Origin: Thermoplasmata archaeon
Lineage (GTDB): Archaea; Thermoplasmatota; Thermoplasmata; Thermoplasmatales; ARK-15
NCBI GenBank assembly: GCA_039794005.1
Contig: JBAMMA010000019.1
Span: forward strand, 1 to 64,000
Reading direction: 5' to 3'
DNA: 64,000 bases
Position numbers and translations under genes: made by a program. How positions within the stretch are numbered: the first letter of the stretch is position 1; the number at the start of each line of letters is the position of its first letter. The notes beneath the pieces were generated by a model. It was not told where the DNA came from and ran no database searches. It worked only from the letters and a program-made list of their open reading frames with translations. Positions 1 to 64,000 of the stretch are shown here, piece by piece.

Positions 1-101
1 ATCTTTGAACCTGCACTAACATTTTCATACCATCTTTTCACAGAATCTTCCTCTAACAAGATTCTGTATTTGGGTTCAAATGTGATGATTAATAGTAACA
101 A
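1..101 (-). CDS. Probable N-terminus of a site-specific (tyrosine) integrase, truncated by the window edge
   Basis: Own translation: (L)LLLIITFEPKYRILLEEDSVKRWYENVSAGSK..., resembling N-termini of Thermoplasmata integrases as I recall them (KY..LLE...VxRW(Y/F)xN...S). Begins just downstream of a tRNA 3' end. Only 33 codons visible and no in-frame ATG. Confidence 0.5.
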   Translation of the reverse strand, partial: MLLLIITFEPKYRILLEEDSVKRWYENVSAGSK

Positions 102-137
102 TTGCTCTCATTCAAAGTATTCGCTTATGATTGTTAA

Positions 138-212
138 TGGGCTTGCCCGGATTTGAACCGGGGTCTTCGGCTCCCGAAGCCGAAAGGATAGACCAACCTA
201 CCCCACAAGCCC
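138..212 (-). tRNA. tRNA-Pro(CGG), intronless, CCA not encoded
   Basis: GGGCTTG/CAAGCCC acceptor stem, anticodon arm TCGGC-TTCGGGA-GCCGA, T-arm CCCGG-TTCAAAT-CCGGG, discriminator A. Confidence 0.96.
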
Positions 213-234
213 TCTATCATTTTAATTTATCACA

Positions 235-2139
235 CTAAGATAAAGTTTCCCTTATTTCAACGGCCATTCCCTTTTTCATGTTTTTTATTTCTTTATATGA
301 AAACAATGTCTGCCCTACTCCTATAAGATCATCATTCTCGTTTACAATTAATACTTCATCTTTTGGTCTCAAATTATGATCCATTTCAATTATGAATTTT
401 CCAAAAACGTTTTTACCTTTTCTGTTAAATTCTTCACTTTCATTTGAAACAACTACTCTCAGCTCAGGATATTTTAAGTTTTGGTGTAAAATCTTTCCCC
501 CCTCGATTTTCAATGTATATAAACCATCATTCCTAACGGACAAAATATGCTTTCCATTTCTTAAAATATTCCTTATCATTCCTGTATTTTTGCTCTTTAT
601 GAATTCAATCTCACCGTCGAATAAATATTTACATGAATTATATCCAAACTGATAATCTGCTATTGCACATCTTATTATCAAATCTGCATTCCTTTTCTCA
701 TTTTCAAAATATTTTGAAAAAATATCAATATTTTCTGGTATTCCTTCAATCCATGATATTAAATAATCAAAATCCAAATGTTCTATCATTTCATTTAGAT
801 TGTCTTCATTTTTTATATTTTCTATTCTAGGAGATTGCATGAATGGATATATATACAGATATTCATAAGGTATGAAACCGAACATTGTTTTTACCAAAAA
901 ATGAGCATCTATTTCTCCAAACAATTTCTTGATTTTATCAATATCATTTTCATCAACTATTATGCAACTTTTTCTCCTGTAATTATAATTATTGTAAAAT
1001 CTTTTTTCTACCAATTTAAATATTGGTCTATTAAGAGTCTCGACACCCGTATAAAATACAGGGTGATTTCTATAAATCGGTTCATGTTCTTCCAATATGT
1101 GTGAATATTTCTCCAATACTTTTAATCCCTTATATAAAGATGGGTGGCATCTGGATCTTTCTTCAACGTATTCCCAAAGGCTTTCTTCCCTTATAAAAGA
1201 TTTTATTCTCCTTATTTCATCCATTGCCATGTATAAATTGTGCCTTGAAAGAATGTTTATTATTTCATCTTCTTCCATTTCCATTATTTCCTTTGGTGTA
1301 TATTTTTCTATATAAGGGCTAACATATGGAAAATATTCTATATCCTTTAGATACCTGGTACCATCTGGGAAAATTATCCTTTTATCCCTGGCGTATTTTA
1401 CATAAGATGAAGAATCAAAAAAATCTATTCCAAGTAAAATTGCCATTGAAAAAAACATTGGATGACCCGCACCAAATAAATGAATGGGTTTTGAAAAATC
1501 TACGCTTAATCTTGAATTTATTATTATTTCAATGATTTCAGAATATCTGTAAGATTCCAGGAGAGGCACTACACCTCCAATTGGATAATATTCAAGGTCC
1601 AGGGAATTCATCATTTCGGCAGATTTCTTTCTGAGATCGTTGTATATAGACCCTTGTATAGGCCCAGCAATATCCCTTCCTGCAATGTCCATTGCTTCAA
1701 CGGCCCTTTTATATGTTTCTAAAACGGCTTCTTTTGCTTTTTCATAGCTATCTTCGGGGGTGGAAAAGATGTCCAAAATGGTTATGATATCACTCTTTAT
1801 ATTTTTTTGAAATTCAACAATCTCTTTATTTTTTATTTCAACATCTCCATAAACATAGCTTTGAAATGTTCCGGAATCAGTCATTATTATTCCGTCAAAG
1901 TTAAGCATGTTTTTCAAACCTTCATTTAATGCCCTCTCTCTCAATTTTTTATCTTTATATATAATGTAAGAATTTGTTATTATTGCGTTAATTCCAAAAA
2001 TATTCTTTATTTCTTCAGGAGAAATTACAATAATGTTTGGATTAATAACAGGCATGAGAAGAGGGGTCTCAACACTCTTCCCATGCACTTCAAACTTTCC
2101 TATTCTGGCAAGGCCATCTCTATGTTTAATTTCAAACAT
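235..2139 (-). CDS. tgtA: Archaeosine tRNA-guanine(15) transglycosylase (ArcTGT) with C-terminal PUA domain
   Basis: RDGLARIG, ETPxxMPV, IMTDSGTFQ, GPIQG, IGGVVP, HLFGAGHP, DFFDS motifs; C-terminal PUA-like domain (GKNVFGKF...RPKDEVLIVNE...GVG). Confidence 0.95.
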   Translation of the reverse strand: MFEIKHRDGLARIGKFEVHGKSVETPLLMPVINPNIIVISPEEIKNIFGINAIITNSYIIYKDKKLRERALNEGLKNMLNFDGIIMTDSGTFQSYVYGDVEIKNKEIVEFQKNIKSDIITILDIFSTPEDSYEKAKEAVLETYKRAVEAMDIAGRDIAGPIQGSIYNDLRKKSAEMMNSLDLEYYPIGGVVPLLESYRYSEIIEIIINSRLSVDFSKPIHLFGAGHPMFFSMAILLGIDFFDSSSYVKYARDKRIIFPDGTRYLKDIEYFPYVSPYIEKYTPKEIMEMEEDEIINILSRHNLYMAMDEIRRIKSFIREESLWEYVEERSRCHPSLYKGLKVLEKYSHILEEHEPIYRNHPVFYTGVETLNRPIFKLVEKRFYNNYNYRRKSCIIVDENDIDKIKKLFGEIDAHFLVKTMFGFIPYEYLYIYPFMQSPRIENIKNEDNLNEMIEHLDFDYLISWIEGIPENIDIFSKYFENEKRNADLIIRCAIADYQFGYNSCKYLFDGEIEFIKSKNTGMIRNILRNGKHILSVRNDGLYTLKIEGGKILHQNLKYPELRVVVSNESEEFNRKGKNVFGKFIIEMDHNLRPKDEVLIVNENDDLIGVGQTLFSYKEIKNMKKGMAVEIRETLS

Positions 2140-3144
2140 TTATTTCTTCAGTTCTTTTTTAAGCTCTTCTATGAATATTGGTATAACTTCCCTGTAATCG
2201 CCAACTATTCCAAAATCAGCTATGTTAAATATTGGCGCATTCGGGTCCTTGTTTATTGCCACAATGATCTTTGAATCCTTCATACCCACGATATGCTGTA
2301 TTGTTCCTGAAATTCCAACAGCAATGTATAGATCTGGTGCAACTGTTAATCCGCTCTGGCCTACCTGTGCAGATTTTGGCATCCATCCCAGTTCTACAGC
2401 AACCCTTGATGCTCCAACGGCGCCACCCAATAAATCTGCCAGTTCCTGAAGGATTGCAAAACCATCCTTTGAACCAATGCCTCTTCCACCGCTCACAACT
2501 ACCCTAGCTTCATCTACCTTTTTTGTTCCAGTCTGGGTTGTCTTAACAATCTCCTTTATTACGGTTCTTAGGTTTACCATGCTCAGATCCGGCTTAACGT
2601 TTATAATTTCACCCTTTCTATTCCTGTCATAATTTTCAGCTTTGAATACGTTCGGTCTTACAGTTGCAATCTGAGGCCTGTGATTTGGTGTTATTATTTC
2701 ACCCATTATGTTACCGCCATAGGCAGGCCTAATCTGAATAAACTTTCCGTTTCTTATCTGCAAATCTGTGCAATCTGCAGTCATACCAGTCTGAAGATAT
2801 GCCGCAATTCTTGGACCATATTCTCTTCCGGTGTGCGTAGCAGGTATTAAAACAATCTCTGGCTTTAGATTTTCAATAAATTTAGATAATACTGCAGAAT
2901 AAAGTTCTGCAATATAATTTTCCAGTATTTTGTCCTCCATTATGTATGCAATATCTGCTCCATAATATATCAAATCGTTTGCAAATTGGGAAATGTTATT
3001 TCCCAATAAGATTGCATATAACTTTGTATTCAAATCATTGGCTAACTGTCTACCTTTTGATATGAGTTGATATGTAACTGGTCTTACCTTGTTATCGTAA
3101 ATTTCACCTACCACCAGGATTCCTTTGTAATCGCTTAAATTCAT
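2140..3144 (-). CDS. etfA: Electron transfer flavoprotein alpha subunit
   Basis: GMTADCT, RPAYGGN, VVSGGRG, VGASRVAV, QVGQSG, GISGTIQH.VGM, AINKDPNAPIF. Confidence 0.96.
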   Translation of the reverse strand: MNLSDYKGILVVGEIYDNKVRPVTYQLISKGRQLANDLNTKLYAILLGNNISQFANDLIYYGADIAYIMEDKILENYIAELYSAVLSKFIENLKPEIVLIPATHTGREYGPRIAAYLQTGMTADCTDLQIRNGKFIQIRPAYGGNIMGEIITPNHRPQIATVRPNVFKAENYDRNRKGEIINVKPDLSMVNLRTVIKEIVKTTQTGTKKVDEARVVVSGGRGIGSKDGFAILQELADLLGGAVGASRVAVELGWMPKSAQVGQSGLTVAPDLYIAVGISGTIQHIVGMKDSKIIVAINKDPNAPIFNIADFGIVGDYREVIPIFIEELKKELKK

Positions 3145-3929
3145 TCTATCACCTTCTTTTCCTTGAGATGTTCTATAATCTTTCTCACGGCCTCTCTGTA
3201 ATCTCCGGTGAATATCTGACCCTTTTCCCTCTTAGGGGGAGGATACATTTTCACAACTCTTGTAGGAGATCCATTAAGACCAAACTTACTCTTATCTCCA
3301 TCGATATCGTCAGCCTTCATCCATATGTAAGGCTTGTTCTTTGCCTTTATTATGCCACTCATGGTGGGATTTGAATATTCAAAATTAGGAGGAGGTATGC
3401 ATGCCACCAATGCTGGCAACTTCATCTCAATGGTTCTGTATCCATCTTCCAGTAGACTTTTTACTATGATGGAATTATTCTCTATTTTTTCCACCTTTTC
3501 CACATAACTCGTATGAGGTATACCAAGCCATTGTGCTACCTGTGGTCCTATATGACCTGTATCGCCGTCTGTAGCCTGGTTTCCTGCAAAAATAATGTCA
3601 TAAGGTCCAGTCTTTTGTATTGCCAAGCTAAGAGCATAGGATGTTGCCAAAGTATCGGATCCTCCAAAAGCCCTATCTGAAATGTGATATGCTTTATCAG
3701 CACCCAATGCCAGGCACTTTTGAAGAGCAGACTTTGCCTGCTCTGGTGCTAGCGTCATAACTGATACTTCTCCTCCATATTGTTCCCTTATTCTGAGTGC
3801 TTCTTCCAAGGCGTACTGGTCGAACATATTCAGTATGCTCTGTATACCTTCCCTTATCATGACACCCCTTTCATCAAACTTAACATCTGAAGTATCTGGA
3901 ACCTGTTTTACGAGTACCAATATTTTCAT
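3141..3929 (-). CDS. etfB: Electron transfer flavoprotein beta subunit
   Basis: MKILVLVKQVPD, ALEEAL, GADKA, AFGGSDTLATS, QATDGDTG, GLNGSPTRV. Confidence 0.96.
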   Translation of the reverse strand: MKILVLVKQVPDTSDVKFDERGVMIREGIQSILNMFDQYALEEALRIREQYGGEVSVMTLAPEQAKSALQKCLALGADKAYHISDRAFGGSDTLATSYALSLAIQKTGPYDIIFAGNQATDGDTGHIGPQVAQWLGIPHTSYVEKVEKIENNSIIVKSLLEDGYRTIEMKLPALVACIPPPNFEYSNPTMSGIIKAKNKPYIWMKADDIDGDKSKFGLNGSPTRVVKMYPPPKREKGQIFTGDYREAVRKIIEHLKEKKVIE

Positions 3930-3939
3930 TCAAAATCAC

Positions 3940-5136
3940 CTATTTGTATGAAATGTATTCCTTTCCCAACAATTCCCTGGATACTATAACCTTCATTATT
4001 TCCTTTGTTCCCTCGGCCCATCCAAATGACCTTATTGCCCTCCAGGCCACCTGGTCAACGCACTCCTTTGAATACCCAAAAGCACCCTGCCACTGCATTA
4101 CATCATCTATGGCAGCACAAGCCCATTCCTGTGCAAACATTTTTGCCATGGCTATTGCCTTACTTACCTCAAACCTAGATGCTTTCCCGAGCATTTCCTG
4201 ATGGTATAACCATAATGCGTAATAAGCTCCCCATCTCAAATAACTCAATTTAGTATAATGTTCAGCAAGTTTAAACTGCAGGGCCTCAAATTTCGCAAGT
4301 GGCAATCCAAATGCCTTCCTCTGCTTCATGTAATTCATTCCTCTCTCGAGTGATTTTAGTCCTGCAGCAGCAGATATTACGGCAATTAATCCCCTTGCAT
4401 ATTCATATCCTTCATGAACTATGTAAAATCCCTTTCCCTCTTGTCCAATAATGTAATGTGGTGGTATTTCAACATTATCAATGGTGAATCCACCCGTAGA
4501 AATCCCTTCCCTGCCTAAGTCATCAACATATTGAGGAATTATTCCCTTTGATTGTAATGGTAGATAGAACAATGTCATTCCCTTTGCTCCCAATTCCGGG
4601 AACTGTTTTGCAATTGTTATGTGTCCTCCTCCTCTGGTATAAGCTTCCCTTACACCGCTTATATACATCTTTTCCCCATTTACAATATATTTGTTTCCCT
4701 CTTTTCTTATTGTGGTTTTTGTTCCCAAAACATCTGAACCGGCATCAGATTCTGTTGTGGCAATACCTAAAAACCATTTACCCTTTGTAACATTGGGCAG
4801 AATCTCTTTTTTTGCCTCTTCTGTTCCATATTTATTAAAAACATGACCCCATGATGCCTGGACCAAATAAAATACGGGTATAGAACCAGTTGGATCCGCC
4901 TTTGACAATTCCTCCGCTATTATACCAGCAGTAACTGGATCAAATCCCTGTCCACCATATTCCGGTGATACAGTGGGTGCGATCAATCCAAGTTCGGCCA
5001 TTCCCTCGATTACTTCATCGGGTATTTTGTGGGTTTCTTCCATCTTCAATGCAATAGGCTCAATTTTCTTCTTGGCAAAATCCCTAACGCTCTCTCTAAT
5101 CATTTCCTGTTCTTCAGTAAACGTAAAATCGAGCAT
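3940..5136 (-). CDS. Acyl-CoA dehydrogenase
   Basis: FTEEQEMIRESVRDFA, EYGG, TESDAGSD, NGEKMYIS, RKAFG, QWQGAFGY, AEGT (catalytic Glu); directly upstream of etfBA. Confidence 0.95.
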   Translation of the reverse strand: MLDFTFTEEQEMIRESVRDFAKKKIEPIALKMEETHKIPDEVIEGMAELGLIAPTVSPEYGGQGFDPVTAGIIAEELSKADPTGSIPVFYLVQASWGHVFNKYGTEEAKKEILPNVTKGKWFLGIATTESDAGSDVLGTKTTIRKEGNKYIVNGEKMYISGVREAYTRGGGHITIAKQFPELGAKGMTLFYLPLQSKGIIPQYVDDLGREGISTGGFTIDNVEIPPHYIIGQEGKGFYIVHEGYEYARGLIAVISAAAGLKSLERGMNYMKQRKAFGLPLAKFEALQFKLAEHYTKLSYLRWGAYYALWLYHQEMLGKASRFEVSKAIAMAKMFAQEWACAAIDDVMQWQGAFGYSKECVDQVAWRAIRSFGWAEGTKEIMKVIVSRELLGKEYISYK

Positions 5137-5217
5137 TTTTTCACCATTTGGAAAATTGCATGTGTATATTTAAACTTGTTTAAAAATAAAAATATAGAAA
5201 TTAAAATTTAAAAAAAA

Positions 5218-5619
5218 TTATTCATTTGGAACAAATTTATAACCATATTCTATTATACCGGCCTCGTCCTCTTCCCTTATCCTCCTAAAGGCAATTTTTA
5301 CTGGCATACCTATTTTTACTTCCTTTGGATCAATGTCAACTAACTGACCTGTTACTTTAACTCCAGAATCCATTTCTGCAATTATGAAAACGTAGGGTTT
5401 CAAGAACTTAAAATCGGGGAGATCTTGGTAAACTACGGTATATGAATAAACTTTTCCGCTATTTTTTATCTCCACTTTTTCCATTTTCCCCACGGATTCC
5501 CTGTGGCATTGTGGGCATACTTCTCTTGGAGGGAAATATATCCTTCCGCATTTTGGACATTTTGTTCCTACGAGCCTGTATCTGTGCTGAAACTCTCTCC
5601 AATACCTAGGTATCGTCAT
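5218..5619 (-). CDS. DUF35-family Zn-ribbon/OB-fold scaffold protein of the thiolase-HMGCS complex
   Basis: CPKCG..FPPREVCPQC Zn ribbon, GKVYSYT, IGMPV, YGYKF; adjacent to thiolase and HMGCS. Confidence 0.93.
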   Translation of the reverse strand: MTIPRYWREFQHRYRLVGTKCPKCGRIYFPPREVCPQCHRESVGKMEKVEIKNSGKVYSYTVVYQDLPDFKFLKPYVFIIAEMDSGVKVTGQLVDIDPKEVKIGMPVKIAFRRIREEDEAGIIEYGYKFVPNE

Positions 5620-6789
5620 TTATACCACCTCCAATATATGGGATACGGAAACAGAACCTGTACCAGCTATATTTACTGCCAATGCCTTGTCGGCATTTGG
5701 AACTTGCCTCTTCTCTGCCTTGTTTCTAAGTTGTATTACAGACTCAACAATCTGACCTATGCCTGTTGCTCCCATTGGATGTCCTTTTGCCTTTAAGCCT
5801 CCAGATGTGTTAATTGCAATCTTTGAATCGTGGTGTCCATACCCTTCCATTATATATTTACCTGCCTTCCCCCTTGGGAATATACCTATCTCTTCCAAGA
5901 TTAATAGACCCATTATTGATGATGAATCATGTACCTCCACAACCTTGATTTTATTTATATCCAACTTTGCCATTTTAAGAGCCTTTTCAGTTGAAATTCT
6001 TACAGATTTTAAATTTAAAATATTATCCCTATCCTGAAGAAGCATAAAGTCTGATGATATGGCTGAACCTGAAATCTTGATTTTAACCTCAGGTTTGATT
6101 TCTCTGACCTTTTCCTCACTTGCAAGTACTATTGCTGCAGCTCCATCGGAATATGGAGCCATGTCAAGCATTGTAAGTGGTTCTGCCACCAATGTTGAAT
6201 TTAATACATCTTCTATCTTAATTTTATTCCTGAAATGAGCATATGGATTTTCAGAACCATGTTCATGCGATAAAACGGGTAGTATTGCAATCTCCTCCCT
6301 TTTTGCATCATATTCATGCATGTATCTCCTTGCCATAAGACCTTGTAATGCTGCGAGAGTACCTCCATGAAACAGTTCCCATTCCTGGTCTACTTCACCA
6401 GATACTACTTCTGCCTGATCTTCCATTGAGACATCTGTTAACTTTTCAACTCCACCAACCAATACTAAATCATATAACCCCGATGCAACCGAAATATATC
6501 CTGCATGGACTGCTGCACCACCACTAGCACTTCCATTCTCAATCCTCATTGCGGGTATATTGTTATAAGATAGACCTGAAAAATCCGATATTAATGATCC
6601 AATATTATCTTGATATATTGTACTACCAGCACTCATATTTCCACCAAATATAGCCTGTATATCCCTTGAATATATGTTTGCATCTTCGATTGCCTTTAAC
6701 CCAGCTTCCACAACCAATGATCTAAGTGATTTTTCCCAATGCTCTCCATATTTTGTTTGTCCAATTCCAATTATGTAAACATCCCTCAT
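5620..6789 (-). CDS. Archaeal acetoacetyl-CoA thiolase homolog (SCP2-thiolase type) with catalytic Cys residues replaced
   Basis: VYIIGIGQT, GGVEKL, SDGAAA, EVHD, NTSGGLKAKGHPMGATG; start reassigned to ATG at 6789 after GGGTGA SD. Confidence 0.9.
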   Translation of the reverse strand: MRDVYIIGIGQTKYGEHWEKSLRSLVVEAGLKAIEDANIYSRDIQAIFGGNMSAGSTIYQDNIGSLISDFSGLSYNNIPAMRIENGSASGGAAVHAGYISVASGLYDLVLVGGVEKLTDVSMEDQAEVVSGEVDQEWELFHGGTLAALQGLMARRYMHEYDAKREEIAILPVLSHEHGSENPYAHFRNKIKIEDVLNSTLVAEPLTMLDMAPYSDGAAAIVLASEEKVREIKPEVKIKISGSAISSDFMLLQDRDNILNLKSVRISTEKALKMAKLDINKIKVVEVHDSSSIMGLLILEEIGIFPRGKAGKYIMEGYGHHDSKIAINTSGGLKAKGHPMGATGIGQIVESVIQLRNKAEKRQVPNADKALAVNIAGTGSVSVSHILEVV

Positions 6790-6790
6790 T

Positions 6791-7831
6791 TTAATCACCC
6801 ATCTTAATCTTTTTCTTGAATTTTGTATATATTGCATAATCTATGTATTTCCCATTCTCAATCTGGTTCCAAACAAATTTTGCATTTTCTCTTTGGTAAT
6901 TCTCTATATTTTTATTCACCTCAATATGAAAACCATCACTACCAGCACCAGAACCAAATGAGACTGCCAATATTCTGTCATCCGGCTTTGCAATATCCAA
7001 AATAGCAGATAATCCCGTTATCATAGACCCTGAATATGTATTTCCAATGTAAGGAACGATCAATCCCTGTTTTATTTGATTTTCCTTGAAACCTAGCATT
7101 TTTGCAGCCCTAGTTGGGAATTTTCCATTTGGCTGATGAAATACTGCATAAGTATAATCTTCCGGTTTAGTTTTCATTATTTCCATAATCTTTTTTGCAA
7201 CGGTCAAAACATGCTTGAAATATGCAGGTTCACCTGTAAACCTTCCACCATGTTTAGGGTAGTCTTGCCCTTCCCTCCTCCAAAAGTCCGGGGTATCCGT
7301 AGTTATAGAATATGTTACTTTAATATCTGCTATTGTATTTTCTTTACCTATTATAAAAGCTGTTCCACCGGCCGCAGCAGAATATTCCAATGCATCTCCA
7401 GGAGCTCCCTGACTAGTGTCTGCACCAATTGCAACACCATTCTCTATCATTCCAGATTCTACCATTGCCATTACACTCTGCATTGCAGCTGTTCCTGCTT
7501 TGCATGCAAATTCATAATCTGCAGCTGTAATGTTTGGTGTCAATCCCAGTGCCTCGGCAACAATTGTTGCAGTTGGCTTTACAGCATATGGATGCGACTC
7601 GGAACCGACATAAACCGCTCCTATATTTTTTACATTTTTTCTATTCATTGCATTTCTCAATGCTTCAACAGAGATTGTAGCAGTGTCTTCATCAGGTCCA
7701 GGAACACTCTTGCTGTATATCATAAGGCCACTTTTTATATCCTCTGGATCTTCTCCCCATACCCTTGCTATTTCTTCTGTCTTAATCCTCCACTTTGGTA
7801 TATAAGATCCATAACTAACAATACCTACCAT
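6791..7831 (-). CDS. mvaS: Hydroxymethylglutaryl-CoA synthase (archaeal type)
   Basis: [22 protein letters not shown] (catalytic Cys), [32 protein letters not shown]; start likely ATG at 7831. Confidence 0.95.
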
Positions 7832-7906
7832 TAATGACACCAAAAATTAGAAAATAATAATATAATAAATATTTAACGGTTGTATAATGTTATATTAGAC
7901 AATTGT

Positions 7907-8194
7907 CTATTTTTCTTCCACTATGTATCCCATTTCCTCCAGAATTTTCTTCACCTTTTCACGGTGATCTCCCTGCAATTCTATCCTCTCATCCTTAAAG
8001 GTTCCTCCTGTGGAGACACTATGCTTCAATTCTTTTGCAAGCTCTTTGAGGTCTGTAGAGGAGTCAAATCCCTCTATTATTGTCATTGTTTTTCCATACC
8101 TTCTGCGGTCGAGATAAACTTTTAAAACCTGCTGTCCTGGGACTTCATCCAAGCCTGCCAACTCTTTTGGTAATCCAGAAATTGGTTTCTTCAT
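7907..8194 (-). CDS. sui1: Translation initiation factor aIF1 (SUI1)
   Basis: RRRYGKTMTIIEG, LAKELK, GGTFK, IELQGDHR. Confidence 0.93.
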   Translation of the reverse strand: MKKPISGLPKELAGLDEVPGQQVLKVYLDRRRYGKTMTIIEGFDSSTDLKELAKELKHSVSTGGTFKDERIELQGDHREKVKKILEEMGYIVEEK

Positions 8195-8272
8195 TTCATT
8201 TAATAAAAATAATTTTTAGTATATATATTTTATGATGGAACATTTAATAAAAGATTGTAATTTGCTTATTTT

Positions 8273-8623
8273 ATGTATAAACTTGTGGTATTGGTGAGAA
8301 CAGACATAAAAATGTCTAAAGGGAAGACTGCTGTACAGGTGGCACATGCATCTGTAACATGTGCCATAAAATCTTACCTTTCGGATTTTAAAATATTTAA
8401 TGCATGGTATTTAGAGGGTCAGAAAAAGGTCGCATTAAAAGTTAAAAATATCAATGAATTGATGGAATTTAAGAAAAAATTGGATGAAAATAATATACTA
8501 AACTGTGTTATAAGCGATGCAGGTCTTACAGAACTAGAACCGGGAACAATAACAGTTCTTGGGGCAGGGCCTTGGAAGGAGGAAGAAATAGACAGAATTA
8601 CTGGACATCTTCCACTTCTATAG
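8273..8623 (+). CDS. pth2: Peptidyl-tRNA hydrolase 2
   Basis: VRTDIKMSKGKTAVQVAHA, GQKKVALKV, DAGLTELEPGT, GP, ITGHLPLL. Confidence 0.95.
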   Translation: MYKLVVLVRTDIKMSKGKTAVQVAHASVTCAIKSYLSDFKIFNAWYLEGQKKVALKVKNINELMEFKKKLDENNILNCVISDAGLTELEPGTITVLGAGPWKEEEIDRITGHLPLL

Positions 8624-9218
8624 TGTCAACTATTTCAGCATATCCCTGTTTATTAAGCAATATTGCCAATTTTGAAGGTAATGTAACGATATCCTCCTTG
8701 CTTATTATCAATTCACCTTCAAATACATTTAATTTTTCATTATTGGGAAATTCAACTAAAAATCTAACAATGCTATAATTGGATTTAGATTCTTTTACCT
8801 TTTTATCAATTTTTTCTTCTTTTTCTTCCTTTATTTCAATTTTTTCTACCTTTTTATTCATTAAATAATCGTTCAAAATTTCTTTTATTCTTTCATATAT
8901 TTCGAATTCTTGTGGGGTCAAATTCGTCGTATCTGTGTTTATTTTCAAAAATACATTGTCCAGAGCCATAGAGAATATTATTTTTATTCTGTTCATTTTT
9001 AAATCCTTCAAATTTTTTTCAATCCTTTCGATCTTGTCCTTTATGTCCATATATTCATCCTTTCTATCCTCGTTCGCATACTTTGCCATTTCATCCTTCA
9101 TCACCCTTATGTTTTCCTCTACATAAGAATAAAAATTTTCAGGTAAACTAATCAAATGTTTGCTATTCTTTTGTCTTTTAATAATTGACGATATTTTTAT
9201 TTCTAGATCTTCCATCAT
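8598..9218 (-). CDS. DNA replication GINS subunit (Gins15/51-type)
   Basis: Helical A-domain (LPENFYSYV, RIKII, NLTPQE) followed by a C-terminal B-domain (VRFLVEFP...KEDIVTLP..LA..L..QGYAE). Confidence 0.75.
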   Translation of the reverse strand: MMEDLEIKISSIIKRQKNSKHLISLPENFYSYVEENIRVMKDEMAKYANEDRKDEYMDIKDKIERIEKNLKDLKMNRIKIIFSMALDNVFLKINTDTTNLTPQEFEIYERIKEILNDYLMNKKVEKIEIKEEKEEKIDKKVKESKSNYSIVRFLVEFPNNEKLNVFEGELIISKEDIVTLPSKLAILLNKQGYAEIVDTIEVEDVQ

Positions 9219-9294
9219 AATCTAAATTTAATTCATTCTATTTATTTATATCTGTCAGAAAAGTATATATTAAAATTGTATTTATGGATTAATA

Positions 9295-10113
9295 ATGAAA
9301 CCATTATACTATGCAATAACGATGATATTAATTTTAATTGTTGCAGTGATTGGGGCTTATTTTGGATACCAGGCATTGGCATATAAACCAAACTATTCAA
9401 ATTTTGTTAGAAATGGATATACTGTTTCTATTTATTATTATGGATATATTGTTATAAATGGTTCAATGTATGTTTTTGATACAAACATAAAATATGTTGC
9501 TCAAAATAATCAAACATTTCCAAAGGCGCCAATATTCAAATACCATCCTCCCTTCAATCCCTTTAACTTCACCGTAGGTTCAAATCAAGTCATTCCAGGA
9601 TTGAGCAAAGGAATTTTAAACTGGACCCCTGGTGAAAAGGGGGTTATATATGTTCCTCCATCGTTAGGGTATCCATACAACAGCTCAAAAGTTCTTTATT
9701 TAAACATGACACAGGAAATACCAAGGTATCAGGAAATTTCAATAAATAGTTTTAAAAATAGAACGGGGGAGAATCCATCTAATGGACTTGTAGCAAGGGA
9801 TAACGAATTTGGATGGGATGATATCGTTATTTCGGTAAATTCCTTAAACAATTCTGTAATTATAATGAATGATGCGCAGCAAAACCAGATATATTACCCA
9901 TATGGTACAAATGTTTCATATGCCTATAAAATAATATTTGCCAACCAAACTGAAATTGAATATAACATAATGACAATAAACAATACTGTATTACCAAATG
10001 GAGCATACGTTTCTTCAATACAGAATAACAAAATAGCCTTGAACTATAACTTTTATCTAGCTGGGAGACCTCTCTATTTCTATGTTGAACTGATAAGCAT
10101 TGTTTCAAAATAA
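9295..10113 (+). CDS. Membrane-anchored FKBP-type (SlyD-like) peptidyl-prolyl isomerase with an enlarged insert
   Basis: N-terminal TM; VSIYYYG...VFDTN, FTVGSNQVIPGL, VPPSLGY, NFYLAGRPLYFYVELI; many N-x-S/T sequons. Confidence 0.8.
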   Translation: MKPLYYAITMILILIVAVIGAYFGYQALAYKPNYSNFVRNGYTVSIYYYGYIVINGSMYVFDTNIKYVAQNNQTFPKAPIFKYHPPFNPFNFTVGSNQVIPGLSKGILNWTPGEKGVIYVPPSLGYPYNSSKVLYLNMTQEIPRYQEISINSFKNRTGENPSNGLVARDNEFGWDDIVISVNSLNNSVIIMNDAQQNQIYYPYGTNVSYAYKIIFANQTEIEYNIMTINNTVLPNGAYVSSIQNNKIALNYNFYLAGRPLYFYVELISIVSK

Positions 10114-10182
10114 AACTTTTATTATAAAATAATTTTTAATTGATAAAATATAGATTAAAAAATTCATAATTAAAGGGTAAGG

Positions 10183-10190
10183 TTTTAATA
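10183..10190 (+). promoter_or_regulatory. TATA box of the 5S rRNA gene
   Basis: TTTTAATA about 26 nt upstream of the 5S 5' end, preceded by a purine-rich BRE-like stretch. Confidence 0.55.
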
Positions 10191-10215
10191 CATCTTTGTA
10201 TTACAAATATAATAC

Positions 10216-10341
10216 GGAGTGACGGTCATAGGGGATAGGGAAACACCCGGTCCCGTTCCGAACCCGGTCGTTAAGCCTATTCCCGTACCGCATTGTACTT
10301 GGATGCGCGAGCTCCAGGGAAGTGCGGTTGGCTGTCACTCC
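10216..10341 (+). rRNA. rrf: 5S rRNA, standalone
   Basis: GC-rich island; terminal helix GGAGTGACGG/CTGTCACTCC; conserved CATAG, AACACCCGGTCCCGTTCCGAACCCGG..GTTAAGCC, TGTACT, GGGAA. Confidence 0.95.
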
Positions 10342-10376
10342 ATCACTTTAATATACGATGATTTTGATTTTAAATT

Positions 10377-10682
10377 ATGTATCCTGATTCTGTTATAACG
10401 ACTACAAAAAAGGGGAATAAAGAAATCAGAAATTTTTTGGATTATGGATTTTTCATTGAATATAATTATTTAGATCCTGAAACTGGAAAAGAAAAAGAAA
10501 GAAAAACAAAAATCATTCTGAAAAGCAAAAATGGAAATATCAAAGAATTTTTCATAATACCTACGTCTGATGGAAAGAAATATTTGTTAATACCTGCAGA
10601 AGAAAAACAAAATAGATTTATTTGGAAAGATAATAAAGCTGAAGATTTAAATGATTTATTTAAAGAAATATGTGAAAAATAA
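10377..10682 (+). CDS. Hypothetical protein
   Basis: 101-aa ORF filling the gap between 5S and fbp with coding-like composition; no motif recognised. Confidence 0.7.
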   Translation: MYPDSVITTTKKGNKEIRNFLDYGFFIEYNYLDPETGKEKERKTKIILKSKNGNIKEFFIIPTSDGKKYLLIPAEEKQNRFIWKDNKAEDLNDLFKEICEK

Positions 10683-10729
10683 AATTTACCAAAATTTTTT
10701 TATTATTTAAAGAATTTTCTTTAATCAGG

Positions 10730-11851
10730 GTGATTAATTTGAAAATAACTTTTTCATTGATCAAGGCCGACGTTGGAGGATATCCTGGCCATAGCTCTGT
10801 CCATCCAGATTTGATAGCAAAGGCTGAAGAGATGCTCTCGGAAAAGAAAAGAGATGGAACCATCATAGATTTCCACGTGACACATGTAGGTGATGATTTA
10901 CAGCTAATTATGACCCATACGCATGGAACGGATAGTGAAATTGTCCATAAACTTGCATGGGACGTTTTCAAGGCCGCCACAGAAGTTGCTAAAAAACTGA
11001 AATTATATGGTGCGGGTCAAGACCTTTTGAAGGATGCTTTTTCTGGAAATGTTAGAGGTCTGGGTCCTGGAATTGCTGAATTAACGTTTGAAGAGAGAAA
11101 AGGAGAACCTATAATTGCATTCATGATGGACAAAACAGAACCTGGTGCATTTAACCTTCCAATATTCAGAATGTTTGCAGATCCATTCAACACGCCGGGA
11201 TTGGTTATAGACCCATCAATGCATGATGGGTTTGTCTTTGAAGTTTGGGACATATTGGAAAATAAAAAGGTAATGCTAAAAACGCCGGAAGAATTGTATG
11301 ATCTATTAGCATTAATTGGTGCAAAATCAAAGTATGTGATTAAAAGGGTTTATCCATCTAAAAACCATCCCAAGATTAGTCCAGATGAACCTGTTGCAAT
11401 TGTTTCTACAGAAAAACTTTACCAAATAGCAGGAGAATATATAGGTAAAGATGACCCTGTTGCAATAGTAAGGGCGCAATCTGGTTTACCTGCACTTGGT
11501 GAAGTTTTAGAACCTTTTGCATTTCCGCATTTGGTTTCCGGTTGGATGAGAGGTTCCCATAATGGACCTATTATGCCAGTTGGTATCAAAGATGCGAAAA
11601 TGACAAGGTTCGATGGTCCACCAAGGGTAGTAGCATTAGGATTCCAGCTTGCAGAAGGTAAATTGATAGGTCCGGTAGATCTATTTGATGACCCAGCATA
11701 TGATCAGTCAAGACAAACTGCACTTCAAATAGCCGATTATATAAGAAGACATGGACCATTTGAACCACATAGATTGCCACCTGAAGATATGGAATACACT
11801 ACTCTTCCAAAGGTTATGGAAAAATTGAAAAATAGGTTTACAGAAATATAA
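10730..11851 (+). CDS. fbp: Bifunctional fructose-1,6-bisphosphate aldolase/phosphatase (FBPase class V)
   Basis: KADVGGYPGH, VGDDLQL, LYGAGQDLL, DKTEPGAFN, YIGKDDP, GWMRGSH, RFDGPP, MEYTT. Confidence 0.97.
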   Translation: MINLKITFSLIKADVGGYPGHSSVHPDLIAKAEEMLSEKKRDGTIIDFHVTHVGDDLQLIMTHTHGTDSEIVHKLAWDVFKAATEVAKKLKLYGAGQDLLKDAFSGNVRGLGPGIAELTFEERKGEPIIAFMMDKTEPGAFNLPIFRMFADPFNTPGLVIDPSMHDGFVFEVWDILENKKVMLKTPEELYDLLALIGAKSKYVIKRVYPSKNHPKISPDEPVAIVSTEKLYQIAGEYIGKDDPVAIVRAQSGLPALGEVLEPFAFPHLVSGWMRGSHNGPIMPVGIKDAKMTRFDGPPRVVALGFQLAEGKLIGPVDLFDDPAYDQSRQTALQIADYIRRHGPFEPHRLPPEDMEYTTLPKVMEKLKNRFTEI

Positions 11852-11870
11852 ATTTAAATATTTTTAAAAT

Positions 11871-12266
11871 CTATTTCTTTAATTCGGTAATTGCAATTTT
11901 TTCTAATTTTTCTTTTAACTTTTCAATATCATCGGAAAATTCCTTTTTTTTCTCCTCCATTCCATAATCTTTTTCATTATCATTTAAATACATAATAAAA
12001 TAATTCGATTTTTCATTTGAAATTCCATACTCTTTTAATACTCTATCAATCTGCGTATCACCAGATATATATATTAAAAATTCGCTCTCCAACGTTTTAC
12101 CTCTCATTTTGTTTCTTTCAACAGATCTCTTTGCTTTTAAATACGCGCTTATCAATTCTTCTTCAAACATTATACCATTATCTTTGACGATGAGAACTCT
12201 ATTTTCCTTTATATCATCGAAAATATCCTGGGTTGGAATTCCGTAAAAATATCTTATTTTAAGCAT
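11871..12266 (-). CDS. cgi121: KEOPS complex subunit Cgi121
   Basis: SAYLKAKRS...[25 protein letters not shown] and C-terminal EKIA match the Cgi121 pattern. Confidence 0.8.
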
Positions 12267-14172
12267 TTAAATTCCCTGGCTTGCTCAAAACACTGGATAT
12301 CCTCTTTAATAGATTATCCTTTTCCTGCCCGGGTATTAATGATTCATTTAAAACATCTAATATAGTCTTAGCATAAACGATCTTTATTTTTCCTTCATGT
12401 GATTCATCCAATATTACATCATCCTTGTTTGAATATGGTATTATGACTTTTTTTAGCCCCGCATCGATTGCAGCTTCTACTTTTGCGGTTACTCCTCCAA
12501 CAGGCAAAACATATCCTCTTATTGTTAAGGAACCAGTCATAGCTACGGATTGATCAATAGGAATATTTTCTAAGGCGGAAATAACGGCAGTTGCAATGGA
12601 TATGCTCGCTGAATCGCCTTCAACACCTTCATATGTTCCTATGAATTGTATGTGAACATCAAGATTTGATATATCTTCTCCACTATATTTTTTAATTATT
12701 GCGGAAACGTTCTGTACAGCTTCTTTTGCAATTTCACCCAGCTTTCCAGTCGCTATTATTCTTCCCTGATTTTTATTCTGGGCCGGAGTTATTTCTGCTA
12801 CAATTGGCAAAACTGTTCCAGAAAATTCACTCATGCCGGAATTTGCGCTGTACACAGCTAAACCATTTACGGTCCCAACAACATATCCCTCAGTTAAAAA
12901 TGTATTGTATATCTTCTTATTTTCTAACATTCTATCTACAATTTTCTGCTCAAGGGGCTTTGAGGTCTGCTTTGCTTTTATCACGTGCTCAACCCTAACA
13001 ACATCCGATTTTTCAGACTTTGCAATATCTCCTGCAGCTCTTACGAGACCACCAAGCTCCCTAAGCCTTAGGGTTAATCTACCCTTTCTTCCCGCTCTCC
13101 TCTGTGCCTCTTTTATGATTTCTGCCACGGCCATCTTATCAAAATGGGGTATCTTTCCATCCTTTACTACCTCCTGAGCTATGAACCTTATTAAATTTTT
13201 CCTGTTTTCATCATTATCTTCCATGCTGTTGTTCATGTAAATTTCATAACCGTAACCTCTAATCCTTGATCTTAATGCTGGATGCATACCTTGGAGTGAA
13301 TCCAAATTACCGGCAGCAACAAGTATGAAATCACAAGGAACGGGTTCAGTTTGAACCAATGCACCAGCACTTCTTTCACTCTGCCCCGTAATTGGAAACT
13401 TTTTTTCCTGCATTGCTGTGAGCAACGCCTGCTGACTCTCAGGCCTCAATAGATTGATTTCATCTATGAATAATACTCCCCTGTGAGCTTTATGTATTGC
13501 CCCTGCCTCGACTCTGACATGGGCAGGAGTTTCCAGTCCACCAGATTGAAAAGGATCGTGTCTAACATCTCCTAACAATGCTCCAGTATGTGCTCCAGTC
13601 GCATCTATAAATGGAGGCTTGTCATTTTGTTCATGGCCTACAAGCAACTTTGGCGTATGATATTGTTCGGTCCTCTGAACTGCAATTCCTAAAAACATCC
13701 ACAAAAATATTACAAGTATTATACTCATGAATAAAACGTTTAAATCTTTAGTAACAACATATCCTATAATTCCCAATAACAATAAACCAAACAAAACCAA
13801 TTGCAATGTTCTTTGTCTCAAAAGTCTTTCTTCCTTTGCCCTTTCCTGCATTTGCCTTACCAATTCTTTTCCTTTACCAGCAGGAAGCGTTTTAATTTTT
13901 GGCCTATTTGGATCCTCTTCATTTGGAAATACAAGAATATCTTCCAATTCTTCTTGAGGAAGAAAATCAACCATTGATTGTGCAAGCATCGATTTTCCAG
14001 TTCCCGGATCTCCTATAAGAATAACATGTCTTTTTTGCACAGCGGCTTTTTTTATGATTTCCACTGCCTCATCCTGACCGATAACCTGATCTATTAACTT
14101 AGATGGAACAGGTATATCCGCCGTTGAATTGAAATTCTGCTTTTTTATCCACTCATCAACCGGTTCTTCCAT
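12259..14172 (-). CDS. lonB: Membrane-bound archaeal Lon protease (LonB)
   Basis: LIDQVIGQ, Walker A GDPGTGKS, two TM helices, LFIDEI, GDSAS (Ser), PVGGVTAK (Lys); no intein. Confidence 0.97.
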
Positions 14173-14214
14173 TTTAAAATTACAAAAAATATTAAGATTT
14201 AAAATTTTTTGTCG

Positions 14215-15264
14215 TTACATCATATATTCATCTTTTTGTAAATCCTCTTCTTTTGGCTTCAATTCACCATTCATTATTTGTTCTGCAAAATGACATGCCA
14301 CAAAATGGCCGGGCTTTACTTCCCTCAGTTCGGGTTCCTTTACATCACAAATACCCTTTTGTGCATATACACATCTAGTTATGAATTTGCATCCGGGTGG
14401 AACATTTATTGGGCTAGGTATTTCTCCTTTAATTAATACCCTTTCATGCTTTCTATCAGGATCAGGAACTGGAATCGCTGCCACGAGTGACCTTGTATAT
14501 GGATGGAGAGGATCAAATATTACATCTTCTGATGATCCATATTCGACTATCTTTCCTAGGTACATTACAAATATTCTATCGCTCATATATCTTGCTACGG
14601 CAATGTCGTGAGTTATGAAAATGAATGGTATCCTTAATTTTTCTCTTAAATCCAACATTAAATTTAAAACACCAGCCCTAATTGATACGTCTAACATTGA
14701 TACTGGCTCATCTGCAACTATGAATTTTGGACTTGTCACAAGTGCTCTTGCAATTGCAATCCTTTGCCTTTGACCTCCAGATACCTCGTGCGGATATCTG
14801 CCCAAATATTCTTCACCGGGTTTTAAACCTGCATCTTCAAGTGCCCTTATGACTATGTCTACCCTTTCCTCAAATGTATCTCCTATTTTATGAATTATCA
14901 ATGGTTCCATCAACGTTTTCAAAATTGTAAACCTGGGATTTAGAGACTCATATGGATCTTGAAATACCATTTGAACATTCTTTCTAAATTCTTTGAGTTT
15001 ATTACCTTTCAATTCTGATATGTCTGTTCCTTCAAAATATATTTTTCCGGATGTTGGTCTTTCCAATAAAACTAACATTCTGCCCGTGGTAGTTTTTCCG
15101 GATCCTGTCTCCCCTACGATACCAATAATTTCTCCTTCATGCAATTCAAAAGAAATACCGTCTACAGCCTTTACGGTTAAGGATGGACCAAATGAAAGAA
15201 TGCCTTTGTGTAATTCATAGTATTTTTTTACATTTTCGACCTTAACTACTGTATTCCCAATCAT
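14215..15264 (-). CDS. oppF: Oligopeptide/dipeptide ABC transporter ATPase (OppF/DppF)
   Basis: GETGSGKT, QMVFQDPY, SGGQRQR, ADEP, ITHD, HPYT, C-terminal CxF..RC...C...ACH. Confidence 0.94.
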   Translation of the reverse strand: MIGNTVVKVENVKKYYELHKGILSFGPSLTVKAVDGISFELHEGEIIGIVGETGSGKTTTGRMLVLLERPTSGKIYFEGTDISELKGNKLKEFRKNVQMVFQDPYESLNPRFTILKTLMEPLIIHKIGDTFEERVDIVIRALEDAGLKPGEEYLGRYPHEVSGGQRQRIAIARALVTSPKFIVADEPVSMLDVSIRAGVLNLMLDLREKLRIPFIFITHDIAVARYMSDRIFVMYLGKIVEYGSSEDVIFDPLHPYTRSLVAAIPVPDPDRKHERVLIKGEIPSPINVPPGCKFITRCVYAQKGICDVKEPELREVKPGHFVACHFAEQIMNGELKPKEEDLQKDEYMM

Positions 15265-15266
15265 TT

Positions 15267-16277
15267 TTATTTACCCCCATATATTGATGTTGCAAAATGG
15301 CATGCTGAATAATGTCCTGGTGATATTTCTATGAGTGGAGGACTCTTTTCTGCGCATATTTCCCTAGCGTATGGACACCTGGGATGGAACCTACATCCCT
15401 TTGGAGGATTCGCTAAATCTGGTGGTGAACCTGGTATAAATGATAACCTTTTTTTCTCACCAAAAAGGTTTGGGAATGAATTTAACAATCCTTCAGTGTA
15501 TGGATGGGCATAGTGTTTAAAAACTTCCCTTGTTGTGCCCTTTTCAACAACTTGGCCTGCATACATTACAGCAATTTTATGGGATACTTCGGCCACCACA
15601 GATACATCATGAGTTATTAATATCATGGCCATGCCTAACTTTTTCTGCAAATCTATAATTTCCTTTAATATTCTGTCCTGTGTTATTACATCTACAGCGG
15701 TTGTGGGCTCATCTGCCAATACTAGTTTAGGCCTTAATGCCAATGCCATAGCTATCATAGCTCTTTGCTTCATACCACCACTATATTCGTGAGGATAGTT
15801 GTTGATTCTATCCCTAGGTATTCCAACAAAATCATAAAGTTCAATGACCCTTCTTTCCAACTCCTCCTCAGACATATCTGGTTCATGTGCTAATATTGCC
15901 TCCTTTATTTGATCTCCAACCTTATAAACAGGATTGAAAGCATTTAGAGATGCTTGAAATATCATCGAAATTTCTTTCCACCTTATCTTTCTAATGTTTT
16001 CATCATAAACATTCAATGTACCATCAGGTTTCAATGTATATTTAAACAAATCTTGATCATTGAATATTATTTTTCCTTTTTTGATATATGCATTGTTTGG
16101 CAATAATTGAGTAATTGCATAAGCCAATGTGGATTTTCCTGATCCAGATTCACCAACTAGTCCTAAAGTTTCACCTGAGTCCAATTCTATGGAAACATCA
16201 TCAACAGCCCTTACCCAATTACCATAAATTTTGTAATGGACTGATAAATCTTCAACTTTGAGTAATACCATCCTCAT
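15267..16277 (-). CDS. oppD: Oligopeptide/dipeptide ABC transporter ATPase (OppD/DppD)
   Basis: GESGSGKS, YPHEYSGGMKQR, ADEPTT, ITHD, GCRFHPRC. Confidence 0.94.
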   Translation of the reverse strand: MRMVLLKVEDLSVHYKIYGNWVRAVDDVSIELDSGETLGLVGESGSGKSTLAYAITQLLPNNAYIKKGKIIFNDQDLFKYTLKPDGTLNVYDENIRKIRWKEISMIFQASLNAFNPVYKVGDQIKEAILAHEPDMSEEELERRVIELYDFVGIPRDRINNYPHEYSGGMKQRAMIAMALALRPKLVLADEPTTAVDVITQDRILKEIIDLQKKLGMAMILITHDVSVVAEVSHKIAVMYAGQVVEKGTTREVFKHYAHPYTEGLLNSFPNLFGEKKRLSFIPGSPPDLANPPKGCRFHPRCPYAREICAEKSPPLIEISPGHYSACHFATSIYGGK

Positions 16278-18526
16278 CTCCTCCTCAATCTAGGATTGAT
16301 TATTTCATCGAACGCCCTTCCTACAAAGTAAAATGCCATGGATAAGAATGTTATGGCAAGTCCAGGTGGAATAAGCCACCATGGTGCTCTTAATACATTA
16401 CCTGTAGTCCAAATATATTGAAGCATCATTCCCCAAGTTATTGCGTGTGGATCTCCGAATCCCAAAAATGCCAGGGATGCCTCGGTAATAATAGCACCAC
16501 TAACCCCAAAACTCATAAACAAAAATGTCAGCGGGAGAATATTTGGCATTATGTGTATAAACATTATTCTAAGATTTGATGCACCTGATATTCTGGCAGA
16601 ATCAACGAAGGCCCTAGATTTTAAACTCATCGCCTGTGCCCTGATAATCCTTGTTATACCTGACCAACCTAAAATTGCAATTACCAAGATAACATTCCAA
16701 ATAGAAGGACCGAGAATTTCAACCAGAAGGAGCATTATAACAAGGCTTGGCAATGATAAGAATATATCTGTCACTCTCATTGCTATTATATCTACTAAAC
16801 CACCATAATATCCAGATATTAGACCTATAAATGTACCAAGAAGTACTGAAGAAGCTGCAGCAACAAGTCCAACAATCAACTCTGCCCTAGCTCCATAGAC
16901 AATCCATGTCCAAATATCATGCCCATAAAGATCGGTACCCATAATATAAACATTATCACTTTTATATTTTCCAGGTGGCAATGGTGCAATATCTGTACCT
17001 AGCGTCATTTGTAAATATAATTTATTATTATTTGTAATTACTCCATAATAGTAACCTAATGATGATTGATATGTAATTACATTACCCAAACCGCTTATTG
17101 GTGTTCTCATACCACCAGGGATTGAAAAGGTTTGATTTAAATGCATGTTGTTGTTAAAAACAAAAACTCCTAAATTCGTTGACAAAATTATCATGTCTGA
17201 ACCAATATCATAAATAGGTTTTGAATTCACATATCCATCTATTATATTATAAAATTGCCCCTTTCCCAATATTTTTCCAGTATATTGGTCTATAATTGCA
17301 ACTATTGAGCTTGATGATGTGTATGCCCAAACAACTGGCATGTTTCCCATGTTTCCTGCTATCCCTTGCAAGGTATATTTTTCTACAGAAGAATTTGATA
17401 TTACGAATGGTGTAATGTACATTACTGATCCGTTTAACCTATTTATACCAATTATATTGTTATTTGATGTCATAAGAATAATGTTCTGATTCGGATATTC
17501 TGAGGGCAAATTATTTGAATATGTAAGGCTTTGTGGATAAATATTTGTTACTGTATTATTATAATTTATTGAATAATTTAAATGCCATGCCAAGTGAGGT
17601 TGTGAGACATTTTGAGGGATATTTAAACCATAGCTAAGATATGTTTTGTTAAACTCCATTGGAAATACATATGAATACAATCCAACTTTTGTTGGTATTA
17701 TGGCCATTGTGGAATTTAAATCTGAAGGATTTATATATAATAAAATATTATTAATTATTGGCGAATTTAATTTTAATGTGACAATGCTTAAAGGATTTAT
17801 ATGGACTACCCCGAGGAGCATACCGTTCAATGATAACTGAGAATTGTAGAAAAACAATACCTTGACTTCTGTTCCATTCGCAATTGCAATGGCACTTAAT
17901 TGACCTGCATGTGGCAATTGATATGGGTTGTTATAAAATTCACTCCTAAAATCAATGTTTTTATTTAGATTAAAATTATAAATTTGTTTAAAGTTATTAT
18001 CCAATATATAGAATGATGTATTTGTAAATCCATAATAAACTATTGATTTTGGTGCAGAGAAATATTTGATATACATAGCTGTCTGACCCATGTAATTTGT
18101 TCCCTTTGGTATTGAATAATATGTCGGAGATGATAAATTAATTTTCAGTACATTGTTTATATAGGTATAACTCACATTAAAAATTGCTGCATTTCCCTGA
18201 TCATTATAAACTAAAACTGCCTTCAAATATTGATTTGCACCTTGTGAAGATGTGTATGGTATAATTCCGACAGGTGGTTTATCCCATACAACATTGTTTG
18301 AAAGATTTGTAATATATATATCACCCCTAATCACATCTATAGATGGTGCCTTAAATTCTGGTGTGTATGGTGTTAAATAAGGTGCAAATACAGCCATAAT
18401 AACAAATATTATTATCATTATTAATCCGGCCATACCCATTCTGCTTTTTGTATAAATTTTCCATCCATTTTTTAAAGATCTTATAAAAGCCTTCCTCTGT
18501 TCATTCCACCCTCTTTTCTTTACCAT
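16274..18526 (-). CDS. oppC: Peptide ABC permease OppC/DppC with a very large extracellular insertion
   Basis: OppC N-terminal helix and TM, ~450-aa Asn/Tyr-rich insert, then MGTDLYGHDIW..IVYGAR, EAA-like loop (FVDSARISGAS), EASLAFLGFG, WWLIPPG. Confidence 0.9.
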   Translation of the reverse strand: MVKKRGWNEQRKAFIRSLKNGWKIYTKSRMGMAGLIMIIIFVIMAVFAPYLTPYTPEFKAPSIDVIRGDIYITNLSNNVVWDKPPVGIIPYTSSQGANQYLKAVLVYNDQGNAAIFNVSYTYINNVLKINLSSPTYYSIPKGTNYMGQTAMYIKYFSAPKSIVYYGFTNTSFYILDNNFKQIYNFNLNKNIDFRSEFYNNPYQLPHAGQLSAIAIANGTEVKVLFFYNSQLSLNGMLLGVVHINPLSIVTLKLNSPIINNILLYINPSDLNSTMAIIPTKVGLYSYVFPMEFNKTYLSYGLNIPQNVSQPHLAWHLNYSINYNNTVTNIYPQSLTYSNNLPSEYPNQNIILMTSNNNIIGINRLNGSVMYITPFVISNSSVEKYTLQGIAGNMGNMPVVWAYTSSSSIVAIIDQYTGKILGKGQFYNIIDGYVNSKPIYDIGSDMIILSTNLGVFVFNNNMHLNQTFSIPGGMRTPISGLGNVITYQSSLGYYYGVITNNNKLYLQMTLGTDIAPLPPGKYKSDNVYIMGTDLYGHDIWTWIVYGARAELIVGLVAAASSVLLGTFIGLISGYYGGLVDIIAMRVTDIFLSLPSLVIMLLLVEILGPSIWNVILVIAILGWSGITRIIRAQAMSLKSRAFVDSARISGASNLRIMFIHIMPNILPLTFLFMSFGVSGAIITEASLAFLGFGDPHAITWGMMLQYIWTTGNVLRAPWWLIPPGLAITFLSMAFYFVGRAFDEIINPRLRRR

Positions 18527-18536
18527 AATCTACACC

Positions 18537-19532
18537 TCATTCTACTCTCACTCTAGGATCGAGATAACCGTAAATTATATCTGCAATCCAATTGAATATT
18601 ATAACTAACAATGAGATTATTATTACAGTTGCTTCTATAACGGGATAATCCAGTGAATTAAGAGCCTTAATATATAAGAGTCCTACTCCAAAATAGCTAA
18701 ATACAGTCTCTGTTAAAACACCGCCACCAATTGCAAACGCCATTGATATTATGAAACTTGTTACTAAAGGTAATAAAGCATTTCTAGCAGCATGCTTAAA
18801 CAATACCTCTTTTTCTGTTAACCCTTTTGCAATTGCAACATCGATATAATTTTCACCAATTACATCTAACATTGATGTTCTCATCAACAAGACATTTCCG
18901 GCAAAGAATATTAAAACAAGAACAATTAATGGAAGAGCTGCATGCCATAAATAATCTAGAGCAACCCAAAATATATTGTTTGGTGCATTCCAACCAAATA
19001 TCTTGTCTGTTGCATCAAAAAATCCACCTAATGGAAATAGTTTTAATTCAAATGAAAATATAAATATAAAAATCATTCCTACCCAATATGTTGGCATGTT
19101 ATAGAAAAACAAACCAATTACAACATTAGATGCATCCAATATGCCCCCTCTTCTCCATGCAATTATAGCACCAACAAAATAACCAATTATATAAGATATT
19201 ATTGTTGCTAAACCAAACAAAAATAGAGTTCTTGGAACTGTTTGTGCTAAAAGATTTGAAACAGGAACACCATAAACAAAAGAGTATCCATAATTGAACG
19301 TGAATACTTGCATTAAATAATTTTCAAATTGCACCCACCATGGCTGGTTTAAACCATATAATCTCACTACAAATTCCTTCTGTGAGGGTGTCAATTGTGG
19401 ATTTAATGATAATAAGGTCCCAAAATTTACTGGTAAAACATGAAGCAAGAAAAATAAGGATATTACAATTATTATAAACGTGACAAAACTCTGTATTGAC
19501 CTCATAACCCAATATTTTGATAAACCTGCCAT
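18537..19532 (-). CDS. oppB: Peptide ABC permease OppB/DppB
   Basis: YGLNQP, FNYGYS, PTYW, MRTSM..VIGENYI..AIAKGL, HAARNALLP, TETVFSYFGVG, LDPRVR. Confidence 0.93.
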   Translation of the reverse strand: MAGLSKYWVMRSIQSFVTFIIIVISLFFLLHVLPVNFGTLLSLNPQLTPSQKEFVVRLYGLNQPWWVQFENYLMQVFTFNYGYSFVYGVPVSNLLAQTVPRTLFLFGLATIISYIIGYFVGAIIAWRRGGILDASNVVIGLFFYNMPTYWVGMIFIFIFSFELKLFPLGGFFDATDKIFGWNAPNNIFWVALDYLWHAALPLIVLVLIFFAGNVLLMRTSMLDVIGENYIDVAIAKGLTEKEVLFKHAARNALLPLVTSFIISMAFAIGGGVLTETVFSYFGVGLLYIKALNSLDYPVIEATVIIISLLVIIFNWIADIIYGYLDPRVRVE

Positions 19533-19543
19533 ATAAACACCTC

Positions 19544-19559
19544 AAAAAAAATTAAAAAA
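19544..19559 (-). terminator. Oligo-T tract between oppA and oppB (candidate internal terminator)
   Basis: Minus strand reads TTTTTAATTTTTTTT immediately after the oppA stop codon; archaeal U-rich terminator pattern. Confidence 0.4.
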
Positions 19560-19560
19560 T

Positions 19561-22500
19561 TTAGGAGGTTTGATTTCCTCCTGTGCTTGTTGTTTCAGGT
19601 TTTTTAGGTTTTCTAAATGCCAGTACTATTGCTACTATCGCTAAAATTAATGCTAAAATTGAAACAGATATTGCAGTATTCATTGATCCCTGAGCTGAAG
19701 ATATTGTCGATTTAACATTTTCAGAAGTGTTTGTTAATGATTGTGAAATCTTTGTAACTGTGTTGTTCAAATCTGCAACGGTGGCATATTGACTTGGCTG
19801 ATAATAGAAGAATTCTGGAACAATTATATTTACATTGTTGTTATCCGTCAAGTTTAAGAATACAGCATTTAATCCAGAATAGAATCCGGAAACATTTGCA
19901 TACCACTGATATATACCTGGAGATATTTCAGTATATGTAACATTGAATGGATTCATTGGATTATCTAGGTATAATACAACATTTTTGATTCCTGAAGGTG
20001 CCCATATCATTCCTTTTATTGTATAACTTGAATTTGTCAATACCTGTGAAGGCATAAGATTAATGTATTGAGCACTTGGCTGTGGTGCATAAGATACAAG
20101 TGTAAGATAATAGACACCACCAAAGACATTTCCTGATAATTTAATTATGACTGTATCAATAGTGAATGGATTTCCATTAACTGTAGTGTTTACAGGGGTT
20201 ATATAATATGTCGTTTCTCCAATATTATTTGTAAGGCCAGATCCAATGACATTTCCGGTAGAGGATGTAACAGATATTTGAGATTTTGAAAGTGGATTTC
20301 CATATTGATCATATGCATTTACTGTTAATATCGCTGTTGAATTGTATGGCAATGTATATACATTAGAAGAGACATATAACAATCCCTGATAAGGTACAAC
20401 TATAATATTAATACCTTGTACAATTGAAGCTATTCCCCATGCATTCTGCGCTGTTGGTTTAGGATATGCTGGCATATAGTTCCATCCAACATACATAGCA
20501 TCCTGCAACAATGACGTTGTACCCTTCAAAGGTAATGTTGCATATACCATTCCATTTGAATTTGTAGTATATGTATAAACTGGTTGAATACCTAAATTAC
20601 CGAATGGTAAGACGAAGTTTATGAATGATGGATTTGAAACAAATAGTTTTGAATAGAATGAAAGACTCTGATTTACCTGGGGTGTATCAGTTGCATTGAC
20701 TAATTTTGCATATACGTTAATGCTGCCTCCACTAAATCCGAATGAATTGTTTACATTGATAATCGCAATTCTGACATCCATTGCTCTCTGTACTACTATT
20801 TGATTTGTTAGATATTCTGAACCCATTATGTAGAAATTACCATTCGCTATAACACCTGGAGGATATATTCCACTCGTATATGGATAATACGCATAGGCAT
20901 AAGGTATTGCATATAAGTCTATTTTAGTGTCCATTAATGGAGAAACTAAACCTGGTAGATAGAATGTTCCAACACCATTTGTTATATATGAATCATCTAC
21001 ATAAATACCATATCCATATAATACATAATCGGATGCTGTTGATCCGAGATATGGATCTTCAATTTGATTATCAAGCTGGCTTTCAAATACTCCTGACATT
21101 GTTGGTAATATTCCCATGTATGTTGTATTTAGATTAATACCTACCAATTCCCATAGAGAATTCATGTATCCTTGAGGAATTCCTGTGCCAGAATAATTAG
21201 TGGTCCAATTAGGATCATACAATCCCAATAATGAACCTGTTGTTGATGCAGTTACAATGAATCCAATTGGTATTGTGCCATTTACTGGCATGTTATATGA
21301 ATTAAAGAGATGCACAACAAACGCATGCATTTTTTCATTTACGTTTACAAAGTTACTATTCATGCCCGTATTTGTGTTATATAATGATATATAACCACCG
21401 TACAAGTTTGTTGGTGTAACTCCATTAACATAAGCAATTGTTAAACTATCTGAAATAAGATATTCTGATGAATCTATAAATGTGATAGATATTCCAGCTG
21501 TTTTAAGTCCAGGCTTAAAGGTTATTGTAATGTTAGTATATCCAAATAAATTGGTTATGCCATATGTATAGTTTTCAATATACGTTGAGTTTGATGCCGA
21601 TATACCAATTTTCATTCCGCTAATAGGATTACCGTTTATATTTACAGCCTGAACTTCGACTGTTGTCTTCAAATCATTCTGATTTACAAAGTAATTTGTT
21701 GCTCCGATAATATGTATTTGATCCCAATTGCTTGGATATGGATTATAATCAAACACTGTTAAACTAATCTGGTTTTCAACTGTATAACCTGGTGCTTTTG
21801 CAGATATAAATAATTTACCGTCCAAATTTCTATTAGCATAAGTGTTTTTCATTTCGCTAACTGATGGGGCTGAATAAACGAAAGTTGCAATACCATTTGC
21901 ATTGGTATAATTATACAAAGGATATATATTACCAAAACCAATAAGATTTGAAGCAATTGATATATTGGCTCCAGATACAGGCTTTCCATATTGATTAACA
22001 GCTTTAACTTTAACCAATGTGGTTTCTCCTGGCATAAGAGATGGTGTTGAAACACTTGCAGTAATGAATAATATATTTGGCACAAATTGGACAACTTCAA
22101 TTTGCTGTATTGCTGATGCACTCATATTTGAATAAGATACATTTGCTTTCAGTGTTAAAAATCCAGGAACTGATCCTGTAATATATGTTGTAAACATTCC
22201 GTTCATATTTGTGTATCCAGATGAAGATCCAATTATTACAGATCCATTACCATATTGTGTTAACTTAACATAAGCATTTGGAACAGGCAAACCAAAATTA
22301 TTTGTAACTAAAACAGAGATGGGAACGCTTGATGCAGATGTGGATATTCCAAATCCAGGTTGATTAATTAAAACCTTTTGTGATCCTATAATTACAGCAT
22401 TAATTGATTCTACCTGTTTTGGATATACAATATTTCCTACCTTTTGCTGAATGACTGTTGTTCCTGATTGACCTGTTGGAACTGAATACATGTGAAGATT

Positions 22501-24330
22501 TGCAAGTGAATATATATTATAAATACTGCCTTCCCATGAGAACCATCCAGTCCATACATTCAAAGTTGCCTCAATATTTATTGAATAATATAATACATTA
22601 ACAGGGATAGCTTCGCTGAGTATCCCCTGGGCCCATTTTGTATAATAAATCTGCTGACTTGGATTAAATGTTGTTAAGGCTTTATTTATCACATCGTTAA
22701 ACTGCCATGCAAGCTGTGATGTCTGGTTATCGGCCAAAGTCTTTATATTTGGGAAATTGGGATTTGTATAATTTGAAGGCCAGAATGCTTCATAATTATT
22801 TGGAACATTCATTCCAAATATATCCGCAAGATTTCCTATTGGATCAAGACTTAGAGACCAACCCAAGGTTAACATCTGGTATTGATAAGCAGACATTAAA
22901 GCAACAAGTGTATTGAAATCCTGCGCCTTGGCTACTGCATTGATTCCAATCTGAGACATTTTGTATGCAAGGGCTTCGCCTACCTTTACCCTTATAGGAT
23001 CATAATCCGCTGGAGGAGTCAAAATCGTGATGGGTGGCATTGGTTGTCCATTTGGCATCATTCTCCATCCATTTGGACCTATCGGGAAGCCCGATGTATT
23101 TAATATATAAGATGCATTTGATGGCGAATATGGATATCTAACAACTGATGAGTTATACCATGCTGTGAAGAATGGTGGCTCAGTTGAGTCACCTGGTTGA
23201 CCTAAACCAGCCATATAATCTTGGACTATTGTATTTTTATCTATAAGATGTGAGACAGCCTCTCTAAATGCTAAATAATTCATGGGCTGTTGAGCCATAT
23301 TGAATGCAAGATAGAAATATCCATTGTTTGGACTGTAAAACAAGTTTATATTCGGATTAGATTTCAATTCAGGAACATAACTTCCCGGTATTGACCATGC
23401 AATATAATCTACATCTCCTGTTTGCAGGGCCAATATTGCAGTATCTAATGTTGTATAAATCTTAAAGTATATTTCTGTAACATTCCTTGGATAAACAGAA
23501 TATCCGGAAGGCGTTACATAATTCTTTCCCCAGAAGTATTTATTTAATTTAATAATTTCATAAGAATTCTGAACACCACCTGCATAATAATAATTACTTG
23601 TTCCCATAGTGGCCAAAGGACTGCCTGTCCACTGAGTATTTACAACACCGTTGGTACTGCCATTTGGATTAACTACTGGTGGTTTTGTATTATTATCATA
23701 CGGTAATCCTGTTACAGTAAGATGATTTTTCCAAATCTTCCATGGTATTATGGGTATACTCATAGTACCCATGAAGAATTCCCCATAGGGCTGATACATA
23801 GTGAATTCAACGGTAAAGTTATCTATAAATTTCACATGACGTAGCATTTCATAGTATGTAACATAACCATATTCCTGATCATCGAAAGGTGTTGTAAATG
23901 CCGATCCAGAAACTGTTGTTCCATACCTCTCAGCAAAATATGAAAAAACAACGTCTTTTGCTGTTAATTCATATGCAGGCGTGCCATTTCCTGGCCAAAC
24001 AAAATAAACACCCTGCCTTATATGAACGATTAATGTTAAATTAGAAGGATAAAAAGTAGCATTCTGCGCTAAATATGGTACCATTTCACCATTTTCATCC
24101 ATAGTATAGAGAGAATCCCATCCCCAACCAATTATATCAGCTTTCCAAACAGTATTTGTTGGAATGTTGAAATAGTTATAATTTGCCATATCTTGCTGCA
24201 ATGCAATGTATAATATACCAGAAGAGTTTGTATTCTTATTTAAAGACACAGCAGAGCTCATTGAGGAAAAGCCACTTAATAACACCATACCAACAACAAA
24301 TAGACCAAGTGCTATCAATAATTCCCTCAT
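19561..24330 (-). CDS. oppA: Giant family-5 solute-binding protein (OppA/DppA) with Ig-like repeats and a C-terminal TM anchor
   Basis: Signal peptide; SBP_5 motifs (PYLA, IRQGVYF, LTAKDVVFS, ALQTGDVD, YLAFN, FREAVSHLIDK); repeated V.v.d..G.Pv.g..i.....TN..G.a units; TM and KPKK tail. Start reassigned to ATG 24330 (GGTGA SD). Confidence 0.88.
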   Translation of the reverse strand: MRELLIALGLFVVGMVLLSGFSSMSSAVSLNKNTNSSGILYIALQQDMANYNYFNIPTNTVWKADIIGWGWDSLYTMDENGEMVPYLAQNATFYPSNLTLIVHIRQGVYFVWPGNGTPAYELTAKDVVFSYFAERYGTTVSGSAFTTPFDDQEYGYVTYYEMLRHVKFIDNFTVEFTMYQPYGEFFMGTMSIPIIPWKIWKNHLTVTGLPYDNNTKPPVVNPNGSTNGVVNTQWTGSPLATMGTSNYYYAGGVQNSYEIIKLNKYFWGKNYVTPSGYSVYPRNVTEIYFKIYTTLDTAILALQTGDVDYIAWSIPGSYVPELKSNPNINLFYSPNNGYFYLAFNMAQQPMNYLAFREAVSHLIDKNTIVQDYMAGLGQPGDSTEPPFFTAWYNSSVVRYPYSPSNASYILNTSGFPIGPNGWRMMPNGQPMPPITILTPPADYDPIRVKVGEALAYKMSQIGINAVAKAQDFNTLVALMSAYQYQMLTLGWSLSLDPIGNLADIFGMNVPNNYEAFWPSNYTNPNFPNIKTLADNQTSQLAWQFNDVINKALTTFNPSQQIYYTKWAQGILSEAIPVNVLYYSINIEATLNVWTGWFSWEGSIYNIYSLANLHMYSVPTGQSGTTVIQQKVGNIVYPKQVESINAVIIGSQKVLINQPGFGISTSASSVPISVLVTNNFGLPVPNAYVKLTQYGNGSVIIGSSSGYTNMNGMFTTYITGSVPGFLTLKANVSYSNMSASAIQQIEVVQFVPNILFITASVSTPSLMPGETTLVKVKAVNQYGKPVSGANISIASNLIGFGNIYPLYNYTNANGIATFVYSAPSVSEMKNTYANRNLDGKLFISAKAPGYTVENQISLTVFDYNPYPSNWDQIHIIGATNYFVNQNDLKTTVEVQAVNINGNPISGMKIGISASNSTYIENYTYGITNLFGYTNITITFKPGLKTAGISITFIDSSEYLISDSLTIAYVNGVTPTNLYGGYISLYNTNTGMNSNFVNVNEKMHAFVVHLFNSYNMPVNGTIPIGFIVTASTTGSLLGLYDPNWTTNYSGTGIPQGYMNSLWELVGINLNTTYMGILPTMSGVFESQLDNQIEDPYLGSTASDYVLYGYGIYVDDSYITNGVGTFYLPGLVSPLMDTKIDLYAIPYAYAYYPYTSGIYPPGVIANGNFYIMGSEYLTNQIVVQRAMDVRIAIINVNNSFGFSGGSINVYAKLVNATDTPQVNQSLSFYSKLFVSNPSFINFVLPFGNLGIQPVYTYTTNSNGMVYATLPLKGTTSLLQDAMYVGWNYMPAYPKPTAQNAWGIASIVQGINIIVVPYQGLLYVSSNVYTLPYNSTAILTVNAYDQYGNPLSKSQISVTSSTGNVIGSGLTNNIGETTYYITPVNTTVNGNPFTIDTVIIKLSGNVFGGVYYLTLVSYAPQPSAQYINLMPSQVLTNSSYTIKGMIWAPSGIKNVVLYLDNPMNPFNVTYTEISPGIYQWYANVSGFYSGLNAVFLNLTDNNNVNIIVPEFFYYQPSQYATVADLNNTVTKISQSLTNTSENVKSTISSAQGSMNTAISVSILALILAIVAIVLAFRKPKKPETTSTGGNQTS

Positions 24331-24371
24331 GAAATTCACCAATTGTTTTATATTAAAATAATATTTAAACA

Positions 24372-24395
24372 TTTTGGTATATTAATATACCAAAA
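24372..24395. promoter_or_regulatory. Perfect 24-bp palindrome between two divergent TATA boxes
   Basis: TTTTGGTATATT|AATATACCAAAA; flanked by TTTAAATA on the minus strand (toward oppA) and TTTAAAAT on the plus strand. Confidence 0.65.
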
Positions 24396-24428
24396 CTTTA
24401 AAATTATGGAAAATCATTCATATGCCAA

Positions 24429-26318
24429 ATGAAAAAAATATATGTAATTATTTATTTAATTTCAATAGCTTCAATTGCATCAATATTGAGGCTTATTCCA
24501 TCATTTAATTATTATGTTTGGGGTGTAGATTTTGGGATATATTATAATATTTTAAAGAGCTTATCTATTCAAAATCTTTTATATAAACCAATGAATTCTA
24601 TATGGGGTACTTCCGGATATGGATATTTTCCTGTACCATATATAATCATGATGGGTTTTCATTATTTAACTGGATTAAGTATTCACTTTATAATGATGCA
24701 TTTTCCTCAGGTATTTTCTTCTTTTACAGTTATTGGAATTTTTTTAATTTCCAGAGAATTGACAAAATTTGACTTAATATCTTTAATTGCATCAATCATG
24801 GTAGCAATTAATCCATTTGATGTATTTGAGGAATCTATGATCGGTTTATTAATTTTTGGTCATGTTTTTTTAATTTTTTCAATTTTATTTCTCTTACTAT
24901 ACATAAAATACAATAAAATGAAATATCTTTATCTTTCATTTACATTTGGTATTCTATTAATGCTTTCACATCATCTCTCAACTTTGATGTTTATTATACC
25001 TTTAATTTTTATTTCTATTTATTATAAAAATCATAAGACACTTTTCTATTATGTTTTAATTTATATATCCATGGTGTTTGCATATTGGTTATTATTTATT
25101 CCCTCAATGAAATTTTTCTTTCAATATGGATTGTTAGGCATACCATTTTACTTTGTTCCCACAATATTTTATTTAATTTATGTTATTTTATATTTTAAAA
25201 TAAATAAAATTATTGAATTATTGAAATCTTATAAACTCAAACTTAAATTAACAAATTTCAAAATATTGATGAATAATTTAAATACTTACCTATTCGCTTT
25301 GATTGTTGGCTTAATTGTTGAAATTTTATTGTTAATTGGGATAGAAGGTATAAAAATAAACTTAAATGTTTTCATTTTTTCAATACCATTTTTATTAATA
25401 ATATCATTTTCAGGTCCAGGATTTCTGAATATCAAAAAATATAAAAATGCAACATTTTTATTGATATGGATATCTTCATTAACAGTTGTATTTTTTTATT
25501 CGTTGTTTACATGGAATGGAATATTAATACCTTACAGATTCTTGGAATATATATTTGAACCAATGTCAATCATCTCCGGGATAGGAATTTATGAATCTTA
25601 TTTAGTTTTGAATAAAAAATTCAATAATTATCATAATATAAAAATCATAAACATTAACAACAACGTTTATAATATTTCTGGATTGAATATTAATAATGGT
25701 GCTACATACTTTAGATTTTATAACAACCATCCATTTTTGGGAAATAGATTAATTATAAAAAATTATGGATTTAATATAATAACGATTTTTATTTCTATTT
25801 TAATAATAATATTTTTATTTAGTACAATTAGTGTATATCCAATTGTTGATCAAGTGAATGAAACTTCTCAAAATTATATAACTCCTTTAATGATGTCTGC
25901 ATTGAATTACTTAATAAAATATGGAAATAGAAATTATTCAGTTGCAACGGATGCCGTAGATGGATTATATTTGGAATCTTTTGGATTTAATTCTACATTT
26001 GAATATACATACAAATTATGGACAGGTGAAAATTGGACAGATGCAATTAATGAACTTTATGGAAACAATACATATCCAAAGATAGGATACGTTTTAATCA
26101 ATTCAAACATGTTTTATAATGGAATATATGGATATGAGCTTAGTACCCATCCAAGCTATGATCCCCCAATATATTTAAACAACACAACATTTAACAAATT
26201 TTTCAGACAACCATTTTATATTTTATATTACAATAATACATTTGATAATTCACAATGGGTTTATGTCTTTGGAGTAAATTGGACATATATAAACAATTAT
26301 TTGAAAAATTCAAATTAA
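24429..26318 (+). CDS. Polytopic membrane protein, probable GT-C-fold glycosyltransferase
   Basis: Many TM helices; acidic loop after TM1 (WGVDFGIYY); Y..FP, HHLS, PYRFLEY; C-terminal extracellular domain with sequons. Confidence 0.6.
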   Translation: MKKIYVIIYLISIASIASILRLIPSFNYYVWGVDFGIYYNILKSLSIQNLLYKPMNSIWGTSGYGYFPVPYIIMMGFHYLTGLSIHFIMMHFPQVFSSFTVIGIFLISRELTKFDLISLIASIMVAINPFDVFEESMIGLLIFGHVFLIFSILFLLLYIKYNKMKYLYLSFTFGILLMLSHHLSTLMFIIPLIFISIYYKNHKTLFYYVLIYISMVFAYWLLFIPSMKFFFQYGLLGIPFYFVPTIFYLIYVILYFKINKIIELLKSYKLKLKLTNFKILMNNLNTYLFALIVGLIVEILLLIGIEGIKINLNVFIFSIPFLLIISFSGPGFLNIKKYKNATFLLIWISSLTVVFFYSLFTWNGILIPYRFLEYIFEPMSIISGIGIYESYLVLNKKFNNYHNIKIININNNVYNISGLNINNGATYFRFYNNHPFLGNRLIIKNYGFNIITIFISILIIIFLFSTISVYPIVDQVNETSQNYITPLMMSALNYLIKYGNRNYSVATDAVDGLYLESFGFNSTFEYTYKLWTGENWTDAINELYGNNTYPKIGYVLINSNMFYNGIYGYELSTHPSYDPPIYLNNTTFNKFFRQPFYILYYNNTFDNSQWVYVFGVNWTYINNYLKNSN

Positions 26319-26353
26319 AAAAATTTTTAATTTTTATTGATTTTTAGCATATC

Positions 26354-27574
26354 ATGAATGAAGATGAAGGTAAAAATAAAATTTATTGGGCAGAAAGGTG
26401 GATGAAAATATTATCAGATGTGAGAGAAAAATTTTCAAAAGAAAAACCTTTTAAGAATTTGAAAATTGGAATGGCTCTTCATCTTGAGGCAAAAACTGCC
26501 GCATTGGCTAGGGCTTTAAAGGAGGGAGGTGCCGAAATATATATAACATCTTGCAATCCATTAACAACAGATGACGATGTGGCAGAAGCATTATCAAAAG
26601 AAATGAATGTTTTTGCTAAAAGGGGGCAAACAAGGGAGGAATATTATGAAAGCCTTTACAAGGTAATAGATTCAAATCCAGATATAATTATAGATGATGG
26701 CGGTGATTTAACAACAATTTTGCATAAGGATAGAATAAACATTAAGGTAATTGGGGGGAATGAAGAAACAACTACAGGTGTTCAAAGACTTAAGATTATG
26801 GAAAAGAATGGAGTACTGAGGTTTCCAATGTTTGATATAAATGATGCTGATATGAAACATCTTTTTGATAATAGATACGGTACTGGACAGAGTACTTTAG
26901 ATGGTATAATGTCAACAACCAACATTCTATTGGCAGGCAAAAATGTTGTGGTTGCAGGATATGGATGGTGTGGAAAAGGAATAGCAATGAGATTGAAGGG
27001 GATGGGAGCAAAGGTAACTGTAACGGAAGTAGATCCTATAAAAGCATCTGAGGCCTATATGGATGGTTTTGAAGTGAAAACCATGGAGGATGCAATAAAA
27101 AATGCAGATATTCTGATAACTGCAACAGGTGTAAAAGATGTAGTTAGAAAAGAGCATATCATTAACGCTAAAGATGGTCTAATATTGGCTAATGCAGGAC
27201 ATTTTGATGTAGAAATTAATAAAAATGACATTGCTGATTATAGCATTGAGAAAAAAGTTGTAAGAAGATATGTCGAGGAATATAAATTAAAAAATGGAAA
27301 TAAAATTTACCTCCTGGGTGAAGGAAGATTAATAAACTTAGTCGGTGGTCAAGGACATCCTATAGAAATCATGGATCTCTCATTTTCCCTACAAGCTCTT
27401 ACGGCAGAATATTTGGTTAAAAATAGAGAAAATTTGCAAAATAAGGTTTATCCAGTTCCAAAAGAGATTGATAGATATGTCGCGGAAATATTCCTAAAAA
27501 TCAAAAATATAAACATAGACAAATTAACTGAGGAGCAGAAAAAATATATTGAATCCTGGGATTCTGGCACATAG
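26354..27574 (+). CDS. ahcY: S-adenosylhomocysteine hydrolase
   Basis: LHLEAKTA, SCNPLTT, DDGGD, EETTTG, KHLFDNRYGTGQS, GYGWCGKG, NAGHFD, GRLINL, GHP. Confidence 0.97.
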   Translation: MNEDEGKNKIYWAERWMKILSDVREKFSKEKPFKNLKIGMALHLEAKTAALARALKEGGAEIYITSCNPLTTDDDVAEALSKEMNVFAKRGQTREEYYESLYKVIDSNPDIIIDDGGDLTTILHKDRINIKVIGGNEETTTGVQRLKIMEKNGVLRFPMFDINDADMKHLFDNRYGTGQSTLDGIMSTTNILLAGKNVVVAGYGWCGKGIAMRLKGMGAKVTVTEVDPIKASEAYMDGFEVKTMEDAIKNADILITATGVKDVVRKEHIINAKDGLILANAGHFDVEINKNDIADYSIEKKVVRRYVEEYKLKNGNKIYLLGEGRLINLVGGQGHPIEIMDLSFSLQALTAEYLVKNRENLQNKVYPVPKEIDRYVAEIFLKIKNINIDKLTEEQKKYIESWDSGT

Positions 27575-27582
27575 GTGAGAAA

Positions 27583-28209
27583 ATGAAAATATTGGTTATG
27601 TCGGACCTTCATTCAAGGGTAAACTATTTTTTGATAGATGATTTAGTAAGAAAACACAATGCAAAGTTAGTATTACTTCTCGGTGATCTGACAAATTTTG
27701 GTCCCCCAGAAAAAGTTTTGGAATTAAAATCTAAGGTTGTTGATATTGTTTCAATACCAGGAAATTGCGATCCTCCTGAAGTATTAAATATGATAGATAA
27801 AGCCGGTTTGATAAATGCGCATAAAAGGAAAATAAAAATATATGGATTGGAAATTGTTGGATTGGGAGGATCTGACAGAGACTTCGTGAATATGGGAATA
27901 TATTTCGATGATGATGAAGCTTATAAATTCTTACATGAAAATTTAACTGAAAATTCATATTTGATGCTTCATCAACCACCTTATGGAATTCTTGATACAG
28001 TCAGAACAGGCAATGGTGGAAATAGAGGTATAAGAAAAGCCATATTTGAAAAAAGACCAAAGGTTGTATTTTCAGGACATATTCATGAGGCTAGAGGTAT
28101 TGAAGAAATAGATGGAATAAAATTTATAAATCCCGGAGCTGCAAAGGAGGGAAATTATGTGATATTTGATACTGAAACTATGAAACCTGAATTTTTGAAT
28201 TTTGAATAA
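27583..28209 (+). CDS. Calcineurin-like metallophosphoesterase (Icc-related)
   Basis: SDLH, GDLT, PGNCD, HQPP, GHIHE, NPG. Confidence 0.9.
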   Translation: MKILVMSDLHSRVNYFLIDDLVRKHNAKLVLLLGDLTNFGPPEKVLELKSKVVDIVSIPGNCDPPEVLNMIDKAGLINAHKRKIKIYGLEIVGLGGSDRDFVNMGIYFDDDEAYKFLHENLTENSYLMLHQPPYGILDTVRTGNGGNRGIRKAIFEKRPKVVFSGHIHEARGIEEIDGIKFINPGAAKEGNYVIFDTETMKPEFLNFE

Positions 28210-28210
28210 A

Positions 28211-28978
28211 TCACCTTTTTTCAAGATCTAAACCTCCACTATAAACACTCTGAATAATGTAATAAATATCTTCGAAACCTTTCATATCTTTTGAAGAAAC
28301 GAAGGAATATCCGGCAAGATTTCCCATGGCATCCAGGGCTTTAAAGATTTCAGTGAAATATACCGATTCTATTTTTTTACCCTCATTTCTTAAATCTTCA
28401 TACAAGATATCTCTATCGTTGTTCCACATCTTTAATCTAGTTATATCAGCATCTGATATCAAATCTATTTTGTTAAACACATTTAAATATGGGGAATAAA
28501 ACCTAAAGTATATACTTGCTGAAAGCATATTTAATGATACATAGCCTGAGGGCGTCTGGGCAATCATTGGGTCCATTAAAAATATAATAAATCCATGATT
28601 TTGTGAAATTCTTTGAAATATCAGTTCACTAGAGGTTCGAAAAGCGAACAATTCCAATTGCCCCGGAGTATCAAATATAATGTAATCGGGATCATTCTCT
28701 TCTGCTCTGTTTAATATATCCTCAACATAATTTATCATCATATCTGCAGCCAAAATCTGAGCTCCATTTGGTCCTAAATTGTATTCAGACATTATGTCCG
28801 ATAAAACTATATATTCTCTGATATCAACATGCGGTTCATAAGGGATATAATCTGCACCAGGGTCCAGATTTACCAGATTTGCCAGATAGTTTTGATTTTC
28901 CATCCAATCATTAAAACCTGCGGTAAAAGTAGATTTCCCAGAACCTGCCGGACCAACAACAAATATCTTTACGCTCAT
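28211..28978 (-). CDS. GPN-loop GTPase
   Basis: GPAGSGKST, NLDPG, LGPNG, DTPGQLE, NKID. Confidence 0.94.
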   Translation of the reverse strand: MSVKIFVVGPAGSGKSTFTAGFNDWMENQNYLANLVNLDPGADYIPYEPHVDIREYIVLSDIMSEYNLGPNGAQILAADMMINYVEDILNRAEENDPDYIIFDTPGQLELFAFRTSSELIFQRISQNHGFIIFLMDPMIAQTPSGYVSLNMLSASIYFRFYSPYLNVFNKIDLISDADITRLKMWNNDRDILYEDLRNEGKKIESVYFTEIFKALDAMGNLAGYSFVSSKDMKGFEDIYYIIQSVYSGGLDLEKR

Positions 28979-31900
28979 ATGAAATCCTCCAGCCTCCTAT
29001 ATTTTTCATTTGTTTTAATTACATTTTTTTCTTCATTTCCCGTATTAATAAACAATGATTCTATGGCCATTTCGATGAATAATATTCTCTGTTTTGTGTA
29101 ATTATTTACATTATATGCATTGCTTATCTTTTTTGATAATTCTAAATATTTTGTTATGCTTCCTCTTGAAGATGTTGTTCTTAGGTCTCCACCACATTCA
29201 CATTTGCCTGTAAGTGGTATTCTTCTATATTTTTTATGGCATCTTGTACAAACAAATTCCTGTGTACCAAATTTTCTCAGATTACCTATCATATCTGGAA
29301 TAAAATGGTGCGAAATAACCCTTGATGCCATATCGGATACATCATCTGCTCTTAATTTGATACCAAGGGATAGTTGAGCATCCGTTTTTTCTTCCATACT
29401 TTTCATATATTTATATCTTGATTCTATTACGCCTATGTTTATATTTTTTGTATCGTTTGTAAAACCATAGTTTTCATAGGGATTTTTATCCAAAAGCGAT
29501 TTTATAGTTTTAATTTCTGTTATTTCAGAAGCTTTCTTATTTTGATAGGAATATTCTAAAAGTTTAACGGGATAATTATAAGATACATCCACATTTAAAG
29601 CCTCTTTATCAATTTCTGTAGGTGAAATTTTTATTGATACGAAAAGAGGTGCATCCATCATTCCACCACGGGAGGAGGGGAGATAATGTCTGGAAAAGTT
29701 AATCAGAGCGTCCAACAATAAAATTATGGCATCTTCATCTCCATCACAGTTTCTTCTCTTTGCAGCATGGAAGAATGGATGGGCAAAGCATGCATTTGCT
29801 TCAGTTATTCCAATTATTCTTCCCAGTACACCGCCTGAAGTATGTGGAGATATACCTATAACAAGATGACCAATTAAATCTGTAGGTTCTTTTAAATTAT
29901 AGAAGGATGGCAATTTATAATATCTTTCTAATAAATCATCAACAAACTTAGAAACTTTGAATAGATAGTTAGCAGCCTTTCTAGATATTATAATATCCTG
30001 CGGGAATATCTGAATTATTTGATCATCCCTTTTTATTTCCTCTCCGTAAATGTCTTTTGTATAACCCAGATCCTTGCAGATCTCGGCATTTATTCCTATT
30101 TCGAATGGCTTGAAATGTGTGATTGCCAGATTACTCATATCAAACCTTGAAGTACCATCTTTGTAAACATAAATATCATTTATGGCCCTCAAAATGCCTT
30201 TTTCTAATGGCTCTGGAATAAATTCCTTCGAAATCAAACCCTTAACACCTTTTACCTTTGGAACTTCTTTGATATCCAAATTTAAATTATTTAAAGCATC
30301 TTTAAATAAATATTCAATATCTATTGAATAAATATCAGTTTTGCCGGTATATACTGTCCTTACATTACATGTATCGCAGATAAACTTGTACGTTTTTCTT
30401 TGGCACTTTGGGCAGATTCTAGTGCCAAGTTCCACTTCTATGAATGTGGATTCATTTTCTATCATCTTTTTTATATTTCTGTTGTGCCCTGATTCTTTAC
30501 CCAATGGAAAAAGAACATGAACAGGGGGATCCATTTTTCTCTCTGCTGCCTTTTCTGGCCTTCCCATTCTAGTCCCTACCCTTGTTGGTGCCCTTGGATA
30601 AATTTTAATTCCATTTAAATCCTGAATTATTTCTAAAACATTTCTTTTTTCAGGAATTTCTATTTCCTCTTCTATTTTCAAAAGCCTTTTCAAAATTTCC
30701 CCATATCTATTTAATATCAAATATCCATTTTCTTCCCTATGCAAAACACCTAGTCTGCATAGAATGTCCTTGATAATTTCATCCTTTTTTAAATAATAAT
30801 TGTTATCCTTTTCTACTAGATTCTTCCTTAAATATATCCTCAATAATTTTAATTCATTTATCTCTAAATCTTCCCAAAAAAGTGAATAATATGGATGTAA
30901 TGGTAAATCATAATTTTTTGATATTTCAAGTGCTTCATCGAAGTTTTCGGGTGTTTTTTCTACGCCTCTTTCCTTTGCCATTAAATCCCAAAATTCCCTT
31001 GTGAAAGAGGCTGGTCTAAGAGGATAATTATTTTCAATAAATTCACCTATAGGTATTAAAATTTCACCGTTATCGTATATTTTTACCACATCATCTCTAA
31101 TTTTTATTGCCAGATCGAAGTCATTTACCTGCATGCATTCTCCATTTTTCAATAGAATTATTGGACCTTCGACTGAATCACAGGATGTTATTCCTCCAGC
31201 TTTACCGGGGAATTCTATTTTTAACTGGGTACCAATGGCAATAAAATCATCCATTATAACCATTGTTGCCGGGTTTATGGATATTGTAGCCAAACCTCCA
31301 GTTCTGCATCTTCCATATCTTAATCTAAACCCTCCTTTAAAACCAGAATATGAAAATATTGGCCTTCCTGCAACAACGTCTTCCATGAATTTTGAAGATC
31401 CTTCAGATGTTTCGCTTTTTGTTCCGGATATTAATTTGTCCAGGAATTCCCAATCATCAAGTTTTAATTTTTCAACAATACTTTTTAATTTCCTTGCCTT
31501 TTGTATAATACCCTCTGCTAAAACTAATGCCATTCCTCCCCTGATTCTGTTTGTTTCGATTTCGGGAAGATCTCTATATCCAGAAACCTCTGCATTAATA
31601 GTTCCTTCACCATCAATGCAGACTGGGCAACCGGAAACGACATATTCTATTTCCTCTGGCGTTGGAGAATATTGCAGATGCTCTTCCATTTCATACCTCT
31701 GTATCTCCTCCTTATATCTTTCAATAATCTCTCTCCTTGGCTTAAACTTGGAAATGTTAAATTCCCTTCTTAAAACATCACCAATTAAAACGCTTATTGC
31801 CTGGCCAGTCCCTCCAGCACCCCTAATGGGTCCCGAATAATATATGGATAGATATTCACTTCCATCGATATTTTTCTTTATTTTTATTTGGGTTATGCCG

Positions 31901-32238
31901 TCAATCGGCGCAACCAAAACACCTTCAGTAACTACGGCCAAACCTACCCTGATTCCATACTCAATTGCTTTTTCTCTGTTTTGTGAATACTTTTTTGCAA
32001 CCTCCTTTGATATTAGAATTGATGCCATTTCCCTGTCATATTTCTTCAGATATTCCCTTATGATATCTGCAATATTTTCAATCCCGGTTAAATGTTCCAC
32101 CCTTTTTGCCAAATCCTCAGCTATGGGTATTTCAACATGATCTTCAGGGTCAAGATTTTTGCTTCTTGCAATCTGTGCAATGGAATATATTCTTTCAGCT
32201 TGATTTTTTAAATGATTAAAATATTCATCCGTATTCAT
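28975..32238 (-). CDS. polC: DNA polymerase D large subunit DP2
   Basis: GPIRGAGGT, FRLRYGR, RMGRPEKA, KDGT.RFD, PHTSGG, HAAKRRNCDGDED, RGGMMDAP, C-terminal Zn finger; no intein. Confidence 0.97.
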   Translation of the reverse strand: MNTDEYFNHLKNQAERIYSIAQIARSKNLDPEDHVEIPIAEDLAKRVEHLTGIENIADIIREYLKKYDREMASILISKEVAKKYSQNREKAIEYGIRVGLAVVTEGVLVAPIDGITQIKIKKNIDGSEYLSIYYSGPIRGAGGTGQAISVLIGDVLRREFNISKFKPRREIIERYKEEIQRYEMEEHLQYSPTPEEIEYVVSGCPVCIDGEGTINAEVSGYRDLPEIETNRIRGGMALVLAEGIIQKARKLKSIVEKLKLDDWEFLDKLISGTKSETSEGSSKFMEDVVAGRPIFSYSGFKGGFRLRYGRCRTGGLATISINPATMVIMDDFIAIGTQLKIEFPGKAGGITSCDSVEGPIILLKNGECMQVNDFDLAIKIRDDVVKIYDNGEILIPIGEFIENNYPLRPASFTREFWDLMAKERGVEKTPENFDEALEISKNYDLPLHPYYSLFWEDLEINELKLLRIYLRKNLVEKDNNYYLKKDEIIKDILCRLGVLHREENGYLILNRYGEILKRLLKIEEEIEIPEKRNVLEIIQDLNGIKIYPRAPTRVGTRMGRPEKAAERKMDPPVHVLFPLGKESGHNRNIKKMIENESTFIEVELGTRICPKCQRKTYKFICDTCNVRTVYTGKTDIYSIDIEYLFKDALNNLNLDIKEVPKVKGVKGLISKEFIPEPLEKGILRAINDIYVYKDGTSRFDMSNLAITHFKPFEIGINAEICKDLGYTKDIYGEEIKRDDQIIQIFPQDIIISRKAANYLFKVSKFVDDLLERYYKLPSFYNLKEPTDLIGHLVIGISPHTSGGVLGRIIGITEANACFAHPFFHAAKRRNCDGDEDAIILLLDALINFSRHYLPSSRGGMMDAPLFVSIKISPTEIDKEALNVDVSYNYPVKLLEYSYQNKKASEITEIKTIKSLLDKNPYENYGFTNDTKNINIGVIESRYKYMKSMEEKTDAQLSLGIKLRADDVSDMASRVISHHFIPDMIGNLRKFGTQEFVCTRCHKKYRRIPLTGKCECGGDLRTTSSRGSITKYLELSKKISNAYNVNNYTKQRILFIEMAIESLFINTGNEEKNVIKTNEKYRRLEDFI

Positions 32239-32308
32239 TCTATTATTTTTAATTCTATAAGTTTAAAAATATTTTTATATTCAAAAGTGAAAATATTTCA
32301 TTGAATAT

Positions 32309-32641
32309 TTATTTTAAAAGTTGTGATATCAATAATTTATCAGATAGACTGGCCTTTACCCTGAATCTTTTCAATATATATGCACTCAGCGCATCCGTTT
32401 TTCCTTCTATTATTTCATTAAATGTGTTTGTATCAATGTATACTTCGATGTCATAACTTCCAATGTAATCTTTTAATTCTTCTATATGCGCGTCCCTTAA
32501 TTCAAAGGAATATTTCCCATCATCAACAAATTCTACCAAAATTTTCCTATCCAAATTTTCTATCTCCTTCCTAAATTTATTATCCCTTTCAGCCCTTTCA
32601 TTGAATTTTTTAACCAGCTCATATAATTTTTCCATATTCAA
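32309..32641 (-). CDS. SCP2 sterol-carrier-like lipid-binding protein
   Basis: SCP2-like C-terminal pattern (DIEV..D..TF..II.G..DAL.AY...RFRVK). Confidence 0.75.
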   Translation of the reverse strand: MNMEKLYELVKKFNERAERDNKFRKEIENLDRKILVEFVDDGKYSFELRDAHIEELKDYIGSYDIEVYIDTNTFNEIIEGKTDALSAYILKRFRVKASLSDKLLISQLLK

Positions 32642-33270
32642 TCACCATATTCTTCAATATATTTATTGATATTTTTAATTGTTTTCCAAGATTTCCTTGT
32701 GAATGGGGGATATTTACCATTTTTTTCAATATAATCCCTTATAAATTTTCTAGTCCTTGGGTCTGATGGATATCCAGAACCGAAATCTCCTATTTGTTTT
32801 TTTATGTTTTCAATTTCTCTATCCCTGGTTACCTTTGCAATGATTGAAGCTGCAGAAACAATTGGATAATCACTATCTGCCTTGTGTTTTGAGATGATTT
32901 TTACATCCTTGTTTAAATTTTTTCTTATCATCTCTTCAAATCTTTCTTCTGATACATCTGCAGCATCCAATATGAATACATCTCCCTCCAATGAATTAAT
33001 AATTTCTGAAAAATATTTTTCTTCTATTTCATTAATGTTCATCTTTTCTCTCAAAGAATCTATTTCCTCAGGCCAGATCTCAATGCATTTATAAGATTTA
33101 ACAATTTTTAATATTTCATCATAAAGATATTCCCTTCTTTTCGGGGATAATTTTTTTGAATCTTTTACGCCTATTTCTTTTAATAAATCTGGGTCGCCAC
33201 AAACACCACAAATAACAAGAGGACCTATTACCGGTCCCCTTCCGGCCTCATCGATTCCGCATTCAATCAT
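32638..33270 (-). CDS. rnhB: Ribonuclease HII
   Basis: GIDEAGRGPVIGP, VKDSKKL, LDA, HKAD..YPIVSAASIIAKV, GSGYPSD. Confidence 0.97.
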   Translation of the reverse strand: MIECGIDEAGRGPVIGPLVICGVCGDPDLLKEIGVKDSKKLSPKRREYLYDEILKIVKSYKCIEIWPEEIDSLREKMNINEIEEKYFSEIINSLEGDVFILDAADVSEERFEEMIRKNLNKDVKIISKHKADSDYPIVSAASIIAKVTRDREIENIKKQIGDFGSGYPSDPRTRKFIRDYIEKNGKYPPFTRKSWKTIKNINKYIEEYGD

Positions 33271-33664
33271 TCTTTTTATTTTTTACTTCTTTTTCAACGT
33301 CTTCCAATACGTAACTCAATACTATTTCTGCCCTCGGATACATCTCCTCTTCAGATAGATTTTCATCCTCATAATATTCGTCCAATGTTTCAACTATTGC
33401 CTTTATTGCTACATCATCAATCTCTTCTGAATCTGACATATTTTTAATTGTTTTCTCTATTATCTTGTCCAAAAATTCTTCCTTTATCTGGAATTCTTCA
33501 TCCTCGTTTTCATCAAAAATTCCGTGTCTTTCCATATCTTTTAAAAATGCCAATGTAAATTCTGCCAAGAGATTTTCCAAAAATTCCTGATATTCTTCCT
33601 CCTCTGAAATCTCGTCCTCTTCTTTCTTCTTTTTCCTGGGTGATTTAGATTTTTTATTTACCAT
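33263..33664 (-). CDS. Highly acidic hypothetical protein
   Basis: Basic N-terminus followed by a very E/D-rich helical body; stop overlaps the rnhB start. Confidence 0.7.
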   Translation of the reverse strand: MVNKKSKSPRKKKKEEDEISEEEEYQEFLENLLAEFTLAFLKDMERHGIFDENEDEEFQIKEEFLDKIIEKTIKNMSDSEEIDDVAIKAIVETLDEYYEDENLSEEEMYPRAEIVLSYVLEDVEKEVKNKKND

Positions 33665-33709
33665 AATTCATTTAACTTAACAGTGTTTATAAACTTTCCT
33701 ATTTTTAAT

Positions 33710-34399
33710 TTATCTGTCTCGAGATTCTTTATAAACAAAGTTCTTTAATTCATTTAAAATTGATAACATCATCTCTTCATTTATCCTACCAACATTAACA
33801 TTCCTGGGGCTAGGATGATATGAACAGAATATCCTTATGTTACCAACATCACAATGTTTTCCGTGGGAAAAATCAATTCCCTTAGTATTGTATCCAAGTT
33901 CTTTCAATGCTTTTAAAAGAGATTCAAATGCTACCCTACCTAAAACAAGAATGGCCCTCAAATTTTTCATCAAGGCAATCTCATTTATCAAATATTCACG
34001 GCAATTGTCCAATTCAGAATTTAAGGGTCTGTCATTTGGTGGAACACATTTTAAAACAGCAGTTACATATGAATCGTAATATATTAAATTATCATCTCTT
34101 CTTTCAGATGTGGGCTGATTGGTAAATCCAGCGAGATATAGACATTTTACAAGGAATTTTGCACTCTTATCACCTGTGAAAATTCTACCTGTTCTATTCC
34201 CACCTGTTGCAGCAGGTGCCAAACCGAGTATTAAAATTTTTCCAGATATATCTCCATAACCCGGAACTGGTCTGCTCCAATATTCTTCACCATAAAACCT
34301 ATTTTTCCTTTTTGATACCTCAACTCTGAATTTAACAAGCCTTGGACATTTTGAACATTTAATGATTTCTTCATTCAATTTTTCAATATTATCAATCAT
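33710..34399 (-). CDS. Uracil-DNA glycosylase, family 5 (UdgB-like, 4Fe-4S)
   Basis: CSKCPRL, PVPGYGD, GLAPAATGGNRTGR.FTGD, KCVPP..RP, C, YHPSP. Confidence 0.92.
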   Translation of the reverse strand: MIDNIEKLNEEIIKCSKCPRLVKFRVEVSKRKNRFYGEEYWSRPVPGYGDISGKILILGLAPAATGGNRTGRIFTGDKSAKFLVKCLYLAGFTNQPTSERRDDNLIYYDSYVTAVLKCVPPNDRPLNSELDNCREYLINEIALMKNLRAILVLGRVAFESLLKALKELGYNTKGIDFSHGKHCDVGNIRIFCSYHPSPRNVNVGRINEEMMLSILNELKNFVYKESRDR

Positions 34400-36372
34400 A
34401 TCAATCTAATTGTCTCTAGATTTTTAGGAGATATAGATTTAAAACCATATCTTTTTTCGAATGTCTCTGACAAATATATACAATTGCTTTCCTCACCATG
34501 GTTTGTTATTATTATGTTTGGTTTAGGTTTCATTGATGTTATATATTGTATCAGCTGTTTTCTATCAGAATGTCCTGAAAATCCATCTATAGTTATTACT
34601 TCCATCTTAATTTCTAGGTTTACCATTTGACCATCATGAACCAATGTAATATTTTTTTCTCCACTCTGTATTCTTTTTCCCAAGGTACCTTCAGCTTGAT
34701 ATCCGACAAATATTAATGCATTTTTTGGATCTTCGGCTAAATAGTAAAAATATTCTAAAACTGGTCCACCATTCATCATACCTGAGGTTGTCAATATTAT
34801 AGATGGATTTGGATCATGTATGACTTTGTCCCTCATCTCCGATGTATCTACCCTTACAAAAATTTGGGACAGAAATGGATTTTCATTTTTCTTGTATATC
34901 TTCTCCCTCAATTCTTTTGCCAGATATTCTGGATATGCTGTATGAATTGCCGTTGCCTCCCATATCATACCGTCTATGTAAACGTTTACAGGAGGTATTT
35001 GATTTGTTCTTATGTATTCCTCTAAAACAACCATTACCTCCTGGCTTCTCCCCACAGCAAAAACGGGAATTAATATTTTTCCACCTCTATTAATAACATT
35101 GTTAACAACATTCTTTAAATTTTCACTTGCCTCCTGCCTGGATGGCTGGAAATTATTTTTACCTCCGTATGTTGATTCAATAATAACTGCTTCAACCCTG
35201 GGAAATTTATTATTTGCAGCGTTAAATAACCATGTCTTTTCAAATTTAATATCACCGGTCAATACTAAATTGAACAAACCATCTCCAACATGAATGTGAA
35301 CAACTGAAGAACCCAAAATGTGTCCGGCGTTGTGAAATGTCAACCTCATGTCAGGTGTTATATCTGTTGTTTCACCATATTCGACTGTTATTGTTCTTTT
35401 AAGCATTTCCCTGATGTGAATGTATTCATATGGTACCTTGGTTCCTTCCGAATGTGATAATTTCAAATAATCCATCAATAGTTGAACTGTTAAATCCCTT
35501 GTTGGGGGTGTCATGTAAACTGGTCCCTTAAAATTGTATTTGTATAATAAAGGTATTAATCCAGAATGATCTAAATGTGCATGTGTAAGTATAACTGCAT
35601 CTAAATATTTAAATGGATTATTTTCAGTCTCAAATGCATCTTGTGACCATATTTCTGGTACCGATAAATAAGGTGCACCTGACCAGGGTTCTTTGCTTTG
35701 CACATTTCCGGCTACAACACCGCAATCTACTAAAACTCTGCTGTTTCTTGTCATTAATAATGTTGCGGATCTCCCCACCTCTCTATATCCGCCTAATGAT
35801 ACTATTCTAAACCAATTTTCCCCGGTCAAAATTGGCCTATTCAACTTTCTACCTACCTCTCTTAAAAATTCTCTTCTCTCATTGCTTGATTCCTTTAAAA
35901 ATTCTCTTATTTCACTTATAATTTTTGAGGACATTGGTGGAGTTCTAATTACTTTTGGTGCCCATTTTATCCTTTTTTTAATTTCATTTAAAAATTGACC
36001 TTCCTTTCCAATAATTAATCCTGGAGCCTCGGCTACAATTGTAACTTCACATGTTTCTGGCTCAAAATATATCTCGGTAATACCTGCTTCAGGAGGGACC
36101 ATTTCCATTATTATTCTTTTAGATTCCTCTTCATCCAAAAGGATAGATGGATCTGGCCTTACAGATATCCTCCTTTTTATTTTCTGTGCTATCTGCTTTA
36201 TAATCTGTGGATTTTCTGTGAAATAATCAATGTCTTTTGTATAAATTACAATAAGTGATGCTTCAAAATCGATGTTTGTTATCGATACATTACCTGCAAT
36301 TTCCTTTACAGCATCTTTGACTTGCTTTAATATATCTTCCCAGACTTCATTAGACATAAAAGACGCCTTCAA
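34396..36372 (-). CDS. fttA: Beta-CASP ribonuclease aCPSF1 / transcription termination factor FttA
   Basis: N-terminal KH domains, LGGYREVGRS, THAHLDH, AGHILGS, ESTYG, FSGHSD, HGE. Confidence 0.96.
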   Translation of the reverse strand: MKASFMSNEVWEDILKQVKDAVKEIAGNVSITNIDFEASLIVIYTKDIDYFTENPQIIKQIAQKIKRRISVRPDPSILLDEEESKRIIMEMVPPEAGITEIYFEPETCEVTIVAEAPGLIIGKEGQFLNEIKKRIKWAPKVIRTPPMSSKIISEIREFLKESSNERREFLREVGRKLNRPILTGENWFRIVSLGGYREVGRSATLLMTRNSRVLVDCGVVAGNVQSKEPWSGAPYLSVPEIWSQDAFETENNPFKYLDAVILTHAHLDHSGLIPLLYKYNFKGPVYMTPPTRDLTVQLLMDYLKLSHSEGTKVPYEYIHIREMLKRTITVEYGETTDITPDMRLTFHNAGHILGSSVVHIHVGDGLFNLVLTGDIKFEKTWLFNAANNKFPRVEAVIIESTYGGKNNFQPSRQEASENLKNVVNNVINRGGKILIPVFAVGRSQEVMVVLEEYIRTNQIPPVNVYIDGMIWEATAIHTAYPEYLAKELREKIYKKNENPFLSQIFVRVDTSEMRDKVIHDPNPSIILTTSGMMNGGPVLEYFYYLAEDPKNALIFVGYQAEGTLGKRIQSGEKNITLVHDGQMVNLEIKMEVITIDGFSGHSDRKQLIQYITSMKPKPNIIITNHGEESNCIYLSETFEKRYGFKSISPKNLETIRLI

Positions 36373-36403
36373 AAAATTTTTTAAAAATGTTATTTAATAA
36401 AAT

Positions 36404-37042
36404 TTAAGGAAGTATTTTAAGTTTTTTCATTCTCTTCTTTATTTCCTCATCATCTATTTTTATAAATCCATCCTTTTCTGTTATTGTTGCAACATCTATA
36501 CCATCGCCTGAGGCAGAATCCCTCCTCATTGCAGCATTAATGGCCCTTATTGCAAGGTTTATTCCATCGTCCAGTGTCAAATCATCGTGATAAGAATCTT
36601 CTAGAACTCCATATACAAACAGGGATCCTGAACCTGCACTTACATATTTATCTTCAATTGCACCACCGGCGGCATCAATACCATAAACATGATATCCTGT
36701 TGAATCCCAACCCCCTATTATTAAACTAACATAATAGGGCATATACTTTGTCTCATTCAAAATATTTGATATCATGGTTGTGGCGGCTTTAATACTCATA
36801 TATTTTTTATTTTTTAGTCTATACAGTGTAGCCTCTGCTCTTAAATATCTTACCAATAACTGAAGATCTCCTACCAAACCTGCTGTTGTCATACCAATGT
36901 ATTTGTCTATCTCATATAGCTTCTGTGCAACCTTATGTGCTATAAAATAATCCATTGTAGCTCTTCTTTCAGTAGCTAATATTAAACCTTCCTTTGTAAT
37001 AAAACCCACAGTTGTAGTGCCAGTACTAAGCTTTGATTCCAT
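36404..37042 (-). CDS. psmB: Proteasome beta subunit
   Basis: Short propeptide then G|TTTVG, ATERRAT, AGLVGD, GSGS, RDSASG; psmB-aCPSF1 adjacency. Confidence 0.96.
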
Positions 37043-37120
37043 TAAAATCACCTTATATTCAATTAATAATAATTAATATTTATAACTTTGCTGAAGAAAA
37101 AATAAAAAAATTTAAAGGAT

Positions 37121-38371
37121 TTATACCCAGCCCCTTGCTTTTACAGCATCCGCAACTCTCTTTATTGATACTATATATGCTGCAGTCCTTGGGCAGACTT
37201 TATATTTCTCCTGCGTTTCCATTACGTCCCAGAATGCCTTCGTCATTTTCTTGTCCAATTTTTCATATACCTCTTCAGCTGTCCAGTAATATCCATTTAT
37301 GTTCTGTACCCATTCAAAGTATGAAACGGTAACTCCTCCTGCATTCGCAAGGAAGTCTGGAAGATCCAGTATTCCTTTCTTGTACAATATTATATCTGCC
37401 TCAGGTGTTGTAGGACCATTTGCCAATTCTAATACGATCTTTGCCTTTATATTATCCGCATTCTTCTCAGTTATTTGGTTTTCCAATGCTGCTGGGATCA
37501 ATACATCCACATTTAACTCTAAAAGTTCTGCATTTGTAATATTCTTTGCACCTGGGAAATTTATTACAGAACCCGTCTTCTCTTTATGATTCAATACTTC
37601 CTCAAACTTTAATCCATCAGGATTGTAAATTCCTCCTTTTGAATCGCTCACTGCAACGATCTTTGAACCAAACATTTCTGTAACTAATTTGTGTGCATAT
37701 TGTCCTGCATTTCCAAATCCCTGGATTGCAACAGTTGCCTTTGAGAGGTCCAATTTAATCTTCTTCGCTGCTTCCCTCAATACATACATGCCTCCCCTTG
37801 CAGTAGCATCTCCCCTTCCTAGAGATCCACCAACCTCTATTGGTTTTCCTGTGATTACTCCAGGTGCATTGTATCCAACAATCTTTGAATACTCATCCAT
37901 CATCCATGCCATGATTTCTGGTGTTGTATATACATCTGGCGCTGGAATATCTCTCTCTGGACCTATGAATTTAGCTATGGCCCTAATATATCCCCTTGAA
38001 AGTCTTTCCAATTCACCTTTACTCATATTCTTTGGATCGCATATAATTCCTCCCTTTGCTCCACCATATGGGAGGTCCACTACTGCAGTTTTCCATGTCA
38101 TCCATGCTGCTAAGGCCTTGACTGTATCCAATGTCTCTTGTGGATGATACCTAATACCACCCTTTGTTGGTCCCTTTGCATCGTTATATTGAACCCTAAA
38201 TCCCTTGAATACTTTTGTTGTTCCATCATCCATTTTAACTGGAATCGTTACTTCCAAGACCCTCATTGGTTCCCTCAAAAACTGGTGTATCTGTGGGTCA
38301 AGACCCATTATTTTTGCAGCCCTGTCAAGCTGTTCCTGTGCTATTTTGAACGGATTTAATTCCTCAGCCAT
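37121..38371 (-). CDS. gdhA: Glutamate dehydrogenase
   Basis: [57 protein letters not shown]; start likely ATG 38371. Confidence 0.97.
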
Positions 38372-38489
38372 TTTTTCACCTCTACCGAGGATAAGATAAT
38401 GCATATAGTTATATATACTATTTCAGACATATGTTATCAAATAGCATACTGAAGTGTAAATGATTTATAGGACAATTTTTTAATTGTAA

Positions 38490-39011
38490 TTGATGGATGT
38501 TAAGAATATTGTAGAATCAGTTTTATTTGCATCTGAAGAACCATTGAAAATTTCAGATATTTCAGAGAGATTGAATATACCGAAAGAAGAAGTGAGAAAA
38601 GCAATTAATGAATTAAGAAAGGAATACAATGAAAGAAATAGCTCAATTGAAATAGCCAAAATAGGACAAAAGTATGTTATGCAATTAAAGGAAGAATATT
38701 TAGAATTTGGATATAGATTTTCAAAACCGGAAATCGATAAAGATATATTAAAAACACTGGCCTTAATTGCATATCTACAACCCGTAAAGGTTTCTGAACT
38801 CAGAAAATATGTTGGGGAAAAGATAAATGAACATATAAAATTCTTGAAAAATAAAAGACTTATTTATTCAAGAAAACAAGGAAATAGCATGATTTTAGGA
38901 ATAACTAAATATTTCATTTTGTATTTTGGTATAGATGCAACCAACCCGAATAGTATAAAGGAGTATTTAATTAATAAATTAAACATTAATCTGGGAGATG
39001 ATAAAAAATGA
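38490..39011 (+). CDS. scpB: SMC-Scp complex subunit ScpB
   Basis: VESVLFASEEPL, LKTLALIAYLQPV, T..F..YFG. Confidence 0.9.
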   Translation: MMDVKNIVESVLFASEEPLKISDISERLNIPKEEVRKAINELRKEYNERNSSIEIAKIGQKYVMQLKEEYLEFGYRFSKPEIDKDILKTLALIAYLQPVKVSELRKYVGEKINEHIKFLKNKRLIYSRKQGNSMILGITKYFILYFGIDATNPNSIKEYLINKLNINLGDDKK

Positions 39012-40336
39012 ATATTTTGCTTATCGGCGGTGGAGCCAGAGAAAATATAATAGGTGAAAAAATAGTTGAGAGTGGTGGGAACATATATACAGTTATGGGA
39101 AACTTAAATCCAGGATTAAAAAATCTCAGCAAGGAATATTTGATTGAGAAGGAAACAAATATAGACAAAATTTTAAACTGGGAACCGGTAAAAAATAGGA
39201 AAGTTGATATTGCAATAGTAGGGCCGGAGGCGCCTTTGGAGTTGGGAATTGTAGAAAAATTGGACACTTTAGGAATTGAAACGGCCTCTCCGAATTCTGT
39301 AGCTGCGGAAATTGAAACGAATAAGAAATTTATGAGGGAAATCATGGAAAAATACAATATTCCAGGAAACTTGAGATATTATTATTTCACAGAATTTGCC
39401 TCAGTTAAAAGATTCATAAAAAATATTGATTTTCCATTTGTTATAAAACCCGTTGGATTAACGGGCGGAAAGGGTGTCTGGGTCCAAGGAGACCATTTTC
39501 AAACAAAGGAGGAGGCAATTGATTATTGTGAAAGGATAATAAAGGAAAATATTGGTGGTGGAAAAGGTGTTTTAATAGAGGAAAAAATTGAGGGTGAAGA
39601 ATATAGCCTCCAAGCATTTACAGATGGTAAAAATTTAATTCCTATGCCTCTGGTTCAAGATTTTAAGAGGGCTTATGAAGGGGATAAAGGCCCTAATACA
39701 GGGGGTATGGGATCATATTCAATGTCAAACCATCTACTTCCCTTTATAACAATAGATGATTACAACTTTTCTTTGAACATACTTCAACAGATAATTGATG
39801 CCTTGAGAAAAGAAGGCAGATACTATAAAGGTGTTATTTATGGCCAATTCATGATTACTAAAACTGGCCCTAAAATCGTTGAAATAAATGCAAGGTTTGG
39901 TGATCCAGAAGCTATGAACGTATTATCACTTCTGAAAGGAAATTTTGTTGATATAATATATGACATGACAAGAGGGAGATTGAGACAAAATTTCTACTTT
40001 GAACATCTTTCCACCTTGGTAAAATATATTGTGCCAATAGGATATGGAACTAACCCAAAGGAAAATCAAGAAATAAATATAGATATAAATAAAATAAGGG
40101 AAACTGGAGCCAGAGTATATTTTGGCTCTGTAAATGCTGTAGATAATAAAATATTAACAACTCATTCCAGATCAATTGCTATAGTAACTAAAGCTGAAGA
40201 TTTAAGTAGTGCTTACACTATAAGTGAGGAAGCACTAAGATATGTTAGTGGAAATATATACGTAAGACATGACATTGGACATCCTGAACTGATAGAAAGA
40301 AAAATTAATAGGATGAGATCTTTAAGATCAATGTAA
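39008..40336 (+). CDS. purD: Phosphoribosylamine-glycine ligase
   Basis: GGGARE, VGPEAPL, KPVGLTGGKGV, QDFKRAYEGDKGPNTGGMG, EINARFGDPE. Confidence 0.96.
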   Translation: MNILLIGGGARENIIGEKIVESGGNIYTVMGNLNPGLKNLSKEYLIEKETNIDKILNWEPVKNRKVDIAIVGPEAPLELGIVEKLDTLGIETASPNSVAAEIETNKKFMREIMEKYNIPGNLRYYYFTEFASVKRFIKNIDFPFVIKPVGLTGGKGVWVQGDHFQTKEEAIDYCERIIKENIGGGKGVLIEEKIEGEEYSLQAFTDGKNLIPMPLVQDFKRAYEGDKGPNTGGMGSYSMSNHLLPFITIDDYNFSLNILQQIIDALRKEGRYYKGVIYGQFMITKTGPKIVEINARFGDPEAMNVLSLLKGNFVDIIYDMTRGRLRQNFYFEHLSTLVKYIVPIGYGTNPKENQEINIDINKIRETGARVYFGSVNAVDNKILTTHSRSIAIVTKAEDLSSAYTISEEALRYVSGNIYVRHDIGHPELIERKINRMRSLRSM

Positions 40337-40993
40337 TTTCATGTACATTAATTCATAATTTACAATTATTTCATTTGCTACGGTCCATGCCATTAACCTT
40401 TGGTTATAGATTGATCTTCTCTCATATTCATTGACATTTGACAAAAATTTTCCTTCTGGAAATCCACCTATTAAAATTACAATGTCCTCTTTCAAGAATT
40501 CGGATGGTTTAGAGAGGATACCTGTTTCATCCATGACAATAACATTTTCCAAATTTATTTCATTTATTAAAGAGAAAATATCTTTTTTCTCAATCCACAT
40601 CAATGGATTTTCTTTATCAGGGACGTAAGAATTCTGAAATAAAGATTCCATCAATCCAATAAAGCGGTGGTATGCCTTGGGAATCTTTGTTTCGGGTTTA
40701 ATTTTTATCACCACATTATTCCTGGTATGAACATAAACACGGAGACGATTTTCGTAGTTTAATATGCTCTCCAAGCTGTTTAATAAAAATACGTGAACTA
40801 TATCCGGTCTACCCCTCCTATTTTCCTGTCCCGGAAAATATTTTCTTATCGCCTGATGGTGATATGATGAATCTAAAAGCATATTTCTTGGTTTCTTTCC
40901 CCTCTTTTCGGCATGCTTTTTTACAACTGGATGCATCCATAGTTCTTCGGGAATGGTTTCAAGTTCAGAATCAAAAAGGATTAAATGAAGCAT
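40328..40993 (-). CDS. nep1: 16S rRNA pseudouridine N1-methyltransferase Nep1/Emg1
   Basis: LETIP, LLDSSYHH, RGRPDIVH, VYVHT, RFIGLME, IGGFPEG. Confidence 0.93.
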   Translation of the reverse strand: MLHLILFDSELETIPEELWMHPVVKKHAEKRGKKPRNMLLDSSYHHQAIRKYFPGQENRRGRPDIVHVFLLNSLESILNYENRLRVYVHTRNNVVIKIKPETKIPKAYHRFIGLMESLFQNSYVPDKENPLMWIEKKDIFSLINEINLENVIVMDETGILSKPSEFLKEDIVILIGGFPEGKFLSNVNEYERRSIYNQRLMAWTVANEIIVNYELMYMKLH

Positions 40994-40994
40994 A

Positions 40995-41297
40995 TCAACC
41001 AAATATTGATCCAAAACCTTCTAGGCTACTTTCATCCTGTTCTTTTATTTTTTTATATATGCTGTCTATTTCATTTTTTTCAATTTTCACAGAAAATTTT
41101 TCACCTATTTCCATGGCTCTTTTTACAGCCTCATCGGATCCTTCAATCAAAATATAAATATAATCTGGCTCTAGGTTTAATGAAACTCCTTCTCTCTTTA
41201 TTATTGTTTGCCTGCTCACCAAATCGTCTTTATATAGATCATCTATTCTTGCCTGATTTTTCTTTTCAACTTTTAATACAGTATACATAAAAAACAT
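40995..41297 (-). CDS. Conserved archaeal hypothetical protein
   Basis: KDDLVSRQ...YILIEGSDE...GFGSIFG; abuts nep1. Confidence 0.7.
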   Translation of the reverse strand: MFFMYTVLKVEKKNQARIDDLYKDDLVSRQTIIKREGVSLNLEPDYIYILIEGSDEAVKRAMEIGEKFSVKIEKNEIDSIYKKIKEQDESSLEGFGSIFG

Positions 41298-41323
41298 AAA
41301 AATAATTTAAAAGATAAATTTTT

Positions 41324-41575
41324 TTAATACATTGTTAAATTATATTTTTCTTTCAGTTCAATGAACCTTTTTCTTGAATCCACCTTTGTTATTTTAGATA
41401 TTATTTCCATCATTTCCTTCACTGAAGGATCCCACACTTCCCTTGCCAGAACCATCCTTTTTTCTTCATCATCAAAGTATATATCCTCTCCATATTCTTT
41501 AAAACATCTTAATACATGAGCTGCACTTTCCTCGTATTCTTCCATCCTTTCAAATTCTTCTATACATTCTTTCAT
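41324..41575 (-). CDS. Hypothetical protein at the distal end of the nuo operon
   Basis: 83-aa ORF with a 4-bp ATGA overlap with the upstream ORF. Confidence 0.7.
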   Translation of the reverse strand: MKECIEEFERMEEYEESAAHVLRCFKEYGEDIYFDDEEKRMVLAREVWDPSVKEMMEIISKITKVDSRKRFIELKEKYNLTMY

Positions 41576-41937
41576 AAATCATCACACCTCTGCATATTGT
41601 AATATGGGTATTCAATATCATATCTATTAATGGCATATTCTACCTTGTGTATTATGGAATATGCGAATTTTTTAGGATCTCCGGTCTCTTCCCTATCTTT
41701 CATGAATATTTCGGGATATTTCTCTGATAATTCAAGAATCCTTTTCTTGAATTCTTTAATAGATATTTTATTTTCCAATACTTTGATTATATAATCGGCC
41801 AAAAGTAAATATCCATCATATTCTACCTTCCTATGCATTCTTTTTTCAGATAATTTTTTAATTGCATTATATGCACTCTTTACATCTCCAAATAGTATAT
41901 CTGTTAGAAAGATTTCAATGTATATATCCTCAATCAT
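41572..41937 (-). CDS. Hypothetical protein at the distal end of the nuo operon
   Basis: 121-aa ORF, ATGA overlap with the nuoN stop, GGGGTGA SD. Confidence 0.7.
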   Translation of the reverse strand: MIEDIYIEIFLTDILFGDVKSAYNAIKKLSEKRMHRKVEYDGYLLLADYIIKVLENKISIKEFKKRILELSEKYPEIFMKDREETGDPKKFAYSIIHKVEYAINRYDIEYPYYNMQRCDDL

Positions 41938-43367
41938 TTTATCACCCCTATGTTGAAAATATAGGGTACTAAGATTCCCAATATTATGGATAATATTGCC
42001 ATGGTGAGAATTATGAATTCCAATACTCTATCATTTTTAATCTCGTTCTTTGGCTCTTTCCAATACATATACATTACAACTCTGAAATAATAATACACTG
42101 ATATTGCTGAATTTATGACACCTATTATGGCAAACCACCAGAAATTATTCACGACGAGCGTATAAAATAAATAGAATTTGCCCATGAAACCTAGGGTAGG
42201 AGGAATGCCAGCCAATGAGAAAAGCAGTATCGAGAATGATAAAGCAAGTATTGGACTTTTCTTTGAGAGACCTGATATATTATCAAGAGTTGTCGAAATA
42301 GAATATTCTTCAAAATTCTCCATTGCAATAAAAGATCCACCTTTCATTATAACATATGCTAATGAAAATATAAATGTAATGATATAAACAGTATTGATGA
42401 ATGTCTTGTAATTTAAATAATAAAGCAATGAAAATACCATAGCCATATATCCTGCGTTTGCAATACTGCTATAGGCTAACATTCTCTTTACATCCCTTTG
42501 CATTAAGGCCGTAATATTTCCATAAAACATTGTCAGAATAGAAATTACAATGAAAATATAATATAAAAGATCATTTGTGGTTTTAATGTTGGAATAACCG
42601 TGAAGGTTTAATAACTGAATGTTGAAAAATATATTTATCATAATGATAAGGGCCATAATTTTGCTGGCAGTGGATAATAATGATGATACGGTAGCTCTAG
42701 CACCTGTATATGTATCAATTGCCCAATTGTGGAATGGGAAAAGCGATAACTTAAATCCAAAACCAACTAATAACATTAATAATGACAATATATATAAAAA
42801 TAGGTTATTAATTCCAGTAACGTTGTATAATGATAGAGTATTTGTAGATATGTAATAATATGAGATTCCAAGCAATATTATACCGGAAGATAACGCCCCT
42901 ATAACAAAATACTTTAATGATGCCTCCAAAGTCCTTTTTTCCTTGGGTATACCTGCCAATACATAGGTTGTTAGGGATGCAGCCTCAAATGAAACGAACA
43001 GAGAAATCAAATTATTTGAGGATATTGCAAAATACATGGCAATCAATGAAAATGGTATTAGAACGTAATAAATCGAAATATCTTTATTTTGAACATTCCT
43101 AAGTGATATCGCTGAAAACAAACCTATAAATGTGAATAATATGAAAAATAGATATGTATAATAAGTAAAAATGAAAAATGAGTTTGATGAATAGAAGCTT
43201 TTATCATTAGTTAAAACAACATATAAGGATAATATAAATGATATAAAAATTCCAATTGAAGATATTGCCATTATGATTTTCTTGTTTACAAAAGGAATTA
43301 GAATTAAAGATATGAGCGAAAATACCAACAATATTACAGGTTCCAGATATGGGTAAAAGGTAGACAT
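41934..43367 (-). CDS. nuoN: Complex I-like antiporter subunit N
   Basis: EASLKYF, GFGFKLSLFPFHNW..D.Y.GA, KRMLAYSSI, SLAGIPPTLGF.GK. Confidence 0.93.
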   Translation of the reverse strand: MSTFYPYLEPVILLVFSLISLILIPFVNKKIIMAISSIGIFISFILSLYVVLTNDKSFYSSNSFFIFTYYTYLFFILFTFIGLFSAISLRNVQNKDISIYYVLIPFSLIAMYFAISSNNLISLFVSFEAASLTTYVLAGIPKEKRTLEASLKYFVIGALSSGIILLGISYYYISTNTLSLYNVTGINNLFLYILSLLMLLVGFGFKLSLFPFHNWAIDTYTGARATVSSLLSTASKIMALIIMINIFFNIQLLNLHGYSNIKTTNDLLYYIFIVISILTMFYGNITALMQRDVKRMLAYSSIANAGYMAMVFSLLYYLNYKTFINTVYIITFIFSLAYVIMKGGSFIAMENFEEYSISTTLDNISGLSKKSPILALSFSILLFSLAGIPPTLGFMGKFYLFYTLVVNNFWWFAIIGVINSAISVYYYFRVVMYMYWKEPKNEIKNDRVLEFIILTMAILSIILGILVPYIFNIGVIK

Positions 43368-43368
43368 T

Positions 43369-44877
43369 TCATGCACCTCCTATTAATATATTAGAATAAT
43401 TATAAAATAAATGATCTCCTATTAATATATTAGAATAATTATAAAATAAATGATAAATAGGATAGGGATAAATTCCTAAAATAAATGCTATTATCAGCAA
43501 AAGTAACATTGGCCATAGTTCGTTTAATAACATGTCAGATATTTTCCCGAGGTAATTATTGTATGGACCAAATAACGTCTTTTGCAAAGCCCATATATGA
43601 TAGCTTGCAACCACCACCATCCCAAAAATCAGAACAAATGACCAATATTGTAAAACAATCCAGGAACCTATTACAACGGAAAATTCAGATATAAAACCTG
43701 CAAAACCAGGAAGTCCCAAAGAAGCCAGGAATCCGCCTACCATTATAAATGCAAGGTTTGGCATCATCTTGGTTATTCCTCCAAGGTCATTCATTGACCT
43801 TGTTCCCGTAGATCTTTCCACGGATCCCACACTACCGAAGAGTATTGGTATTATTATACCGTGTGCAAAGATCATGAACATACCGCCCGTTAAAACTAAC
43901 CTGATTCCATTCATATATTGTGATAAAGGTGCAATATACAAAAATACACCTGCAGAAAGAGTGATGAATCCCATGTGACCTATGCTTGCATATGCAACCA
44001 TTCTCTTTAGATCCTTTTGTGCCAATGCAACCAATGCTGAATAGACTATAGATGTTATACCCAGAATTATCAATAGAATGCCCACCCATGAGGGTAACAA
44101 AGATCCTATGCCATTTTTATTTATAAATATGACAAATATTCCGAATGCACCCATTTTGGATAACAGTCCTGAAAATATCATGGAAGAGGTGGTTGGAGAT
44201 TCTACGTAGACATCTGGAGCCCATGAATGGAATGGAAATGAGGGTAATTTTATGAAAAATGCTAAAAAGAAACCTAACAAAACTATTGGTATTAATGGGC
44301 CAGGGATATTTTTTACATTGGATAATACAGAATATGAGAAATTTGAATTACTGTAAAATCCTATTATAAATATTGAAATTAGCATAAAAACAGATCCAAC
44401 ATGAGTATATATGAGGAATTTTAATGATGTATAATCTTTTCTGGGACCTCCCCATCTACCTAGCATAAAGTATGATGGGATTAGGACAAGTTCCCAGAAG
44501 ACGTAAAAGAATACTAGGTTATAGGATAAAAACACACCGATCAAAGAAAATTCTAAAAAGAATACATATGAGAAATATGAATTTTCGATATTTTTATCCT
44601 GATAAGATATTGCGATAAATATAACTAATGCTACTAATAGCAGAAGCGGTAATGTAAAATAATTAAGTATAACATCAAAGGATATTCCACTTGATAATGA
44701 AAATAATGTGTATATAACAGTCTGATCATATTTTATTATAAAGATATATAAAATGAACAATAAAAATAGACCTGACAAAACAGTTGAAATTAATTTTGCA
44801 TATTTCTTTGTAAACAGTGGAATTATTGTAAATAACAATGGAAATGCAAATATCAAATAAATTAAAATATCAACCAT
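43369..44877 (-). CDS. nuoM: Complex I-like antiporter subunit M
   Basis: FYVFWELVLIP, KFLIYT, IKLP.FPFHSW, LSKMG, DLKRMVAYAS, LGLPG..GFISEF. Confidence 0.93.
   Translation of the reverse strand: MVDILIYLIFAFPLLFTIIPLFTKKYAKLISTVLSGLFLLFILYIFIIKYDQTVIYTLFSLSSGISFDVILNYFTLPLLLLVALVIFIAISYQDKNIENSYFSYVFFLEFSLIGVFLSYNLVFFYVFWELVLIPSYFMLGRWGGPRKDYTSLKFLIYTHVGSVFMLISIFIIGFYSNSNFSYSVLSNVKNIPGPLIPIVLLGFFLAFFIKLPSFPFHSWAPDVYVESPTTSSMIFSGLLSKMGAFGIFVIFINKNGIGSLLPSWVGILLIILGITSIVYSALVALAQKDLKRMVAYASIGHMGFITLSAGVFLYIAPLSQYMNGIRLVLTGGMFMIFAHGIIIPILFGSVGSVERSTGTRSMNDLGGITKMMPNLAFIMVGGFLASLGLPGFAGFISEFSVVIGSWIVLQYWSFVLIFGMVVVASYHIWALQKTLFGPYNNYLGKISDMLLNELWPMLLLLIIAFILGIYPYPIYHLFYNYSNILIGDHLFYNYSNILIGGA
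43377..43454. repeat. Perfect 2 x 39-bp tandem duplication at the 3' end of nuoM
   Basis: CTCCTATTAATATATTAGAATAATTATAAAATAAATGAT at 43377-43415 and 43416-43454; gives HLFYNYSNILIG twice. Confidence 0.93.
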
Positions 44878-46836
44878 TTATATCCCTCCTATTAATATAA
44901 TAACTGTGATCAATATTGCAATGAGACCGCCCAGCATTATTGCTGCATAATACTGTACAATCCCGACCTGTATTTTCTTGAAATAATCTGAAAGGTTCTT
45001 GAAAATCCAACCTATTCCATTTACTATACCATCAATAACATATTTATCAAATATGTTGAAAACCTTTGCCAGAATTAACATGAACCTTTCTGCTATTATA
45101 TTTGTAAACAGGAAATCCAGGTAATATTTGTTCTTGACAATCTTGTAAATTATTCCAGATTTCCTTGCAAAATTTTCTGCACTCAATTTATATGAGGCAT
45201 AATATAAATATGCTATTAATAAACCCAACAATAACAAGGCAAATGGGAGCCATTCAATATACCATGTAATGTCGAATTTGAACGTGTTCATTTTATAAAC
45301 ACCGTTGAAGAAATTGTAAAAATCTGATTGGAATACACCATATATTATTGACAATATTGATAGAATTATTAATGGAACCATCATTACCCATGGTGGATCC
45401 TTTGCATTTTCTGCTGCATAACTCTTGGGCTTTCCCAATGCCACAACAAAAAACATCCTAAATGTATATAGCGTGGTTAAAAATGCTCCGATCAACAGTA
45501 GGAACCAGGCAAAGAAAAGTGATTCATTTTCCATATAGCCGTAATATGATAATGATATTATAGCATCTTTACTGAAATAACCTGCAAATGGTGGAAATCC
45601 TATTAGTGTTAATCCACCAATAAACATGGCAGTGATCGTAATAGGCATTTTCTTCCAAAGACCACCCATTTTTCTTATATCTCTTATATCAAGGAGCATG
45701 AACAATATTGAACCTGCTGATAAGAATAACAGGGCCTTCAAAAATGCATGAACAACCAGATGATACAAACCATATCCAACAGTAGATTCACTCAATACAA
45801 TTCCAACCCCAAGGGCAGATAACATGTATCCGAGCTGACTTATTGTAGAATATGCCAAAATTCTTTTTATATCGTTAACTACGATTCCTATTGTTCCTGC
45901 CAAAAATGCTGTGAATGCCCCTATGTATAGTACCAAAAATCCTACCCATGGTTGACCATATATATATATTGGATAAACCCTTGCGACTAAATATATACCC
46001 GCTGTTACCATTGTAGCTGCATGTATCAATGCTGAAACAGTTGTAGGCCCTTCCATTGCATCTGGTATCCAAACATGCAGTGGGAATTGTGAAGATTTAC
46101 CTACAGCTCCTCCAAGTATTAATGCACCGGCCAAGGCCAATTGAAAGTTTGAATGAACTTTATTTATTAACATAGGTATTTGCGTGTTTAAATTATATAT
46201 TGATAGAGTATTATTTGTATTGAACGTTGTCCAATACAAAACTGCAAGGCCTAATATCAACAAAACATCTCCTACCCTTGTAACAATGAATGCCTTTTTA
46301 GCTGCAGAAGCAGCATTTGGCTTAAAATACCAAAATCCAATCAATAAATATGAACACAATCCTACCAATTCCCAGAATAAGAATAACATAACGAGATTTG
46401 CACTTAAAACTAAACCCAACATTCCACCTGTAAATAATGATGTTTCTGCAAAGTAGATGTGCTTATTTGGATCTTTTCCCATGTATCCAATTGCAAACAT
46501 ATGTATTAGGAATGATACGCCAGAAACCATCAATGCCATTGTTATTGATAGTGGATCTACATAAACACCCCACGTTATGTTTGCAAACCACGGGAATTCA
46601 TAGTTAAAATAGTAATATGAGGGGTCAAATGAAAAAGTACCCTTGGAATATACATACCATGATAATATAAATGATATGAATATTCCAGAAGTTGCGAGGA
46701 TTCCAGATATCTTTTTACCAAATTCGCTGAATTTTCCAATCAACAATATGATTGGAAACATTACTATTGGCAAAACAAATATCATGAATGCAGCAATAAG
46801 ATATTGGTTCCATACGGTTAATTGATAAACGTTCAT
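44878..46836 (-). CDS. nuoL: Complex I-like antiporter subunit L
   Basis: WELVGLCSYLLIGFW, KAFIVTRVGD, GKSSQFPLHVWIPDAMEGPTTVSALIHAATMV, KRILAYSTISQLG. Confidence 0.95.
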   Translation of the reverse strand: MNVYQLTVWNQYLIAAFMIFVLPIVMFPIILLIGKFSEFGKKISGILATSGIFISFILSWYVYSKGTFSFDPSYYYFNYEFPWFANITWGVYVDPLSITMALMVSGVSFLIHMFAIGYMGKDPNKHIYFAETSLFTGGMLGLVLSANLVMLFLFWELVGLCSYLLIGFWYFKPNAASAAKKAFIVTRVGDVLLILGLAVLYWTTFNTNNTLSIYNLNTQIPMLINKVHSNFQLALAGALILGGAVGKSSQFPLHVWIPDAMEGPTTVSALIHAATMVTAGIYLVARVYPIYIYGQPWVGFLVLYIGAFTAFLAGTIGIVVNDIKRILAYSTISQLGYMLSALGVGIVLSESTVGYGLYHLVVHAFLKALLFLSAGSILFMLLDIRDIRKMGGLWKKMPITITAMFIGGLTLIGFPPFAGYFSKDAIISLSYYGYMENESLFFAWFLLLIGAFLTTLYTFRMFFVVALGKPKSYAAENAKDPPWVMMVPLIILSILSIIYGVFQSDFYNFFNGVYKMNTFKFDITWYIEWLPFALLLLGLLIAYLYYASYKLSAENFARKSGIIYKIVKNKYYLDFLFTNIIAERFMLILAKVFNIFDKYVIDGIVNGIGWIFKNLSDYFKKIQVGIVQYYAAIMLGGLIAILITVIILIGGI

Positions 46837-46839
46837 ATT

Positions 46840-47142
46840 TCACCACCTTAAATCTGACAATTTTGTTAAATCTATTCCCTTACCTTTTCTATGTAATGCA
46901 ACAAAAATTGAAAATCCAATAATGGATTCTGCTGCTGCTATAGAAATGGACAAAAGTACAAAGAATATTCCATTATAATCCTGAATGTTTATCGCCCATG
47001 CCAAGATGTTTAGGTTTGCGGCATTAACTATTATTTCAACACTCATTAATAGTTTAATACCTCCTCTTGCCAATAGAATGCCTATGATTCCAATTGAGAA
47101 GTATAACGTACTAATAAAAAGAACCATCCAAAGTTGTATCAT
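46840..47142 (-). CDS. nuoK: Complex I-like subunit K
   Basis: 3 TM; LMSVE, AAAE; operon position. Confidence 0.9.
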   Translation of the reverse strand: MIQLWMVLFISTLYFSIGIIGILLARGGIKLLMSVEIIVNAANLNILAWAINIQDYNGIFFVLLSISIAAAESIIGFSIFVALHRKGKGIDLTKLSDLRW

Positions 47143-47381
47143 ATTTCATCATCCCTTCCAGCCAGGTAAAATGCACCCACCATTGATGACAAAATCAATA
47201 TTGCTAAAATTATCATGACAACGAAATATTTAGGAGAAAATATATTGATTCCTAGGGTAGATAGATAGTTGAGAGATGATTCAATAGTTATTTTTGTATT
47301 ATATTTAATTTCAAACAAGAACAGTACTATAAACAATAATATACCATATGCCGTGGCTGTGCTAATCCGCAACTTCCTCAC
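47139..47381 (-). CDS. nuoJ2: Complex I-like subunit J, C-terminal half (split gene)
   Basis: 2 TM; LG..IF..Y...MVGA..LA pattern; operon position. Confidence 0.8.
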   Translation of the reverse strand: MRKLRISTATAYGILLFIVLFLFEIKYNTKITIESSLNYLSTLGINIFSPKYFVVMIILAILILSSMVGAFYLAGRDDEI

Positions 47382-47610
47382 CTCTTGTTAACATTATTGT
47401 GAATATTAACAATGTGATCACAGCTCCTACATAAACAATGATTTGAACTGCTCCCATAAATCCAGATCCAAGTATTACATAGAGAGTTGCCACGGATAGT
47501 AAAAATAACATAAGCCAAAGGGCTGCCCTGTACAGTTTTTTTTCAATTACAACGAGGTATGAAAATATTCCACCAATAATTCCCGTCAATAAAAATATGT
47601 ATTCAATCAT
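47362..47610 (-). CDS. nuoJ1: Complex I-like subunit J, N-terminal half (split gene)
   Basis: AALWL, F.GAVQIIVYVGAV..L.IF.IML. Confidence 0.88.
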   Translation of the reverse strand: MIEYIFLLTGIIGGIFSYLVVIEKKLYRAALWLMLFLLSVATLYVILGSGFMGAVQIIVYVGAVITLLIFTIMLTRGEEVAD

Positions 47611-48013
47611 GATGTTTCAACTCCTCTTCGGTTCTAGACAATCTATCTGGTAGATAATCAAAATCTTTTTCAAAGCTTGCCAATGTCATATCGTTTGATA
47701 ACCTTATGGATCCCGTTGGGCAAATGGCCTGACACAAGCCACAGTATGTACATGTACCTATGTTTACAGCAGGATATATTTTTCTTTTGTTTTTACCATT
47801 ATCATAATCAAAATATACCATATGATCGGATTCATTTGGACATATTTGAGAGCATAATGAACATCCTATACATGTATCTAAATTCAAATATACCCTTCCC
47901 CTAAACCTCTTTGTATGCCAGGGTATTTCTTCCTCAGGATATTCAACGGTTACAGGTTTTCTCCTTGAATGTTTCAATACTACAAGCATCCCTTTTAATA
48001 TACCCTTGACCAT
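47603..48013 (-). CDS. nuoI: Complex I-like subunit I (2x[4Fe-4S])
   Basis: TVEYPEE, RFRG, CIGCSLCSQICP and CTYCGLCQAICP. Confidence 0.94.
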   Translation of the reverse strand: MVKGILKGMLVVLKHSRRKPVTVEYPEEEIPWHTKRFRGRVYLNLDTCIGCSLCSQICPNESDHMVYFDYDNGKNKRKIYPAVNIGTCTYCGLCQAICPTGSIRLSNDMTLASFEKDFDYLPDRLSRTEEELKHHD

Positions 48014-49090
48014 TCATAACACCCCCTGCATAAACAATATTAAAACCATTGTCCATAGTAAGTTGATCAATGATAAAGGAAGCAGATATTTCCACCCAAA
48101 GTTCATGTATTTATCTACCCTAATTCTTGGTAATGATACCCATATTGTCAAAAAGAGGAACGTGAATATGAAAGCTTTAATCAACAGCCATACGTATCCA
48201 AATCCGGGCAAAAATGGCAGATCAGATCCTCCTCCAAGATAAACTGTTGAAATAAACAGAGATCCAAAGAAAATTGATCCAAAAACACCTAAATAGAATA
48301 TACCAAATCTTAAACCTGAATATTCAACATTAAACCCTGAAACAAGTTCACTTTCACTTTCTGGCAAATCGAATGGCACAACTGCCATTTTACTTAAAAC
48401 TGCAACGAAAAAGACCAAAAAACCAATAGGTTCTAAAATTGCTATTGGAATGTAATGCCATTGATATTGAGAAATTGTATTTAAATTCAAAGAACCAGTT
48501 AACATTATTACACCTATTAATGATATCATCATAGGTATTTCGTAGCTAAGGTCTTGTGCAGCCGCTCTCAGGGCGCCTATTAAAGAAAATTTATTGTTTG
48601 AAGCAAATCCAGCTATAATTTCACCTATTGGTGGAATTGCAGAGAATGCAATGATCAACAATAGTGTTACATTGACATTTGTGAAAATAATGGCCCAATG
48701 GTAAATTGTACCGTAAGGAATTAAAAGGTAGCTCATGATTAATGGAATAAATACTAAATAAGGGGCAAACCTGAACAATATTGGATCAACATTATCAGGA
48801 ATTATATCCTCCTTACCAAACATTTTCAGAGCATCTGCAATCAACTGAAGTGTACCGTATGGACCTACTCTATTTGGTCCTATTCTCTGTTGAAGATCGG
48901 CCATCCATTTCCTGAAAATATATATAACAACAACTATAGTTAATGAGGCTGCAATAAATATTAATAATGCACCTATTGTATCAACAATAAGCCTTTGGAA
49001 CAATGCACCATATGGAGGTAAATATTGTGAATATGAAATTCCAATATATGTTAATATAAAATTAATGAGCTGAAGTATTGAATACATCAT
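48014..49090 (-). CDS. nuoH: Complex I-like subunit H
   Basis: QRIGPNRVGP.G.LQ.IADALK..GKE, SNNKFSLIGALR, SYE, PFDLPESESELV.G..VEYSG, PRIRVD. Confidence 0.95.
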   Translation of the reverse strand: MMYSILQLINFILTYIGISYSQYLPPYGALFQRLIVDTIGALLIFIAASLTIVVVIYIFRKWMADLQQRIGPNRVGPYGTLQLIADALKMFGKEDIIPDNVDPILFRFAPYLVFIPLIMSYLLIPYGTIYHWAIIFTNVNVTLLLIIAFSAIPPIGEIIAGFASNNKFSLIGALRAAAQDLSYEIPMMISLIGVIMLTGSLNLNTISQYQWHYIPIAILEPIGFLVFFVAVLSKMAVVPFDLPESESELVSGFNVEYSGLRFGIFYLGVFGSIFFGSLFISTVYLGGGSDLPFLPGFGYVWLLIKAFIFTFLFLTIWVSLPRIRVDKYMNFGWKYLLPLSLINLLWTMVLILFMQGVL

Positions 49091-50205
49091 TACCTATCAA
49101 CCTCCCCAAAAACTGGATCCAATGTTGATAATGTCGCTATTAAATCGGCTATCTTTAATCCTTTCACCATTTCATTAACAGCGGACAAATTGTGAAATGC
49201 CGGTGACCTTATCCTTACCCTGTAGGGTTTTTTAGAACCATCACCTACAACATATACACCAAATTCTCCTCTGGGAGATTCTGTCCTCACGTATGATTCT
49301 CCGGAGCCTTTTATATTGATCAAACCGGATTTCTTGTATAGTGAATTCTGATATTCACCTGGAGGTAACTTTTCATATACTTGTTTGGCAATTTTTAAAG
49401 ATTGTTCCATTTCCTTGAATCTTACCTCAAACCTAGCGTAGTTATCCATTCCGTGTGATATTGGTATTTCAAAATCAACCTTATCATAATAAAGATATGG
49501 TGAAATTTTCCTGATATCATAATTTACTCCACTTGCCCTTAAAACTGGGCCAGTAATGCTATAACTTTTTGCCACTTCAGGAGGTAATATTCCTATACCC
49601 CTCATCCTTTGTATAAAAATTTCATTCTTTTCAAAAAGGGATTTTAATTCGTTCAAACGGGCAGGAAAATCGTTTACAAATTCCTTAAACTTTTCGTCAA
49701 ATTCATTTGGTAAATCGTTATACACTCCTCCAATGCTTATATAATTATATGTAAGCCTTGCCCCTGAAACCATTTCAAAAAGCTGTAAAATTCTTTCTCT
49801 TTCCCTAAAGGCATAAAAGAATGGAGTTATCATACCAAGATCTAGGCCCATGGTTCCCGCCCATACCAAATGGCTTGCAATCCTATTGAGTTCTGCAAAC
49901 AACATTCTTAACCAAATTGCCCTTTCTGGAACATCAATACCTGCCAATTTTTCAACCGCCAACACATACCCCAATTCCATGTTATGATTTCCTACATAGT
50001 CCAACCTATCCATAAAAATCAAATTTGAAGCATAATAGTTAAATTCTGATAACTTTTCAGCATTTCTATGCAAATATCCTATAATTGGCTCGGCAGATAA
50101 TACGGTTTCGCCATTTAATTTAACTTTCAATCTTAAAACGCCGTGAGTGGATGGATGTTGAGGACCAAAATTTACTTCCAAAATTTTTTCTTCCATCTTT
50201 ACCAC
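49090..50205 (-). CDS. nuoD: Complex I-like subunit D
   Basis: NFGPQHPSTHGVLRL, GYLHR, DRLDY, ELNRIASHL, ESPRGE, GEVDR; no NiFe-binding CxxC pairs. Confidence 0.95.
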   Translation of the reverse strand: MVKMEEKILEVNFGPQHPSTHGVLRLKVKLNGETVLSAEPIIGYLHRNAEKLSEFNYYASNLIFMDRLDYVGNHNMELGYVLAVEKLAGIDVPERAIWLRMLFAELNRIASHLVWAGTMGLDLGMITPFFYAFRERERILQLFEMVSGARLTYNYISIGGVYNDLPNEFDEKFKEFVNDFPARLNELKSLFEKNEIFIQRMRGIGILPPEVAKSYSITGPVLRASGVNYDIRKISPYLYYDKVDFEIPISHGMDNYARFEVRFKEMEQSLKIAKQVYEKLPPGEYQNSLYKKSGLINIKGSGESYVRTESPRGEFGVYVVGDGSKKPYRVRIRSPAFHNLSAVNEMVKGLKIADLIATLSTLDPVFGEVDR

Positions 50206-50651
50206 CCGTCTTCAGGATTAAAACTCACAATATCTGTTCCATCTTCCTTCATGTTTACGTATTGTTTTTTAGACATGTCATAATCTTTTCTCAATGGATG
50301 GCCATGCCATCCTTCTGGTAGAAATATTCTCTTTAGATTTGGATGACCTTCAAATTTTATACCCATCAAATCGTAAATTTCCCTTTCAAACCAATTTGCT
50401 GCACCCCATAAAGAAGTTGATGATTGCAAAATATCATCTTCGGTCCTGACTTTTAATACTATTTTTCTATTATCATTATATGAACCCAAATGATATACAA
50501 CTTCCCTATATTTCTTGTAGTCCACTGCAGACATTAATATAAGATAGTCATAACCCTGATTTTTTAGGTTATTTAATTCTTCTATCAATGTACTTTTTTC
50601 TACCAAAATATACTTTGTTCCATCTTTTAAAACCCCTTCTTCAATGATCAT
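50199..50651 (-). CDS. nuoC: Complex I-like subunit C
   Basis: [36 protein letters not shown]. Confidence 0.95.
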
Positions 50652-51121
50652 TTTTCAGTTTCCCCCTTTCTTATTTTTTCCTGGAGTTTATTAATTGCAT
50701 ATATCAAAGCCTCAGGTGTAGGTGGACATCCAGGCACGTAAACATCCACAGGTATAATCTTATCTACTCCTTCTACCACCGAATACCCAAATCTGTAAGG
50801 TCCTCCGGAGGTTGCACATGAACCAAATGCAATTACATATCTTGGAGATGCCATTTGTTCGTATAATCTTCTAACCCTTGGGGCCATTTTTTTTGTGACT
50901 GTCCCTGCAACAATCATTAAGTCTGCCTGTCTTGGTGACGCTCTGAAAATTTCACTCCCAAATCTTGCTATATCATAATGGGAACCTTGTGCCGACATCA
51001 TTTCAATGGCGCAGCATGCCAATCCAAAAGTAAATGGCCATACCGAATTGCTTCTTCCCCAATTCAAAACTTCTTCAATTGTTGTAAATAATATTGTATC
51101 CCTCATATCATTCATCTCCAT
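50648..51121 (-). CDS. nuoB: Complex I-like subunit B (cluster N2)
   Basis: [32 protein letters not shown]. Confidence 0.96.
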
Positions 51122-51495
51122 TCAAAATATTTATTCTTAAAAGCGTAAAAAACACCCAATAGAATTATTATTATATAAATTAGTGGAAATATTGTCATAA
51201 AAATTACGTTATTTTTATTAACATTATTGAAAGAAAATGCCCATGGGATTAGCATAACTACTGAAACATCAAAAACTGCGAATAGCAAAACTATAAAATA
51301 ATATTGTACATTAAAAGGTCCATAAGCATCTCCTATTGTTTTTTCACCGCATTCATAAGTATCATTTCTGGCGGGTTCTTTATTTTTATCCCTTTTAGGG
51401 GCAATTTTGTTGACTGCCCATAACATTAAAAAAACAGAAACTAAACCTACAAACCAGGTTATTCCAATGATGAGATAGCCTCCCATATCATTCAT
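51112..51495 (-). CDS. nuoA: Complex I-like subunit A
   Basis: YECG, QYY...LLF.VFD, PWA, final W; 3 TM. Confidence 0.92.
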
Positions 51496-51589
51496 TGACT
51501 ATCACATTTACCATAAATACCGATACGTATTTTAAAATAACGATATTGAAAATAGAAAAATAGATATATATAGTAATATTTAAAAATGC

Positions 51590-52474
51590 ATGGAGCTAGT
51601 AAGAAAAGGTAAGGTAAAGGAAGTCTATGCATTGGGAGAAAAAGAGCTTCTTTTTGTATTTACAGACAACATATCTGTTTTTGACAAAATAATACCATCC
51701 AAGATTCCATATAAGGGTGCATCTTTAGCCAGAACATCTGCGCACTGGTTTAAAATAGTTTCAGATATGGGAATAAAAACACACTTCATTGAATTACCGG
51801 AAATGAATAAAATGAAGGTAAGGAGATTCCAAATAACAATGAAGGGAAAAAAGGATGGAAAGAATTTTCTCATACCACTTGAATTTATTACGAGATATTA
51901 TATTGCAGGATCGTTTCATGATAGAATTTTAAAGGGTAAAATAAACCCAGCAGAAATTGGAATAAAAAACGTAAAATATGGAGAACCTTTGCCACAGCCT
52001 TTTTTTGAAGTTACAACAAAATTTGAAGAATATGACAGACCTTTGAGTTTCGAGGAGGCCATGGAGATAGGAGGATTAAACAGGGAAGAACTTGATGATA
52101 TTAGGGAAAAGATACTGAAAATAGATGATGTCATTAACAAAGACGTAATGAAAAGGGGATTGTTGCATGTAGACGGTAAAAAAGAATGGGCATTAGATGA
52201 TGAAAGGGAGCCAGTATTGGTAGATACATTTGGAACAGCCGATGAAGATAGATTTTGGGATTTAGAAGAATACAAAAAAGGTAATTTTGTAGAATTGAGC
52301 AAAGAATTTGTAAGAAAATATTACAAAGACATTGGATACTATGATAAGCTCATGAAGGCAAGAGAAAAAGGTGAAAAAGAGCCAGATATACCTCCTTTAC
52401 CTGAAGACATGGTTAAAAAAACCAGTGAATTATACTTAATGTTATATGAAAAAATAACTGGAGAAAAATGGTAA
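51590..52474 (+). CDS. purC: SAICAR synthetase
   Basis: GKVKEVY, TDNISVFD, IPYKG, IPLEF..R.Y..GS, TTK, VDGKKE, DEDRFW, SKEFVR. Confidence 0.94.
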   Translation: MELVRKGKVKEVYALGEKELLFVFTDNISVFDKIIPSKIPYKGASLARTSAHWFKIVSDMGIKTHFIELPEMNKMKVRRFQITMKGKKDGKNFLIPLEFITRYYIAGSFHDRILKGKINPAEIGIKNVKYGEPLPQPFFEVTTKFEEYDRPLSFEEAMEIGGLNREELDDIREKILKIDDVINKDVMKRGLLHVDGKKEWALDDEREPVLVDTFGTADEDRFWDLEEYKKGNFVELSKEFVRKYYKDIGYYDKLMKAREKGEKEPDIPPLPEDMVKKTSELYLMLYEKITGEKW

Positions 52475-52487
52475 AAAATTTTAAAGA

Positions 52488-53375
52488 TTATTTTTTATTT
52501 TTATTTTTGTAAAATATTGCTGAAATGATTCCGATTACTACGATTACTGCAATGGCAACATAAATGTAATTCATATAATTAACTGGACTGTTGGAATAAA
52601 CCAATATAGAATTATTTGTGGCTATTGCATATCCTGGTGTTACTATTGTACTTGATGGGTCATAGATTATCTTTAAGGAATAATCGTTTAACGTGGCATT
52701 TAACAACAAGTATGATGATGTATTGTAATAAAATATTGTTGTGTTTGTTGATGGATTATATATTTTATTCCATTGACTCAATGGTTTTGAAAGGGCAGAG
52801 AAGTTGATTGTATCTATTTCATTATTGTTTATGAATTTAAATATAAATGACGATTTATCGTTCATATCTGAAAGTATGTCATTAAGATCATATTCCTCAT
52901 TGTTATAAGAAACGTCAAAATGTCCTTTAATATTTATTGACCTCCATGCCATGTCTATTTCTGTACCATTGCTTGTCTTGTTAAATATTCCCGTTAACCA
53001 TAGATCAATTGACGTATTTTTATATATTATCATTACTGTTGAGTTTGCGTGTTCGATCAAAGAGAATTTTATTGTCATGTTGCTTATTGAAACATTATGG
53101 TATCTAGATTTTATATATCCTTCCATGAATTTTATTGCCCAATCTGATGGTTTGTTAAACGTTAAGGAGAATGAAACATTGTATGATGTATTGATCAAGC
53201 TCTCTAGGCTACCATTTGGATATGTAAATACCAAAACTGCGACCGAATTTAGAGATATGTGAGCCATTTTTTTATCTGGATATAAATATATATTAAGATA
53301 TGATGCGTGGGATAATGGTATGAATGCCACTAAGCCAAGTATCATAACAACCAAATATGCAAATATCTTTTTCAT
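52488..53375 (-). CDS. Secreted, C-terminally anchored surface (glyco)protein of unknown function
   Basis: Signal peptide (..SHA), many N-x-S/T sequons, C-terminal TM and Lys tail. Confidence 0.75.
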   Translation of the reverse strand: MKKIFAYLVVMILGLVAFIPLSHASYLNIYLYPDKKMAHISLNSVAVLVFTYPNGSLESLINTSYNVSFSLTFNKPSDWAIKFMEGYIKSRYHNVSISNMTIKFSLIEHANSTVMIIYKNTSIDLWLTGIFNKTSNGTEIDMAWRSINIKGHFDVSYNNEEYDLNDILSDMNDKSSFIFKFINNNEIDTINFSALSKPLSQWNKIYNPSTNTTIFYYNTSSYLLLNATLNDYSLKIIYDPSSTIVTPGYAIATNNSILVYSNSPVNYMNYIYVAIAVIVVIGIISAIFYKNKNKK

Positions 53376-54441
53376 GATTTTTAAATCATTTGTTTTAATT
53401 TAAAAATTTTATGGTATACTCCGTATTGTTAAATACCTTTTTTATTAAATTTTAATTCTTTATATATATAATTAAAATTATAGTAATAAAAATGATCTAA
53501 AATTATACATCTTTTGTGAATATAGAAAAAAATAAAAGGATTTGTAAAAATACAACGATTTTTTTGGTAAATAGGGTTTTTATATTAAATAAATTGATGT
53601 TTTTTAATATAGAGAAAAATCTTGATCATGAAATGAAAATATAGGAAAACCATCTTAATATTCATAAAGTTATTCAAATTTATTAAAAAGTTAGGAAAAT
53701 AGGTATTTTCCATTCAGAAAGTTTGAATTGTTCGTTAATATACTATAAAAAATAATAGTCAACTTCATGCCTATTACATATGTTTAAATTTTAAAAGGAG
53801 TAAGAGCACTTTTCATATTAAATGGTGAAAAATAAACAGGAATGTAAAAATGATTTTCGATATTAATGAAAAATTAAACTTTAAAATCTTTGAAATATAA
53901 TATTTACATAAAAATTCAATTAATATTAATTTTTCATTATATATTAAGCACAAATAGAAATTACTATAATTTAATAATGTCTTTAAAATAAAAATTTCAA
54001 ACCATTAAGTTACAAATTATCGACTTCAAGGCAAATAATGTTCATAAATTTTGTTTTAAACATTCTTAATAAAATGATTGAAAAAATTTTTTGTTAACAA
54101 TGGAAATAATCTAATTTAAAATATGCATGTGAAAGGTAAAATTGATCATTTAACTATCTATTCTTGTTTTAAAGTAAACAATTCCTCAGCTCTATATATT
54201 TCCTCTATTAATTTTAATTATAAAAACATAGGTTTTGTAATGTTTATCATTTCTTGTATTGTTTAGTGTAATTTATCTGAAATAAGAAAATCATGAATTA
54301 CTAAATTCATCCTTTGAATAATAATCTTTTACAGCGAAATTCACCTTTCAAATGTTTTCTTAAAATTGTATTCAATTTCCAAAAGCGATTTTTTAAAAAT
54401 CTATTAAGTTAAAGATTTTAAAAATCATAGGAATCGTATTT
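53376..54441. other. 1.07-kb very AT-rich gene-free region
   Basis: No ORF of 60 aa or more in the track; by far the longest intergenic stretch in the window. Confidence 0.8.
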
Positions 54442-55440
54442 TCAAATATTATTTTTGAATAACAGCATTGCATCACCAAAACTGAAAAATCTATATTTAT
54501 TTTCAACTGCCACTTTATATGCATTCATAGTTCTCTCATAACCACCAAATGCTGTCACGAGCATAATAAGACTTGATTTAGGCATGTGAAAATTGGTAAT
54601 TATTGCATCTATACCACTTTGGAATTTATGACCTTCCATAATAAATAAATTTGTTTTAAATGTTCCCGGAAATACGATATTGTCTTTTGAAGAAGATTCC
54701 AATGCCCTGACAACGGTTGTTCCTACTGCAAATAATCGTCCCTTCCTACTGTTTATTTTTTCAGCTGTTTCTTCAGGAATATGATAATATTCTTCGTGTA
54801 ACGTCTTATTTACAATTTCTTCATATTCTAAATGTTTGAAAGTTGAGTATGATATATGCAATGTTAAATATTGAATATCCACACCTTTTTCTTTTATCTT
54901 TTTCAGTAATTCCTCAGTAAAATGTAAACCGGCAGTTGGTGCTGCTACAGAACCTTCTATAGCTGAGTAAACTGTTTGATACATCTCTGGATTTTTTATG
55001 TCTTTTTTAATATATGGAGGTGTAGGAATCCTCCCATATTTTTCTATAATCTTTTCAATATCGATACCAAAATCTACTTTTGCTATTCCTCCATTTTTTT
55101 CTAAAATTTTACCCTTGAATTCGTTTATTTCAATTGTAGTCCCCTCTTTTACATTTTTTCCTTTAACTAGAAAAACAGGATATTCTTTCTTTTCGATTAA
55201 AAGTAATTCCACCTTACCACCCGTGGATTTTTTACCAAATAATCTTGCTTTAATTACCTTTGAATTGTTTAATACCAATACATCCCCTTTCTCCATGTAG
55301 TTTATTATATCTTTGAATATTCTATGCTCAATATCATTACCTTTTAATACCATTAATTTACATTCATCTCTGGGATATACAGGTTCCTGTGCAATTAACT
55401 CCTTTGGAACGGAAAAATAATATTTTTCCAAAATATCCAT
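54442..55440 (-). CDS. queA: S-adenosylmethionine:tRNA ribosyltransferase-isomerase
   Basis: LIAQEP..PRD..KL, GDVLVLNNSKVIKARL, PPYI, YQTVY, GSVAAPTAGLHF, TLH, HEE, AVGTTVVRALE, TNFHMPKSSL, YRFFSFGDAM. Confidence 0.96.
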   Translation of the reverse strand: MDILEKYYFSVPKELIAQEPVYPRDECKLMVLKGNDIEHRIFKDIINYMEKGDVLVLNNSKVIKARLFGKKSTGGKVELLLIEKKEYPVFLVKGKNVKEGTTIEINEFKGKILEKNGGIAKVDFGIDIEKIIEKYGRIPTPPYIKKDIKNPEMYQTVYSAIEGSVAAPTAGLHFTEELLKKIKEKGVDIQYLTLHISYSTFKHLEYEEIVNKTLHEEYYHIPEETAEKINSRKGRLFAVGTTVVRALESSSKDNIVFPGTFKTNLFIMEGHKFQSGIDAIITNFHMPKSSLIMLVTAFGGYERTMNAYKVAVENKYRFFSFGDAMLLFKNNI

Positions 55441-55478
55441 GTAAAAAATTTAATATTTAGTTTATTTTAAATTTTTGG

Positions 55479-56456
55479 ATGGAATTCAAAAAAGTAAAAG
55501 ATTTGAAAATATCCGTTTTAGGACAGGGAACCTGGCAAGGTTCAATGAAAGGTTGGGGGAAAGATTATTCTGAAAAGGATTTCATAGAAAGTGTTAAAAA
55601 ATCAATTGAATTGGGCGTAAATTTCTTTGATACAGCAGAAATATATGGTAATGGATATTCAGAAAAATTGCTAGGTAAAGCAATATCAGGATACAACAGG
55701 GAAGATTTAATAATAGCAACTAAATTGGCCCCATTTAATATTGAAAATTGGGAAAAACATTTGGATAGAAGCCTAAAAAATTTAAATACCAAATATATAG
55801 ATATATATCAATTACATTGGCCTACTCCTTTTTATATCAATTTTAACAAATATTTAAAGGAAATGGAAAACGCAATCAAAAATGGTAAAATTAGATATAT
55901 TGGAGTTAGCAATTTTTATTTAAAAGACATAGAAAAATTGGAAGTCGATATTATATCAAACCAGATAAAATACAACATTTTAAAAAAGCAACTAAATGAT
56001 AATGAAATTGAGATTTTAAATAAAAAGAATATTTTAGTTATTGGATATTCTCCGTTGGAGATGGGATTACTTTCAGGCAAATATAATATTAATGAAAAAC
56101 CAAAGGGATATCTGAGAAAGAGAATTCCATACCTAAAAGGTGAAAATTTCAGAAAATTTAATGAAATTTTGACATTTTTAAAAGATCTTTCAAATAAATA
56201 TGATTATTCTTTGACTCAAATATCATTAAAATATTGCATATTGAAAAATGTTGTACCTATTTATGGAAGTAAAAACGGTAAACAGTCTGAAGATAATGCA
56301 CTTTCAATAAATGTACCGTTAAAGCCTGAAGATGTTAATAAAATAGATGAACTTGTATATTCTATGCATTTAAAGAATCTAGATGAAGATTGGTCTAAAT
56401 TAGCAAGAAATTTGCCTTTATTTATTCAAAAATTGACTTTGAAATATTTTATTTAA
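55479..56456 (+). CDS. Aldo/keto reductase
   Basis: LGQGTW, FFDTAEIYG.G.SE, IATK, SL..L...YIDIYQLHWP, IGVSNF, YSPL..GLLSGKY. Confidence 0.93.
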   Translation: MEFKKVKDLKISVLGQGTWQGSMKGWGKDYSEKDFIESVKKSIELGVNFFDTAEIYGNGYSEKLLGKAISGYNREDLIIATKLAPFNIENWEKHLDRSLKNLNTKYIDIYQLHWPTPFYINFNKYLKEMENAIKNGKIRYIGVSNFYLKDIEKLEVDIISNQIKYNILKKQLNDNEIEILNKKNILVIGYSPLEMGLLSGKYNINEKPKGYLRKRIPYLKGENFRKFNEILTFLKDLSNKYDYSLTQISLKYCILKNVVPIYGSKNGKQSEDNALSINVPLKPEDVNKIDELVYSMHLKNLDEDWSKLARNLPLFIQKLTLKYFI

Positions 56457-56578
56457 TTCTCTATCTCATGGGATTTAGATTTTAATTTTAAAAAAATATA
56501 TGATTATATATATTCTATATATCTGAAATAAAAAATTTTTAAATAAAATGGGATGATAACTAAATTGGTGTTTTTAGA

Positions 56579-57139
56579 ATGTTTGAAATTAGATTCCATG
56601 GAAGGGGAGGACAAGGAGCTGTTATAGCTTCTGAAATTCTTGCTACTGCAGCTTTTCTCGAGGGAAAATATGTTTCATCATTCCCATATTTTGGTGTAGA
56701 AAGAAGAGGTGCACCAGTTACAGCATTTACAAGAATAGACACAAAACCTATAAGGGCAAAGTACCAGATTTATAACCCAGACCATGTAGTCGTTCTGGAT
56801 CATTCTTTAATGAAACTTGTAAATGTTACGAGTGGATTAAAAAAGGATGGATTGATCTTAATAAACACCATAAAAGATCCATCATCGTTTAAAAATTTAA
56901 ACATAAAATATTTGGCAACTGTAAACGCTTCTGAAATTGCATTAAACCATAGCCTTGGTTCCCATTCTGCACCTATTGTTAATACTGCGATATTAGGAGC
57001 GTACGCGAAAACCAGTGGACTGGTAAAAATAGATTCCATTAAAAAAGCTATCGAGGAAAATTTGAGTGGATTTATAGATGAAAATAAGGCCGCTGCTCAG
57101 GAGGCTTATGAAATGGTGAGGGTGATTACAAATGAATGA
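56579..57139 (+). CDS. porG: Pyruvate/2-ketoisovalerate:ferredoxin oxidoreductase gamma subunit
   Basis: [33 protein letters not shown]. Confidence 0.93.
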
Positions 57140-57446
57140 TGATTTTCCAACACCAATAACCACAAAACCGAGTACTTTTAATAAGACTGGAACGTGGAGA
57201 ACTTTTAGGCCTGTAATATATTATGATAAATGTATTAGATGCATGATTTGCTGGAAATTCTGCCCAGAACCTGCAATAATAATTGTAAATGCTGAAAAGT
57301 ATACGGCACCCAGAGATGCAATAAAGAAACTGGATGCTCCTGAAATAAATTACGACTATTGTAAAGGGTGTGGCATATGCGCAAACGAATGTCCAACAAA
57401 GGCAATTGATATGGTATTTGAGGAATCATTGGAGGAGAGAGAATGA
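57132..57446 (+). CDS. porD: 2-oxoacid:ferredoxin oxidoreductase delta subunit
   Basis: [35 protein letters not shown]. Confidence 0.93.
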
Positions 57447-58624
57447 AGTTGATGTTAACCGGAAATTATGCCGCAGCTTATGGAGCCAAATTATCAGATG
57501 TAAAAGTCGTGGCAGCATATCCAATAACTCCTCAAACTACAATTATTGAAAAGATTGCAGAGATGATAGCAAATGGCGAATTTTCAGGAAAATATATAAG
57601 GGTAGAAAGTGAACATTCGGCTATGGCTGCATGTATTGCAGCTGAGAATACAGGAGTTCGAACATTTACAGCCACATCATCACACGGTTTAGCATTGATG
57701 CATGAATTGCTACATTGGGCTTCTGGGGCAAGATTGCCGATAGTTATGAGTGTTGTCAACAGGGCATTAGGCCCACCCTGGTCAATATGGAGCGATCAAC
57801 AAGACACAATTTCCCAAAGGGATACAGGCTGGATGCAGATATACACTGAAAATAATCAAGAAGTTTTAGATAGCATTATCATGGCATACAAAGTTGCGGA
57901 AAATGAAAATGTATTGTTACCCATGATGGTTATTGAGGATGCCTTCATATTGTCTCATACAATGGAACCTGTTGATATCCCAGACCAAAAAGATGTTGAT
58001 GATTTCTTACCAGATTATAATCCCAAATACTATTTAGATACTAAAAATCCAATGGGTTTTGGTTCATTAATAATGCCCGAAGGTCCATTCCAAGAATTTA
58101 AATACAAAGGATATAAGGCCATGAAAAATGCAATTGATATAATAAATACCGTTGATAAAGAATTCGGCAAAAAATTCGGAAGAAGTTATGGTGGAGTAGT
58201 TGAAAGATATAGAATGGATGATGCGAATTTTGCCTTGGTAATAATGGGTTCAATTGCATCTACTGCAAAGGATGTTGTTGATAAATTAAGGGATGAAGGA
58301 TTAAATGTTGGTCTTTTAAGGATAAGATCATTTAGACCCTTCCCAGCAGATATAATAAAGGAAACATTATCAAATCTAAAAGGAATTGGTGTGTTTGATA
58401 GATCATATACATTTGGAAATGGGGGAGCTTTATACAACGAGGTTAGAAATGCAATGTATGGCAGAAATATATTCATAAAGGGGTATGTTGGTGGATTAGG
58501 TGGCAGGGATATAACACCCAGCATTATTGAAAAGATATACATGGATATTATAGAAAATTATGAAAAAGGAGCTGACGGAGGATATGAATGGGTAGGGTTG
58601 ATTGGTGATAGGAGGTGGGAATAA
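57443..58624 (+). CDS. porA: 2-oxoacid:ferredoxin oxidoreductase alpha subunit (POR/VOR type)
   Basis: AYPITPQT, VESEHSA, TATSSHGL, NRALGPP, RSFRPFP, GLGGRD. Confidence 0.92.
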   Translation: MKLMLTGNYAAAYGAKLSDVKVVAAYPITPQTTIIEKIAEMIANGEFSGKYIRVESEHSAMAACIAAENTGVRTFTATSSHGLALMHELLHWASGARLPIVMSVVNRALGPPWSIWSDQQDTISQRDTGWMQIYTENNQEVLDSIIMAYKVAENENVLLPMMVIEDAFILSHTMEPVDIPDQKDVDDFLPDYNPKYYLDTKNPMGFGSLIMPEGPFQEFKYKGYKAMKNAIDIINTVDKEFGKKFGRSYGGVVERYRMDDANFALVIMGSIASTAKDVVDKLRDEGLNVGLLRIRSFRPFPADIIKETLSNLKGIGVFDRSYTFGNGGALYNEVRNAMYGRNIFIKGYVGGLGGRDITPSIIEKIYMDIIENYEKGADGGYEWVGLIGDRRWE

Positions 58625-59536
58625 ATGAAAAATTTAACTATTCCTGAAGAAGAATATATATTTCCTGGCCATACCGCATGTTTAGGTTGTGGTGCAACAA
58701 TAGCAATGAGATATACCTTAAAAGCATTAGGTAAAGATACGATTATAACAATACCCGCAGGATGCTGGGCAGTTATCCCGGGGGTATATCCAAGCAGAAC
58801 CCTTGACGTTCCTCTTTTATATACAGCATTTGAAGTTACTGGGGCTGCAATATCAGGGATTAGAGAGGCATTAAATGCTATCGGAAAGGATAATGTTAAT
58901 GTTGTAGGATTTGCGGGGGACGGCGGGACGGCAGATATTGGGATACAAAGCTTAAGTGGTGCAGTAGAAAGAAATGAGAATGTATTCTATATAATGTACG
59001 ACAACGAAGCATATATGAATACGGGTATACAAAGATCATCATCAACGCCAAAGGGTGCATGGACAACGACTACACAGGTTGGAAAGATCAGGGATTGGAA
59101 AAAAGAAAAAAAGAAAAATTTAGTTGAAATTATGGTTGCACATAACATTCCCTATGCTGCAACAGCTTCTATTGCATTTCCAGAGGATTATATTAATAAA
59201 TTGAACAAAGCCAAAAATATCAAAGGACCGAAATTCTTCCATGTATATGCTACTTGTCCAACTGGTTGGAGGATTTCACCTGCAAAAACAATTGAAATTG
59301 CAAGAATGGCAGTTGAATCAAATGTATTCCCACTTTATGAGGTGGATCATGGAATATACAATATAACGTATAGGCCAAAGAAAACCGTTAGTGTAAAAGA
59401 TTATTTAATGGCCCAGGGTAGATTTAGGCATTTAACTGATGAAGAAATTAAAGAAATAGAGAGGGAGGTTATGAATGATTGGAATTTATTACAGCAAAAG
59501 GAAAGCTTCACAAAATCCCTGAAAAAGGTGGAATAA
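58625..59536 (+). CDS. porB: 2-oxoacid:ferredoxin oxidoreductase beta subunit (TPP-binding)
   Basis: GHTACLGCG, GC, GDGGTADIG, DNEAYMNTGIQRS, CPTGW. Confidence 0.93.
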   Translation: MKNLTIPEEEYIFPGHTACLGCGATIAMRYTLKALGKDTIITIPAGCWAVIPGVYPSRTLDVPLLYTAFEVTGAAISGIREALNAIGKDNVNVVGFAGDGGTADIGIQSLSGAVERNENVFYIMYDNEAYMNTGIQRSSSTPKGAWTTTTQVGKIRDWKKEKKKNLVEIMVAHNIPYAATASIAFPEDYINKLNKAKNIKGPKFFHVYATCPTGWRISPAKTIEIARMAVESNVFPLYEVDHGIYNITYRPKKTVSVKDYLMAQGRFRHLTDEEIKEIEREVMNDWNLLQQKESFTKSLKKVE

Positions 59537-59537
59537 A

Positions 59538-61406
59538 ATGGGCAAATATGATGTAATTTTGGGTAATGAGGGTGAAAAACATTTTCTTTTGGGTAATGAG
59601 GCAATAGTGAGAGGTCTAATTGAAGCCGGTGTTGGTATAGCTACAACCTATCCCGGAACACCTTCAAGTGAGATAGGGGATGTGTTGTCAAACATCGCAA
59701 AGGATATTGGTATATATTTTGAATATTCTACAAATGAAAAGGTAGCATTGGAAGTTGCCGCAGCCTCAGCTGCATCGGGTATTAGATCATTTGTTTTCAT
59801 GAAGCATGTTGGTTTAAATGTTGCATCTGATGCTTTCATGTCAATATCATTTACAGGGACAAGGGCGGGTCTTGTAATAATGACGGGCGATGACCCTTCA
59901 ATGTTTTCATCTCAAAATGAGCAGGACAACAGAAATTATGCAGAATTTGCATATGTACCATTAATAGAACCATCAAACCCACAGGAAGCAAAAGATTTTT
60001 TGATATATGCATTTAATCTATCTGAAAAATACGAAAAACCTGTATTGTTTAGGACCACCACAAGGGTAAGCCACCAAAGGGCGAATGTAATATATGGTAA
60101 AAAAAGGGAAATAACGAAAATAGGGAAATTTGAAAAAAATCCTGATAGATTCGTTTTGTTGCCATCAAATGCCTATAGGGCAAAAAATGAGGTAATTAAA
60201 AAATTGGAGGATTTAAAAAAGGAGTCTGAAATTTCACCCTTAAATGTTGAAATAAATAATAATTCAGAATATGGAATAATAACAAGTGGCGCAACTTACA
60301 ACTATATCATGGATGCCTTTAATATATTGAATATAAAATTGGATATATTAAAACTAGGATTTTCCTATCCACCCCCATATCAAAAAATTGAAAATTTTCT
60401 AAAAAAGCATAAAGAAATTTTAATAGCTGAGGAGGTGGACCCATTTATTGAAAAACATGTAAGAATAGTGGCACAAATGAAAAACATAAATGTACCAATA
60501 CATGGTAAATTTGATGGATATGTCGAATTTAGCTATGAGCAAAATCCAGATAGAATTGTTAAATCAATATCAAAGTTGTTAAATATTGAATATAAGGAAT
60601 CAAAAAATAACAATATTAATAATCTTCCACCTAGGCCTCCGGTACTATGTCCAGGATGTCCTCATAGGGCTACATTTTACGCTGTTAAACTCGTTACAAA
60701 GCAATTGAGAATGGGTGATGTTATATATCCAAGTGATATAGGTTGTTACACGCTTGGTATTCAACCCCCTTATAACGAGGCTGATTATCTATTGTGCATG
60801 GGATCTTCGGTTGGAACTGGAGGTGGCTTTTCAATATCAACAAAACAAAAGATAATATCTTTTATAGGGGATTCTACATTTTTCCATGCTGGGATTCCAG
60901 GTTTGATAAATGCAGTCCATAACAATCATAAATTTTTACTCATAATTTTGGATAATAGAACAACTGCAATGACAGGACATCAGCCAAATCCAGGAGTTCC
61001 ATTCAATGGAATGAGGGAGCCAGCTAAGGAGATAGATATTGAAACTCTCGTAAAGGCCATCGGAGTTGAATATGTTAAAACTGTGGATCCTTACGATTTG
61101 AAAAATACGATAATTGCAATAAGGGAAGCTCTTCAAAGAGATGGTTTATCAGTTATAATATCCAAGAGGGAATGTGCCCTTTTAAGAGATGCAGAAATGA
61201 TTAAGCTAGGCAAATGGGTAAGATATCAGGTAAATCAAGATAAATGTACAAAATGCATGAATTGCATCCTTAATTATTCATGCCCGGCATTTTACCTTGA
61301 TCCTGAAGGTAGGGTTATGATCGACCCTGTTTTATGCGATGGATGTGGTGTCTGTTCACTTCCCCAGGTATGTGGATTTAAGGCAATAGAGAAGGTGGAA
61401 GAATGA
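59538..61406 (+). CDS. iorA: Indolepyruvate:ferredoxin oxidoreductase alpha subunit
   Basis: LLGNEAIVRG, YPGTPSSE, NEKVALE, MKHVGLNVA.D, SSQNEQD, RPPVLCPGCPH, DIGCY, GDSTFFH, C-terminal ferredoxin domain. Confidence 0.95.
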   Translation: MGKYDVILGNEGEKHFLLGNEAIVRGLIEAGVGIATTYPGTPSSEIGDVLSNIAKDIGIYFEYSTNEKVALEVAAASAASGIRSFVFMKHVGLNVASDAFMSISFTGTRAGLVIMTGDDPSMFSSQNEQDNRNYAEFAYVPLIEPSNPQEAKDFLIYAFNLSEKYEKPVLFRTTTRVSHQRANVIYGKKREITKIGKFEKNPDRFVLLPSNAYRAKNEVIKKLEDLKKESEISPLNVEINNNSEYGIITSGATYNYIMDAFNILNIKLDILKLGFSYPPPYQKIENFLKKHKEILIAEEVDPFIEKHVRIVAQMKNINVPIHGKFDGYVEFSYEQNPDRIVKSISKLLNIEYKESKNNNINNLPPRPPVLCPGCPHRATFYAVKLVTKQLRMGDVIYPSDIGCYTLGIQPPYNEADYLLCMGSSVGTGGGFSISTKQKIISFIGDSTFFHAGIPGLINAVHNNHKFLLIILDNRTTAMTGHQPNPGVPFNGMREPAKEIDIETLVKAIGVEYVKTVDPYDLKNTIIAIREALQRDGLSVIISKRECALLRDAEMIKLGKWVRYQVNQDKCTKCMNCILNYSCPAFYLDPEGRVMIDPVLCDGCGVCSLPQVCGFKAIEKVEE

Positions 61407-61999
61407 AACCTATAAATGTAAAACTCGTAGGTGTTGGTGGCCAGGGCGTTGTTTCGGCAGGTATAATTTTAGGAGAGGCTGCATCAAAAAGGAATATAAA
61501 CGTTGTTATGTCAGAGATTCATGGAATGGCTCAAAGGGGTGGAATAGTAAGTGTTGATATAAGGTTAGGAGAAGTATATGGTCCAATTTCTCCTGACAAT
61601 GACATTGACATTTTAGTAGGTTTTGAAATCTTGGAAACTATTAGAGCTTTAAAATATACCAATGAAAATACCTATATCATAATGAATAATGAAAAAATAG
61701 TACCATTTACATCAAACATTCTGAAAATAGGATATCCAAATGTTGAAGATTACATAAAAAACAGAAAAAATTTTTTTGCAATTGATGCAGTTGAAATTGC
61801 AAAAAAGGCAGGGACCTATAAAGCTCTAAATATTGTAATGATAGGTGCGGTATCCGCTTTGAACATTTTACCCATAAAAAATGAAGATGTGGAAGAAGCA
61901 ATTAAAAATGTTCTTCCTAAAAAATTCTGGGACGTAAACATAAATGCCTTCAGGTTGGGGGTAGAAACAATAAATAAACTCAGAGCAGCATATCTATAA
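61403..61999 (+). CDS. iorB: Indolepyruvate:ferredoxin oxidoreductase beta subunit
   Basis: GVGGQG, SEIHGMAQRGG, NIVMIGA, N..AF..G. Confidence 0.94.
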   Translation: MKPINVKLVGVGGQGVVSAGIILGEAASKRNINVVMSEIHGMAQRGGIVSVDIRLGEVYGPISPDNDIDILVGFEILETIRALKYTNENTYIIMNNEKIVPFTSNILKIGYPNVEDYIKNRKNFFAIDAVEIAKKAGTYKALNIVMIGAVSALNILPIKNEDVEEAIKNVLPKKFWDVNINAFRLGVETINKLRAAYL

Positions 62000-62948
62000 A
62001 ACTTTCAATTCTCAACTTTGTTCTCTCATCCAATTTTCCTGGCCTATTACCCTCTATTGTTAAAACCTTTACATCCAACATTTCTTTCAATATTTCGTCA
62101 ATTATTTGCCTGTGGCAAAAGCTCTGAACATAGTGTATAATTCCATCAATATTCCTTCTTTTGATTTCGTTTTTAATGTCATTAATTCTATCAAAAATTG
62201 TATAAGGATATGTATATTTCAAATATTTACCAATCCAATCTTCTTCTGGGAACGGCATCGAAAATTGTCTCTGTACTTCATTAAAAACAACGTGAACCTT
62301 TTTTGATTCAAGAAATTGATAAATGTCGGTGAATATCGGAGGAACTCCAACATATCCAATCCTAAGAACATGATCTATCTCATCCCTTTCTTTCGATTTT
62401 TCCAATAATTCCTTGGATAATTTCACATATTTTTCAATATCACCAAAAAAATCGCTTGAACTAACGAGAAAGATATGGTTTTCGTATCCCGTTATTTTAT
62501 TTTTTATTGTATAATAGTCAATATCCCAAGCTAATTTTCTAGCTTCTTCCACTTTCTTTATTATTTTTTCCAATTCATTTCTATCTGCATTTAAATACTC
62601 CATCAATGAATTTATTTCCAACTCCAATTTTTTCCTTGACTTGTCAAAAGGATAGGAAAATGGATAAACCATTTTACCCCTAAATGTTAAAAAATCCAAT
62701 AGTGATTCTGTATTGCTACAATCTCCTCTCACTACACCTATGATAATATCTATATCATTCATAATCGAAACTGTATATAGGCCTTTTATCCATGAGCATG
62801 TATTGTACGGAAATCCATCTATCTCAGCGAATTCTACCAATTTTTCAGGATCATCCTTTGTAATGAAAATGTTATTTAAATCAACTGGAATGTTATAAGA
62901 TGCAAAAATTGGCTCAACTGGGATTGTGGTTGTTAAACCAACTCTCAT
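61980..62948 (-). CDS. 2-hydroxyacyl-CoA dehydratase subunit (HgdB/HGD-D) family Fe-S protein
   Basis: TTTIPVE, three spaced Cys (TCSWIKG, GDCSNT, QSFCHR), IDGIIHY, LTIEG, KLRIESF. Confidence 0.8.
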   Translation of the reverse strand: MRVGLTTTIPVEPIFASYNIPVDLNNIFITKDDPEKLVEFAEIDGFPYNTCSWIKGLYTVSIMNDIDIIIGVVRGDCSNTESLLDFLTFRGKMVYPFSYPFDKSRKKLELEINSLMEYLNADRNELEKIIKKVEEARKLAWDIDYYTIKNKITGYENHIFLVSSSDFFGDIEKYVKLSKELLEKSKERDEIDHVLRIGYVGVPPIFTDIYQFLESKKVHVVFNEVQRQFSMPFPEEDWIGKYLKYTYPYTIFDRINDIKNEIKRRNIDGIIHYVQSFCHRQIIDEILKEMLDVKVLTIEGNRPGKLDERTKLRIESFIDMLL

Positions 62949-63032
62949 TGTGAAAAATAAAAATTCAAAGAATTTTAAAATTTCGCTTTGTAAAATAAAT
63001 ATTTTATTTTTGAATCTCTATTAATTTTTGAT

Positions 63033-63773
63033 TTAATAAATAAAATAAATTTTATTTTTTCTAACTTTTTCTACATTTTTTTGAATTATATTGCCATTTT
63101 TATCTAAAAATCCCATCTCATAAGCAACTGTAGAAGACATTATGGCCAAATTATTATTTATCTCATATTTATATATTGGATAATAATTTGTTTTTTCAAT
63201 ATCATCATAATAATTTGAAAAATAACAGATTACTCTTTTATTGTCATATGTTCTAATCAAACAGAATAAATTTAACATATTTGAAAGTGAATTTGAAATT
63301 ATAAAATCAATACCATTTTTAATTCTTTCATAATAATTTCCATCTAATTTTTCAAGCATCATTGAAAAAACTTCCGAATCCGTTCTATTTTCAAAATCTA
63401 TATTAAATTTTTTACCTATAAAATCCTTTTTAATTGAACCATTATGGGCCATGTATATAATTTCATTTTCACCATGTATTAAAAATGGATGAGAATTTAA
63501 AGGAGTTAATTTAGGCTCTTGTGGAGATGCAAGTCTTGCATGCAAAATACCATATGAATATTCATTCTTTAAATAATTTTTAAAATCTTCTTCATAGATG
63601 GGATTCTTTGATTTATAGAATATTTCATAATTTTCATATGAAAATACAATTCCCCATCCATCTTTATGTGATTTAAAATTGTTAAAAATATCACTCTTAG
63701 AAGCCCTTTTCAAAGCTTCTATCAAATTTAAGACGAAATCATCATTTCCTTTGAATAAAATCATCCTGCACAT
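63033..63773 (-). CDS. Class II (Ntn) glutamine amidotransferase domain protein (YafJ/EgtC-like)
   Basis: Cys at position 2 (MCRM), HKDGWG, HARLAS, NSHPF, AHNGSI, TDSE. Confidence 0.88.
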   Translation of the reverse strand: MCRMILFKGNDDFVLNLIEALKRASKSDIFNNFKSHKDGWGIVFSYENYEIFYKSKNPIYEEDFKNYLKNEYSYGILHARLASPQEPKLTPLNSHPFLIHGENEIIYMAHNGSIKKDFIGKKFNIDFENRTDSEVFSMMLEKLDGNYYERIKNGIDFIISNSLSNMLNLFCLIRTYDNKRVICYFSNYYDDIEKTNYYPIYKYEINNNLAIMSSTVAYEMGFLDKNGNIIQKNVEKVRKNKIYFIY

Positions 63774-63902
63774 GTTAAATATTTAAATGATTTTAATATA
63801 AAAATTTTTGTATTTAAAAATTGTTTATAATTCAATATAATAAAATACTGTGAGAAAATTTTAATATCCATTAATTTATTATATTTTTAAACGGTGATGC
63901 TT

Positions 63903-64000
63903 ATGGCTATTGGCTTTGTTTTAATAAGTACAGCACCAGGAAAAGAACATGAAGTATATGACGAATTAAAGAACATTAAAGAAATAGTAGAATTACATCC
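63903..64000 (+). CDS. Standalone Lrp/AsnC ligand-binding (RAM) domain protein, 5' part
   Basis: Own translation MAIGFVLISTAPGKEHEVYDELKNIKEIVELHP..., with GGTGA SD; runs off the window edge. Confidence 0.8.
   Translation, partial: MAIGFVLISTAPGKEHEVYDELKNIKEIVELH

What the first reader, a model, noticed from the sequence alone, without database searches (positions are those of the whole stretch)
54442..55440. Intact bacterial-type queA in an archaeon: possible queuosine pathway alongside archaeosine
Seen: a full-length QueA with all hallmark motifs and no frameshift, in the same window as an ArcTGT. Known: QueA converts preQ1-tRNA to epoxyqueuosine at G34 in bacteria. Most archaea route 7-deazaguanine to archaeosine at G15 and are considered Q-less, apart from a few lineages. 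Inference: this Thermoplasmata lineage may make both G+ and Q (or oQ) from a shared preQ0 pool, probably after gene transfer, or QueA acts on a different substrate. No bacterial-type tgt, queF, queG or queH lies in this window.
Basis: partly seen in the sequence, partly recalled or inferred. Interest (0 to 1): 0.75.

Follow-up and report, generated by a model that had tools for sequence, protein, structure and literature searches.

The report
Bacterial-type queuosine genes in an archaeon
This archaeon carries an intact QueA together with the other two tRNA-level queuosine enzymes, a gene set already reported for its relatives, but its whole family lacks the enzyme that normally supplies the precursor preQ1.

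Summary
Window 54442-55440(-) encodes a full-length QueA (NCBIfam equivalog 385.9 bits against a 324 cut-off). The ArcTGT at 235-2139(-) is also real.

The same 1.10 Mb genome has a bacterial-type G34 Tgt and a QueH on contig 6, plus QueC, QueD, QueE, RaSEA and an ArcS-like gene. All lie among archaeal housekeeping genes.

The genes are lineage-wide. Over 41 genomes of the order, QueA is in 34, Tgt in 33 and QueH in 26, and synteny is conserved within the family.

Novelty is low. Castelle et al. 2021 (PMC8204110) already list QueA, QueH and Tgt in 34 archaeal genomes, including Aciduliprofundales.

The new point is that QueF is missing. It is in 0 of 16 genomes of this family, while QueC is in 15 of 16 and Tgt, QueA and QueH in 16 of 16. 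Families f5, f3 and f4 of the same order have QueF.

Most likely Q or oQ is made at G34 from salvaged preQ1. Less likely, an unrecognised preQ0 reductase supplies it. No tRNA chemistry exists for any of these archaea.

The parts
54442..55440 (-). queA: tRNA preQ1(34) S-adenosylmethionine ribosyltransferase-isomerase, 332 aa, intact
   Evidence: PF02547 388.2 bits, full length. NF001140 385.9 against 324. PDB 1vky 9.1e-88. 71 invariant columns across 10 QueAs of the order, among them the PPYI, AAPTA.LHF, AVGTT, TNFH.P.S and S.GDAM stretches.
235..2139 (-). ArcTGT (tgtA): tRNA guanosine(15) transglycosylase with C-terminal PUA-type region, 634 aa. This is the archaeosine branch that uses the same 7-deazaguanine chemistry.
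   Evidence: TIGR00432 539.1 against 350. PUA-type matches at residues about 520-630.
55479..56456 (+). Aldo-keto reductase gene, divergent neighbour of queA, 38 nt away. Listed only because it was tested and rejected as a QueF substitute. It is not part of the pathway.
   Evidence: AKR families, all below equivalog cut-offs; beside queA in G000 and G010 but not in G002, G003 or G004; found in 10/15 f1, 8/8 f3, 7/7 f7 and 0/7 f5, and it lies next to queA in G001 too.
53376..54441 (.). 1,066-bp AT-rich spacer (18.7% GC) without an ORF over 47 aa, downstream of queA. Unexplained, and probably not part of the pathway.
   Evidence: GC, ORFs; 0 Rfam matches in 53000-56700; no direct repeats. In G004 and G010 the same two genes are 43 nt apart, and in G003 146 nt.

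Best explanation
The gene is a working QueA in a vertically inherited, bacterial-type queuosine module (Tgt, then QueA, then QueH). It runs beside the native archaeosine pathway in a small-genome Thermoplasmata archaeon related to Aciduliprofundum.

Proposed mechanism:
1. The PUA-less Tgt exchanges G34 of tRNA-Asp, Asn, His and Tyr for preQ1.
2. QueA transfers the ribosyl part of SAM onto the aminomethyl group, giving epoxyqueuosine.
3. QueH reduces that to Q.
4. Separately, QueD/QueE/QueC make preQ0, which ArcTGT, an ArcS-like protein and RaSEA turn into G+15.

In this family the two branches are not joined, because QueF (preQ0 to preQ1) is missing. preQ1 most likely comes from outside through a transporter that is not yet recognised. 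A non-homologous reductase is the less likely source.

Shown: gene identity, intactness, catalytic residues, co-occurrence, vertical inheritance and the QueF gap. Inferred: enzymatic activity, the presence of Q in tRNA, and the source of preQ1.
For: QueA identity.

Tgt: TIGR00430 428.2 against 306.75; best PDB match is the queuine tRNA-ribosyltransferase 2ash at 1.4e-112. In 9 of 9 order Tgts these are invariant: TDSGGFQ (Asp), FDS (Asp) and the Zn ligands C299/C301/C304/H330. All nine have GGL-x-[M/I]-GE, a bulky residue where eukaryotic queuine-type enzymes have Gly (residue roles from PMC5699537, passages read). The pocket does not differ between QueF-plus f5 and QueF-minus f1.

QueH: PF02677 191.6 bits; aligned to a solved QueH (9dco, 2.2e-32) with the CCAP, C..C and CGC cysteines kept.

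Substrate tRNAs: Asn-GTT, Asp-GTC, His-GTG and Tyr-GTA all carry U33-G34-U35.

Co-occurrence: f1 has Tgt, QueA and QueH in 16/16. f5 has Tgt, QueA, QueH and QueF in 7/7. f3 has Tgt, QueA, QueF and QueG in 8/8 and QueH in 0/8. In f7 no Tgt, QueH or QueF was found in 7 genomes; its only PF02547 match is G027's weak QueA-like one.

Native location: all contigs are 29-34% GC. Neighbours are AlaRS, TFIIB, L7Ae, PolB and eIF2-gamma. The purC-like / membrane protein / queA / OFOR order holds in the f1 genera g1, g3 and g4; g2 keeps only queA beside OFOR. The AlaRS / M50 / tgt order holds in g1, g3 and g4.

Possible benefit: NAU is 78-83% of NAY codons, and NAY is 18.7% of codons in 554 long ORFs, read by single GUN tRNAs.

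preQ0 and G+ branch: QueC 270.6 bits, QueD 77.7, QueE (TIGR04349 235.1, below its 300 cut-off), RaSEA 348 against 212, ArcS-like 253.4 (below 440).
Against: No preQ1 source was found.
- QueF: 0 hits with PF14489, tblastn (best E 0.085, which is an ABC ATPase), or an order-specific HMM on the six-frame translation (best E 0.17).
- QueF in the family: 0/16 with TIGR03139.
- Transporters: no YhhQ/QPTR, QueT or HlyIII in G000.

G000 is 87.2% complete. No expression data and no tRNA chemistry exist. QueE and the ArcS-like gene score below their curated cut-offs. FolE/MptA was not searched. G000's Tgt has Val where the 8 other order Tgts have Cys (the Z. mobilis Cys158 position). The significance of that is unknown.
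Confidence: 0.7

Rival explanations
1. The pathway is fully endogenous. An unrecognised enzyme, not homologous to QueF, reduces preQ0 to preQ1, either as the free base or on the tRNA after Tgt inserts preQ0. G+ and Q would then share one preQ0 pool.
For: f1 keeps preQ0 synthesis (QueC 15/16) and all three tRNA-level genes (16/16), yet has no known preQ1 or preQ0 transporter family in G000. A lineage that makes preQ0 and still depends on outside preQ1 is an odd arrangement.
Against: No candidate was found.
- The AKR beside queA has the wrong distribution: 10/15 f1, 8/8 f3, 7/7 f7.
- The 198-aa protein next to queD has no cysteine and no family match.
- Neighbours of queE, queC, tgt and queH show no oxidoreductase shared across genera.
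- Q-precursor transporters are known to arise in many superfamilies (PMC11130926, passages read), so a missing known transporter is weak evidence.
Confidence: 0.18
2. In this family the module is a relic. After QueF was lost, Tgt, QueA and QueH no longer make Q and are on the way to decay.
For: QueF is not found in 0/16 genomes, and no preQ1 source was identified.
Against: All three genes are intact in 16/16 genomes across four genera. Their scores equal those of QueF-plus relatives: QueA E-values 4.1e-119 to 6.5e-116 in f1 (G000 387.9 bits) against 2.1e-126 to 6.1e-122 in f5; Tgt 418-489 bits against 448-465; QueH 189-205 against 192-201. Catalytic and Zn residues are invariant. The '1 TGA' flagged in the g2 Tgt match is, in G002, the ORF's own stop codon.
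Confidence: 0.04
3. The enzymes act on something other than G34 of the GUN tRNAs. Examples are another tRNA position, another RNA or DNA, or a different 7-deazaguanine base, so the product is not queuosine.
For: G000's Tgt has Val at the Z. mobilis Cys158 position. TGT relatives have been recruited to DNA modification in bacteria and phages (PMC5699537). No preQ1 source is known here.
Against: Tgt, QueA and QueH all exceed equivalog or family cut-offs for the canonical enzymes. The Tgt pocket (L231-type Leu, bulky residue at 233, Glu235-type Glu) is the same in f1 and in the QueF-plus families. The Val variant was seen only in G000's Tgt among the four f1 Tgts aligned. The co-occurrence is that of the Q pathway: QueA with Tgt, plus QueH or QueG.
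Confidence: 0.06
4. queA is bacterial contamination or a chimeric join in a metagenome bin.
For: None beyond the bacterial-type family assignment. GC is somewhat low around the gene: 27.1% for the 54-56 kb bin and 30.2% for queA itself.
Against: Contamination estimate is 0.29%. All 20 contigs are 29-34% GC. The gene sits in a 76 kb contig with ArcTGT and archaeal 2-oxoacid:ferredoxin oxidoreductase genes. The same gene order is found in G003, G004 and G010, and queA lies beside the OFOR genes in G002 too. QueA is also present in two closed genomes of the order.
Confidence: 0.01

Closest known systems
[quoted passage not shown]
   Same: Same family, length and conserved motifs over the full length; above equivalog cut-offs.
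   Different: The host is an archaeon that also makes archaeosine. The protein is a little shorter than the solved chains (332 aa against 345-347). No activity has been measured.
Archaeal QueA/QueH/Tgt sets reported by Castelle et al. 2021 (PMC8204110; passages and Table S5 read)
   Same: The same three bacterial-type genes. Table S5 lists QueA in 3 Aciduliprofundales genomes. Two of these match, in genome size and gene coordinates, the closed genomes G019 and G023 of sister family f5. The window's genome is a further member of that order-level group.
   Different: In DPANN the three genes are co-localised (the paper's text); here they are scattered over two contigs. In the passages and table rows that I read, the paper does not treat QueF or the preQ1 supply, and it reports no tRNA analysis. 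I did not read the whole text.
Bacteria with bTGT but without QueF, which salvage preQ1 (PMC5699537; PMC11130926)
   Same: The same gene pattern downstream of preQ1: Tgt plus QueA plus an oQ reductase, and no QueF.
   Different: These archaea keep preQ0 synthesis, which G+ needs, and lack the two characterised transporter families as well as HlyIII.
Crenarchaeal QueF-like archaeosine synthase (PMC5485725; search listing and abstract start only)
   Same: A T-fold QueF relative in archaea that acts on a 7-deazaguanine.
   Different: Not relevant here. The QueFs of f5, f3, f4 and f2 carry the catalytic Cys and the E-[LS]-K-S-x-K-[LM]-[YF] NADPH motif, and the two scored (G019 of f5, G040 of f3) exceed the preQ1-synthase equivalog cut-off. 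The motif definition is recalled. f1 has no PF14489 match of any kind.

Membership tests
QueA (PF02547 / TIGR00113 / NF001140) | Full-length match above the curated equivalog cut-off | tested here: met
   NF001140 385.9 against 324; TIGR00113 359.6 against 267.45; PF02547 positions 1-322 of 322.
QueA (PF02547 / TIGR00113 / NF001140) | Conserved sequence blocks shared with structurally solved QueA | tested here: met
   HMMER alignments to 1vky and 1yy3. 71 invariant columns over 10 order QueAs.
QueA (PF02547 / TIGR00113 / NF001140) | SAM-dependent ribosyl transfer onto preQ1-tRNA, giving oQ | not testable with these tools
   This needs an enzyme assay or complementation of an E. coli queA mutant.
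Bacterial-type tRNA-guanine(34) transglycosylase (TIGR00430) | Equivalog-level match, no PUA or C1-C3 domains, catalytic Asp pair, Zn site CxCxxC...H | tested here: met
   369 aa; 428.2 against 306.75. Best PDB match 2ash at 1.4e-112. D91, D261, C299, C301, C304 and H330 invariant in 9/9.
Bacterial-type tRNA-guanine(34) transglycosylase (TIGR00430) | preQ1-type pocket (Leu231-type Leu, bulky residue at 233) rather than a queuine-type pocket (Gly233) | tested here: met
   GGLSMGE in G000; GGL[SLCK][MI]GE in all nine. Residue roles from PMC5699537. One departure: Val at the Cys158 position in G000.
Epoxyqueuosine reductase QueH (PF02677) | Family match and conserved cysteines | tested here: met
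   191.6 against 23.5. Aligned to solved QueH 9dco with the CCAP, C..C and CGC cysteines kept. No NCBIfam model matched at E<=0.01.
Complete de novo bacterial queuosine pathway | QueF (preQ0 reductase) linking preQ0 to preQ1 | tested here: not met
   G000: none. Family f1: 0/16, while QueC is 15/16. Present in f5 7/7, f3 8/8, f4 1/1 and f2 1/1.
Queuosine salvage (preQ1 import) | A known Q-precursor transporter (QPTR/YhhQ PF02592, QueT PF06177, HlyIII PF03006) | tested here: not met
   No match in G000, which is 87.2% complete. MFS and ABC candidates were not evaluated. QrtT (PF12822), UPS (PF07168), QueK, QueL and Qng1 were not searched.
Queuosine pathway (any route) | Substrate tRNAs with U33-G34-U35 | tested here: met
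   tRNA-Asn, Asp, His and Tyr.
Archaeosine pathway (ArcTGT + ArcS/RaSEA) | ArcTGT with PUA domain; RaSEA; ArcS | tested here: met
   ArcTGT 539.1 against 350. RaSEA 348 against 212. ArcS-like 253.4, below the 440 cut-off, so that one part is inconclusive.

The most novel reading that the evidence does not exclude
The family holding this window (16 species-level genomes, four genera) makes preQ0 and keeps Tgt, QueA and QueH under selection, but has no QueF. It may therefore harbour a new, non-homologous way to make preQ1. That could be a free-base nitrile reductase of another fold, or reduction of preQ0 after its insertion at position 34. The same genomes would give a defined set for finding it by gene-content comparison with the QueF-plus families of the order.
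Probability: 0.18. Interest if true: 0.65.

Novelty: new member of a known kind. Interest (0 to 1): 0.36.

Why it matters
Textbooks and recent papers still divide the two modifications cleanly: queuosine in bacteria and eukaryotes, archaeosine in archaea. That wording appears in the introductions quoted.

The gene content here says otherwise for a whole order of Thermoplasmata and many other families of the class. It predicts tRNAs carrying both G+15 and Q34. Nobody appears to have tested this chemically. My searches found no report of Q detected in an archaeal tRNA.

The test is easy, because the sister family appears to include cultured Aciduliprofundum strains.

The family-wide loss of QueF, with the rest retained, is a clean natural experiment. 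It bears on whether free-living thermophilic archaea depend on preQ1 released by neighbours, or whether a missing enzyme exists.

Tried and rejected
1. AKR next to queA as a substitute reductase: rejected. It is adjacent only in G000, G001 and G010. Its distribution is 10/15 f1, 8/8 f3, 7/7 f7, 0/7 f5.

2. Weak tblastn hit of f3 QueF on C12 (E 0.085): it is an ABC-transporter ATPase.

3. The 198-aa ORF beside queD: no family match at E<=0.01 apart from one chance-level hit, and no cysteine.

4. Neighbours of queE (sugar isomerase-like, SIS, AMMECR1, amidohydrolase): nothing relevant.

5. QueG in G000 and in f1: none over the cut-off.

6. Radical-SAM inventory of G000: 17 proteins scanned, from 18 matches. 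It gave QueE, RaSEA, Tes, TYW1, Elp3 and others, and nothing labelled queuine lyase. I do not know QueL's family accession, so QueL is untested.

7. Rfam over 53000-56700 at E<=1: 0 matches. No direct repeats and no terminator-like sites. Sigma-70-like promoter sites are no more frequent than in shuffles, 26 against 28.6.

8. Expression: no RNA holder listed.

9. Earlier findings of this scan: nothing to show.

11. Literature search with lineage names returned nothing on queuosine among the 25 papers listed.

12. PMC4075521 holds both 'queuosine' and 'Aciduliprofundum' once each; I did not read it.

Full report
OBSERVATION

The ORF at 54442..55440 on the minus strand is 332 aa long, starts with ATG and has no internal stop. 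It matches the Pfam QueA model from its first to its last position (388.2 bits). It passes two curated NCBIfam QueA equivalog cut-offs, 385.9 against 324 and 359.6 against 267.45. It aligns over its full length to the three solved QueA structures; the best is 1vky at 9.1e-88. It is 634 aa long, scores 539.1 against 350 on TIGR00432, and has a PUA-type C-terminus.

THE REST OF THE PATHWAY IN THE SAME GENOME

The window is contig 19 of a 1,099,501-bp assembly of 20 contigs. The assembly is 87.2% complete with 0.29% contamination, and every contig has 29-34% GC. It fails.

- Tgt. Contig 6 carries a 369-aa, PUA-less Tgt. It passes the G34-Tgt equivalog cut-off (428.2 against 306.75). Its best solved match is the queuine tRNA-ribosyltransferase 2ash (1.4e-112).
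- QueH. The same contig carries QueH (191.6 bits). It keeps the cysteines aligned with solved QueH.
- preQ0 synthesis. QueD and QueC lie side by side on contig 11. QueE is on contig 18; it scores 235.1 on TIGR04349, below that model's cut-off of 300.
- Archaeosine branch. RaSEA is present (348 against 212), and so is an ArcS-like gene (253.4, below 440).
- Not found: QueG, QueF, YhhQ/QPTR, QueT, HlyIII.
- Substrate tRNAs. tRNA-Asn, Asp, His and Tyr all have U33-G34-U35, the recognition element of bacterial Tgt (the element as stated in PMC5699537).

NOT AN ARTEFACT, AND NOT RECENT

The three bacterial-type genes sit among archaeal housekeeping genes: AlaRS, TFIIB, L7Ae, NDK, and 2-oxoacid:ferredoxin oxidoreductase.

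I searched 41 genomes of the order (G000 plus 40 relatives).

| Gene | All 41 | f1 (own family, 16 with G000) | f5 (7) | f3 (8) | f4 (1) | f7 (7) |
|---|---|---|---|---|---|---|
| QueA | 34 | 16 | 7 | 8 | 1 | 1 (weak QueA-like match) |
| Tgt-G34 | 33 | 16 | 7 | 8 | 1 | 0 |
| QueH | 26 | 16 | 7 | 0 | 1 | 0 |
| QueF | 17 | 0 | 7 | 8 | 1 | 0 |
| QueG over cut-off | 8 | 0 | 0 | 8 | 0 | 0 |

Family f2 (1 genome, 86% complete) has QueH and QueF but no QueA or Tgt. Family f6 (1 genome, 80% complete) has QueA, Tgt and QueH but no QueF.

Gene order is conserved within f1. The purC-like / membrane protein / queA / oxidoreductase order holds in genera g1, g3 and g4; g2 keeps only queA beside the oxidoreductase genes. 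The AlaRS / M50 peptidase / tgt order holds in g1, g3 and g4. Both orders differ in f5 and f3.

In a quick ML tree of 48 QueAs, the 15 sequences of the order lie on one side of a branch with SH-aLRT 94. The nearest outsiders are Methanoperedens and Woesearchaeota QueAs. Three kinds of rows were left out:
- the divergent QueA-like protein of G027;
- 46 of 70 Bacillota rows, dropped by random subsampling;
- one locus without a usable ORF.

ACTIVE-SITE CHECK OF Tgt

In an alignment of nine Tgts (four from f1, two from f5, one from f4, two from f3), these are invariant: the TDSGGFQ aspartate, the FDS aspartate, and the Zn ligands C299, C301, C304 and H330. The specificity segment reads GGL-x-[M/I]-GE in all nine. 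A bulky residue therefore sits where queuine-using enzymes have glycine (roles as given in PMC5699537). There is no pocket difference between QueF-plus f5 and QueF-minus f1, which argues for the same base substrate in both. G000 alone has Val where the other eight have Cys (the Z. mobilis Cys158 position).

THE GAP

QueF is missing from G000 by four methods:
- PF14489;
- tblastn with f5 and f3 QueFs (the best hit, at E 0.085, is an ABC ATPase);
- an HMM built from ten QueFs of the order, run with --max on the six-frame translation (best E 0.17);
- TIGR03139.

Across all 16 genomes that the collection holds for the family (completeness 76-98%), QueF is 0/16. QueC, a gene of similar size, is 15/16, missing only from an 82%-complete genome. 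Incompleteness therefore cannot explain the QueF result.

The QueFs of the families that have one are genuine preQ1 synthases. The two scored, G019 (f5) and G040 (f3), reach 107.5 and 138.1 against 86.9 on TIGR03139. All ten keep the catalytic Cys and the NADPH motif (the motif definition is recalled).

Family f1 thus makes preQ0 for archaeosine and keeps Tgt, QueA and QueH intact in four genera, at scores equal to those of its QueF-plus relatives. It has no known way to make preQ1.

Bacteria with Tgt but without QueF are taken to salvage preQ1 (PMC5699537). Q-precursor transporters have arisen in several unrelated superfamilies (PMC11130926). Salvage through an unrecognised transporter is therefore the simplest reading. 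I give a non-homologous reductase about 0.18. The candidates I could test were rejected: the neighbouring aldo-keto reductase, and an unknown ORF next to queD.

WHY THE CELL MIGHT KEEP IT

In 554 long ORFs, NAU makes up 78-83% of NAY codons and NAY is 18.7% of all codons. Each pair is read by a single GUN tRNA. Q34 is thought to modulate translation of NAU codons (PMC10570037, abstract start seen).

WHAT IS KNOWN

Castelle et al. 2021 (PMC8204110) state that they found the complete or partial bacterial queuosine pathway (QueA, QueH-like, Tgt) in 34 archaeal genomes, 12 of them DPANN.

Their Table S5 has 27 QueA rows:
- 3 Aciduliprofundales
- 1 Thermoplasmata
- 1 Methanomassiliicoccales
- 1 MGII
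- 2 Hydrothermarchaeota
- 4 Methanomicrobia
- 1 Halobacteria
- 1 Bathyarchaeota
- 13 labelled Woesearchaeota or Pacearchaeota

Two closed genomes of sister family f5 have the same lengths and the same QueA and QueH coordinates as the two Aciduliprofundum genomes in their Tables S1 and S5. The published record therefore covers this order.

In an even sample of the class, 95 of 251 genomes have a PF02547 match at E<=1e-40, and 57 of these score 370 bits or more. Two of the 95, G240 and G129, are unpublished genomes with weak matches; only this tally rests on them.

I found no paper reporting Q detected in archaeal tRNA, and none noting the QueF-less state of this family. These searches cover open-access text only. 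bioRxiv supplements and most subscription-journal papers were not visible to me.

VERDICT

This is a real, intact, native QueA in a near-complete queuosine module that runs beside archaeosine. As a gene-content finding it is already in print for the order, so it is a new member of a known kind.

What remains open and testable:
1. whether these archaea really carry Q34;
2. where the window's family gets preQ1.

Noticed in passing
window 53376-54441: A 1,066-bp spacer of 18.7% GC with no ORF over 47 aa lies between queA and the downstream membrane-protein gene. In G004 and G010 the same two genes are 43 nt apart, and in G003 146 nt. There are no Rfam matches and no direct repeats.
   Followed up: partly
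L036:3567-4562 (G027, family f7); also f14, f17, f29: A divergent QueA-like paralogue. It scores about 150-250 bits on PF02547, mostly from model position about 19 onward, though some of the weaker matches are near full length. In the one sequence read (G027) the TNFH and FGDA motifs are missing. In G027 no Tgt or QueH was found. It probably has a different function.
   Followed up: no
L048:2293-3489 and 3539-4558 (G019, family f5): In f5, queA lies directly beside the archaeal SAM synthetase gene on the same strand. This is a plausible functional pairing, since QueA consumes SAM. It is also visible in Castelle's Table S5 rows. It is not so in f1.
   Followed up: no
families f3 versus f1/f5: Within one order, the last step is encoded by QueG in f3 (8/8 over the cut-off, QueH 0/8). 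It is encoded by QueH in f1, f4, f5 and f6. This is a non-orthologous swap inside an archaeal lineage.
   Followed up: partly
L001:1465-2574 (G000 contig 6), alignment A1: G000's Tgt has Val (LDYVLPY) where the eight other order Tgts have Cys (LDYC.PY). This is the Z. mobilis Cys158 position, one of two positions that differ between preQ1-type and queuine-type enzymes. The other position (233) stays bulky (Met).
   Followed up: partly
G000 contig 19, 76027-76119 (outside the window): tRNA-Tyr(GTA) carries an intron next to the anticodon loop. Without the intron option ARAGORN calls it tRNA-His. If Q34 is made, its timing relative to splicing would be of interest (compare PMC12313893, listing only).
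   Followed up: no
L011:4387-5004 and 5047-5376 (G000 contig 6, about 2 kb from queH): The first of two adjacent ORFs matches the MFS_1 family. The second, 109 aa with a hydrophobic sequence, was not scanned. They may be one split or frameshifted MFS transporter. An MFS member transports preQ0 and preQ1 in Bartonella (PMC11130926). I did not test whether this one is conserved in f1.
   Followed up: no
L030:1256-3668 and 4653-6065 (G019, around queF): Several genes flanking queF in f5 have no counterpart anywhere in G000. By their sequences they look like a phosphorylase-like protein, a small membrane protein, an Ldh_2-like dehydrogenase and a glycerate-kinase-like protein. These names are my reading of the sequences; no family scan was run. 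It looks as if f1 lacks the whole block, not just queF.
   Followed up: no
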